The notes under the pieces were generated by a model. That model worked only from the letters and a program-made list of their open reading frames with translations, searched no databases and was not told where the DNA came from. This document shows, one piece after another, positions 1 to 64,000 of a stretch of 64,000 bases of DNA. The stretch lies in contig OZ024755.1 of the NCBI GenBank assembly GCA_964016885.1, positions 16,802,001 through 16,866,000 on the forward strand. The letters are read 5' to 3'. Source of the stretch: Eledone cirrhosa (taxonomy: Eukaryota). Within the stretch, counting starts at the first letter, position 1. Each line of letters opens with the position of its first letter. The translations under genes and the position numbers were made by a program.

Positions 1-431
1 ACACTCTCTCCACACACACACACAGAAAGAGAGGGAGAGAGAGAGAAAGAAAGTGAAAGAGATAGAGAGAGATAGAGGGGGGGGGGGTTAATTCTTATAA
101 GAAGTGTATCTTGCCATAAAACACTTTGCTGTCACATAGTTCATGTGAATAAATTTGTAGGACTATTTGCTCTCTACTAGAATGGACAAAGAAAACTAAT
201 ATTAAATGTGCTGGGAACTTCTTTCTTGTTTTGCCATTTCTGATGACCCACACTCCAGCCTTGATTCTGCTTTCCATTTCTTACAACTCTGTACAATTCT
301 TTGAATTAAATTTTCTTAGTTTCTATGACCAAAACCTCTCATATTTGTTTTCTCAGAATACACTTTCTGTTTTAACTACTTTTCCAAAATATAAAATTTA
401 CTCTCTTCTCACTGGAGAATTAATTAAGATT

Positions 432-668
432 CCAGACCTCACTCACTTACTGAGAGGGGCTGGAGCTCTTCAAATCAGACCAAGGAAACAATGTTTCCAT
501 TGGTCTTTCCATTGATGATACTATCTACCGATCGCAACTCCTGCCAGAAGGATCAACATGAAATAAAGTGTCTTGCTCAAGGACATAATGCATCACCTGG
601 TCCAGAAATCAAACTCACAACCTCACAATTGTAAATTCAATTCCCTAACCACTAAGCCATGCACCTTC
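432..668 (-). mobile_element. tRNA-headed SINE family A; similar copies at 14295-14411, 14770-14928, 15838-16076, 22255-22465 (all -)
   Basis: A-box TGGCTTAGTGG, B-box-like GAGTTTGATTTC, shared body TCCTTGAGCAAGACACTTTATTTC, dispersed copies. Confidence 0.8.
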
Positions 669-2314
669 TTAACTATATATTTTAATTGTATATAAACCAA
701 TTTGGTACTATATTCCCTAAGACTGTTTCTAGTTCTATGATATAAAACCTAAAGTTTTCATATTTAAATTAAAGCCTTCCATCATGGTTTTATATAGGAA
801 CCGTTTGTAAGTCTTATTCCAATTTTAGTATATGTACTGCCGAAGCAAGTACTTTTGTAAGTCTTATTCCAACAAATGCAAGCTTAATGATTATGAAAAG
901 TTAACTAATTTATTAAATCCTTCCAAATTTTGTTAGGTACTCAGAGTAATTACAGGAGACAATTTGAACTGTATACCTTCAGCCAGCATACAGATATTTC
1001 TAGCTTTTTACATTCTTGTAATTGAAAAATATGATGTGGTCTTGTTGGACTGATTAGTAATAGTTATAAATTGACAAAGACAAGTATAGACATGCTGTTA
1101 TGTTTTGAACTTAACAATTAATCTGTTCTTGGTTCATGTCAGTAAGAATTACTGTTGTAGATATTTTATTCCACCTTAAATATACTGGCTGAATGGTTTG
1201 GCATAGAATTACTAATCCCAAAAGACGTTGCATTGTGCCCTTAAGTAAGCTATATTATTCTGCTTGTTATTGTCGACCTACTAAAGATATTTACCACTCC
1301 CATTTCAAGAGTTGAATGATTACCAGGTAACAAGATAGTTTATTCCAACTATTTGTACAAAGGTTTAAGATGCTAAACTACCTGATATGATGAACGTTTT
1401 ATTTTACAAAGCTGTTTATACAAAAACAAAACACACTATTAAAGGAAACAAAAAAAAAAGGAAATGAAAAGAGAAAGAAAAAAGAATTATGCAAAGAAAG
1501 AAAGGGAGAGGGGGAGGGACAAAACACTATAGTCTGTGCAGTGCCTTAGCCATGTTTCAGGGACAATGTGGCAAAGGCATTACCATGGAGAATGGCCAGT
1601 GACACTTGCTGCAACAGCTTCCCCACATCACGGGGCTCCTTCCTCAAGCAGGCTGCTTCCCTCTTTCTTCAATACAATACTGTTTGTTTTAAGGTGTTTA
1701 TATTTGCCTAAAAACCTTCCATCATGATTTTATCTAAGAAACTTTATAGAACTAAGATCCAAACACCAGCTAAATAACAGCAAAGTTAGTTGTTATATTA
1801 CTAATTCCTTCCAAATTCTGGATTATTTTCAAAATAATTTGAAAATATTAACCAGCATCTTTCATTATAAATATGGTAATGAGAGGGTTAAATTTGTAGA
1901 ACTCTCTAATCTCTGCTAGAAACCTGAAATAATAGCTACATTACCTTTCCTATAAAACTCCACAAATTATACACACATGATGATGATGATGTTAATAATG
2001 GTGGTGGTGGTGCTGCTGATGTGCTGCATGCTCAGATAACTTCACATATACTTCCTTTAAATACCCCTCAGGGATAGTTACTCTACAGCTATCAACTCTT
2101 ACATCAAACAGAGAGAAACCTGGCTAGAAATAGATTGAAATTAGCATCTACTAAATTCACCATCTCTTATGTGGGAGCCACTGTGCACTTGCTTAACATG
2201 CTATAAATAGCAGCTAAATATTTCATCAATCACACTCTACCATGATGTTGAAATGTTACTTTGTGGCTTAAGAGCGACAAAAACATATAGCTCTGAACTA
2301 GTTTCTTCTATTAA

Positions 2315-2352
2315 TCTTTTGATGAAGGGATTTTATCCTGAAATATATATGG
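2315..2352 (+). ncRNA. Degenerate hammerhead motif (C3 to U)
   Basis: TTGATGA-A-GGGAT-ttt-ATCCT-GAAA-TATATAT. Confidence 0.4.
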
Positions 2353-2476
2353 ACCTATAAAAAACTGCAAGGTAGCACCTCCACATCATTGTTATCATAT
2401 TTTTAACATTTACTGTCCAATTCACATTGTGGTAGCTTTCAAAATAAAACACTATTTTCTGCACTTTACACACCCC

Positions 2477-2790
2477 ATCATGGCTTGACTTCGTGAATGA
2501 AGATTAAGAAGGGGTGGTCCACGTTAATTGCAGGTGCGCTTGTGACTGTTTAGTCACATGGCTGCAGCGGCTGAAGGTCTGGTCAGGGTTTGATGACTTG
2601 GTATTGTGGTTCTTCTTCATGTGCCATTTGTCCTCAAGGGTGGCCCTGTGGGTGTTTCGAAAGAGGAGACAGCATAGTTGATGGTGAGATGGTTCTCAGC
2701 TAGGGTGAACCACCGGCGATGGCCAATGTGACAAGTACCAAGGGAATTTTTCAAACAGTGCTTATATTACTTTGTTGGTGTCTCTGTTGC
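2477..2790 (-). mobile_element. RTE-clade LINE 3' end, degenerate
   Basis: Minus-strand pieces translate as CLKNSLGTCHIGHRRWFTLAEN..AVSSFE..ATLEDK..SNPDQTFSRC, resembling an RTE ORF C-terminus. Confidence 0.65.
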
Positions 2791-2819
2791 GATGACCACT
2801 TTACACAACACCTTCTTAA

Positions 2820-3037
2820 CCCTTTAGCATTCACATTACTCTATATTTACTATTGTATTTTCACAGCAAAGGCTTTATCTCACATAATTATCTCACATAA
2901 TATCGAATCTACAAGATTTAGATATTTATTTTGAGAACAATACGTTAACATCTGTATGAGTGGCCAGTTACAGCCGGTTTGAACAGAAAGAGATGAGATA
3001 ATTCTGGCTGGATATGGCCAGTTTAAATGCTAAAGGG
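2820..3037. mobile_element. piggyBac-type MITE; inverted relative at ~19462-19675
   Basis: TTAA|CCCTTTAGCATT...AATGCTAAAGGG|TTAA. Confidence 0.75.
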
Positions 3038-3538
3038 TTAAAATGACTGAAATTATAAAAACTAAAAGAAACAAGCTACATAATTTCAAGCACAATTTTA
3101 ACAATTAAATTAAATTAAATTTAATTAGTTAACTTAAGATTGAATGGCAAATACATGTTTATATTTAAAACAAAATGAATAGAAAATATATTCACATGAG
3201 AGAGAATGAATATTGCTTTATTAAAAGTAATTCTTTTAATTATGTTTCCTCAATAATTTAAGAATTTAATTTTAGTAATTGTTATTATAGTAACACATGT
3301 CAGGCTAAACCCTGTTTTAGCAGGGAAAATGGGTATAAAGTGATTGTTGTATGTTGTACTCACTCTCTCATTCATTCCATCTCTCTCACACCATCTCTCA
3401 CATTCACTCACACCATCTCTCTCTCTCTCCCACACCATCTCTCTCTCTCTCCCACACTATCTCCCTCATTCACTCACACCATCTCTATCTTTCTCTTTAT
3501 CTATTAATTAATAAACAATAGTGCAATTTTTCAAAGGG

Positions 3539-3589
<51 letters not shown>

Positions 3590-4410
3590 CATCATCATCG
3601 TTTAACGTCCATCTTCCACGCTTGCATGGGTTTGGACGGGAATTTTCCCACTTGAGGCAAGATTGGTTGACTTGCTCGTATAGGACTGTCTGGCGGGTTT
3701 TCTACGGCTGGATACCCTTCCTAACACCAACCACGTTTACAGTGTGGACTGGGAGGTTTTTTATCGTGTTACCTACATTACAGCGTGGACTGTGTGTTTT
3801 TTTGTCGTGACACCTACACGACCTAATTTATTTCGGACTGGATGTTGTGGTACCAACATAACTTTACATCGAAAGGGGTGGTGGGGATGGGGTGGGGGTA
3901 GTTAGACGGGGGTGTATTTTTGTTAGAGGTGCCTACTGACTGTAGGTTTCGCTTTGTACTTAGGCAAGGCGGGTCTTCTGTATTACTGTGTAGCGCCAAA
4001 GATCTCGGTCCAGTGACATTGTCTTGGAGAGGTGTGTGTGAGGTCGGAATTTATCAAGTCGTCCGTATATGTGTATATATATGTATTTATATATGTTTAT
4101 ATACATGTATATATATATGTATCTATATATGTATATATATATGTATATATGTATATATATATGTATATGTATATATATATGTATATATGTATATGTATAT
4201 ATATATGTATATGTATATATGTATATATATGTATATATATATATATTATATATGTATATATATATATGTATATATATATGTATATAAGGTGAAACAATTG
4301 CTAAGGTGAAACAATTGTTCTCGGTATGGTGAACTAACTGTTGTGTAACCACTTCTACCTAACTCGTCCCTTGGACTGAGTGCTCTACCACTACGGATAT
4401 TACGTTCCAC

Positions 4411-4473
<63 letters not shown>

Positions 4474-4558
4474 GAAAAATTGAACAGGGACAGAACAGAG
4501 AGGCAGTACGATAAATGTTTATTAAATTCACGCTCAGGAGAGTGGGGGGTAGGTGGGG

Positions 4559-4592
4559 GACGACGTTTCGGGCATAAGCCCTTCTTCAGGTG
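4559..4592 (-). ncRNA. Minimal type-I hammerhead ribozyme motif in a Penelope-like 3' end
   Basis: Minus strand reads cac-CTGAAGA-A-GGGC-ttat-GCCC-GAAAC-GTC-gtc, then AATAAA and (TA)n. Confidence 0.7.
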
Positions 4593-7500
4593 AGAAGTGT
4601 GTGGGAACAGAGTTCAAAAGGTGTGTAGGGGAGTGGTGGAGAGACATATAGCGAAAGGAAACGGTGCGAATGAAAAATTAACAAATAAAGACAAAAAATA
4701 TAATAAATAATACAATAAATAATAATAATAATAAATAATTCCATACTTACACACACATATATATATATATATATGTAAGTATATATATATATATACTTAC
4801 ATATGTATATATATCTCAATCAATCAACAGTTCAAAGGAGATATTAACTTTGCCATAATTTAATAAATCTCTTAATCCATAACCATTGTAGATTTATTAT
4901 TTCTTTTGCAATACTCTCAAACAAAATATGTAATTCATTAATGAGAGTTTGGAATGTAATTGTTCTTTCATCTGCTCCCTGGATGCCTGTTAAAGTAATT
5001 TGGTAATTCTGCACAACAGATAATTATTCCTTTAAAAGTAGACATGTCAAATATGATGATCAATAATGAGAGATTCTTTATAAAATCAATCAGAATCTGT
5101 GGACGTATCAATTCTTAAATTTGATTTCTGAGAAAAGGTATGCATGCATGGTCCTGTAACTCCTGGTGGAGTTGTAGGGATACCGTAGTGACGTTTCTAG
5201 GGCAATTTAAGCCTGGCAGAGCCCATTACCTCTCCAGGTCTGAGTACAGCAGATTTCTTCCAGAGAAAGATAGAAATTGAGAAAGAGGAAGTAAGAGAAA
5301 TATAGAGAAATACAGAGGAAGAATTGACCACAGTACTAGACTGGTACTTTTTATTGACCTCAAATGGATGAAGGGCAAATTTGACCTTAGCGGGATTTGC
5401 ACTCAGGGAGCAGAGAGCCAGAATGAATACTGCAAAGCACTCTCTACAACGTTCTAATGACTCTGCCAATTTGTCACTCTTCTGAGAAAACATGAGACAA
5501 AATCAATCAGAACCAGTGGACATATCAAATCTTAAAATTGATTTCTGAGAAAGTATGACAGAGAATGACAAGAAGATTCTTTATAAAATCAATCGCAACC
5601 ACACAAATTTGTAACAGCTATGTGTCATTATGACAATCACGATGATCATTTTACATCTGTATTTCCATATTGGAATAGGTTGAATGGATTGTTACAGACC
5701 AAATCAGTACTTAATTGGGGGTACTGACCTCCTTGGTAGACTGGGGGTAGAAGTGGGGACACATCTTGCTTACATACATTCCAATTTTGGCATGATTCCT
5801 ACAGCTGGATGCCCTTGTTAATGCGAAACACTTTGCAGCATGTACTGGGTGCATTTTATGTAAGTTTATGTCTGTAACCTTTGAATCTTTTGAATATAAA
5901 ATGCTAGAAGCCGAGATTGAAAAGAATGATATTGAATGGGAAAGGAGGAGAAATGTGAAAAAGAGAGAGAGAGAGAGAGAAACATGACACATTATAAGTG
6001 AATGCTTGTTTGTTCATTTCTTGGAATTTGAAGTAAAACAATATTTCAGAGGCGGTAACAGTATTTGTGTGTGTGTTTGTGTGTATAAGTATGTGTCTGT
6101 GTGTTTGCATGTGAGTGTGTGTGTGTGTATGTGTGTATTTCTTTGAAATTGACAGAAATAACTGGTAATAAATAAAAGGAAAGTAAAATTGTACCAGTCA
6201 TGGGGTAGGGGATGAGCAGAATTATTAAAGAGGCAGTTGGGATGCTTTGCAGTATTGGATTAGTTGTAATTGTTCTGAGTTTAAATCTTGCCTCCTTCTA
6301 GAGGTTCTGAACGGCTGATAGTATCAAATGCAGGAAAAACCTGGGGAGAAATAGTTTCTTTGGTTTAATATGACAAATGGCTCTTTTCCTTAATGTTTAG
6401 GGAAAAATGATAAATAAATGATGATGATGATGATGGTGGTGGTTTCTGATTTAGGCACAAGGCCAATAATATTTTGAGGAAAGGGGAAAGTCGATTTAAT
6501 CGACTCCCAGTGCATTACTGGTACTTTATTTTATTGACTCTGTAAGGATGAAAGGCAAAGCTCACCTCAGTGGGATTTGAACTCAGAATGTAGAAAGTTG
6601 TAACTAAATACTGCATCTAAATCATGATGATGATGATAATGGTGATTTGGGCTTTTAGGGAGATTCTGTGAGATACTTGAAGATAGAATGAAATCGACAA
6701 CTTATCAATTTCAAATGTTGATTATTAAATTGAATATATTTTCAAACAATTTACTGATGGTTGTCATTCCATTTGATGAAAACTGTCAGTAATTAATTTA
6801 CACATTTTTCTTCCTAGCTCTTCAGTCAGCATTGGTCTTGTTGGTCTTAGTTTTAAATTGATAAATGCATATGGTACATTTAATGGGATTCGTTCCAACA
6901 CTCATCTTACACCTGCACACAGCTACCTGTTCTTTCCACCTCACCACACATGTTTTACCATTTGCTATTACTTTCCTAAAAAAGCAGCAGTAGTAGTAGT
7001 AGTAATAGTAGCAGTAATAATCTTACAACAAAATCTACAATCCAATTTATAACCTGAAGTACTCCTACCACAGTGGTTAGTCTGTTGTTTATTATAACCA
7101 ACAACTTGTATGGGCAGCCAAGTGGTCATTCCAGTTCAGGCTTCGGTGATCACTGTCGACATAATCATTCAAAAGGAAAGCTATTCAACAAAGATTTAGC
7201 AGCACATGGTCGTCAGTGTTTCAACACTGACACAGGACAATGCCTTGCACCAATCTAACAACATGAATTATTAAATGCAACTCCCACATAGACAATGTTG
7301 AAAATCAATATTGGTTAATTGTGAAACAATGATATCGTCTGGCAGGTGTTTTAGAACAGATTGTGTTCAACCAGGTGAAAATTTACAAAATTTCTGTTTA
7401 TTCTCAAAACACTACTTCTGCCTTGTTTTTTGGGGGGGTTTTTCTTTTTTCTCACACTTCAACAATAAATACCTGTTCAACAGGTTTACATGAAAGATTC

Positions 7501-7756
7501 TCTCCACATTACATTCCTATTTATTTGGTCATTATCCCATTAACCTTCACCCATTCCTTTTCCCATATTATTGAACTTCACTCTTGCCTACATGAGACTA
7601 TCATCATCATCATCATTATCATTTAACGTCCATTTTCTCCGCACTAGCAAGGTGTTATATTACATAAACACGAAACTAATATATATCTACAATGTACTTC
7701 ATCGGCTGTTGTGTTTTTTTCGTTTACTTTTTACACACACATATATATATATATGC

Positions 7757-7813
<57 letters not shown>

Positions 7814-8072
7814 CATCATCGTTTTTATGTCTGCTTTTCCATGCTTGCATGGGTTGGATGGGTACTTCTCAGCATGACATCTCTCCACACGTCACAATCC
7901 TTTGTCATAATCTGAGTTTCAGTCATATGAGGTCAGCTCTTACAACTTCTGTCTTCAACTTCTAGTATCTTAGCTCTTTAGAGAGCACCTTTGACTTAGA
8001 TTCCTGCATGCTGTCAACTTTAATAATGCATTGAGCTTGATGCACCTTACCAAAAATAGTAGTGGATTATTC

Positions 8073-8116
<44 letters not shown>

Positions 8117-8568
8117 CTTAGTATTGTAACTGAATAATGCTCTGCAAAATACAAATTTTAGCCTGTATATATATATATACACACACACAAGGTAAAAAGC
8201 AAGTAAGCTAATCAGGAGGAGAGAAAGGTGATTAGTTATGCAGATTACTTGCCAGTATAGAGAAGGTTAGTATGATCAATGCATATAGGTTGTTAGACTA
8301 GTGAGCCATGTGATTAGATGGAAAGAGAGATAGTTTAACAACCATATAATAAGCAGAGCAAAAAAATCATATTTAATGATTTAATTTATGTATTAATGTT
8401 ATATGAAATTTTTTTTAGGCTCTGAAGATAATATTGACACACTTATTTATTTATTTTTAATAGACTAATATCAATTGATATTTGATATCATAACATCAGT
8501 GTCCACTCTTACTGTGTAATATTTGAAACAACTTGTTAGCCATTAACTATATACATGTATTTAAATAT

Positions 8569-8905
8569 GGAGGCACATGACTTAGTGGTTAGAGCATTGG
8601 CCTTGCAATTGAAAGGTTGTGAGTTCAATTCTCAGACCAGGTGATGTGTTGTTTCCTTGAGCAAGACACTTTATTTCACATTGTTCCAGTTTACTCAGCT
8701 GTAGAAATGAGATGATAGGGACCGGGGTCCATATTCCACTGCAAAGTGGTCATGGAGGTGCCATGGCAAAAAGCACCCAGCACTCACTGTAAATGAGGTT
8801 GGTGTTAGGAAGGGCATCCAGCTGTAGAAATCAAGCCAGAATCAGTTCCCGTCCCACCCTTGCAAGCAGGGAAAAGCGGACGTAAAATGAAATGATGATG
8901 ATGAT
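8569..8905 (+). mobile_element. SINE with family-A head and (TGA)n-ended tail; near-identical copy at 20559-20892
   Basis: Head GGAGGCACATG.CTTAGTGGTTAGAGC; tail GGTTGGTGTTAGGAAGGGCATCCAGC...ATGATGATG. Confidence 0.8.
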
Positions 8906-9618
8906 TCATAAATCTTTGTTGTTCTCTCCAGCATTTTAAATATGATATATATATATAGATATACATACACATATATGTGTGTGTATATATCATTGTTTTA
9001 ATGTCTGCTTCCTCTACTACTACTGCTTCTTTTTTAACCTGTGTATGGTAAAGTAGAATCCTTTCCTTTCTATTTTCACTACTGTTAAATATCTCCTCCT
9101 CTTCCTCCACTTCATTCTCCTCATTCTCTTCCTCTTCATTCTATCATACTCTTCCTCCTCCTTTTTGTCCTCATCTCCTGTACCCCCCCCCCCCTCGTTC
9201 TCCTCTTCTTCTTCATCCCCCTCCTCGCCCTTGCCCCCCCCTCCACCTCATCCTCATCACCCCTTCCTGTCATTATCATTATTATTTTAGACACTTAATT
9301 TCTAATTGTTTGTTTAACTATCCTTTGTTTATTATTTATTTCTCTCTTTATGGTTAATATAAAAAAAAACCTTTTATTCTTTGGTCTACCATTGTCATCA
9401 ACATATCATCACCATCATCATCTTCACTAAACATATCATCACCATCATCATCTTCACTAGAAACAGCTATTGTTATTTCAAAATGGTGACAAATTTGCAG
9501 AATAGTCAGAAAGTTGGAGAAAATGCTTTGTGACATCTCCTTTGGCTCTCTTTACATTTAGAGCCCATTGTCAATCTTGGGCAACTTTACCTTTCATCCT
9601 TCCAGGACTGATAAAATA

Positions 9619-9816
9619 TGAGGATCGGCTGAAAAGTTCATAGGCTGACCAAGATACTCTCATCGAATGACCAAATGAGATCTATTTTTTAAAGTAGTCC
9701 CTGGAAAGAAACAATGCAGTTATTAATAAGAAGAGTTGAAATTAATGCATGTAAGATTTTACAGCTTGATCATCACTCCTTCATAGCCAGCCTATGAACT
9801 TTTCAGCCGACCCTAG
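9619..9816. mobile_element. ~200-bp mariner-type MITE; copies at 50530-50730, 51799-51991, 60906-61103, partial 61165-61260 and 23681-23708
   Basis: TA TSD and TIR consensus CGAGGGTCGGCTGAAAAGTTCATAGGCT. Confidence 0.82.
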
Positions 9817-11251
9817 TATAGTATCTGACCAGAGCTGGGGTTGATTTGATAAATGTATAGAAGAATATGTATACCGCTATAGTCTATTTATAGGCGGCAA
9901 ATTGGCAGAGTCGTTAGATCATTGGATAGAGTGCTTTGCCATATTCATTTTGGCTCTCTACTCTCTGAGGTCAACTTTGCCTTTCATCCATTCAAGGTCG
10001 ATAAAAAAATGTACCAGTTAAATATTGAGGCCGATTCTTCCCCTAAGTTTCTTTCTCGCTTCCATTTTCTCACTCTCTGGAAGAAATTTGCTGTATTTAA
10101 ACCTGGAGTGAAATGGGTTCTGCCAGGTTTAAAAAATGCCTTTAAAATGCCATATGTCAATAGGGCACCTCTACAACCCCCTTAGGAATTCTGGTACCAT
10201 CTATAGACTGCTAGAGACTACTTCAAACTAAGAGTATTGACATCACAAATTTTACAAAGAGTTAACTCATTCCAAGTTTACTTTGTGAATAAACTGCTGA
10301 TTTTTGCATTTCCCTTTACTCTGCTTATATTACATATAAATAAACATTACCCTCACAATCTGGTGTGGATCAGTTATACTATATAAGTTGAAAAAAGAAA
10401 GAAGAAAAAAAAGAAACATATATTCATATGATAATGCCTTCAGTTAGGAAAATTGAAACTTTTCTCCACAAAATCCCACTGATTCTTATAAAAAGTCTTT
10501 TAGAAAGAAATTATATTTAGAACAAAATGTTGTTTATCTTTTCTATGATATACACAAGACTGATAGAGAGATGTATAAAATGTATACTCATCTAAATTAC
10601 ATTGTTGAAAATAATAATAAAAATAATGAAAACTACACAATATTGTGTCAAATAGTCTGAGTATATTTACATTAAGAAAATAATTGAAGTCTGCTTCTAA
10701 CTAGCAATATGTCACACTACTGCACAGGTTAATAGACTTTACATATTTTTTCTTTTACTGCAGACCTATTTCCAAAATACGCAGACATGCCTAAAGTAGA
10801 AGCAATTATTATTACCATTATCATTGTTGTTGTTGCTGTTAGGAATGTAAGGAGTGGTAGAAATAGTAAACTGAATGCTTTAGGCAGCCAGTGCTGGACT
10901 TACCTATAAGCTAAATCATCTATAGCTTAGGGCCTCACACCCTCAGGGGGTAAACCTTATTTTTTACGACATATTTTTCATGTTATCATTAGTTTTTATT
11001 CTTTAACACTAAATCATCTATATCATCTGTAAAGGTGGTTGGTGTTAGGAAGGGCATCCAGCCATAGAAAACCTGCCAGAGACACTTCCGTACGAGCGAG
11101 ACACGGTCGCCTGACCATTCACATCAAATGGAACAAAACCGTCTAACCCATGCTAGCATGGAAGATGGACATTAAACAATGATGATATATATATATTAAA
11201 AACAAAGCGTGAGGTTTCATATTAAGGTCTTTATTGAGTATACATGGTTAG

Positions 11252-11326
11252 GACTGTTTCACAGGTGGGTAGCTCAGGATCCATGTAAATGCTATAGACC
11301 TGACTCCAGCCCAATCTGCTCATCAG
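11252..11326 (-). ncRNA. Hammerhead motif with long stem II
   Basis: Minus strand reads CTGATGA-GCAG..TGGG..TCAGG../..CCTGA..CCCA-CCTGT-GAAAC-A-GTC, then AATAAA and a short (TA)n. Stem I is weak. Confidence 0.55.
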
Positions 11327-11973
11327 ACAGACTTGTTAATCAAGCAAAACCAAATATATAATATTTATTCTTTGTTCATTAACATTAATATAAATAATAA
11401 TGATAATAATGGTTTCTGATTTAGGCACAGTCAGTAATTTTGGGGGAGGGGAAAGCCGATTAAATCAATCCCTGCACTTTATTTTATCAACCCCGAAGGC
11501 AAAGCTAATTTAGGCGGGATAATAATAATAATTGTTTCTACTTTTGGCACAAGGCCAGAAATTATCCCAGTATATTACTGGTACTCTATTTTATCGACCC
11601 CGTAAGGATGAAAGGCAAAGTTAACCTCAGCGGGACTTGAACTCAGAGCATGAGATAATAATAATAATGGCATTCAAAATATTTGTGGTATTTAATTATA
11701 TTTCTTTATGTTTTGAGTTTAGCTTCCATTGGGGTCAACTTTGCTTTTCATCCTTGTATTTGTGTGTGTGTTGGGTCAATGAAATATGTACCAGTCATGT
11801 GCTGGGTTAGTACAATTGATTTTATTGTATCCCTCCAAAATGTGTTGTTGCCTTGTGCTTATGTTTATGTTAGAAATAATTATTTCTGTGTATCTTTTCT
11901 TTCCCCAAAAGTATCATATATCATGCTTTTGTTTTCTCTCACCAAACATATATATCATGGTTTTGTTTTCCAG

Positions 11974-12049
11974 TATGTTCTCCAAACTAATGAACCAAGG
12001 TTCCCAATTTGTCATGGAAGGTGTGAAGAATCTTGTTGTCAAAAAACAT
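11974..12049 (+). CDS. SCFD1: SCFD1/Sly1 (Sec1-family SM protein) internal exon
   Basis: ttttccag| ... |gtaag. Encodes MFSKLMNQGSQFVMEGVKNLVVKKH, matching the SCFD1 motif MNTGSQFVMEGVKNLV. Confidence 0.93.
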
Positions 12050-12104
12050 GTAAGAACATTTCAACTTCTATTTTATAAACGTTAATTATAATGTCATGTG
12101 TAAA

Positions 12105-12484
12105 GGTTTTTACCATGGTACCAGCTCTATCGCTTTACACTGTAGGCTGGGTGTATTTTACCATGGTACCAGTACCACCACTTTACATTGTGGGCTAGGA
12201 GTATTTTATCATGGTACCAGCACTACCACCTTACACTGTGGGCTGGGTGTATTTTATCATGGTACCAGCACTACCACCTTACACTGTGGGCTGGGTGTAT
12301 TTTATCATGGTACCAGCACTACCACCTTACACTGTGGGCTGGGTGTATTTTATCATGGTACCAGCACTACCACCTTACACTGTGGGCTGGGTGTATTTTA
12401 TCATGGTACCAGCACTACCACCTTACACTGTGGGCTGGGTGTATTTTATCATGACATCACACTTACACTTTCCAGTGTGGGCTG
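12105..12484. repeat. 48-bp minisatellite, ~7.5 copies
   Basis: Unit GGTGTATTTTATCATGGTACCAGCACTACCACCTTACACTGTGGGCTG; central copies identical. Confidence 0.95.
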
Positions 12485-14556
12485 AGCATCTTTTATTGTG
12501 TGGAATCAACTTTTAATAATTAGGGAAAAAAAAAAATCTAAGAAGGATTTGAACTCAAAATGTAATAGAAGAAAGTAAATAGTGTTCAGGAAGGAATTTG
12601 AATACACTATCTTATGAGCTCTGCATACTCCACTGTCATAAAGTATAGGGTTGTGGTGAGGTGACACTGTAGATAAGTGTAAGTGTACATGTGTAAATAT
12701 GTGCAAGTGTGGATGTGTAAATAATATAGGTGTGTAAATGAGTGTAAGTGTACATGTACGAGCATGTGCAAGTGTAGATGTATAAATATGTGTACATGTG
12801 TAAATAAGTGTAAGTGTAGATAAGTGTACATGTGTAAGTGTAAGTGTACATCTATAAGTGTACATATGCATTTAACTTTTCATCTTTAAAACTCTTTCAC
12901 TAGATACTTTTGTGCTTTTACTGTCATTAAACTGTGGCCATGCTGGGGCACTGCCATAAAAGGGATTTAATTGATTATATTGACCAAAGTATTTAATTTG
13001 ATATTTGTTTTCTTGAACTCTTTTTTTTGTTATGCCATAAAGCTACAGGACATAAACCCAGATATAGACACAGAGACAACATACACACATGCACACACAC
13101 ATATTCACATACACACACATTCTCTCTCTCTCACACACCCACACAGAACAGATTCACTCACTCACTCACTCTCCACCTTTTCTATCCTCCCATCTCCCCG
13201 CCTTGCTCCCTCCCTCTCTCTCTCTTCAACAGCTTCTACCAACCATACTTCACTCATAGGACATTGGTACATATATATTATTACTTCTCCTCCTCTTGTT
13301 GCTGCCAATAAATTGGTTTCTTTGGCCTAGAAACTGAAACTGTTGATCCTGTGGTTCATAAGTTCAGTCTTATGAATAATAGTCATATCTTATGACTTGA
13401 TTTACAGAAAAGAAAGTCTTATCTGCCAGTAGATTTCTATATTTATTATATTGTAACCTAATACATTGTTTGAAAGAGAGACCACCATCACTTCCTCCAC
13501 CATCTACCACTGCTGCCACCACAACCACCACCTCAACCACAACCACCATTACCATCTCACATAATGACCAATGTAATATATTCTTCTGTTTAATAGCAAT
13601 TAAAAACACTTTTTTCTATTATAAAAACAATTTACATAAATCAGGAGGAGTGCATCCCATCTGAGAAAGATTGGGGGGATTGGCTGATGTAACGGGTATC
13701 ACTGGCTGTTCTCTTTGACAATGCTTTCACCAGCTTATCTGCAGGGCATAGCTGAGATATATACTGACTAGCCATGGGTGTACAGCCTACCCTTTCACCC
13801 TCCCCTTTTTCTCATTACGTTTTTGTTTTTTTTTCACTCTTCTTTGTTATAGGGTTGTTCACGAAATAGTTGTCATTAAACAGATATAATTTGTCAATAA
13901 ATAAATAGAATGTATGTGTCAAATACTTTGTTGTTTATTTTGGTCACATTGACATAGGAAAATATTGCAAAAAAGGTTTATTGAAACCTGTAAAGTAAAC
14001 TGTAGAGATAAGCTAGTCATTATATTGATGTTTTAAGACTTTGCATGTACAAGATTAACCCTGGTTTTATCTCTATTTGAATGCATCCCAGTTTTTAGAA
14101 TAAGTATTCTACATCTCTATAGGTGATGAATTGGCAGAGCTGTTAGAATGTCGAATAGAATGCTTCGTGGTATTTGTTTTGATTTGCTGCACTCTGAGTT
14201 CAAATCCCACTGAAGTCAACTTTGCCGTTCATCTTTTCAAGGAAAGGAAGGAAGCAAGCTGATTGTTAGATTGAACTCTAGGAAACTGTCTTCATTTATC
14301 TTTTTCATTGCTGATAATATCTTGTTCGAGGACATAACACATCACTTGGAATCAAACTCGCAACCTCATGATTGCGAATCTAATGTTCTACCCTCTAAGC
14401 TATGTACCTTCTCTATCTTTATATATTACTTATAATAAATATGATGATGGTGATGGTGGTCATGATAACGGTGGTCTTAAATTATTTTACCTGGATTAAA
14501 TTATCATCAAAGTTATTCATTAAGATTAATTAGTTATTTTATATATATTTTTTCAG

Positions 14557-14660
14557 AATCTTCCAGTAACTCGAATTGTTGATGCTTTGATGGAAATGAA
14601 ATCTTTACCAGAAATTGAAGATTTCCGATATTTTGATCCCAAGTTATTGCGAGGTGATGG
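14557..14660 (+). CDS. SCFD1: SCFD1 internal exon
   Basis: tttcag| NLPVTRIVDALMEMKSLPEIEDFRYFDPKLLRGD |gtaagt. Phase 0 start fits the previous exon. Confidence 0.95.
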
Positions 14661-15333
14661 GTAAGTATTTCTAGAACTTCAAAGAAACCAAAGTTTGTTA
14701 ACCCCTTTTAATACCAACCCATCTGATACTGTCCCTGCTTCCACCATATAAGGAAGGAAGTTGATTGGCAAGAGTAGGGTCGACCTTGTTAAATTGGACA
14801 AAGAAAATTACTGGTACTATCTACCAGCTGCAACTCCTGAAACAAAGTGTCTTGCACAAGGACATAATGCATAACTCTATCTGGGAATCAAACTCGTAAC
14901 CTTATGATTGTGAATCCAAATCCCTAACATGTCTGTCATATAAAGCTGTTTGTTTTAAAGTGTTTATATTTACCTAAAAACCTCCCATCATTATTTTATG
15001 TAAGAACTTTTAATAAAATATTGAGAAAGTTATATTACTTAATTCCTTCAAATTTTTAATACTCAAAATTAATTGAAACTTCCTAAATCAGAGATTATCT
15101 CAGAATGGAAAAATTGAGATGCTGTTTGGTCTCTTGCTATCCTCTCAGTTTAACTCCCACATCAGCTATGTTCTAACCTGGAAAGGGATGGCCTTTGCCA
15201 GGTTTAAATGCTCAAGGCATGCCATATATAATGACGGTACCCCTACTATTCTATCTGGAATTAAGGGTCCACTGATGGATGGACTAAATGTATAAAACAG
15301 ATGTATTGATATCATGTTTTCTTTATATTTCAG

Positions 15334-15370
15334 TTCTGCCGTTGCCAGAAATAAATCTCCATTCCAAGAG
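15334..15370 (+). CDS. SCFD1: SCFD1 internal exon (37 nt)
   Basis: tttcag| (G)SAVARNKSPFQE |gtaaaa. Phase fits; matches the SCFD1 RNKNPFQE motif. Confidence 0.92.
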
Positions 15371-15490
15371 GTAAAAACACACAACTTTACTAAATCAAAT
15401 TTTAACCATTGAAATTATCATGTTGTCTATCATTTTCACTGAATAGACACCAACCTTTTCTGTTTTCTAAAATGTCTTTTTTTTTTTCAG

Positions 15491-15556
15491 GCCTATGTTT
15501 TCATTGTTGGTGGAGGGAATTATATAGAGTACCAAAATCTACAAGACTATGTCAAA
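15491..15556 (+). CDS. SCFD1: SCFD1 internal exon
   Basis: tttcag| AYVFIVGGGNYIEYQNLQDYVK |gtaaga. Conserved Sly1 motif VGGGNYIEYQNL. Confidence 0.96.
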
Positions 15557-17471
15557 GTAAGACTATATTATTTGTTATATTTTAAAAATAAAAGCTTAGC
15601 TGGGTTTATATTATTTTTTATAAGGAATTGATCAAGGTCTCAGACCTTGGTGTTTCAGTACATAACTTACATAAAATGGTGACGAAAGGTTTTTTTAGAT
15701 AAATATAAATATTTTTGAATAAGCAGGGATGGTTTCAAGTGGTGTGGTATCACACACCATGTTGTGCATCACTGATAGAGGACAACCAAATCTAAACTGA
15801 CTAAGAATGTATCATAGAGGGAAATAGATCAACAAGATCCCAGACCTCATTCGCTTACCGAGTGGGGTAGAACTCGTCAAATTGGGCCAAGTAAACAATG
15901 TTTCCATTGGTCTTTCCATTGCTGATATTATCTACTAGTTGCAACTCCTGGCAGAAAGAACAACATGAAATAAAGTGTCTTGCTTAAGGACATAATGCAC
16001 CGCCCGGTCTAGGAATCAAACTCACAACCTCACGATTGCGAATCCAATTCTTTAACCACTAAGCCATGTGCCTTCACTATATAAGTGTCTATTATTTGCA
16101 TAAAGAATAAAGAATTTGAATTTAATTATTTAAAAAAAAATATATATTTTCGTCTGTATCACATTTAGGTTTTATAAATAGTCATGGATACGTTTCTTTT
16201 TTTTTTTTTACTAGTTTCAATCTTTTGGATGTAACATTATTTTATGTTTGTGTCTACCGATATATTTAATTTCTATTTTTTGTTTATATACATACAATAC
16301 ATAGATATATATATACATGTGTATATGTGTATATATTTGAGCATGTGTGTGTATGTGTATGTATTTGTGCGTGGATGTATATGTGTATATATTTATGTGT
16401 ATGTATTTATGTGTGTATGTGTATATATTAATGTGTGTGTATGTGTATATATTTATGTGTGTGTATGTGTATATATTTATGTGTGTGTATGTGTATATAT
16501 TAATGTGTGTGTATGTATATATTTGTGTGTGGGTGTGTATGTGTATATATTTGTGCATGGGTGTGTATGTGTATATAATTGTGTGTGTGGGTGAGTATGT
16601 GTAAATAAATTTATATATGTGTATATATATTTGTGTGTGCATGTATTTTTTTTTTGTGTATATATATATATATATATTGTGTGTGTGTGGGTATGTGTAG
16701 ATGTATTTATGTGTGTGTGTGTGTGTAGGTGTATATATATTTATGCGTATGTGAATATATAGGTTTGTGTGTGCATGTATGTGTATATATATTGTGTAGA
16801 TATATTTATGTGTGTGTGTAGGTTTATATATATTTATGCGTATGTGTAGGTTTATATATATTTATGCGTATGTGAATATATATATTTGTGTGTATGGGCA
16901 TATGTCTTTATATATATATAACCAGAAGCCATAGTCTGTATTTTTGCTATCTGTTTTGTAATGTAATGGTTGCCTTTTTATTTTATTGCTGCCAACTGTG
17001 CATTGTTCAGATTGAAAGCATAAAGAAATATGTTATATTATTGTAACTTTGCATAATATATTTTCTATATATTTCACAGACGCTAGTTATTCTTTATTTA
17101 AATCTAACTCAAATGTTTTTTTCTTCACTTCCTAGAATCTGCTTAATTATTTGAACTTCATTTTTTTCTTAATTCTTCACATCCTATACCACATGAAATC
17201 ACATAAACGAGACATTCTTGAAAAGAATCATACAAAACAACACTATGATTGCATCACATTAAAACATTAAAGTCTTAACTCTAATACTACAAATGTTCAC
17301 AATGTCTTCAAGTAAAGATATTATAAACATTTGAATTGTTAAACTGATTTTTAGATATTTTTTTTCCTTAAATTATTCCAGGATGTTCAAAGTTAAGTAA
17401 ATATATTAGGAAGTGAATTGGGCAGAAATGTTAGAATGTTGGACAAAAGGCATTGTGGTATATATTCTGGC

Positions 17472-17785
17472 CGAGAAAGATCCAGAACGCATCCTGGAAA
17501 AAACATGTAGCAAATAAATTGCTCTATGGTTCACATCCCTCAGCCTTCTGACATCACAAGGCATATGAGGGTCACATTAGCCAGACATGTGAAACGTCAC
17601 TATGAACCTGCTGACAGAATTCTTTTCTGGAAATCTGATGTGTGGAGACGAGTTGGGAAACCATCCATCACACTGAAGGATGTTCTTGAAGATGACACCA
17701 GGTTGGAAGCAGGGGAAATTCAGACAGCACTGCTGGACTGGAGGAACTTCATCATGGCACCAATAATGGATGTATAGAAGAAGAT
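17472..17785 (+). mobile_element. 5'-truncated RTE-like LINE inserted into a SINE-B copy
   Basis: RT C-terminal-like peptide RVTLARHVKRH.EPADRILFW..RRVGKP.ITLKDVLEDDT; (GAA) tail; 9-bp TSD TATTCTGGC at 17463-17471 and 17786-17794. Confidence 0.75.
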
Positions 17786-17937
17786 TATTCTGGCTCTTTG
17801 CATTAAGAGTTCAAAATCTACCAAGGTCAACTTTGTCTCGCTATCCATCAATCAATCAATCAATCCATCCATCGATCAGTCCCCATTCATGTATCTATCT
17901 ATTTGACTCCATTTTTAACTCCAACATTCTTTTCCAG

Positions 17938-18015
17938 TCAAAATCCAGTTCTATCCCTAAACGAATAGTGTATGGTTGCAGTGACGTAGTTAATGCTTCC
18001 CAGATGTTAAAACAG
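17938..18015 (+). CDS. SCFD1: SCFD1 penultimate coding exon
   Basis: ttttccag| SKSSSIPKRIVYGCSDVVNASQMLKQ |gtttgt. Matches the SM-protein C-terminal YGCS..NA.Q..KQ pattern. Confidence 0.92.
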
Positions 18016-18299
18016 GTTTGTAAAAACTATTACTTATTCTAATTCAGAGTTAGCTTCACAAACCAAGTGGATTGTGGTTCATTTCCACTGTTGTGACACC
18101 TTGACAAAGTGTCTTTTACTGTAACTTCAGCTTGGTCAATGCCTTCTGAAGTAAATTCAGTTGATGGAAACTGCAGAAACTGATCACGTGTGTGTGTGAG
18201 TGTGCATGCATGCACGTTTGTACGTGAGGATGTGTGTGTATCTGTGTTTATGGGCTATATTTAAATTTAATACTTAGATTTTATTTGTTTCAAATCTGT

Positions 18300-19125
18300 T
18301 TGAACATTGGACAAAATGTCTTGTGGTATTTAGTTATGGCTCTTTACATTCTGAGTTGAAATCCTGCTAGGGTTACCCTTGCCTTCCAATCTTCTGGGGT
18401 CAATAAAATAAACTACTAGTCAAGCACTGGTATTGATTTAATAGATGTTCTCCTCCCACCAACTTGTTGGCCTTGTGCCTAAATTAGATACTATTATTAT
18501 TACTAATTATTAATAATAATTGTTTCTACTTTTGGCACAAGGCCAGCAATTATCCCAGTGCATTACTGGTACTTTATTTTATCGATCCCCGTAAGGATGA
18601 AAGGCAAAGTTAATCCCGCCGAGGTTAACTTTGCCTTTCATCCTTACGGGGTCGATAAAATAAAGTACCAGTAATGCACTGGGATAATTGCTGGCCTTGT
18701 GCCAAAAGTAGAAACAATTATTATTACTAATTAATTGTTTCTACTATAGGCACAAGGCCAGCAATTACCCAGTGCATTACTGGTACTTTATTTTATCGAC
18801 CCTGTAAGGATGAAAGGCAAAGTCAACCTCGGTGTGATTTGAACTCAGATCGTAAAGGGACGTAACTATGCTGGAAAGCATGGCGTCCGACCCTCTACCG
18901 ATACTGCCAATCCACCGCCATTATTATTACTAATTAATGGTGGATTGGCAGTATTGGTAGAGGGTCGGACGCCATGCTTTGATGCATAGTTATGGCTCTT
19001 GCCATTCTGAGTTCAAATCCCGCCGAGGTTAACTTTGCCTCTCATCCTTATGGGATCGATAAAATAACGTACCAGTAATGTACTGGGTATTTGCTGGCCT
19101 TGTGCCAAAAGTAGAAACAATTATT
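18300..19125. mobile_element. Nest of five SINE family B copies in alternating orientation
   Basis: Shared core GAGGTTAACTTTGCCTTTCATCCTTACGGGGTCGATAAAATAAAGTACCAG and tail GGCCTTGTGCC..AGAAAC(AAT)n. Confidence 0.88.
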
Positions 19126-19393
19126 ACTAATGGTTTGCATTGGTAGTGGTTGTAATAGATATGGCTCTGTAAAAAAAATAAATATATACATATATACACA
19201 CATAATTAATTTGGTGTATGAAATGCAATTAAATGAGCATTAGATGTAAAGCTGGATGTTGGCAGGAAATACTGTAGCTTCAACTAAGACTTTTTTTGAC
19301 AGTTTTAAGTTTCATGAAGAAAAGTCTCTATTTCTGAGGACAGCTATAGTCTGATAATTATACCAGCACACTCCTTGAGGAAAACAAAGTGTG

Positions 19394-19428
<35 letters not shown>

Positions 19429-19753
19429 GTATATGTATGTATATCTATATGTATATATCTATATAAACCAGCCATATCTGGCCAGAATTCTCTCACCTCA
19501 TTCTGTTCAAACCAATTGTAATCGGCCGCTCATACTTATGTTAAGTTATTCTTCTCAAAATAAATAATATCAAAATCTCATAGGTTCGATATTATGTGTG
19601 ATCATTATGTGAGGTAAAGCCTTTAGCAGGAAAATATAATAGTATATATAGAGCAATGTAAATGCGAAAGGATTAAAGAGTTAATTGAAACAGTGTACTT
19701 TGTTAGAATTATGGTTCCAAAATGGTTAATGTATGTTTTATTCTGTTTTCCAG

Positions 19754-19780
19754 CTGACAGCTTTGGGCCAAGAAATGTAA
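19754..19780 (+). CDS. SCFD1: SCFD1 terminal coding exon with stop
   Basis: ttttccag| LTALGQEM*, compared with vertebrate LSQLGQK*. Confidence 0.85.
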   Translation: MTALGQEM

Positions 19781-20029
19781 AGTTAATGCTGTTAAGAAAA
19801 ACATGTTCCTCCAGATTGGTTATTTTTGATACTTTATCAGTGTCATCTTCACTTTGGGCTCTCTAAATACTTTGTAAACATCACTTCAAGAAAGAATCAA
19901 CCAAAATCTTTAATATATATAAATATATATAACTATATATATACCTGCTTTCGTCTCAAGCTGGCCCCTACTTCAGGACCAAGCACCTCCGATAGTTGGT
20001 TATCCTGGGCTGTTCCTTCTCTTTCTCAG

Positions 20030-20035
20030 AATAAA
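20030..20035 (+). terminator. Candidate SCFD1 polyadenylation signal
   Basis: AATAAA ~250 nt after the stop, followed by U-rich sequence. Confidence 0.5.
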
Positions 20036-20367
20036 ATAATTTAAAATATTTGAATTTCTTATTTTATTTGTCATTTATTTTTAAAATCTGATTTAACTTA
20101 CATCTCTCAGATGTTTTTTTTCTCTCTCTTTTCATTTTTCTTTCATTGGCATTATGTTATGCTTGTTATCTTCACTGCTTTTGTCTTGATTTCTACTCCA
20201 AGAATTACGGTCAGTGTCAATAGAAGGTTCTTTTTTGTTCACATGTATTCCTGAGAGAGTCGTAGTGGCAGAGTCTTCAGACACACCTTCCAGAGGGTGT
20301 CCACACTTACAGGTTGTCAGATGACCACATCTTACCTGTATGTTCAGTTTATATATATATATATATA

Positions 20368-20501
20368 CATTTTATTAAGGGTAAATAGTGACTCTTGTTA
20401 CTCTGGAGTAACTATTTATGGACTCACTATTTAGCCTTAATAAAATGAATATTTAAACTCAACTTCAGTATTGAGTACTCTTTTCTCTCTCAGACATCAA
20501 C

Positions 20502-20502
<1 letters not shown>
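20368..20502 (+). mobile_element. Third hairpin-headed, microsatellite-flanked element
   Basis: Inverted repeat CATTTTATTAAGG-TAAATAGTGA...TCACTATTTA-CCTTAATAAAATG, then TATTGAGTAC, between (TA)n and (TACA)n. Confidence 0.6.
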
Positions 20503-20533
<31 letters not shown>

Positions 20534-21741
20534 TATTTCACATTGCCCCAGTTTACATGGAGGCACATGGCTTAGTGGTTAGAGCACTCGAAAGGTTGTG
20601 AGTTCAATTCTCAGACTGGGTGATGTGTTGTTTCCTTGAGCAAGGCTTTTTATTTCACATTGCTCCAGTTTACTCAGCTGTAGAAATGAGATGATGGGGA
20701 CTGGGGTCCATATCATTCCACTGCAAAGTGGTCGTGGAGGTGCCACGGCAAAAAAGCACCCAGTACTCACTGTAAAGGAGGTTGGTGTTAGGAAGGGCAT
20801 CCAGCTGTAGAAATCAAGCCAGAATCAGTTCCCGTCCCACCCTTGGAAGCAGGGAAAAAGCGGACATAAAATGAAATGATGATGATGATGATTATATATA
20901 TATAATGTAACTATAACTTAAATGATACAGATGATATATATATATATATATATAGCAATTATGTTGTAGGAGAGTCATTTTAGTTATGAAAGAACACACA
21001 AAAACTGTTTCATTCACTTTATATATTTCTATAAAGTATTCTTTATCATGAATTGTCAAAAAATAGTCACACTTCTGTAAACTGGTCTCTAACACAATTC
21101 CACTGTACCTACTTTAGACACACATTCACACACACCTTTACACATACTCACATGCATCTGCACACCCACACGCACCTATATATATGAGTTCAAATCTGGC
21201 CAAGGTTTGCTTTGCCTTTCATCAATACAGGTTTGATAAAATAAAGTATCTGGAATCGATTTAATCAACTTTCCCACTCCCCCCAAAATTGTTGGTCTTG
21301 TGCCTGAATCAGAAGCCATTACTACTACTACTACTACACATGCTAGCCCGTAACCCATGCTAGCATGGAAGATGGACATAAGATGATGATGATGATACAT
21401 ACACACACACATACATAGATACATATATCATAGGCACCTCTATCTATTTTTACATCTCAAGGAGTACTTTACCAGATTTTCTCAACTATTATTTATAGTA
21501 ATTGGCTATTATTATGGTCATTTGTGTTGGGAGACTACATTTCAAATGTTCCAATTTTCCAAATGCTTCTTAAGTCAACCAACTGTTGACACTTCAAGCT
21601 ACTGGCGTTAAATCTTCTAAAAAGATGAAATTAGTGGTAAGCAGCTCTGAAGCGTAGGGGTTAACATACTGCCTGTCATCTGAGAGATATGAGGTATGTA
21701 TATACATATATATATATATATGTGTGTGTGTATGTGTATGG

Positions 21742-22028
21742 TATAGTCCCGTAACTCCTGATTGAGTCGTAGGGGCACCATATTGACATACGGCGATTCT
21801 TGGATATTTTAAGTCTGGCACAGCCCTTCCCTCTTCAGGCCTGAGTACAGCAAATTTCTTCCAGAGAGAGGAAGAATCGACCCCAGTACTAGACTGGTAC
21901 TTTTTTTTATCGACCTCGAAAGGATGAAAAGCAAAGTTGACCTCAGCAGGATTTGAACACAGAGAGCAGAAACGAATACTATAAAGCATTTTATCTGACG
22001 TTCTAGCGACTCTTCCAATTTGCCGCCA
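21742..22028 (-). mobile_element. SINE with family-B head and alternative tail; copies at 5150-5477 (-) and 9893-10200 (+)
   Basis: B head and core joined to CTCTCTGGAAGAAATTTGCTGTACTCAGGCCTG... Confidence 0.75.
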
Positions 22029-22096
22029 TAAATATATATATATTTTTTCCAATTCCATCCCTCCCGTCCCCTCAATCTATTTTATTTCTCATTCTT

Positions 22097-22132
22097 TCTT
22101 CTGATGAAGGACTCGCGTCCGAAACATTAAGA
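22097..22132 (+). ncRNA. Hammerhead motif, stem III mutated
   Basis: TCTT-CTGATGA-A-GGAC-tcgc-GTCC-GAAAC-aTT-AAGA. Confidence 0.65.
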
Positions 22133-23290
22133 CCCTCTTCCTGCTATATCAAGCGTTAACCTAATATATACCTTCCATATACTGTACCGATTGTGTTGTT
22201 ATTTCTGTTTACCTTTTACATACATATATACATATATACATATATTTTTTACGATCGACTTTCGTCAAATCGGACCGAGGAAACAATGTTTCCGTTGGTC
22301 TTTCCAATTGCTAGTACTATCTATCGGTCGCAACTCCAGGTAGATGGAGCAACGCGAAATAAAGTGTCTTGCTCAAGGACATAACGCATCGCCTGGTCCA
22401 GGAATTAAACTCACAACCTCACGATTGCGAATCCAATTCTCTAACCACTCAGCCACACGCCTTCACACACATATATATATATATATATATATGTATATGT
22501 ATGTATGTATGTGTGTGTGTTTAAAGGCTCTCATTTATATAATCCTCACTCCACCTATCCAGATAGGTAAAGCTCAAATATAAATACATTATTCAGCTTC
22601 CCTTGCTTTCCATTATATTATAATAACACTGGGTAGAGGCTGTTATGTGTATAAAGCTTTATATACAATAGTTATATATATGTATATATATATATATATT
22701 TATATAAACTATAGTGCACTGAATGCTCCATAGACAGATAGATGTCTGTATATATTCCAGATGGCACACGTATTAGCAGAGAAGGATACGTTGATAGATT
22801 TAACTTCTGGGTGTGTCTTCATTCAATTGCATTATGTCGATCTTCGAAACTGTGTCTCAGATTAGTCTCATATGTGATGGAGTAAAGCGGAAGACCTTGT
22901 GAAAACATCCACATTACACACCGCCATTTTACATTTTTTACGAATAGTTTCATGTACTGTTTATTTTAGTTTACTCTATCCGTTTATAAACAATCCCTTG
23001 TTCACATATTGGTTTCTAATCCAGATACAAGACCATCAATTTTGGGGTATGGAAAAGTCGATTAAATAGGGTCCAATACGTTACTGGTACTATAATTTAT
23101 CCACCCCGTAAGGATGAAAGATAACGCTAACCTCGGCGGGATTTGAATTCAGAACGTAGAGGTCCATAACTATATGTTGTAAAGCATGTCCGACACTACT
23201 GATACTACCAATCTACCGCTTTAGTCCCTTTTCATATTGACTTTATACACACTACTTTATGCCTTGCTAATCTCTCTCTATATATATATA

Positions 23291-23638
23291 CAGTTGTCCC
23301 CCGGTATTCGCGGAGATTTCCTTCCTAGAGCACCCGCGAATATTGGACGTGGTCCATAAAAATGCTTATAAACGTCAAAATATAACGTAAAGTATAATAA
23401 AAAAAAAGAGGGAGCGTTTTATGCGAAGGGGTGTCCAATAGACCGGCAAATACGGTATACTGTTATTAATAATTTATCGCTAAAAATATATATAAATTGC
23501 CACGAAAAAAGCCATTAAAAAATCGCGGAAGATATTTACGATTCCGGGAATATGCAGTGGTTTCCACAGACAATTATTAGTTAGGTTCTAAGGAAAATTC
23601 CACGAATAACCGGGGCCGCGAATGCCGCGGGTACACTG
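23291..23638. mobile_element. Tc1/pogo (Tigger-like) MITE
   Basis: TA|CAGTTGTCCCCCGGTATTCGCGG...CCGCGAATGCCGCGGGTACACTG|TA. Confidence 0.72.
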
Positions 23639-24396
23639 TATACTTTTGATGGTTTAGGTTGTGGATATCTACGTATTTTTATGAGAGTCGGCTGAAAAGT
23701 TCATAGGCGCTATTTTCCCTTGTTCACACTTTTGTCCACTAGTGAAAATACTGTAAACATTTGAATGAAGAAACTTATTTTTTATTTAGATATTTTCTGC
23801 CGAACTATTACAGGATGCTGAGAGTTAAAACACTTCACAACATCACGTACGTTATCAGAAAGTTTCTATTTATGTTGGTCCTCTTGGATTGGTCACAATA
23901 TTGCTACAATCTGTTTCTAAATGTAAATGTCACGTTTTTTTTCTTATGTCAGCAAAGCACCTTCAAAAACCAAACAACACTATTGTCAAACTGTAAAGTA
24001 TGACGTGTCTGTGGTATAGGTATGTGAAAAATTCTAAGCATACCTATAAATAAATCTTCAATGACCGTCAAATAATTCTGGATGTCCTAATCTAAAAGTA
24101 TGGCTCAATAGACGTTTTTATTTTGTAATAGTGAAATAGGGTGTGTGAGAGAAAGAGAGAGGGAGAGAGAGAGTGTGTATGTGTGTGTAAGAAAGAACTT
24201 CTAGGTAATAAAGGAGGTAAATTGAGAACCATTACATGATGTGATGGTTTTTGCAGATTTAGTGTGAAATGGAATTTGGAGGATGTAGGGATGAGAAACA
24301 AGTGCAAGAAGTGTAGAAAAGAAACAGTGATAGAAAATATGAGAAAAATATTCGAAAGAAAACCATATTAATGAATAAGGGAATCATTGTTTGTTC

Positions 24397-24900
24397 AGCC
24401 CTTTTGATACCAACCTGCCTGATTCTGCTCATGGAATTACGATGAAAGACTTTGTTTCAAAGTGCTTATATTTATCTTAAATCTGTAAATTCGTTCACCA
24501 TAATTTTATGTAAGGATCTTTGTTAAGTTATATTCCAAACGCCAGGTTAATAATGGTTTCTGATTTAGGTACTAGGCTGACAATTTTTATTTTTATTTTT
24601 ATTTTTTTTATTTTTTGAGAGGAAAGGAAAGTCGATTAAATCGACCCCATTGCGTTATTGGTACTTTATTTTAAAGACCACGTAAAGATGAAAAGCCGAA
24701 CTAACATCGGCGGGATTTCGATACCAACCTTCCTACTACTGCCCATGAAACTATGATGGAAAACTGTTTGTTTAAATTGTTTATATTTATCTAAAAATCC
24801 GTTCACAATAACTTCATGTAGGAACCTTTATTAAGTTATATTCCAAACTTAATAATGAAAAAGTTAGTTATATTACTAAATCCTTTCAAATTCTCGATTA
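24397..24900 (+). mobile_element. Second TTAA/CCC-ended MITE family, nested pieces; relatives at 690-930, 1680-1891, 14698-15080, 25106-25177
   Basis: Shared CCCTTTTGATACCAACC... and ...TATGGTAACAAAAGGGTTAA termini and internal sequence. Confidence 0.55.
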
Positions 24901-25634
24901 AGGTGCAGAATCTGTCACCTTCTCCCTTTCTCCCTTTCGTTGCCTAATGATTCTTGCCCGTTTCCATCCCTTTTCTCTCATAGTATTTGTAGTCCTTTCC
25001 AATACTACTTTCTTATTCTATATGTTTAACTAAATATTAAATTCTTTATTATTTTTATGTAATTTTATCCTAGAAATATATTTCAGTAATTTGAAATAAA
25101 ATAATTTAACCCTTTAAAAGTTATTTGAAACATATAGGCAGTGTCGTTTTATTAGTAATATGGTAACAAAAGGGTTAATAACCAATAGCTTTGTCCTAGT
25201 GTGCAGAGAATATGTGGTAGGATGAAGGGTTGAGAGGTTGAGTGAGTGGGGGAGAGGGTTCTTTATCCCAAGAGCAACCAATGGGCTTCTCACTTTCATT
25301 GTTTATCTTTCGTCTGACTCAGATAAATGATGTCAGGAGAGGGGATGTTTTCTGTGCCGTTCCTGTAGACACCTACACATCAAAAATATTGGCCGATATA
25401 TAATATCTGACTGTTTCTCTCGCTATATATATTACTATCTCTTTTATTCTTCCATTCTTTTTCTAGTTTTCTTTTCTTCTTCTTCCTCATCCCCCCCCTC
25501 TATATATATATGTATATATATATGTATGTATATAAACATACACACACATATATGTGTTTGTGTGTGTATGTGTATATACATATGTGTATATACATATATA
25601 TGCACATATATATATACATATATATGTACATATA

Positions 25635-25754
<120 letters not shown>

Positions 25755-26037
25755 TTTTCTCAATGGACACCCCACTCCCAAATGACATAATTATAACAAC
25801 ATTGCAGTTACATTTTCTGTTCGCATCTAATTTTTTCTTTCAAGCTTTCCGCGCGACTGTTTTAACATTTTTGCAGAATCTACGAAATGTTCTACTTACT
25901 GTATTTAGTTATCTTTTCATCCTGAGTTCAAATCCAGCCAGGGACAGTTTGGTCTTTCATGCCCCCAGGTATTTGATAAAATAAGAACTAGTAGCCTAGT
26001 AAGGGTTAGCATTGACCTATACAGGTTTTTTTTTTTT

Positions 26038-26610
26038 AGTGGTAGGTTTAATCCCTCATATGGTAGACTTAATCATCGGAGGGTAGACTTAATCTATTGA
26101 TGGTAGACTTAATCTATCGGATGGTAGATTGATCCATCGGATGGTAGTCTTGATCTATCGGAGGGTAGACTTGATCCATTGGATGGTAGACTTAATCATC
26201 GGAGGGTAGACTTAATCTATTGATGGAAGACTTAATCTATCGGATGGTAGATTGATCCATCGGATGGTAGTCTTGATCTATCGGAGGGTAGACTTGATCC
26301 ATTGGATGGTAGACTTAATCCATCGGATGGTAGATTTAATCTATGGGATGGTAGACTTGATCTATTGGATGGTAGACTTAATCCATCGGATGGTAGATTT
26401 AATCTATGGGATGGTAGACTTGATCTATCGGAGGGTAGACTTGATCCATTGGATGGTAGACTTAATCCATCGGATGGTAGATTTAATCTATGGGATGGTA
26501 GACTTGATCTATCGGAGGGTAGACTTGATCTATTGGATGGTAGACTTAATCCAACTGACTTGATCTATTGGATGGTAGACTTGATCCATCGGAGGGTAGA
26601 GTTGATCTAT
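26038..26610. repeat. 20/21-bp minisatellite, ~27 copies
   Basis: Unit TGGTAGACTTAATCCATCGGA with variants. Confidence 0.95.
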
Positions 26611-26954
26611 GTCGACGTTCTGACGACTCAGTCAGTTCGCTACCTTAGAAGACATACTAGAGTCGAATATAATAATTTACTGCTCCCAATTGCTGTAAGT
26701 TGCCTTAATATCGGTGAGCAAGAGCTATAGGCCACGGAAGAAAGAAGGGGATAGGGTGATGGACTCTATGCCAAGGGTTATTGTGCGACACTACATAGGA
26801 AAGACTTTCTAATTCCAAGCTTATTTTATTACGAATTTGTAACATTAAAAATTCCTGTAAGGACATTTTGCAAAGCGAATTGATATTTAATTTACGATTT
26901 AATTTCTTGCTTTACTATCCATTTTAGTTTTCTTTTTTTTTTTTTGTCTTGCAG

Positions 26955-27475
26955 GTGTCTCATACTGTGGTAGAACCGTATAATGCGACACTGTCTTTAC
27001 ACGAACTGGTGGAAACTGCAGATGGAAATTTCTTCATAGACAATGAAGCATTGTATAACATATGTCTCCATACTTTGAAACTTACTACTCCTTCTTATGG
27101 GGACTTGAATCATTTAGTCTCGGCTACAATGGCTGGTGTTACGACATGCCTGAGGTTTCCAGGTCAATTGAATGCAGACTTGCGTAAACTTGCTGTCAAT
27201 ATGGTTCCATTTCCTAGGCTGCATTTCTTTATACCTGGCTTCGCCCCCCTAACAGCTCGAGGTAGCCAGCAATATAGAGCTTTGTCTGATCAGTTCATCG
27301 CTACATTGGTACACTGATCAGTTCATGGCTACATTGGTACACTGGAGAAGGCATGGATGAGATGGAATTCACAGAAGCTGAAAATAACGTGCATGATTTA
27401 ATCTCCGAGTACCAGCAATACCAGGAAGCCACTGGTGAAATGGACGGTAATTTTCAGAATGACGAAGACGATTAA
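26955..27475 (+). pseudogene. TUBB: Beta-tubulin pseudogene, last-exon remnant with internal deletions and frameshift
   Basis: Acceptor ttgcag|. Encodes [14 protein letters not shown]...[27 protein letters not shown]...GSQQYRALS, then jumps to the C-terminal [13 protein letters not shown]. No 5' exons found in the window. Confidence 0.93.
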
Positions 27476-29386
27476 AATATTTAAACTTTCTATTAAATTA
27501 TTTCAGTAATTCTAGCAACGTGTATTAAACATATTTTTTCTTTTGTTTTTTTTTCGCGGCTGGGTGTACCAGTCGTGCTGTTATTAATCGGTCTGAATAT
27601 CTTGTCTAATAAAGGTACGAACCCAATTATTCGCTCTAACGGTGATTCCAAAAGTTGTCTTTCATTTAACTCGTTTACCTAACACTCCAACCGACCTGCC
27701 GTCGTATAATTAAATATTGCATTGTTTATGGAATAAAATAATATGGAATAAAATTATACAAATGTTCTTTTATTTCTTTAAATTAAAAAAATTTTCTATT
27801 TCAGTAATTTAAATGTTCGTATTTAGTTCTGATCTATTTAATTTTTTTTTTTTTCCAAATATTAAAGACTCAATATTTTTTTTAGCTGTCAACTTAGCTG
27901 GCAAAAAAAAAGAGAATTGGTGGTGGGGGATGAGGCGTTGAGGGTATTACGTGACCGTGAGGGTGTGGTGTGTGGGTGGCCCCAAAATTTGAATCTCTGC
28001 TCCAGCGTATAAGCATTGAAGCTGAAAAATGTCTGCTATATCTTGAGTGAAACCTGTTTACAAGCTTATCATTATAATTAATGTTCTACATAAAAACAAA
28101 AACACTAGTTGATTATTACCGAACTGGATGGTGTCGGACAACAGTTATTTATAAGATGTACTGTTCTAAATTTCCTAAAGTAAGATAAGTTTCGAGTACT
28201 GTGGGGTTGAGGTGATATTCTGGTGTCTCCGGATAAGAAAATATGTCATTGGAAAAAAAAAAAAAAAAAAAAATGAAGAGTGTGTTTGTTGTTTGCGTCT
28301 CCTTCGCGAACCTCGGGTTAACGCTTTATCCATTCCGTCTACTGGGACCTACAGGACATCTTGTACCCACAGTTGACTGTACCTGTAATTACTCAAGGTG
28401 TCTGTCAGTCTTGTCACACACTGTATCGTGCAGCATTTCCCCGAGAATGATGTTATGGGTACACGTGTCTGTGGGAATGCTCAGCTATTTACACATTAAT
28501 TTTATGATGAGCAAGCGGTTCCGTTGATCGAATAACTGGAACATTACCGAAACCGACGGAGATCCATCTCAATTGAAACTGGGTTTTGAAACCGTGTATT
28601 GAAACCGGATCACGAAGTTGGCTTCACGAAAGCATACATCTTGTCAGATAGGGCTCGCAAAACATGCGGTCAGTTACGTTCATGATCACGTTTGTAAACA
28701 ACAACCACAACAAAAGCATAATTAATATCGATCTCTAATTGTAGGCACAAAGCCAACAAATTTGTGGGGGGGGGGGGGGGGGGAGAGCAAAGTCGATTAA
28801 ATCGACGCAGTGCGTTATTGGTTCTTTATTTTATCAATCTCGGAAGGATGAAAGGCAAAGCTAACTATGACGAGATTTGAGCTCAGACGTAGCTATATGC
28901 TGTAAAAGCATTCTGTCCGATGCTCTACCGATTTTGCCAACCCAGCTCTCGCCATTACAATTAATATTGAAAACTGCTTTTTTTTTTTATTTATGAAAGC
29001 ATCTGTTTGATGGCTGGCTACAATATTGATTGTATCTGTTACAAAGGCAAGTTAACTCATTATATTCGACTAACAACCGACATTACACTAGATTCAGAAT
29101 ATTCATTCTTCCACGTTCAGGAAAGCCATGTCACTCAGACCTAACACTACAGCTGATGATATTAATGGGAATTCTAGAACTGTTTATTTCAATTGCCCTC
29201 CCTTAACTGGTTTGAAAAGGAAATGTTTCGTGATTGAAAACAATACATGTTTAACCTGTATAGCTAGAAGGATGAAGACCAGTGTGTTTTGACAATATAG
29301 AAATATGCTACATTATAATACAAACGAGGATAACATGCAACATGTTTAATGGGCTGTGGATTAAAAATATTCATTGATACACACAT

Positions 29387-29419
<33 letters not shown>

Positions 29420-29514
29420 GGAACGAGTAGGACCCCGACGGCTGAGCTCAAGCCGTTTCGACGTCTAATTCTGGACTAAATGAAAATGTTTATTCTGGTA
29501 CATGAATAGCCGAG

Positions 29515-30286
<772 letters not shown>

Positions 30287-30949
30287 GTGTGTGTTTGTGT
30301 GTGTTTCAAAGCAGAAAATCTTTCCACCGGAAAAAAAAGAGAAAAAGGAAATGGGGAAAAAATTCTGTGACGAATCCTGATATTTACTCAATCGATCGAT
30401 TGACTACAATGTAAATATTTTCTATTGATTCTGTAGTGAGAATTCCCTTCCACCCTGTATTCAATATTGGATGTATACATGTGTATGATGTCACTAAGAC
30501 CAGGTGTAATGACTGCTGTTTGCCGTGTAAGTTATTAGTATCAATTATCTGTTATTGCTTGTTATTGGCAGCAAATTTAACGTCGATTCTGGCGTGAAGA
30601 ATTGTTTGACCAAGTTTTCAGGCTTTGGACAGAAAAGAGAGGAATGTCCAACAAAAAAATAAGAAAAAAACAACAACAAAAAAACCCCCAAAACAAACAA
30701 ACAAACAAAGCAAAACAAAACAAAACAGCACAATGAAAAAATTAAAAGTGTCCCCGCAAAACAAAAAATTAAAAGTGTCCCCGCATATATAGTTATAATA
30801 ATAAATGTGAAGACTAAAATCCAAAGAGGATAAGGATAAATATATATCAAATATTAAAATAACAGATTAAAGTTTAAGCAAAGAATCGCTGCTTTCACCC
30901 TTAACGGGATCTTCTGAGTTTCAGAACTTTAATCTGTTAATTTAATAAA

Positions 30950-31006
<57 letters not shown>

Positions 31007-31122
31007 TTAATATAGAAAAGGCTTCTACAGGACTAGAACTGTTTCAATTAAATACTTATACTGCTTTGTATTGACTACATTACTTACTGTGGTTACCCCC
31101 GATTGAACCCGGGATAAACTTA

Positions 31123-31159
<37 letters not shown>

Positions 31160-31502
31160 CAATAACAGAGATAGCTTAAAGCTAAACTCTGACTGGTAAC
31201 CATCTCACTCAACAAACATTAGGTTATATGTTAGTATAAACCTAATTTAAGTGTTTGGGGTGCTAACTATATGTATTATGTGGAAAGCCAGTTGTATTAT
31301 TTTATGAGATATAATTAAAGTTAAAATATATCTCTCTTTCCAAACAATTGTTTCATTATAAGTTTTCTACAAATTAGGAGAATGTTTCCAGTTTATGTAG
31401 AAGCCTAACATATATTCATGTAAGAATATATTTAGGTGGGCGTTTATGGGCGTTTATAAATCATCAGTGGAAGCCCATTAAACTTTGATATAAGAAAAAA
31501 TT

Positions 31503-31618
<116 letters not shown>

Positions 31619-31621
31619 AAA

Positions 31622-32182
31622 ATGGTTCCATTTCCTAGGCTGCATTTCTTTATACCTGGCTTCGCCCCTCTAACAGCTCGAGGTAGCCAGCAATATAGAG
31701 CTTTGTCTGTAGCAGAACTTACACAGCAGATGTTTGATTCGAAGAATATGATGACTGCCTGTGATCCAAAATGCGGTCGCTACCTGACCGTTGCTACTAT
31801 ATTCCGAGGCCGTATGTCTATGAAGGAGGTTGATGATCATATCAAAAATATGCAGGATAAGAATAGTAGTTACTTTGTTGACTGGATTCCAGACAATATA
31901 ACTACAACCGTCTGAGATATTGTTCCGCGTGGATTTAAAATGTCTGGTGTATTTATGGGCAACAGTACGGCTATCCAAGAGTTATTTTTACGCATCGCTG
32001 ATCAGTTCATGGCTATGTTTAAGCGTAAAGCTTTCTTACATTGGTACACTGGAGAAGGCATGGATGAGATGGAATTAACAGAAGCTGAAAGTAACGTGCA
32101 TGATTTAATCTCTGAGTACCAGCAATACCAGGAAGCCACTGCTGAAGTGGACGGTGATTTTCAGAATGACGAAGGCGATTAA
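31622..32182 (+). pseudogene. TUBB: Beta-tubulin pseudogene, 5'-truncated, premature TGA at 31913-31915
   Basis: [10 protein letters not shown]...[16 protein letters not shown]...[22 protein letters not shown]. The Cys codon of TAVCDI is TGA. Begins directly after (TA)n. Shares ~310 nt of 3' UTR with the first copy. Confidence 0.93.
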
Positions 32183-32496
32183 AATATTTAAACTTTCTAT
32201 TAAATTATTTCAGTAATTCTAGCAACGTGTATTAAACATATTTTTTCTGTTGCTTTTTTCGCGGCTGGGTGTACCAGTCGTGCTGTTATTAATCGGTCTG
32301 AATATCTTGTCTAATAAAGGTACGAACCCAATTATTCGCTCTAACGGTGATTCCAAAAGTTGTCTTTCACTTAACTCGTTTGCCTAACACTCCAACCTAC
32401 CTGCCGTCGTATAATTAAATATTGCATTGTTTATGGAATAAAATAATCGTTAGTTTATACAAATGTTCTTTTATTTCTTTAAATTTTTAAATTTTC

Positions 32497-32655
32497 CTCA
32501 CGCACCAGAGTATTCGATACCTAGGGTAGCAGAGTGGGTAATAGGAAAAGAGTCAGGACCCCGACGGCTGAGCACCGTCCTTTTCGACAGCTAGATCCGA
32601 ACTAGCTGTCGGAACGGCCGAGTCCCGCCGTCGGGGTCCTGACACTTTTCCTATT
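32497..32655 (-). mobile_element. Older subfamily of the hairpin-headed element; other pieces at 29420-29480 and 59051-59200
   Basis: Contains GGGTAATAGGAAAAGAGTCAGGACCCCGACGGCTGAGC...GCCGTCGGGGTCCTGACACTTTTCCTA. Confidence 0.75.
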
Positions 32656-32835
32656 TATATATACACAGACGTATATACTACATAAATAATCCAATATTCG
32701 GTCAAGAGGTTGAAGAGCAAACAACAAACAATTGTCCCAGATACACTAATTAGCACACGCGCACATACACACACATACAATCATACACACATTCTATTTG
32801 GGTGTAGATATAATGTATATAACGATTGTATTACA

Positions 32836-32904
<69 letters not shown>

Positions 32905-33313
32905 TCTCCCCCTCTCTATTTCTCTCTCCCTCTCTGTATATATTCATGTATATATGTGTACAATTCATGACTACATGTAGTTAAAAATTGCACGTACACA
33001 CACACAGGATCTCTTATAAACGGAATATTGTATTCACGGGGGAATCGAATGACTCAATCTGATACGATTTTGGTGAGAAGTTTGAGACAAATATAGAGAT
33101 TCAATGATTCAGTGCTGCTGTTGTTTAACCCATGGTCAGTCCTGAGACAGTTTGAGACAGTGATTCATTGCTGTTGCTGTTGTTTAGTCCATGGTCAGTC
33201 CTTTAGCTATCTTTACAGTATTTCTGCGCTTAAGCACTTTCTTTATACTTATATAATTACATATATTCTCATCGCTTCAAAACCCGAAAATTCGGCTTCG
33301 TACATTGTATGTG

Positions 33314-33344
<31 letters not shown>

Positions 33345-33357
33345 CTGTGTGTGTTGT

Positions 33358-33535
33358 GTGTCCCGGGTTAAATCGGGGGTAACCACGGTAAGTAAGGTAC
33401 TCAATACATAGCAGAGTATAAATGTTTAATATAGAAATAGCTTCTACAGGACTAGAACTGTTTCATTCGAAGGAAATCCTGATGATTTCCTTCGAATAAA
33501 ACAGTTCTAGTCTCGTATAAGCCATTTCTATATTC
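33358..33535 (-). mobile_element. Second hairpin-headed, microsatellite-flanked element family; deleted relative at 31009-31125
   Basis: Imperfect ~50-bp arms around CTGAT at 33479-33483. Arms contain GAAACAGTTCTAGTC; tail has ATTAAA and TATTGAGTAC. Confidence 0.7.
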
Positions 33536-34154
33536 TATATATATATATATATAATAGAATAATCGAGTATCGGAAAATCAGCTCACGAATTAACGATAAA
33601 CAAATCCGACATGAGTGGCAGAGGGCTCAATAATTCAGATAAATCAGAGCTATAACTATCGTTAAAATACCAACACACAAAGATTATGCCTAAAATCACC
33701 CATGCAGCCGAAAAAGAACGACCAGGAAGATTCGGGTCACTCAAATAAAATATCAATAAATCAATAATTTATATTCAATATATATATATTCTATATATAT
33801 TCTATGTATGTATATATATTTATACTCGGTCTCATGTAAAAGTCGACCCTAGAGTTTTTGCATTGGCCCCTAAAGTACTACAATGGGCACTCGAGAGATC
33901 CAATTGCCATCAGGCAAGCTGACGACATCCGCCACTGTGTGTAGGACATTTTTTATATAAAGGCAAGGACTGTGAGGGTTGAAGCTTTCCGCTGCAACAA
34001 ACTTGTCCATCGCATGCGCGGGTGGTCTTTTATTAATAGTATTTTTGTTTTGTTTCGTTCTGAAGGTGGTATGTGTATGTGTACACCCACACGTATATAT
34101 ATATATATATATACGATATTAAATAAATGGAAACTATATTTATAAAACCATATT

Positions 34155-34220
34155 TATTTCATTATATATATTTCAGGGATATCATATTAAAAATATGGTA
34201 TGCCTTCATCAGACAAAATA
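34155..34220 (-). ncRNA. Minimal type-I hammerhead ribozyme motif
   Basis: Minus strand reads TATTTTGT-CTGATGA-AGGcATAcCATATT-ttt-AATATGaTATcCCT-GAAA-T-ATAT-ATA-ATGAAATA. 8-bp stem I with 2 GU pairs and a 12-bp interrupted stem II. Confidence 0.7.
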
Positions 34221-34357
34221 CAATATAAACAGTCTTATAAATAGATAGATTTGACATACCTTACACTTCAACTTCCATTTAAAAAGTTGATTTGGTAGTT
34301 GATTTGGTATATATATATATGTGTACATATATATGTATATATATTTATGTTTATATG

Positions 34358-34456
<99 letters not shown>

Positions 34457-34531
34457 ATATGCGTGTGTATATATATATATATATATATATTTATATGAAT
34501 GTATGTCTATCCATATATGAATATGTATGCT

Positions 34532-34566
<35 letters not shown>

Positions 34567-35391
34567 CTGTGTGTGTGTGTGTGTATGTGTGTGTGTGTGT
34601 GTGCATTTATGTATATCCATTGGAGTGTGGGATTCTGTGAATGAGGATTCAAGCCAATTTAAGCTTTTGTGTTCACCCATGTGTAACTATATATACCCAT
34701 GTGTAACTATATATATAAAAAAAAATGAAGGTATATTTCCCGCGAAGAGATCGTTAGTGAATGGGATAAAAAACAACATGAACATCATAATTGAGAGGGA
34801 CAGACAGCTAGATAAGAGAGGTAAAGGGAAAAAACAGAGATGTAACTATGAATAGAGAAAAAGAGAGAGGGTGAGAGAGCGTGACATATTTATTAGCCAA
34901 TGAGATATCAACATAGCTCGATCAGCTAAAGAAAATAGTAGCAAAAACTCCCTCAAATCACACCCTTCTTCTTCTTCTTCTTCTTCTTCTTCTTCTTCTT
35001 CTTCTTCGCCGAATTATTCGCGTGTGTGTGTGTGTGTGTGGGGGGGGGGGGCAGTCCTCAAGTACCCGTTCAGAACCCAAGCTTATGGATGTTATCCAGC
35101 CATTTTGCACGGAGGTCCACCCCTGAATCTCCTGCCGCTTGAATTTGCCCTGCTGTCTTAAATAGGAAAGACATATTAAACAATGTAATCCTTGATATAT
35201 TAAAAGATAGTGTCATACGGCTATATGACCTTTGATCCAGAGGTCTGCTCAGTCGGAGTTAATTTTAGCTAATAATGAAGAGAAAGAGTGTTTGGTTTTT
35301 GGACAAGTTTTTAATAGTATATAACTTCAAGTCGACAAAAAACACCTTGTAAATGAAATTTAACAGACAGAAACCGCAGAAGCCCATCATA

Positions 35392-35522
<131 letters not shown>

Positions 35523-35595
35523 GATGGGCTTCTGCGGTTTCTGTCTGTTAAATTTCATTTACAAGGTGTTTTTTGTCGACTTGAAGTTATATACT

Positions 35596-35631
<36 letters not shown>

Positions 35632-35692
35632 TACTTATGCTCTTAGTTCAAATATATATATGTGTGTGTGTATATATATATATATTTATATA

Positions 35693-35728
<36 letters not shown>

Positions 35729-36038
35729 CGGTATATATTATATAAATAGCTCTTAATCTCTACCCTATCTTTCTCTGTCCCATTCTTTATACTTTCTCTA
35801 CCCCACTGTATGGTAAACTTCAAAACCTTCACCTATACCAATGCTCAAAGAATAATTGTTCCACATCACAGCACACGGATTGATAGTGTGAAACTCTTTA
35901 CTCCCACTCCCTCTCATCTCTCCTATCAGACTAACTAACTTTATTTCATGCTATTTTAAACTTATTCACATTTTCTTAAATGAAAATCTCATTACTGAAT
36001 TCTACCGCGTAGTGAATAGCTAAATTCCACTACTATAG

Positions 36039-36100
36039 GCTTTCTGATGAAGTGTAATATGTAAACAATTTATAATGGGAAGGGAAACATATGTCAAAGC
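36039..36100 (+). ncRNA. Minimal type-I hammerhead ribozyme motif
   Basis: GCTTT-CTGATGA-(33 nt, poorly paired)-GAAAC-ATAT-GTC-AAAGC, immediately followed by AATAAA; (TA)n at 36161. Confidence 0.7.
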
Positions 36101-36156
36101 AAATAAATTCATAATATCTTCACACCGTCGTTTTATTTTTCTTTGTACAATACTTG

Positions 36157-36267
<111 letters not shown>

Positions 36268-36529
36268 CGTAAAATAAGAAAATTTTTTTAAAAAGTTTAA
36301 AAAAATTTTTTAACTTACTTAAGTAAGTAAGTTAAAATTTTTTTAAAAAACTTTAAAAAAAAATTTTCTTATTTTACGTCTTTTATATTATTGTTCTGCA
36401 TCCTCCTGCATTGAACCACCTAGGTACTATGACATAACCTGTGTATTTTGCTGGCATTAGCGTACATCTGTGCGCTTATGTTAGTTGATATATTAAATTA
36501 TCTCTCTCTCTCTATATATATATATATGG

Positions 36530-36790
36530 TGGCTGCCAACTCGTTTTCGAGTACGGCCACTACTTTATATCCATGTAGGAGAACCCTTACCGATGCGCTG
36601 AACGAGTGTGACTTCTTAGTCCAGCCAGCGACTTGAAAACTCGGGTACAAACACTACACTTGTGACAATTACTGACACATAGTGCTGGGTCCAAGCTACC
36701 ATGTGACGACAAGTGGAGAGAGAGATCTCCAGATACAAAGCAATGCCTGTGCCGTGAAGCTTTTATAGTGAGCAAAGGCACTGCACAAAA
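36530..36790 (-). mobile_element. RTE-like LINE C-terminal fragment with C2H2 finger
   Basis: CSVCTRVFKSLAGLRSHTRSAHR* followed by a short UTR and microsatellite. Confidence 0.55.
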
Positions 36791-37151
36791 CCAGTCCCAC
36801 TCTCTTAACCAAGATGATATTTACCAAAAAGAAGTCAAGATCATTGGATACCATTAGGGTTGCAGATGTTATATCAGAGTTTTCCTTCTCCTAGAATTCT
36901 GCCTTGACAAAGGCTAAGGGGTCATCTCTCCCGGTGATTTTGGATGGCCATTGACTCTTAAGAGTTCCTTTGCCCTTTGACAGGTTTTGTTTTTAGTCCT
37001 GCAGGATGTCCAAAGTCACCCTCCTCACAAAGAAACCTTGGTGGGGTTGCCAGTTTAGTCGCCAACGACCCGACCATGAGTCAGGTTGTACTGGGATACA
37101 TGTTACCAGTAGCACCAACTGGTGACCTGACATAATATATATATATATATA

Positions 37152-37236
<85 letters not shown>

Positions 37237-37287
37237 ATATATATATTTATTAAAATAACAGATTTTAGTCTTCAATTTTATTATTAT

Positions 37288-37340
<53 letters not shown>

Positions 37341-37459
37341 GCAATATAAGTATATGTGCAATATTCAGTAGTAATAATATGTTTTATTCTCGGTGGTATG
37401 AAATGAAATATTAATAAAGCAACCGATTTTATTCAGTTTTTATTTAAACAGCCGTGTAT

Positions 37460-39115
<1,656 letters not shown>

Positions 39116-39251
39116 CTGTGAGTACTTTTTATGAACATATTGCAAGAATGTCTCTGATGTATTGTTGCCGTAGTTTTAATTTCCGCTGTTATTGGTTTGT
39201 TACAGCGGCCATATTGTATATACATGGGTCCAGTATGTTCCTACCTGCACA

Positions 39252-39311
<60 letters not shown>

Positions 39312-39333
39312 GCTACTACTACTACTACAACCA

Positions 39334-39403
<70 letters not shown>

Positions 39404-39604
39404 ACACGATATGCTGTATATTTAGCAGTTGGTTTGTTACAGCGGCCATCTTGTGTGCACACTGGTTCGGCCAATGGTAACTAGCTACCCCACAGCTCTC
39501 TTCATGTCTCACCACCACCACCACCACCACCACCACTACCACCATCACCACCACCATTGCCACCACCACCATCACCACCATTACCACCAATAGCACAACC
39601 ACCA
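39252..39604. repeat. (CTA)n and (CAC)n trinucleotide tracts
   Basis: Direct inspection. Confidence 0.95.
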
Positions 39605-40020
39605 TTAGGGTTAGGGTTAGCGTTGGGGTTGGGGTTAGGGTTAGGGTTGGGTTGGGGTTAGGGTTGGGGTTGGTGTTGGGGTTGGGGTTGGGGTTAGGGT
39701 TTGGATTAGGGTTGGGTTAAGGTTGGGTTTGGGGTTAGGGTTGAGGTTAGGGTTAGGGTTAGGGTTAGCGTTAGGGTTAGGGTTGGGGTTGGGTTTGGGG
39801 TTGGCGTTAGGGTTATTGTTAGGGTTAGGGTTAGGGTTAGAGTTAGTGTTAGGGTTAGGGTTAGGGTTAGGGTTAGGGTTAGGGATTAGGGTTAGGGTTA
39901 GTGTTAGGGTTTGGGTTAGAGTTAGGGTTAGGGTTAATGTTAGGGTTAGCGTTAGCGTTAGGGTTAGGGTTAGCGTTAGGCTTAATTTTAGGGTTAGGGT
40001 TATTTGTTAGGGTTAGGTTT
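39605..40020 (+). repeat. Degenerate interstitial telomeric repeat (TTAGGG)n
   Basis: ~68 hexamers of TTAGGG mixed with TTGGGG, TTAGCG, TTAGTG and TTAGAG. Confidence 0.92.
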
Positions 40021-40086
40021 AGTGTTATAGGTGACATGGAGGGTGGGGGATGGGAAAGAGATAAGAGTGTGGTGGATGGTGTAGGC

Positions 40087-40238
40087 TAGAGAGAAAAGAA
40101 AGAGAGAAAGAGAGAAAGAGAAAGAGAATGGAAGATGTGGATGGAGAGAGTGTGTGGGAGAGAGAGAGTGGGAAAGAGAAAAGGGGGAGATGAAGATGTC
40201 GAGGGTGATGGAGAGAAAGAGAGAGCGTGTGGAAGAGA

Positions 40239-40283
<45 letters not shown>

Positions 40284-40361
40284 GGAGGTAGATAGAGAGA
40301 GAGAGAGAGAAAGGAAGAAAATAGAGGAAGAGAGAGTGAGAGAGTGAGAGAGAGAGAGAGG

Positions 40362-40425
<64 letters not shown>

Positions 40426-40430
40426 TAGAG

Positions 40431-40512
<82 letters not shown>
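40087..40512. repeat. (GA)n/(GATA)n purine tract; similar at 48130-48402
   Basis: Direct inspection. Confidence 0.95.
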
Positions 40513-40515
<3 letters not shown>

Positions 40516-40834
40516 GCTTTTGGAAGGAAAAAATGTGTTGACAACATAATAATTACATATGACTCTAGGCAAGTTTATTCATTCTTTTCTACATAATAAT
40601 ACTTTACACTTGCATTAATGATTTCTTTTATAATAATAAATTCTTTTGTAGACATAGAAAGAGTAGAACGTTTCTTTTGTCATTCACCGAATTCACACCT
40701 TAAAATATGGCGAAAAACTAGCCTGATATGTGAGATTAGGCAGTTGGTGATGAATAATTATCAATATTATGGCTTTTGAATACATCTTAGATGGAAATAT
40801 ATCTATTTAAAAGAGAACATGTCTTTATAGTATA

Positions 40835-41530
40835 GGCAGGTCAAGCTTCTGCCTAATACTGGTACCATGTAATCCAGTACAACCTGCCCCATGGTCGAGT
40901 GGTGGCTACTAAACTCGTTCCTTCACCTTACACTGGTTTGGTTAGGTTAGGTTTCTGTTTGCTACTGATATCGTATAACCCAGTACAGCCTGCTTCATGG
41001 TCGTGTGGTCGGTGATTAAACTGGTTCCTTCACAACACACTGGTTTGGCTAGGTTAGGTTTCTGCTTGCTACTGATATCGTATAACCCAGTAGAGCCTGC
41101 TTCATGGTCGTGTGGTCGGTGATTAAACTTGTTCCTTCACATCACACTGGTTTGGCTAGGTTAGGTTTCTGTTTGCTACTGATATCGTATAACCCAGTAG
41201 AGCCTGCTTCATGGTCGTGTGGTCGGTGATTAAACTGGTTCCTTCACAACACACTGGTTTGGCTAGGTTAGGTTTCTGCTTGCTACTGATATCGTATAAC
41301 CCAGTACAGCCTGCTTCATGGTCGTGTGGTCGGTGATTAAACTGGTTCCTTCACATCACCTTGGTTTGGTGAGAGCAGGCTTCTGCCAGATACTGGTACC
41401 ATGTAACCCTTTACAGCCTGCTTCATGGTTGTGTGGTCGGTGACTAAACTGGTTCCCGCTCTAGACACTGGTCTGGTCTGGTCAGGTCAGGTTTCTGCCT
41501 GCTACTGGTACGATGTAACTCAGTACAACC
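40835..41530. repeat. 107-bp satellite, ~6.5 copies
   Basis: AGGTTAGGTTTCTG recurs at 40944, 41051, 41158 and 41265; edge copies are diverged. Confidence 0.95.
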
Positions 41531-42435
41531 TTCTTCACACAAATACATATACGCACATATACACTCATTCACACAAACTCACTTACACACACACATACAT
41601 ACACAAACACACAATACTCACTTTCTCTCTCTCTCTCTTTCTCACACACACATGCATACACAAACACACACGTACACACACACACTCTCTGTTTCTGAAT
41701 TTCTCACGCACACACATACTCTTTCTCTTTCTCTTGATCTCCTCTCCTTCTCTTCTCTCACGCACACACACACATGCTCTCTCTCTCCTGATCTCCCCCC
41801 CCTTCTCTTCACCACCATTTCCACATCTGTCTTTAAGTCATAAAGCTCTATTTACTCAAATGGAACTACTTGGCTACGTGACTGAGTCACGACACAGAAT
41901 TGTCCACTTATACGTTACAACAAGGAACAACGTTTAAGACACAACAGAGAGTACAGTTATAATTATTAGGTCAAAGTAGAAAATTAGACTAAGTAAGTCA
42001 ATGGGAACAGACAAAGTAGTCTCCCAACAACAGTGGAATATCTTCGAACCCGGAAACAAATTTCCGTTAACACGAACTGAATAATAAATAGTTTAGTGTT
42101 TTCTGATTTAGGCACACGGCCAACAATTTTGGGAAAAGAGGAAAGTCGATTAAATCGGTCCCAGTGTGATGCTGGTACTTTATTTTATCGACCCTACTAC
42201 CCAAAACTATATAAGAAAGCTACAGACCGTTACCGCAGCCTCTCTAATGGAGTTATTTCAAAATCCTTAAAAGATCCAGTAGAAGATGTAAACCTTGGTT
42301 GTTAGAAAGTTGTGATGTCACAAAAACTATACCCACTGACCTCACGATGACATGTCTCAAGGAAATTGCACGGAAAGAAGAAAAGAATGTTTAATAGACA
42401 ACCAATGAATTGTTTTGGAAGAATGCTGTTGTAAT

Positions 42436-42508
42436 GTCCCTGTAGCGCAGTGGATAGCGCGCTGGACTTCTAATCCAGAGGCCGTGGGTTCGAATCCCAC
42501 TAGGGATG
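42436..42508 (+). tRNA. tRNA-Arg(TCT), intronless, copy 1 (G7:U66 variant)
   Basis: 73-nt cloverleaf, anticodon arm CTGGA-CTTCTAA-TCCAG, B-box GGTTCGAATCC, T8 terminator downstream. Confidence 0.96.
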
Positions 42509-42869
42509 ATGGTAACATTTTTTTTAAATTTTCATTTCTAGTAAATTTTATATTAAATGGAGAGGTAACATATATAGAAAGGAGAAAGAAATAATTGAGC
42601 TTTTCTAAGAGGGACAATACAACATTAGCTTACCTCGGAATATATTTGGTTGTAACACCAACTATATAAAGTATTATATTTTAATTATATCAGGTGGATA
42701 AATGTTATTACGAGAGAATATTTTCTGGCAAAGAGAATATTTCTAATGTAAAATTTCTAAGAAAAAAATGTTTTTAAATAGATCAGAAAATTATAATATG
42801 ATCGATTTAATATATAATTTATTACAATTGAAAATAAAATAACAAAAAAAAAAAAAAGATAAAAATTCT

Positions 42870-42942
42870 CATCCCTGGTGGGATTCGAACCCACGGCCTC
42901 TGGATTAGAAGTCCAGCGCGCTATCCGCTGCGCTACAGGGAC
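42870..42942 (-). tRNA. tRNA-Arg(TCT) copy 2
   Basis: Full reverse-complement cloverleaf, D-loop AGCGGATA, T-run downstream. Confidence 0.96.
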
Positions 42943-43287
42943 TTTACAACATAGGCTTAGCTCCAAATTTATTTGACCGCAACATCACCTATATACTGTA
43001 TTACAATACATAGCTATAGACAAACAGCAATAACAAAATACATTTTATTTAGAACTATACAAATACAATCTTGGAAATAAGCTCTCAGCCATGAAAATAT
43101 AATGTCTATTTGAAGATATGAAGAAGGGGAAAAGATTTTAGTTAAAATATAATTTATTGGAATTGATAATATATAAAAAAAATTCATCATCATCGTTAAT
43201 ATAATATTTCTAAGAAGAAATTAAATCAGAAAATTAAAATATAACTGATTTAATATATATTATTAAAATTTGAAAAAATTGCGACTT

Positions 43288-43360
43288 CATCCCTGGTGGG
43301 ATTCGAACCCACGGCCTCTGGATTAGAAGTCCAGCGCGCTATCCACTGCGCTACAGGGAC
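43288..43360 (-). tRNA. tRNA-Arg(TCT) copy 3
   Basis: Full cloverleaf, D-loop AGTGGATA. Confidence 0.96.
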
Positions 43361-43731
43361 AGTACAACTACAGGTTGCCTTCAAATTTATTTGACCGTAA
43401 CACCACCTATATACTGTATTACAATACATAACTATAGCCAAACAACAGTAACAACAGTAACAACACATCTTATTTAGAACTGTACAAATACAATCTTGGA
43501 AATAAGCTCTCAGCCATGAAAATATAATGTCTATTTGAAGATATGAAGAAGGGAAAAAGAATTTAGTTAACATATAATTTATTGGAACTGAAAATATGTA
43601 AAGAAAAATCATCATCATCATCATCATCGTTGATGTAATATTTCTAAGAAGAAATTAAATCAGAAAATTAGAATATGACTGATTTAATATATACGTTATT
43701 GGAATTGAAAATGAAAAAAAAAATGTAACTT

Positions 43732-43804
43732 CATCCCTGGTGGGATTCGAACCCACGGCCTCTGGATTAGAAGTCCAGCGCGCTATCCGCTGCGCTACAG
43801 GGAC
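43732..43804 (-). tRNA. tRNA-Arg(TCT) copy 4
   Basis: Full cloverleaf, D-loop AGCGGATA. Confidence 0.96.
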
Positions 43805-44095
43805 ATTACAACATCAGGTTATCTCAGAATTTATTTGACCGCAATACCACCTAATTACTGTATTACAGCCCGTAAATTTAGACAAACAGCAGTAATAACA
43901 TACATGTTTAGACCAATACAAATACAATCTTGGAAATAAACTCTTATTCATGAAAATACATTGATTCTTTGAACATGTGAGGTAGGGAATCACATTTTAA
44001 TTATTACAGGTGAATAAATTGTTTATTACGAGAGATAATTTCATTTATAACATGTGAATGATTAGAATATGACTGATTTTATATATATATATATA

Positions 44096-44287
44096 GGAAC
44101 GAGTAGGACCCCGACGGCTGAGCTCAAGCCGTTTCGACGGCTAATTCTTAGTCCAGAATTAGCCGTCGAAACGGCTTGAGCTCAGCCGTCGGGGTCCTAC
44201 TCGTTCCTATTACCCACTCTACTACCCTAACTATTGAGTACTTTGGTGCGTTATGGTCCACCTGGTTCCTTACCACATTTCCTTCGT
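44096..44287 (+). mobile_element. Hairpin-headed 192-bp non-autonomous element in (TA)n (Penelope-like pLTR derivative)
   Basis: Perfect 56-bp arms at 44093-44148 and 44155-44210, unique tail with TATTGAGTAC, (TA)n on both sides. Confidence 0.85.
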
Positions 44288-44352
44288 TATATATATATAT
44301 ATTTATATATATCTACTATAAAAAAATCAAAACCCAAAAAATAAAGTAACTT

Positions 44353-44425
44353 CATCCCTGGTGGGATTCGAACCCACGGCCTCTGGATTAGAAGTCCAGC
44401 GCGCTATCCGCTGCGCTACAGGGAC
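44353..44425 (-). tRNA. tRNA-Arg(TCT) copy 5
   Basis: Full cloverleaf, D-loop AGCGGATA. Confidence 0.96.
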
Positions 44426-44769
44426 ATTGCACCAACGGATTAGCACAACATTTATTTGACCGTAACACCACCTATATACTGTATTACAATACATAGCTAT
44501 AGACAAACAGCAATAACAACATACATTTTATTTAGAACTATACAAATACAATCTTGGAAATAAGCTCTCAGCCATGAAAATATAATGTCTATTTGAAGAT
44601 ATGAAGAAGGGGAAAAGATTTTAGTTAAAATATAATTTATTGGAATTGATAATATATAAAAAAAATCATCATCATCGTTAATGTAATATTTCTAAGAAGA
44701 AATTAAATCAGAAAATTAAAATATAACTGATTTAATATATATTATTAAAATTGGAAAAAAATCTAACTT

Positions 44770-44842
44770 CATCCCTGGTGGGATTCGAACCCACGGCCTC
44801 TGGATTAGAAGTCCAGCGCGCTATCCACTGCGCTACAGGGAC
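44770..44842 (-). tRNA. tRNA-Arg(TCT) copy 6
   Basis: Full cloverleaf, D-loop AGTGGATA. Confidence 0.96.
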
Positions 44843-45210
44843 AGTACAACTACAGGTTGCCTTCAAATTTATTTGACCGAAACGCCACCTATATACTGTA
44901 TTACAATACATAACTATAGCCAAACAACAGTAACAACAGTAACAACACATCTTATTTAGAACTGTACAAATACAATCTTGGAAATAAGCTCTCAGCCATG
45001 AAAATATAATGTCTATTTGAAGATATGAAGAAGGGAAAAAGAATTTAGTTAACATATAATTTATTGGAACTGAAAATATGTAAAGAAAAATCATCATCAT
45101 CATCATCGTTGATGTAATATTTCTAAGAAGAAATTAAATCAGAAAATTAGAATATGACTGATTTAATATATACGTTATTGGAATTGAAAATGAAAAAAAA
45201 AATGTAACTT

Positions 45211-45283
45211 CATCCCTGGTGGGATTCGAACCCACGGCCTCTGGATTAGAAGTCCAGCGCGCTATCCGCTGCGCTACAGGGAC
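45211..45283 (-). tRNA. tRNA-Arg(TCT) copy 7
   Basis: Full cloverleaf, D-loop AGCGGATA. Confidence 0.96.
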
Positions 45284-45574
45284 ATTACAACATCGGGTTA
45301 TCTCAGAATTTATTTGACCGCAATACCACCTAATTACTGTATTACAGCCCGTAAATTTAGACAAACAGCAGTAATAACATACATGTTTAGACCAATACAA
45401 ATACAATCTTGGAAATAAACTCTTATTCATGAAAATACATTGATTCTTTGAACATGTGAGGTAGGGAATCACATTTTAATTATTACAGGTGAATAAATTG
45501 TTTATTACGAGAGATAATTTCATTTATAACAAGTGAATGATTAGAATATGACTGATTTTATATATATATATATA

Positions 45575-45766
45575 GGAACGAGTAGGACCCCGACGGCTGA
45601 GCTCAAGCCGTTTCGACGGCTAATTCTTAGTCCAGAATTAGCCGTCGAAACGGCTTGAGCTCAGCCGTCGGGGTCCTACTCGTTCCTATTACCCACTCTA
45701 CTACCCTAACTATTGAGTACTTTGGTGCGTTATGGTCCACCTGGTTCCTTACCACATTTCCTTCGT
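45575..45766 (+). mobile_element. Hairpin-headed element, identical copy made by array duplication
   Basis: Same sequence as 44096-44287 at offset 1479. Confidence 0.85.
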
Positions 45767-45831
45767 TATATATATATATATTTATATATATCTACTATAA
45801 AAAAATCAAAACCCAAAAAATAAAGTAACTT

Positions 45832-45904
45832 CATCCCTGGTGGGATTCGAACCCACGGCCTCTGGATTAGAAGTCCAGCGCGCTATCCGCTGCGCTACAG
45901 GGAC
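45832..45904 (-). tRNA. tRNA-Arg(TCT) copy 8
   Basis: Full cloverleaf, D-loop AGCGGATA. Confidence 0.96.
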
Positions 45905-46249
45905 ATTGCACCAACGGATTAGCACAACATTTATTTGACCGTAACACCACCTATATACTGTATTACAATACATAGCTATAGACAAACAGCAATAACAACA
46001 TACATTTTATTTAGAACTATACAAATACAATCTTGGAAATAAGCTCTCAGCCATGAAAATATAATGTCTATTTGAAGATATGAAGAAGGGGAAAAGATTT
46101 TAGTTAAAATATAATTTATTGGAATTGATAATATATAAAAAAAATCATCATCATCGTTAATGTAATATTTCTAAGAAGAAATTAAATCAGAAAATTAAAA
46201 TATAACTGATTTAATATATATTATTAAAATTGGAAAAAAAGTCTAACTT

Positions 46250-46322
46250 CATCCCTGGTGGGATTCGAACCCACGGCCTCTGGATTAGAAGTCCAGCGCG
46301 CTATCCACTGCGCTACAGGGAC
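46250..46322 (-). tRNA. tRNA-Arg(TCT) copy 9
   Basis: Full cloverleaf, D-loop AGTGGATA. Confidence 0.96.
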
Positions 46323-46693
46323 AGTACAACTACAGGTTGCCTTCAAATTTATTTGACCGTAACACCACCTATATACTGTATTACAATACATAACTATAGC
46401 CAAACAACAGTAACAACAGTAACAACACATCTTATTTAGAACTGTACAAATACAATCTTGGAAATAAGCTCTCAGCCATGAAAATATAATGTCTATTTGA
46501 AGATATGAAGAAGGGAAAAAGAATTTAGTTAACATATAATTTATTGGAACTGAAAATATGTAAAGAAAAATCATCATCATCATCATCATCGTTGATGTAA
46601 TATTTCTAAGAAGAAATTAAATCAGAAAATTAGAATATGACTGATTTAATATATACGTTATTGGAATTGAAAATGAAAAAAAAAATGTAACTT

Positions 46694-46766
46694 CATCCCT
46701 GGTGGGATTCGAACCCACGGCCTCTGGATTAGAAGTCCAGCGCGCTATCCGCTGCGCTACAGGGAC
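46694..46766 (-). tRNA. tRNA-Arg(TCT) copy 10
   Basis: Full cloverleaf, D-loop AGCGGATA. Confidence 0.96.
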
Positions 46767-47032
46767 ATTACAACGTCCTTTAACCATGGAATTTATTTGA
46801 CTGTAACAGCAACTATATACTGTATTACAATACGTAAATTTAGACAAACAGCAGTAATAACATACATGTTTAGACCAATACAAATACAATCTTGGAAATA
46901 CATTCATGAAAATACAATGATTTTTTTTAACATGTGAGGTAGGGAATCACATTTTAATTATTACAGGTGAATAAATTGTTTATTAAGAGAGATAATTTTA
47001 TTTATAACAAGTGAATGATTAGAATATGACTG

Positions 47033-47081
<49 letters not shown>

Positions 47082-47158
47082 ATATGCATGTATGTGTGTG
47101 TGTATATATATATATATCTACTATGAAAAAAGCAGAAACAAAAAAAATAAAGTAACTT

Positions 47159-47231
47159 CATCCCTGGTGGGATTCGAACCCACGGCCTCTGGATTAGAAG
47201 TCCAGCGCGCTATCCACTGCGCTACAGGAAC
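47159..47231 (-). tRNA. tRNA-Arg(TCT) copy 11 (U3:G70 variant)
   Basis: Full cloverleaf; acceptor 5' strand GTTCCTG instead of GTCCCTG. Confidence 0.93.
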
Positions 47232-47483
47232 ATTGCAACATTGGCTTACCTAAGAATTTATTTGGCTGTAACACCAACTATATAAGGTATTATATTTTAA
47301 TTATATCAGGTGGATAAATGTTATTACGAGAGATTATATTCTGGCAAAGAGAATATTTGTAATGTAAAATTTCTAAGAAAAAAATGTTTTTAAATAGATC
47401 AGAAAATTATAATATGATCGATTTAATATATAATTTATTACAATTGAAAATAAAATAACAAAAAAAAAAAAGAAAAAAATTCT

Positions 47484-47556
47484 CATCCCTGGTGGGATTC
47501 GAACCCACGGCCTCTGGATTAGAAGTCCAGCGCGCTATCCGCTGCGCTACAGGGAC
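47484..47556 (-). tRNA. tRNA-Arg(TCT) copy 12
   Basis: Full cloverleaf, D-loop AGCGGATA. Confidence 0.96.
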
Positions 47557-48324
47557 ATTACAGCAACTCTCTACCAAAACAATTAATTGATTGTGTTTTA
47601 AACACTCTTTTCTTCTTTCCATGTAATTCCTTTGAGACATGTCAAGGTGAGGTCAGTAAGTATAGTTTTTGTGTCATCACAACTTTCTAACAACCAAGCT
47701 TTACTTTTCTACTGGATCTTTTAAGGATTTCAAAATAACTTTACTAGAGAAGTTAAGGTAAGGGCCCGTACCATTTCTATACAGTTTTAGGTTGTACGCT
47801 CAGATGACGTTTGTGAGATTAAAGAATGGTAAGCGGAAAAAGAAATATTCAGCGGAAGTAAACATTAAATTAGAGTCATTCTTATATTGGTCAAAGTTGT
47901 TCCCATGGAGTGGTCTGACAAGAACGATACAATCCGAGAAATGAGATGAGAAACAGAGACAGCCAACAAGTAGGTAACTTAACTATGAAGATTTTATATC
48001 AACCTCGGGGGAAGATAATGCTGATATGAATGTTGTGTGACGTAGAAGAGAATGTCTCAGGTTTGATTTGGTTTTATAGAAATGATAAATGGCGTCTCTG
48101 AGAACGGATAGAGAAAGAGCAGGAAAGCGGGGAGGAATAGAGAAAGAGCGAGAGAGAGGGAAGGATAGAGAAAGAGAGAGAGAGTGAGAGAGAAAGAGAG
48201 GGAGGAAGGAAAGGGTAGAGAAAGAGAGATAGAGATAAAGAGAGGGAGATAGATTGATAAATGAATAGATAGATAGAGAGAGAGAGAGAGATGGTGAGAG
48301 AGATGAAGAGATAGATAGATAGAG

Positions 48325-48399
<75 letters not shown>

Positions 48400-48412
48400 G
48401 AGAGGGGGGGGG

Positions 48413-49030
48413 GAGGTACAGACCCAGAGCAAGCTTGTTCACTCAAACCATGCTCACCTTTCTCATCCACCGCTAAACAAATTGCTGAAAGGTAGCACTT
48501 CCCTTTCCACCCTTGAAATTCCTTTTTAAGTGAAACTTGAAAACGTCTACGAAAGCTTGGCCTAAGAATAAAGTATCTGTCTTCAGCCCTTTTAATCTTG
48601 ACCACCACAGAATCTCTTTCGCTATGGTCACCAGATAGATAAAAGCTTCTTGTTTTTCCTGATCAAAGGAATACAATGGGGGAGATCTTCAGAATGGACT
48701 CTGCAGATAGCCGGATCCGTTTCGAAATTGAAACTGTTCTACATAACCCCACAAGTCAGCAGTGCTCAAGTATTAGACGAGTGTGTGTGAAGGACAGATT
48801 AGTCGCCCAACGTACATTTCGAACAGACTCGACTGACGGCATTTCCGTGCCTCAAGAGCTCATCTCCAACCAGCAATGCCCCCTCCCCGTAGGACCTGAC
48901 TGGCTAGGGATTTCTGGAAAGTATACATAGATCCTGAACTAGAAGTCCTCTGGAAAAGACTCGTCAGTTACATTTCGTCGACGTCCAGAGTGTCCCAGAG
49001 AACACCGTTGCTCTTACCCGCCACTAAGCC
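48413..49030 (-). mobile_element. Tx1/L1-clade LINE ORF2 C-terminal fragment, degenerate
   Basis: Minus-strand pieces FQKSLA..GALLVGDELLRHG..C..C..LWGYVEQ..IAKEILWWSRLKGLK resemble the zf-RVT region and downstream AK..IW..R motif. Confidence 0.6.
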
Positions 49031-49401
49031 TATATAGAACAACACATCAACTATAATAATTGTTTCTTATATAGGCACAAAGCCAGCAATTTTGGGGGAG
49101 GGGAAAGTCGATTAAATCGACCCCAGTGCGTGACTAGTACTTTATTTTAATAATGCCGAGTCCGTTAAAGAAATACACATCTCCGTGTATTTATTATAAT
49201 TGGCTAATACCCCCCCCCCCCCCCCCCCCCTTCTCTCTCTCCCACTCTCTCTCTCTCTCCCTGTCTATCCTTTTCAAAATATGTATTTGGTTAGCTCGCT
49301 AAACGACCTGGCAGTTTTCCATCGACATCAAAAGCCGGAATCTCTCTCTCGCTACCTTTTTCTCTTGTCTCTCTCTGTATATTTTTATGTTCACATACAG
49401 A

Positions 49402-49529
<128 letters not shown>

Positions 49530-49572
49530 TGTATATATAAATAAATATGTATAAATAAATATATATACAGAA

Positions 49573-49631
<59 letters not shown>

Positions 49632-50111
49632 CATGCACGCGCACACACACACACATGTATATATATATATATATTTGCGTAAGGAAGCTTAAAACAGATT
49701 TTCGAAGTGAATCGATTTTATGGGTTTTCTTTTTCTTTTAAATCTATTTTAAATGTTTTAGCAGCAATATTTGCTACCTAACCAATCCTCACTCATTATG
49801 TTTTTATCTTGACACATCTTTTAGTGCTTTTAACAAAATGTTGCCACCTTTTAGCAGGCTTTTGACCCCAATTAAGGGCGTTTATCCATGAAAAAATTGG
49901 CAACGCTTGTTAGATGCTAGTTTCGTGTAATGATTTTCAAATTACAATTTCTATTACATCATTGTATTTTATTCGTGCACCTTTACTCAAAATTTAGAGC
50001 TCTCCTGTCTTCTCATAATTTATAACTCTTCTATCTTTTGCATAATTTATTGCTCTCTTATCTTTTTCTCTAACGAAATTCCTCGTCATGGTTTTGTTTA
50101 TTGTTTTAAAA

Positions 50112-50471
50112 CAGTTGTTCCCAACCCTTTGAGTTGGGGACATGGTGCCCCACCTCAATATCTATAAAAGTAGTCCCCCTCCCCCCAGCCTTTGATATGA
50201 AAATAACCCCCTTTGATATGAAAACATTGATGAACAACCACAAAGTGTGAGCAAATTGGGGTATAAATGGTGCCAGATGTACAATAACATGCGTGGAGGA
50301 GTTTCCGACAGTAATGTGTAACAAAGTTGCCTTGGTGTAAAAGTAATAAGGTAAAACATGAAGTTTGTTCTCATTAACATCATATTCTTATTTGTCCCCT
50401 CTTAAATATTTAAATTCTGCCCCACCCCCTCCCCCTCCTGTGAAGCGTGCACCCCGTATTGGGAATCACAG
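50112..50471. mobile_element. hAT-type MITE
   Basis: CAGTTGTTCCCAA...TTGGGAATCACAG with 8-bp TSD TTTTAAAA/TTTTAAAG. Confidence 0.65.
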
Positions 50472-50757
50472 TTTTAAAGTAACACTAATAACAGCAACAG
50501 TGAAATAATTATTCTTGTTATATATTGTACGCGTGTTGGCTTAAAAGGTCATTGACTACTCTCATGGAATGACCAAATGTGGTTTATTTTTCAACATAGT
50601 TTCTCCTTGGAAAAAAACAAAAAAACAATGCAGTTATTAATATGAAGAGTTGAAATCAATGCATGCAAGATTTCACAGCTCTAACATCACTCTTTCATAG
50701 TCAACTTATGAACCTTTCAACCGACCCTCGTATATATATATATATATAAATATATAC

Positions 50758-50836
<79 letters not shown>

Positions 50837-50837
<1 letters not shown>

Positions 50838-50994
50838 CGAAGGAAATGAGGTAAGGAACCAGGTGGACCATAACGCACCAAAGTACTCAATACTTAGGGT
50901 AGTAGAGTGGGTAATAGGACGGCTAATTCTGGACTCAGTCCAGAATTAGCCGTCGAAACGGCTTGAGCTCAGCCGTCAGGGTCTTACTGGTTCC
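50837..50994 (-). mobile_element. Hairpin-headed element, one arm internally deleted
   Basis: Reverse complement of the 44096 family, flanked by (TA)n. Confidence 0.8.
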
Positions 50995-51326
50995 TATATA
51001 AATATATATATATATATATGATATTAATAAATGGAAACTATATTTATAAAACCATATTTATTCTATTATATATATTTCAAGGGTACCTAAACTTTGGTAC
51101 GCACACATCAGATAAAATACAAAGTTTGTTTTATAAATATTGACATATCCAGGAAGGAGATCTTAACGGTTCAAGTTTTTCCTGGATAGAAAATGTAAGT
51201 GACATAGTCACTACTTTAAAACTCATAGCGAATGGTCTTCTAAATGTTTTTAATTAAACACACAGTATATTGCCAAATATACTATACATACATTCATGTA
51301 TATATCGCTATTTCAGAACACCAATA

Positions 51327-51384
<58 letters not shown>

Positions 51385-51386
<2 letters not shown>

Positions 51387-51610
51387 AACAAGTAAGACCC
51401 CGACGGCTGAGCTCAAGCCGTTTCGACGGCTAATTCTGTACTGAAATCAATGCATGCAAGATTTCACAGCTTTAGTACAGAATTAGCCGTCGAAACGGCT
51501 TGAGCTCAGCCGTCGGGGTCTTACTTGTTCCTATTACCCACTCTACTACCCTAAGTATTGAGTACTTTGGTGCGTTATGGTCCACCTGGTTCCTTACCAC
51601 ATTTCTTTCG

Positions 51611-51611
<1 letters not shown>
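51385..51611 (+). mobile_element. Hairpin-headed element with foreign DNA in the loop
   Basis: Same family, flanked by (TA)n; loop carries 30 nt identical to 50651-50680. Confidence 0.85.
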
Positions 51612-51664
<53 letters not shown>

Positions 51665-53162
51665 TAGTATTGGTGTTCTGAAATAGTGATGTATATATGA
51701 ATGTATGTATAGTATATTTGGCAACATACTGTATGTTTGATTAAAAACATTTAGAAGACCATTCGCTATGAGTTTTAAAGTAGTGACTATGTCACTTACG
51801 AGGGTCGACTGAAAGGTTGACCAAGATACTCTCATGGAATGACCAAATGAGGTTTATTTTTCAACATGTCCCTCCCTGGTAAAAAATAATGCAGTTATTA
51901 ATATGAAGAGTTGAAATTAATGAATACTAGATTTCACAGCTCTAACATCACCCCTTCACAGTCCGCGTATGAACATTTCAGCCCACCTTCGTACACTCTT
52001 CGGTGATATTCTATAGTTTCTATTGTTATTTAGCGAGATTATTTATTAGGAAACACACACGAAACCAAGCATTTGCCTTTGTTGTCTTGATAAAGGAAAA
52101 AAACCCACTTCCGCCGAATAATAACAATAATCTAACTAGAACATTGTATATAATTTTGTTTTCTGCTATAGTTTACTGTATAGCTGAGATAATTAATCAT
52201 CCTGGTCAAATAATGGCTAATTTAGGTCACATACATCAATAAAAATACACACACACACGTGTGTGTGCTTATGAGTGTATGTATGCATATGTGTGTGTGA
52301 GTGTATTTATACATATGTGTGTGGGTGGTGGTGGTGGTAGTGGTGGAGGTGTGTTTTGGTGGTGGTGTGTTCTGAATTAGAGAAATATGTGAGGTACGAA
52401 ATTGCTAAGGAGAGACTACAATTGTTTTACAATCATTGTAAACGATAAAAATGAATAAAATGAATAACATTTTGATATATATATATATTAATATTCTACC
52501 TTATTAAGGTAGGACTTATAATACTATTTGAACTCAATGTGGTGTTGATATGAAATCTCGCCGAAGCAAAGCGAAGTTTGTATTTTTGGAAAAGTGTCAT
52601 TTTATTATACGTTGTTGAGTATTAAAAAAAACTAGAATCAGATATACTAGTTGACCAATGAACTCCCCTCTCTAACAGATTAAATGCTTAATTAATCCAT
52701 TGTTTTACGATCGTTTCAAACGACAAAATGTATAATTGTATAATTTTAATAATTGTTTCTTTATTTATACTGTATTTATTCTTTATTTATATAAAACATA
52801 TTCATTTCAATATTTATTCAAGATTTTTGAAAATCAAAATTTAAACCAATTCGAACAAAACAACGTTTCGTTTCTTTCCCCAATGGATTGTTTATTTTCA
52901 GTCACACAAAACTTAAAAAAAAAAAACACACAAGAGATAGTGTATAAATAAATATTTCGACGATAAACGATTTTAATAAAATAGTTATAATAAAAAGAAA
53001 GAGTTTTCAACGTATCAGTATCTAAACTATAAAAACATATGTCACGTAGAACGAAATCATATAGAATCAAATGCATTGCTTGTTTGTGTTTGTCGGCCAT
53101 TTTGAAAGTAAAAGAAAAGAAACTTATTTTCTCATAATACATGACTGTTGCTTTATGTGTAA

Positions 53163-53239
<77 letters not shown>

Positions 53240-53534
53240 TAAAAAAACAAAAACAATAACAAAGAGTGCAGTACGAACAGTGTTGGTATTAGATTCACGC
53301 TTGAGAGTTAACAACATGACCCTCCCAAAATATAACAATATATATATATATATAATAACATATTAGAATATATTATAACGAGATGGACGTTTTTCAAGAA
53401 ATAGAAGCACCCCCCCCCCAAAAAAAAAGACGAAAGAAAAAACATTTTTTTTCGAAATGCAAACTAGTGAAATTATTCAACCATTCAAAGGGAAAACACA
53501 TATACAGTCCTCCACACATACAGACACACACACA

Positions 53535-53587
<53 letters not shown>

Positions 53588-53766
53588 CATGGTTATATGA
53601 AAATGAAAAAAAAAACCCACAATGACACACACAACCATATACACACACACACACGCACACAAACATACACATACGCACACACACAACATGGTGGTACGAA
53701 AAAAAAACAAAAGCTTCAATGACCCCATCCCACACACAGACACACACACATGCACACACACACACG

Positions 53767-53835
<69 letters not shown>

Positions 53836-54450
53836 GCACACAAATACACAAACATACAGAGAAGAGCATCAGATCAGACATCCTGTTGTTGCGAGTGCAT
53901 TGGGAAACATTGGAAAGGAAAAACAAAAAAAAACGAACAAACACAAACAAAAAAGGGTAAATATATGGAAACGACACCAAAAAGTATTTCCTATCTAACA
54001 TTCTTAGTATTTTCATAACTAGATAGATGCATACGTGAAGTCACGCCGGTCGTCTGTAGGCGGTTATGTGTAACGGAAACATATGGCTGTTTTATATATT
54101 ATGCACTAAACATACTTGAGTGGACTTGTTTTCTTTTTTAGTGATATTTCTACTCTTCCTTATACCCCATTTACATTTTCAGAGGGTGGAGTCTTTTTTT
54201 TAACTTTCTTCTTCATCAAGAAATGTTACCCCTCTATTAGATTGATACTTCTTCACCTCCTCCATCAACGCATTTACAGCCATCACCATCCCTGCACCAT
54301 CACTGCACCTACACCATACCATCGCCGCCATTTTACCAACATTTACTACCATTCCCTAACTATGGCTATCACTGACATCATCATCAGCTTATCAACACCC
54401 CCTGTAAGTTATTCTGTGTCATTTGGCGCTCACGTGGATGTCAAAGGAGC

Positions 54451-54523
<73 letters not shown>

Positions 54524-54714
54524 GATATTCTGCGTTCTTCGGTTAAAAATATACACGGTCGCTGATGTTTGTCACAACATGTACACCCTTATATACACAA
54601 GCACGCGCACATACACACTCACATACATTCAGACAGAACTTGTGGATTCCCGCTTTTTTTTTCTTCTTTATTCAAAACAACACACTACTGGCTATATATA
54701 TATATCTCTCTCTC

Positions 54715-54785
<71 letters not shown>

Positions 54786-55029
54786 GAAGTTAATATGCCC
54801 GTGGGTACTAAGTACCCCTGGAAATATATAGGTTGTCTATGATTTAAGGTTGTTCTATGGTATTAATTTGACATACCAGAACTATAATATTAAGATAAGC
54901 AGAACAAGCAAAATTCAACCAATTTAAAAAAAAAAATTTAAAAATATAATTTAAATATTTACCTATATTTAAATTATATTTTTTAATTTAAAAAAAAAAA
55001 TTGGTTGAATTTTACTTGTTCTGCTTATC

Positions 55030-55073
<44 letters not shown>

Positions 55074-55506
55074 GCCAATAAGTTGTTATATCATTAGCCA
55101 GCGATGAGTCATTTTTTTTTCAGTACAGCGAGATAAAACCGTCAAGGCGTTAACAAGAAGGCGCTGCTTGCTCTTTTAACCTTCTTAACATTAGAAGTGG
55201 AACTGTAAGATACCTCACTCTAATTTTAAACTGATTTCGACAGATAAAACTGCTGTTGCATGAAACAATTCAATGAGATCTATTTTTAGATACGATTTTA
55301 TATTTATTTCATGTCTCATATTCCAAAGCGTAAATTTCTTGTTTGACTTCATTTCGCGGAAAGAATATTATATTTCAGTATTACACACTTCTCCAAAATG
55401 GCTAATTAATCACAAACTGGCTTTCTCCCTTCCCTAGCAATTATTTCTCTATTCTTCCTCTTCTTACTTTCGTCTATCTTTCTATTTCTTCTTTTATCTC
55501 ATATTC

Positions 55507-55543
55507 TATCTTCTGATGAAAGACTAAACATCCGAAACGTTAA
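55507..55543 (+). ncRNA. Hammerhead motif, stem II mutated (same family as 22097)
   Basis: TCTT-CTGATGA-A-agac-taaac-atcc-GAAAC-GTT-AAGA; (TA)n ~28 nt downstream. Confidence 0.6.
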
Positions 55544-55568
55544 GACACTTTTCCTTCTATATTAAGCG

Positions 55569-55696
<128 letters not shown>

Positions 55697-56012
55697 CGGA
55701 GGGAGGTATAATCCCGACTGCGGCGCAAGGCGGTTTCGGTTTCAGTTTCTGTGTTCAGCAAGCCTTTTACAAGGTGGTAGGTGAATTGGCAGAATCGTTA
55801 GAACGATTGTATTTATTCCGACTCTTCACGTTCAGAGTTCAAAACCAGTTGTGATCAATTTTGCTTTTCATTCATCCTTTCAGAGCTGATAAATAAAGTA
55901 CCAACTAATCTAGGAGCAGTGGATTGGCGGAACTGTTGAAGCATTGGACAGGGTGCTTTACGGCATCCGGTCTGGCTCCGTGTGTTAAAATCTTAAAATC
56001 TTGCCTTCATCT

Positions 56013-56355
56013 GCCAGAAGTTAAAACCGACAGATATCAGCAAGGAAAAAAACAATCGAAACATAGGTGCCTTGGTCCGATCTGAGAATTGGCTCCTTTC
56101 TTTTTGCCAGAAGTTGAAACCGATAGATAGTATCACAAATGGAAACATAGGTGCTTGGTCTGATCTGAGAATCGGCTCCTTTCTTCTGTCAGAAGTTGAA
56201 ACCAGCAAATAGTATAGCAATGGAAAAAACCAATGGAAACATCGGTGCCTTGATTCGATCTGAGCATCGGCTCCTTTCTTATGCCAGAAGTTATAACCGG
56301 CAGATAGGACAGCAATGGAAAAACCAGTGGAAACATAGGTACCTTGGTCCGATCG
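56013..56355. repeat. 82-95-bp tandem repeat, ~3.7 copies, derived from the SINE-A body
   Basis: Units start G(C/T)CAGAAGTT at 56013, 56106, 56188 and 56283; reverse complement matches 478-551. Confidence 0.8.
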
Positions 56356-56454
56356 CCCGACCATCTTTCAAAAACATGAATTAAATTCAGTGAAGTTATG
56401 TACTGTTTCTAGAAAACCATCTGGTTCAGCCTTTTCTATCGACACGGCCAAATT

Positions 56455-57685
56455 TAATTGTTTCTACTTTTGGCACAAGGCCAGCAATTACCCAGTACAT
56501 TACTGGTACTTTATTTTATTGACTCCGTAAGGATGAAAGGCAAAGTTAACCTCGGCGGGATTTTAACTCAGAATGGCAAGGGCCGTAACTCTATGCGTCA
56601 AAGCATGGCGTCCGACGCTCTACCGATACTGCCAATCCACGGCCAAATTTAATGAACCTAAATAATGCACAGGTAGATTAAGATTTTTTGGCAAAGGTAA
56701 ATAAATAAATAAACGTACAAGTAAGTACACGTTTATTTGCAAGTTAACAATAACTTCCACGATTATATACTGGGATTGGTAGAGTAATGGCATCTAACTT
56801 TGGTAGATTGCCAAATATTTTGGGGAAAGAGGAAGTATACTCGATTGAATCGACTATATATAATAATTGTTTCTACTTGTGGCACAAGGCCACACATTAT
56901 CCCAGTACATTACTGGTACTTTATTTTATCGACCCCGTAAGGATGAAAGACAAAGTTAACCTCGGCGGGATTTGAACTCAGACCGTAAAGGGACGTAACT
57001 ATGCTGGAAAGCATGGCGTCCGAATAATGACTTCTGATTTAGGCACAAGTCCAACAATTTCGGGGAAGGAGAAAAGTCGATTAAATCAACCCTAGTGCGT
57101 TACTGGTACTTTATTTTATCAACTGTGGAATGATGAATGACAAAGTTGACCTCAACAGGATTTGAACTCAGAATGTAAATAAACGAAACAAATATCGCAA
57201 TAAATGTTGTGCGATGCTCTAACGATTCTGCCAATATACCTACTTTCGTACTGCCAAGTAATAATTTCTGATTTAAGCACAAGGCCAACAATTTTAGTTG
57301 AGGGGAAAAATTTGTTAAATCGAGCCCAGTGCCTAATTGGTACTTCATTTTATTGACCCCGAAAAGATGAAAAGCAAGGCTAACCTCTGGGATTTGAACT
57401 CAGAACGTAAAGGGACGTAACTATATGCTGCAAAGCATGTTGTCCGATGCTCTCCCGATTCTTCTGCTAATCCTCTGTATGTATATATAATAGTGGTTTC
57501 TGATTTAGGCACAAAGACAACAATTTCGGAGGAGGGGAAAAGTCGATTAAATCAACCCCCAGCGCATTACTGGTATTTTATTTTATCAACTACGGAATGG
57601 CAAAGTTGACCTCAACGGGATTTGAACTCAGAATGTAAAGGGACGTAACTATATACCGCAAAGCGTCTTATCCGACTCTCTACCT
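56455..57685 (-). mobile_element. Pile-up of ~6 co-oriented SINE family B copies; singles at 6440, 11408, 21185, 23010, 24553, 28733, 42095, 49060, 61985
   Basis: Repeated TTACTGGTACTTTATTTTATCGACCCCGTAAGGATGAAAGGCAAAG...GGGATTTGAACTCAGA. Confidence 0.85.
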
Positions 57686-58158
57686 TTTTAACCACTCAGC
57701 CATGCTTGCGACTATTATGAATTTTATTTAATGTATTGTTTGTTACAGAGTTTGGAGCTAAGACTTGTTATTCTGGTCTCTTAATTATTCAGTTATTACC
57801 ATGGATACATTGCATATATTCAATGTTTATGCTATTAGCGGTAATTTGTAGACAAAAAAAAACAGGGCAGTGTCTAAAATTAGATCTGTGCATTTTAACA
57901 GATTTTCTGTCATAATTTATAACGGTTTCTGGGGCCAGCGATTGAGTCTCGTCACGCAGTCACTTGATGTGTTAGAAATAGTAGCCAAATCCCCCTAAAC
58001 ATTCGCCCCACCGTTTAAAAAAAAAAAACGCACATAATATTGTAGTCCTAGGTAGATTAAGTCTGAATAAAACACGAGATGGTCGCGGCTGAAGAAGAAG
58101 CAACGACAACAGCAACATCTGGCATAATTCTTTCTGGCTTACTTTTCTGACATATATA

Positions 58159-58214
<56 letters not shown>

Positions 58215-58459
58215 CGGCGATGAATTAGTTTTGCGAGGTTTTTTATATGAAATCGTGTGTCGAAACAGATATTGTTATACTTGGGGAGGGTCATATTTGT
58301 GTAATATTGCCAGAATTAATAACAGAACACACCCATTGAGGACTGAGTAAGTTAGATTACCGATATAAAAGACAGCGAGAAGCGAAAACCAACCAAACAG
58401 TGAGTGTGTTCTGTTATTAATTCTGGCAATATTACACAAATATGACCCTCCCCAAGTAT

Positions 58460-58518
<59 letters not shown>

Positions 58519-58982
58519 TTTCTCGTTCATGTTAATGCAACAAGGAGTTACCTGACATATGAGGATGACATGGGAAATATGAATGTAAATATAAACACAA
58601 GTGAACGAATACATAGAAAAACATTTGACATATGAGCAAAGATACGAAATAATCTTACTATTGTGTTTTGAGACGGAAAGCAGCCATATCTAGAACATTC
58701 TTGACATATTCACGTCTTACTATGACATACTTTACATATTTACCACACTATTGAAAGTATTACTGCTTCCTCTTTTGTCAACCGAACACACACACTTTAA
58801 AAAGACACGTAGGAGAAATGTAGGAAACAGAAAACTCAGAAGAGACAAGCACATGAACAATTCCAGTTCATTAGCTGTCTTCTGGGGATGCTATATATAT
58901 CACCACCACCCCACTCTCAAGAGCGTGAAACTAATAAACCTTTGTTCGTACTGCCTCTCTGTTTTGTTCCCGTCCAATTTTT

Positions 58983-59052
<70 letters not shown>

Positions 59053-59203
59053 CAAAGAGGGTGTGGTAAGATACCAGGTGGACAATAACGCATTAGAGTA
59101 CTCAATACTTAGGGTAGTAGAGTGGGTAGTATGAAAAGAGTCAAGACCCCGACGGCTGAGCACCGGATGTAGCTGTCGAAACGGCCGGAATCTTTTCATA
59201 TAC

Positions 59204-59243
<40 letters not shown>

Positions 59244-59806
59244 TTATGTGTAAATGTATATCGAACAGGGCAATGCGCTGTGTTTTTGAGCAAGACACTG
59301 TTCACTCAGCTGTAGAAATGAGCTGTGACGTCACTGGTGCCAAGCTGTATCGGAATTTGCTCGCACCCCTTGGACAATATCGGTGGCGTGAAGAAGCACG
59401 ACTGGTAAGCATAGGCAACTGCTGGTCTTCCACGAAAAAAAACCCCAAAACAAAACAAAGAAATGCCCGGGCTTGTGCCAAGAAGGGTAAATTTTTAGGT
59501 GCAATACCCATGTTCATTTGAGATATATATATAAAGACTCAGCCTTCAATATATATATATATATTGAAGGTGGAGTCTTTAAACTCTGACTGAATCTTTA
59601 ACTTCCTGTAGGTTAAATGCACCAGGCCGTTTAGCATATAACTCTATGATGATATATATATATATATATATATATACGTAATTATTATTATTATATTATT
59701 TATGTTCATACACGGGACAAAGGCACGAACAAAGGTTTCAAGGACCAAATTTGACCATACCCCCAGAATGCAAGAATCGTCAAATTAGTGACCTTTCTTC
59801 AGGTGC

Positions 59807-59912
<106 letters not shown>

Positions 59913-60401
59913 ATATATATATATATATATATACACACACACTAATTTGTTGCTTGTGAAATACTCTACAGCTTAGTATTTCCGTATCCGGTCTGGTGTT
60001 TCGCTGTTCTGAATACAAATTACAAAGCAGACGACATTACCGCTCCTCAGGGGATTAATTAAAATAAGTAACTATTCGTGAATGACAGTTTCCTTTTAGT
60101 CTTTTGTCAAATTAAGATTCTAACTATAAGGATTTCTAATGACTGTAATCAGTAAACGAAGAAAGAATAATGTTTTAGTTAGCAAATTAATTTCGTTTTT
60201 TTTTTGTTATTTGAATAACATACACAATATTATAGAGACTTGCCTTTATTGTCTTTATTCATATCTTCAACGTGATTACCATGGTTGGGATGTATCGGCA
60301 TCATGGGAGCCGTTGTAAATATTTTAACCCATCTCGAATGTTGGTATAATTTAAAAAAAAACAAACTTTTGCTAGATCTACAACTGAACAATATATGTGT
60401 A

Positions 60402-60495
<94 letters not shown>

Positions 60496-61564
60496 GACCG
60501 TGAAAAATTGAGGGATTGTTATTTACAACTGAACAATAGGTGTTATATATATATATATATATACATATATATCAACCCATTGTTATTGTGATTATTATTA
60601 TTATTATTATTATTATTAATATATATATATATATATAGATAGATAGATAGAGAGACTGAAACACGACCGTGAAAAATTGAGGCATAGTTATAGAGCACTA
60701 AGGGAAAAAAATGAAAATGGGGTGGGAAAAATGAAAAGAGAATAACATATTTTGTTTGTAACTATATCCTATATCTAGGGGTGTATGGAGAGGATTCAAC
60801 AAGGGAACGGAAAACCTAATTTGTTTATTTTGGCAGAAACATGGCAAAGGTTTCGTTTGTTGTCTGAACTGATGACATTTCGTTTTTCACGGGAATTTAG
60901 GTTTACGAAGCTGGGCTCAACAGTTCATAGGCTAACTATGAAGAAGTGATGCTAGAGCTGGGAAATTTTGCATGCATTGATTTCAACTCTTCTTATTAAT
61001 AACTACATTGTTTCTTTCCAGGGACTATGTTGAAAAATAAACCTCATTTGGTTATTCCATGAGAGTATCTTGGTCAGCCTATAAACCTTTCAACCGATTC
61101 TCTTAGTATAAAATAATTAATAAAGACTTTCCAGAATATGCCACCATCTTTATAATATAGCGTTCCTTAATAAGAAGAGCTGAAATTAATCCACGCAAGA
61201 TTTCACAGCTCTAGCATCACTCCTTCATAGTCAGCCAAAGAACTTTTCAGCCGACTCTCGTATGTCTGTGTGTCACCAATTCTCATTAACTTTATTGCCT
61301 CTGTTAATACCGTTGAGTCGCCATCTTCCTGTTGATGTCTTGTGTAATAGACGCTGTATTTGTGAGCTAAGGGAGTTCTACTTAATATATGATTGGTAGC
61401 TTCTTCATCGATCCATCGATGATGAAAGGATAATTAATTCATCGGCTCTATTTAAGTAGTATTCCGATATTGAATTTTCATAATCTTTTTTATAGTTCCT
61501 TTTTTGTTTGTAAGAAAAAAAAAACTCCTTTATCATCAACAATCAGATAACTCGGCTGGATCTA

Positions 61565-61912
61565 CCGTGTTTCCCTAAAAAAATAAGCACCAGCATGATT
61601 TTTATGTTGCTGTCTAATGTAAGCCCTACCCTGAAAATAAGCCCTACCACAAGTTTTGCGATAAAATATAATATAAAACGCGGATTTTCAGAGTCTCGCT
61701 GATTACTAATATAATAAATTCTTTTAATGATTTGTTTTTAACTCTATAATATACATCCTTTATTTGTTTTATATTTTTGACATCCGTATAACGATACTTT
61801 TATCTCGTACTGTTATTTTTTGTGTGAAGATATAAGCCATACTCCGAAAATAAGCCTGTGTTTTTTTTTTTAGGAAAATAATATGAAATGTCTTTTAATC
61901 GGGGAATCACGG
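61565..61912. mobile_element. pogo/Tc2-like MITE
   Basis: TA|CCGTGTTTCCC...GGGGAATCACGG|TA with internal AAAATAAGCC repeats. Confidence 0.7.
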
Positions 61913-62229
61913 TACCGACTAAAAGGTATCCGTGTGTCGGTTGATGACAAAAAATGGTATTTGTTAAACAACATTACGATTTTTCGTTTAGGTATGGGAC
62001 CAGCAATTTAGGGAAGTGGAGAGTTGATAATATTGACCCTAGTACTTGACTGATGGTGAATGGCTTAGTGGTTAGAGACACATCGTATGCGACTCACTGT
62101 TTGAAATATGTTGCCCATGCCTGGGGAGGGGAGACTTGTATGCATAGGCGACTACTGGTCTTTCACAAAAAAAAATCTTGCCCAGACTTGTGCATTGGAA
62201 GGGATCTCTATTTGACTGATATTTTAATT

Positions 62230-62374
62230 CAGGCGTGGGCAACCTTTTTTGAGCACTGGGCCGCATAAGATATGGCTCATTATAAGGCAAGTTGCGCTAC
62301 TAAAGAATTCAAGGTAATTTTAAAATTAGGTGTGCCATTCAGAAAGCCAAATGGCCACAGTTTACTCATGACTG
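62230..62374. mobile_element. hAT-type MITE nested in a SINE-B copy
   Basis: CAGGCGTGGGCAACCT...AGTTTACTCATGACTG with 8-bp TSD TTTTAATT/GTTTAATT. Confidence 0.6.
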
Positions 62375-62792
62375 GTTTAATTTATCTACCCTGAAAGAAT
62401 GAAAGGCAAAATTGACCTCGGTGGGATTAGAACTCAGAGAGTAGAGAACCTAAACGAATGCCGCAAAGTATTCTAAAGGTTCTGCCAATTCAACGCCTAA
62501 TGGTGTTGATAGGAAAGGTTATATATATTGTCACTTTGAATATGTGAAATGTCAGTCTGCCTCCGATCTATTAAGAAAGCCAGCTTTAACAATTCAAAGA
62601 CTAGCAGACGACAGCAGCCATTCTGTGATGACAATAAACACTCTCAAACATGTCGGCACATGTTTATTGTCTGAATTTATATCTTTACTTCACTAGAATG
62701 ACATGGATTACAGTTATAGTTATTGTTATTGTAAGAAAGATTAGCATTACATATACTTACACACATTGTTATACGTGTATGTGCACGCGTGC

Positions 62793-62901
<109 letters not shown>

Positions 62902-62916
62902 TATATATAAATAAAT

Positions 62917-63056
<140 letters not shown>

Positions 63057-63426
63057 AGTAATTGTATATTACTTCCATCTTCAAGGCATCAACTTTCGTT
63101 GATATACGCCAGAGGCGGAGAACTTTTCGTCATCAATCAAATTTGAAACCAATTGCTGGTGAAGTCTCTAGAAAACCCCACAAAACAAACAAAAACAAAC
63201 ACAAATTGCTGCATACTTATGCATTTGCAAAATGAAAGATTCATCATTTTTCTCAGTTCATTTACGCCCCCACAGGTTTCTGTATACTCGCAATTCGCCC
63301 CTCGTACGACTTACTTTACGCCTATAACACTTGATGATTCATATCTGACTTAAGTATTTTCATTTCAAATTGATTCATATTTTTATCTTCACCACACACA
63401 CACACACACATATATATATATGTATA

Positions 63427-63487
<61 letters not shown>

Positions 63488-63553
63488 AGGTATATATATT
63501 TATATGTAGGTATATATATATATATATATACATAAATACATCTCTCTATATAT

Positions 63554-63687
<134 letters not shown>

Positions 63688-64000
63688 TATAGAATAAAGC
63701 ATGTCCAGAGAATTATTTGATAATATATATACATCATCTCTACTCCCAATCAGCATAATTAACCACGCGAGTCCTTTACTCCGTTGCTTTACTTGACACC
63801 CCCCCCCCACACACATATATATACATATATACATATATACATTTGGCTTTCTTAATAGATCGGAGGCAGACTGACATTTCACATATTCAAAGAAATGATA
63901 GATATAGCCTTTCCTTCATCAAAAAATCACCAGGCATGCTCACTCGAATATAGGATGAGTTTAACCATCAAGATATATATATTATATATATATATATGTA

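Follow-up and report, generated by a model that had tools for sequence, protein, structure and literature searches.

A hairpin occupies positions 44093..44290 of the window, the whole 64,000-nucleotide (nt) stretch of Eledone cirrhosa DNA analysed here. Its perfect 56-base pair (bp) inverted arms (44093–44148 and 44155–44210) are separated by a 6-nt spacer, an arrangement with a chance expectation in the window of ~1e-28, and 78 unique nt continue from the right arm, with a (TA)n tract on either side of the whole (Table 1). We number positions relative to the predicted hammerhead cut, C17 being −1 (window 44190) and G1.1 being +1 (44191). The right arm carries GAAA at 44168, then a 6-bp stem III, the GTC triplet at 44188–44190 and a stem I strand, GGGGTCC, from 44191. 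This layout, and its exact reverse complement in the left arm, had been described in a sequence-only reading of the locus, and both are confirmed here. The core strand and the stem II 5′ strand are absent, the arms stopping at −36 and −42, and the 6-nt 'loop' is a direct-arm stretch absent from the opposite arm, with a 1-nt microhomology at 44148.

The long hairpin had been thought to supply stems I and II of the ribozyme. RNA spanning both arms is instead predicted to fold as a 56-bp duplex that pairs with and masks the entire half ribozyme. Because this duplex hides the half ribozyme, the proposed cutting in trans is unlikely for a two-armed RNA; double-stranded RNA output from the hairpins, proposed there as a source of siRNA, is possible. 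A search of the 64-kb window against Rfam returned tRNAs only and no hammerhead. For reasons given below, the hairpin is almost certainly the smallest form in which a young Hydra-clade Penelope-like retroelement (PLE) of 3.5 kb inserts. It has no catalytic core strand and likely represents a dead-end product.

The window contains six independent insertion sites of the family (29419, 32500, 44093, 50836, 51384 and 59040), in agreement with the earlier estimate of at least five, with the copy at 45572 excluded as a duplicate. The older subfamily had been said to keep ACGGC/GCCGT, which is true of the copy at 32543, but the copy at 59140 has internal deletions and keeps only parts. Twelve tRNA-Arg(TCT) genes are clustered at 42436–47556, where a 1,479-bp tandem duplication carried the 44093 insertion; a homologous TA tract without an insertion lies in the same cluster, at 47022–47120. 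At the junction of the 51384 copy, ~30 nt (51440–51475) resemble the window at ~9735–9770 and were likely captured during joining. The 32500 copy lies ~600 bp downstream of an open frame on the forward strand (~31620–31915) whose translation resembles a beta-tubulin exon. Minisatellite-like tandem repeats at ~12150–12450 and 26251–26730, with periods of ~48 nt and 21 nt, are visible as repeating translations.

Table 1 Features of the 44093 hairpin and related insertions in the window
Feature	Position	Strand	Remarks
(TA)n target, left	44080..44092	.	Seen in sequence
Inverted arm without tail	44093..44148	-	Parent positions +20 to −36
Direct arm	44149..44210	+	Parent positions −42 to +20
A(−41), TYAGT motif of loop II	44150	+	Putative transcription start; motif kept in all subfamilies; no extra G in the 44093 copy
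3′ half of type I hammerhead	44160..44197	+	Stem II 3′ strand, GAAA, stem III, GTC triplet (predicted cut after 44190), stem I 3′ strand
78-nt tail	44211..44288	+	Parent +21 to +98; same kind as the start of the parent 5′ untranslated region (UTR); locus L100 runs from tail to UTR to ATG
(TA)n target, right	44289..44313	.	Seen in sequence
Identical copy of 44093 hairpin	45572..45769	+	Tandem duplication of tRNA-Arg array unit, same flanks; not an independent insertion
Solo tail-less arm	29417..29516	-	Reaches about −77; both stem II strands present, ends at core
Older-subfamily hairpin	32500..32655	-	Shortened tail
Hairpin with internal deletion	50836..50997	-	Arms both reach −41, joined by a single G/C linker
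Hairpin with ~30 nt of captured sequence between arms	51382..51612	+	
Older-subfamily insertion	59040..59200	-	Deletions in both arms

Parent element and its hammerhead

A 33-nt pattern extending the hairpin arm upstream has 3,963 matches in the genome, many of which form inverted pairs 0.2–4.2 kb apart. At 20 inverted-pair loci the outer ends are those of the hairpins and surround an open reading frame (ORF), and simple two-armed long loci carry the tail on one outer end and none on the other. At one such locus (L100) the tail leads through a 5′ UTR and an ATG into a 719-residue ORF. The model of the encoded protein (pLDDT 92.5) has telomerase reverse transcriptase (TERT) as its best Foldseek match (E 2e-8), whereas sequence searches of Pfam and the PDB with the parent protein gave no match, the Pfam GIY-YIG match being confined to a single homologue, P0001. 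The protein contains the motifs RWR, DKT, YRDD, CxCx5C, VIY..YIG, CxxC and CxH, which are conserved across 96 aligned sequences: YRDD is invariant (96/96), the RW(K/R) position has K in 68 and R in 25, and the C-terminal GIY-YIG-type nuclease (VIY...YIG) retains its Y and G in 94. In the parent the linker CxCx5C reads CNCx5C, CxxC reads CNLC and CxH reads CKH, a single cysteine lies between VIY and YIG, and there is no CCHH.

The tandem unit of the parent is 3,531 bp. Many of the 150 copies scored are 98–100% identical, and some have open frames of at least 784 codons or stand in 3,531-bp tandems, so the family is young. Parent loci include a partial tandem (pLTR) and an inverted 5′-truncated copy, and TA flanks are present on at least one side at 30 of 30 loci, nearly always on both. 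Judged by its motifs and (TA)n targets, with named Hydra sequences compared by eye, the parent is almost certainly a Hydra-clade PLE; an initial assignment to Nematis or Neptune was dropped given the published description of the Hydra clade (PMC8557442). Hydra-clade PLEs insert in (TA)n, and PLEs typically carry an inverted truncated copy and a tail on one side only (PMC8557442); the window element represents this anatomy at its smallest size.

Ahead of GAAA, the parent carries ACCCC, followed by TTGANAA and then by the strand that pairs in stem II, which complete a type I hammerhead fold: stems I–III surround a core with G10.1-C11.1, GAAA and UH, and N7 takes A, C, G and T. The hammerhead core is reached by 7,446 long arms, the first 100 of which comprise, by hand count, 76 with U3-A8, 22 with C3.A8, 2 with U3.G8 and none with C3-G8. 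Thus, a parent with the missing half exists, as predicted by the sequence-only reading, but its core is TTGANAA and not the expected CTGANGA. A search for a CTGANGA parent gave 53 genome matches at 4–34 nt spacing, which were mixed junction by-products; the real spacing is ~54 nt and the core is the variant. U3-A8 hammerheads are known from Schistosoma PLEs (PMC4209133), and every Hydra hammerhead in the list of Craig et al. has CTGANGA (PMC8557442).

Over 26 copies, 93.8% of 520 cells in the hammerhead fold are paired and three stem II pairs are changed on both sides; this covariation represents few events between subfamilies, the patterns used to choose the rows fix part of the core, and a pair-count measure was no better than shuffles (360 of 500). 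The older subfamily has an unchanged core and an altered stem II. Stem III remains paired across subfamilies (94.6% of cells), so the conservation that had been anticipated for it holds. The constrained hammerhead fold lies 1.1–8.8 kcal/mol above the minimum in six copies, and the competing fold is often a swap of two repeated 5-nt strands. At L102:2988-3130 and L071:1860-2004, stems II and III share such strands and the swapped, inactive fold is predicted to be slightly more stable, a possible switch. Rfam gave no match for a parent hammerhead copy, and only below-threshold hairpin matches for five loci. The subfamily of the window hairpin contains both cores (U3-A8 in 6, C3.A8 in 9), and at loci L061, L070, L108, L130 and L146 a young lineage that includes part of this subfamily carries the C3.A8 mismatch and still spread. 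On the evidence of fold and pairing, we regard the right arm as the 3′ half of a genuine hammerhead fold, the parent of which has a variant core.

Arm ends and hairpin junctions

The genome contains at least 11,360 hairpins that match two exact 14-nt anchors. By hand count, the first 50 have 39 distinct junctions, that of the 44093 copy occurring once, so the hairpins are made anew and not copied. Identical junction types recur across different subfamilies, and some junctions contain short local duplications or captured sequence, as would be expected of end-joining. The subfamily segment common to both arms agrees in 56 of 73 hairpins, against a shuffled mean of 14; in the remaining 17 the difference is mostly a single base. 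Long ORF-bearing copies fall into the same four main types as the hairpins, and arm lengths grade continuously up to full ORF copies. An assembly artefact is ruled out by distinct flanks, independently mutated arms and varied junctions. One locus (L189:2653-2777) has a hairpin of two tail-less arms, indicating that start-site use can vary. A further repeat, with no Rfam match at threshold, is joined at the end zone to arms of different subfamilies (L031 and L053, also L034 and L043, and in the flank of L323).

We determined where arms end in 105 arms not chosen by junction, taken from sampled sequence totalling 1.02 Mb, the window among it, and from neighbours in other loci. Sixty end at −29 to −46, 2 at −47 to −77 and 17 further, while the other 26 are shorter or have internal deletions; a further tally of arm ends agreed with this distribution. 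Short arms stop at or just inside two A's of loop II, −41 and −45 from the cleavage site, and the upstream edge of this sharp end zone is a TYAGT motif that is conserved within the otherwise variable loop II. Many arms fall short of −41 by as much as 12 nt, so that run-off from this position would need trimming. The 44093 copy itself has arm ends at −42/−43 and −36, with no extra G.

At the end zone, some arms carry a base that the parents do not have. Arms reaching A(−41) number 25,357, with TTY as the next bases in 14,052 (a count inflated by matches of the opposite arm), and 4,854 of the 25,357 have G before A(−41), where parents have T or C. Among the first 40 G-bearing arms, 25 G's are unexplained by the opposite arm (28 by script, three more being explained on inspection). 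Both arms reach −41 in 2,325 hairpins, and in a hand count of the first 50 the cap-type base is present on 21 arm ends, against 3 for the other non-parental base (p 3e-4); it occurs on both arms in six of these hairpins, and at −45 on 9 ends. Unselected arms that end at −41 have the G in 7 of 9 cases. In L1, copying of a cap leaves an extra G (PMC11702581); an internal promoter is known for Penelope (PMC2377424), and both internal promoters and initiator-like motifs occur in PLE pLTRs (PMC2377424; PMC3846280). We infer that transcription starts at A(−41) and A(−45) in hammerhead loop II. A splice acceptor at the loop II AG is ruled out, as the AG is kept in the arms and there is no shared upstream exon. 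For a start site inside a PLE hammerhead, or for hairpins made by cap run-off, no description was found in the literature searched, which comprised titles and the starts of abstracts, most subscription journals and Repbase lying outside its scope; the family or its short form may already be catalogued in Repbase.

Explanations for the hairpins

The best explanation, which we hold to be probable, is a minimal head-to-head PLE insertion formed by capped run-off and joining of two short cDNAs. The element's enzyme would nick both strands of a (TA)n tract, and reverse transcription would start on the element RNA at two internal sites, corresponding to the observed ends at +20 and +98 and lying 60 and 140 nt downstream of the start. 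The enzyme would then copy back to the likely capped 5′ end of the RNA inside hammerhead loop II and run off, after which the two short cDNAs, trimmed by up to ~12 nt, would be end-joined by the host. Double-strand cutting and two internal reverse transcription start sites that define the tail have been described for a PLE in vitro (PMC11167929), the tail lying between the two sites. The hairpin would accordingly contain half a ribozyme because run-off occurs at a capped start inside the hammerhead, and we consider this capped run-off itself probable. Long and full-length copies would likely derive from another class of RNA, one that extends across the entire hammerhead.

The same parent RNA could also give hairpins if reverse transcriptase stalled at the folded hammerhead or at a bound protein and the second arm arose by fold-back self-priming, as proposed for palindromes at inverted PLE junctions (PMC3846280). 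The end zone does sit just past stem II, and the two arms of one hairpin share subfamily type and have similar lengths. However, stalling leaves the non-parental G at two fixed A's unexplained, and arms that pass −46 seldom stop in the remaining fold (2/19). Self-priming is further at odds with the G on both arms in 6 of 50 hairpins, five of the six having non-palindromic linkers, and with the kilobase arms of unequal length in long elements; we consider this combination unlikely. A SINE-like cycle, in which short loci are transcribed from an internal promoter such as that of Penelope (PMC2377424) and re-inserted in trans with the junction rebuilt each time, would account for a rare tail variant of the 44093 hairpin that occurs at six sites with six junctions and in no long copy among the loci examined. 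Yet hairpin subtypes are those of the long copies, zone-ending templates carry sequence beyond the tail that short loci do not have, and the Poseidon protein required RNA inside the ORF (PMC11167929), which together make such a cycle very unlikely.

In the model of the sequence-only reading, template switching had converted a ribozyme to a fixed palindrome, which is mobile as such. High copy number (at least 11,360) and the 94–100% identity of the 40 best matches to the window hairpin are what a self-propagating palindrome would give, but the varied junctions (39 distinct in 50), the recurrence of junction types across subfamilies, the correspondence of hairpin subtypes to long ORF-bearing copies and the gradation of arm lengths up to copies with a full ORF speak against it, and we find it highly improbable. 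Inverted arms, one of them subterminal, and TA flanks also recall a non-autonomous DNA transposon with asymmetric inverted repeats, of the MITE or Helentron type. This is scarcely credible for an element whose long parent encodes a reverse transcriptase and no transposase and whose ends map to a PLE terminus and tail. Capped run-off and joining thus remains our preferred account, and if it is true the hairpins form a DNA record of how PLEs copy themselves.

Long copies and related systems

A single template class starting at −41 predicts full-length copies that begin there. None of 20 full-ORF copies begins in the end zone, and neither does any of 18 further copies with an ORF of at least 1.5 kb (four of them from one array). 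The latter come from the first 30 of the 349 loci at which tail and UTR are joined. As no long ORF copy begins in the end zone, a second template class is needed. Furthermore, in 11 distinct elements with a visible partner of the long arm, the partner also passes the end zone (60 rows were checked, 45 of them uninformative, 43 with no partner in view and 2 with a TA run between; four script labels were corrected on inspection). Because long arms pair only with long arms, a single template class would supply both arms of an element. It is therefore likely that there are two classes of RNA template, among them possibly a ribozyme-made circle, and that long copies use RNA spanning the whole hammerhead as a circle, a long multimer or by efficient strand transfer.

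Five junctions in four loci lie at −1 or +1, among at most 19 non-zone junctions in the first 30 of the 349 loci (p ~4e-5, post hoc), whereas none of the 105 unselected arms ends at the cleavage site and there is no general peak there. These junctions suggest occasional hammerhead cleavage in vivo; in published Anolis RNA reads no ends were found at the cleavage site (PMC11167929). When a template jump departs from the zone or from +1, its landing point is mostly within +160 to +213, around the start codon, and in one case at +917, so templates ending at the zone or at +1 include UTR and ORF sequence. Jumps landing at +160 to +213 were seen at L323/L324, L325, L326, L328, L339, L346 and L350, and L323 has 257-bp head-to-tail mini-units with identical junctions.

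We tentatively consider that the element has two RNA forms, the capped RNA giving hairpins and RNA cut by the U3-A8 ribozyme and closed as a 3.5-kb circle giving full-length tandems. The cap G at −41/−45, the junctions at the cleavage site and the lack of any long ORF copy from the start site could be the footprints of these two forms, an attribution that we would not press, and a circular second template, though possible, is somewhat doubtful. If the two forms exist, they would be evidence that PLE hammerheads play their proposed circular-template role in vivo, the 5′ end of capped transcripts would be unable to self-cleave, and tens of thousands of hairpins would be dead ends. PLE integration and the role of the hammerhead are open questions (PMC8557442, PMC11167929, PMC4209133), and a young, abundant family gives base-exact predictions for them: starts at −41/−45, reverse transcription starts at +20/+98, cleavage at +1 and, for the second template, no ends at all at the start site.

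The element shares with the Hydra clade described by Craig et al. (2021; PMC8557442) the C-terminal nuclease, RW(K/R), DKT, the CxCx5C linker, CxxC, CxH and the absence of CCHH, as well as (TA)n targets, partial tandems, an inverted 5′-truncated copy, a tail at one end and a hammerhead of like layout close to the 3′ end. It differs in its 3.5-kb unit (generally <3 kb in that description), its 78-nt tail (30–40 nt) and its hammerhead, which has a U3-A8 or C3.A8 core, a long loop II and a 6-bp stem III, whereas those listed have CTGANGA. Hydra-1_Obim is, judged by eye, a different family from the parent. The Poseidon element PAc, studied in vitro by Frangieh et al. (2024; PMC11167929), similarly cuts and extends both target strands in AT-rich DNA, with two internal reverse transcription start sites downstream of the hammerhead cut defining the tail. 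However, PAc belongs to a different clade, the passages of that study considered here describe no transcription start, cap mark or run-off hairpins, and no RNA ends were found there at the cleavage site, whereas five DNA junctions start there in the present family.

Core covariation of the U3-A8 type in a PLE is shared with the Schistosoma Cercyon elements, for which Cervera and de la Pena (2014; PMC4209133) noted opposite-strand motif pairs 100–700 bp apart and proposed a circular-RNA model; the Cercyon motifs are minimal and dimer-type, whereas stem III of the present hammerhead is stable and the start site likely splits the motif. In L1 twin priming, two target-primed cDNAs are likewise joined in inverted orientation and complete 5′ ends carry an extra G (PMC11702581), but the L1 segments are adjacent and barely overlap, whereas here both arms copy the same 55–60 nt near the RNA 5′ end. 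Animal non-LTR retrozymes (bioRxiv 10.64898/2026.07.22.740005) are also short hammerhead-related derivatives of PLE pLTRs; they are tandem and contain whole ribozymes, in contrast to the inverted, coreless hairpins rebuilt each time here. For annotation, this means that at least 11,360 perfect hairpins resembling MITEs or microRNA precursors would be by-products of a retroelement, and they may be a source of double-stranded RNA. Near-perfect hairpins at L043:1380-1480 and L034:1863-1942 are unrelated to this family and score below threshold on microRNA models.
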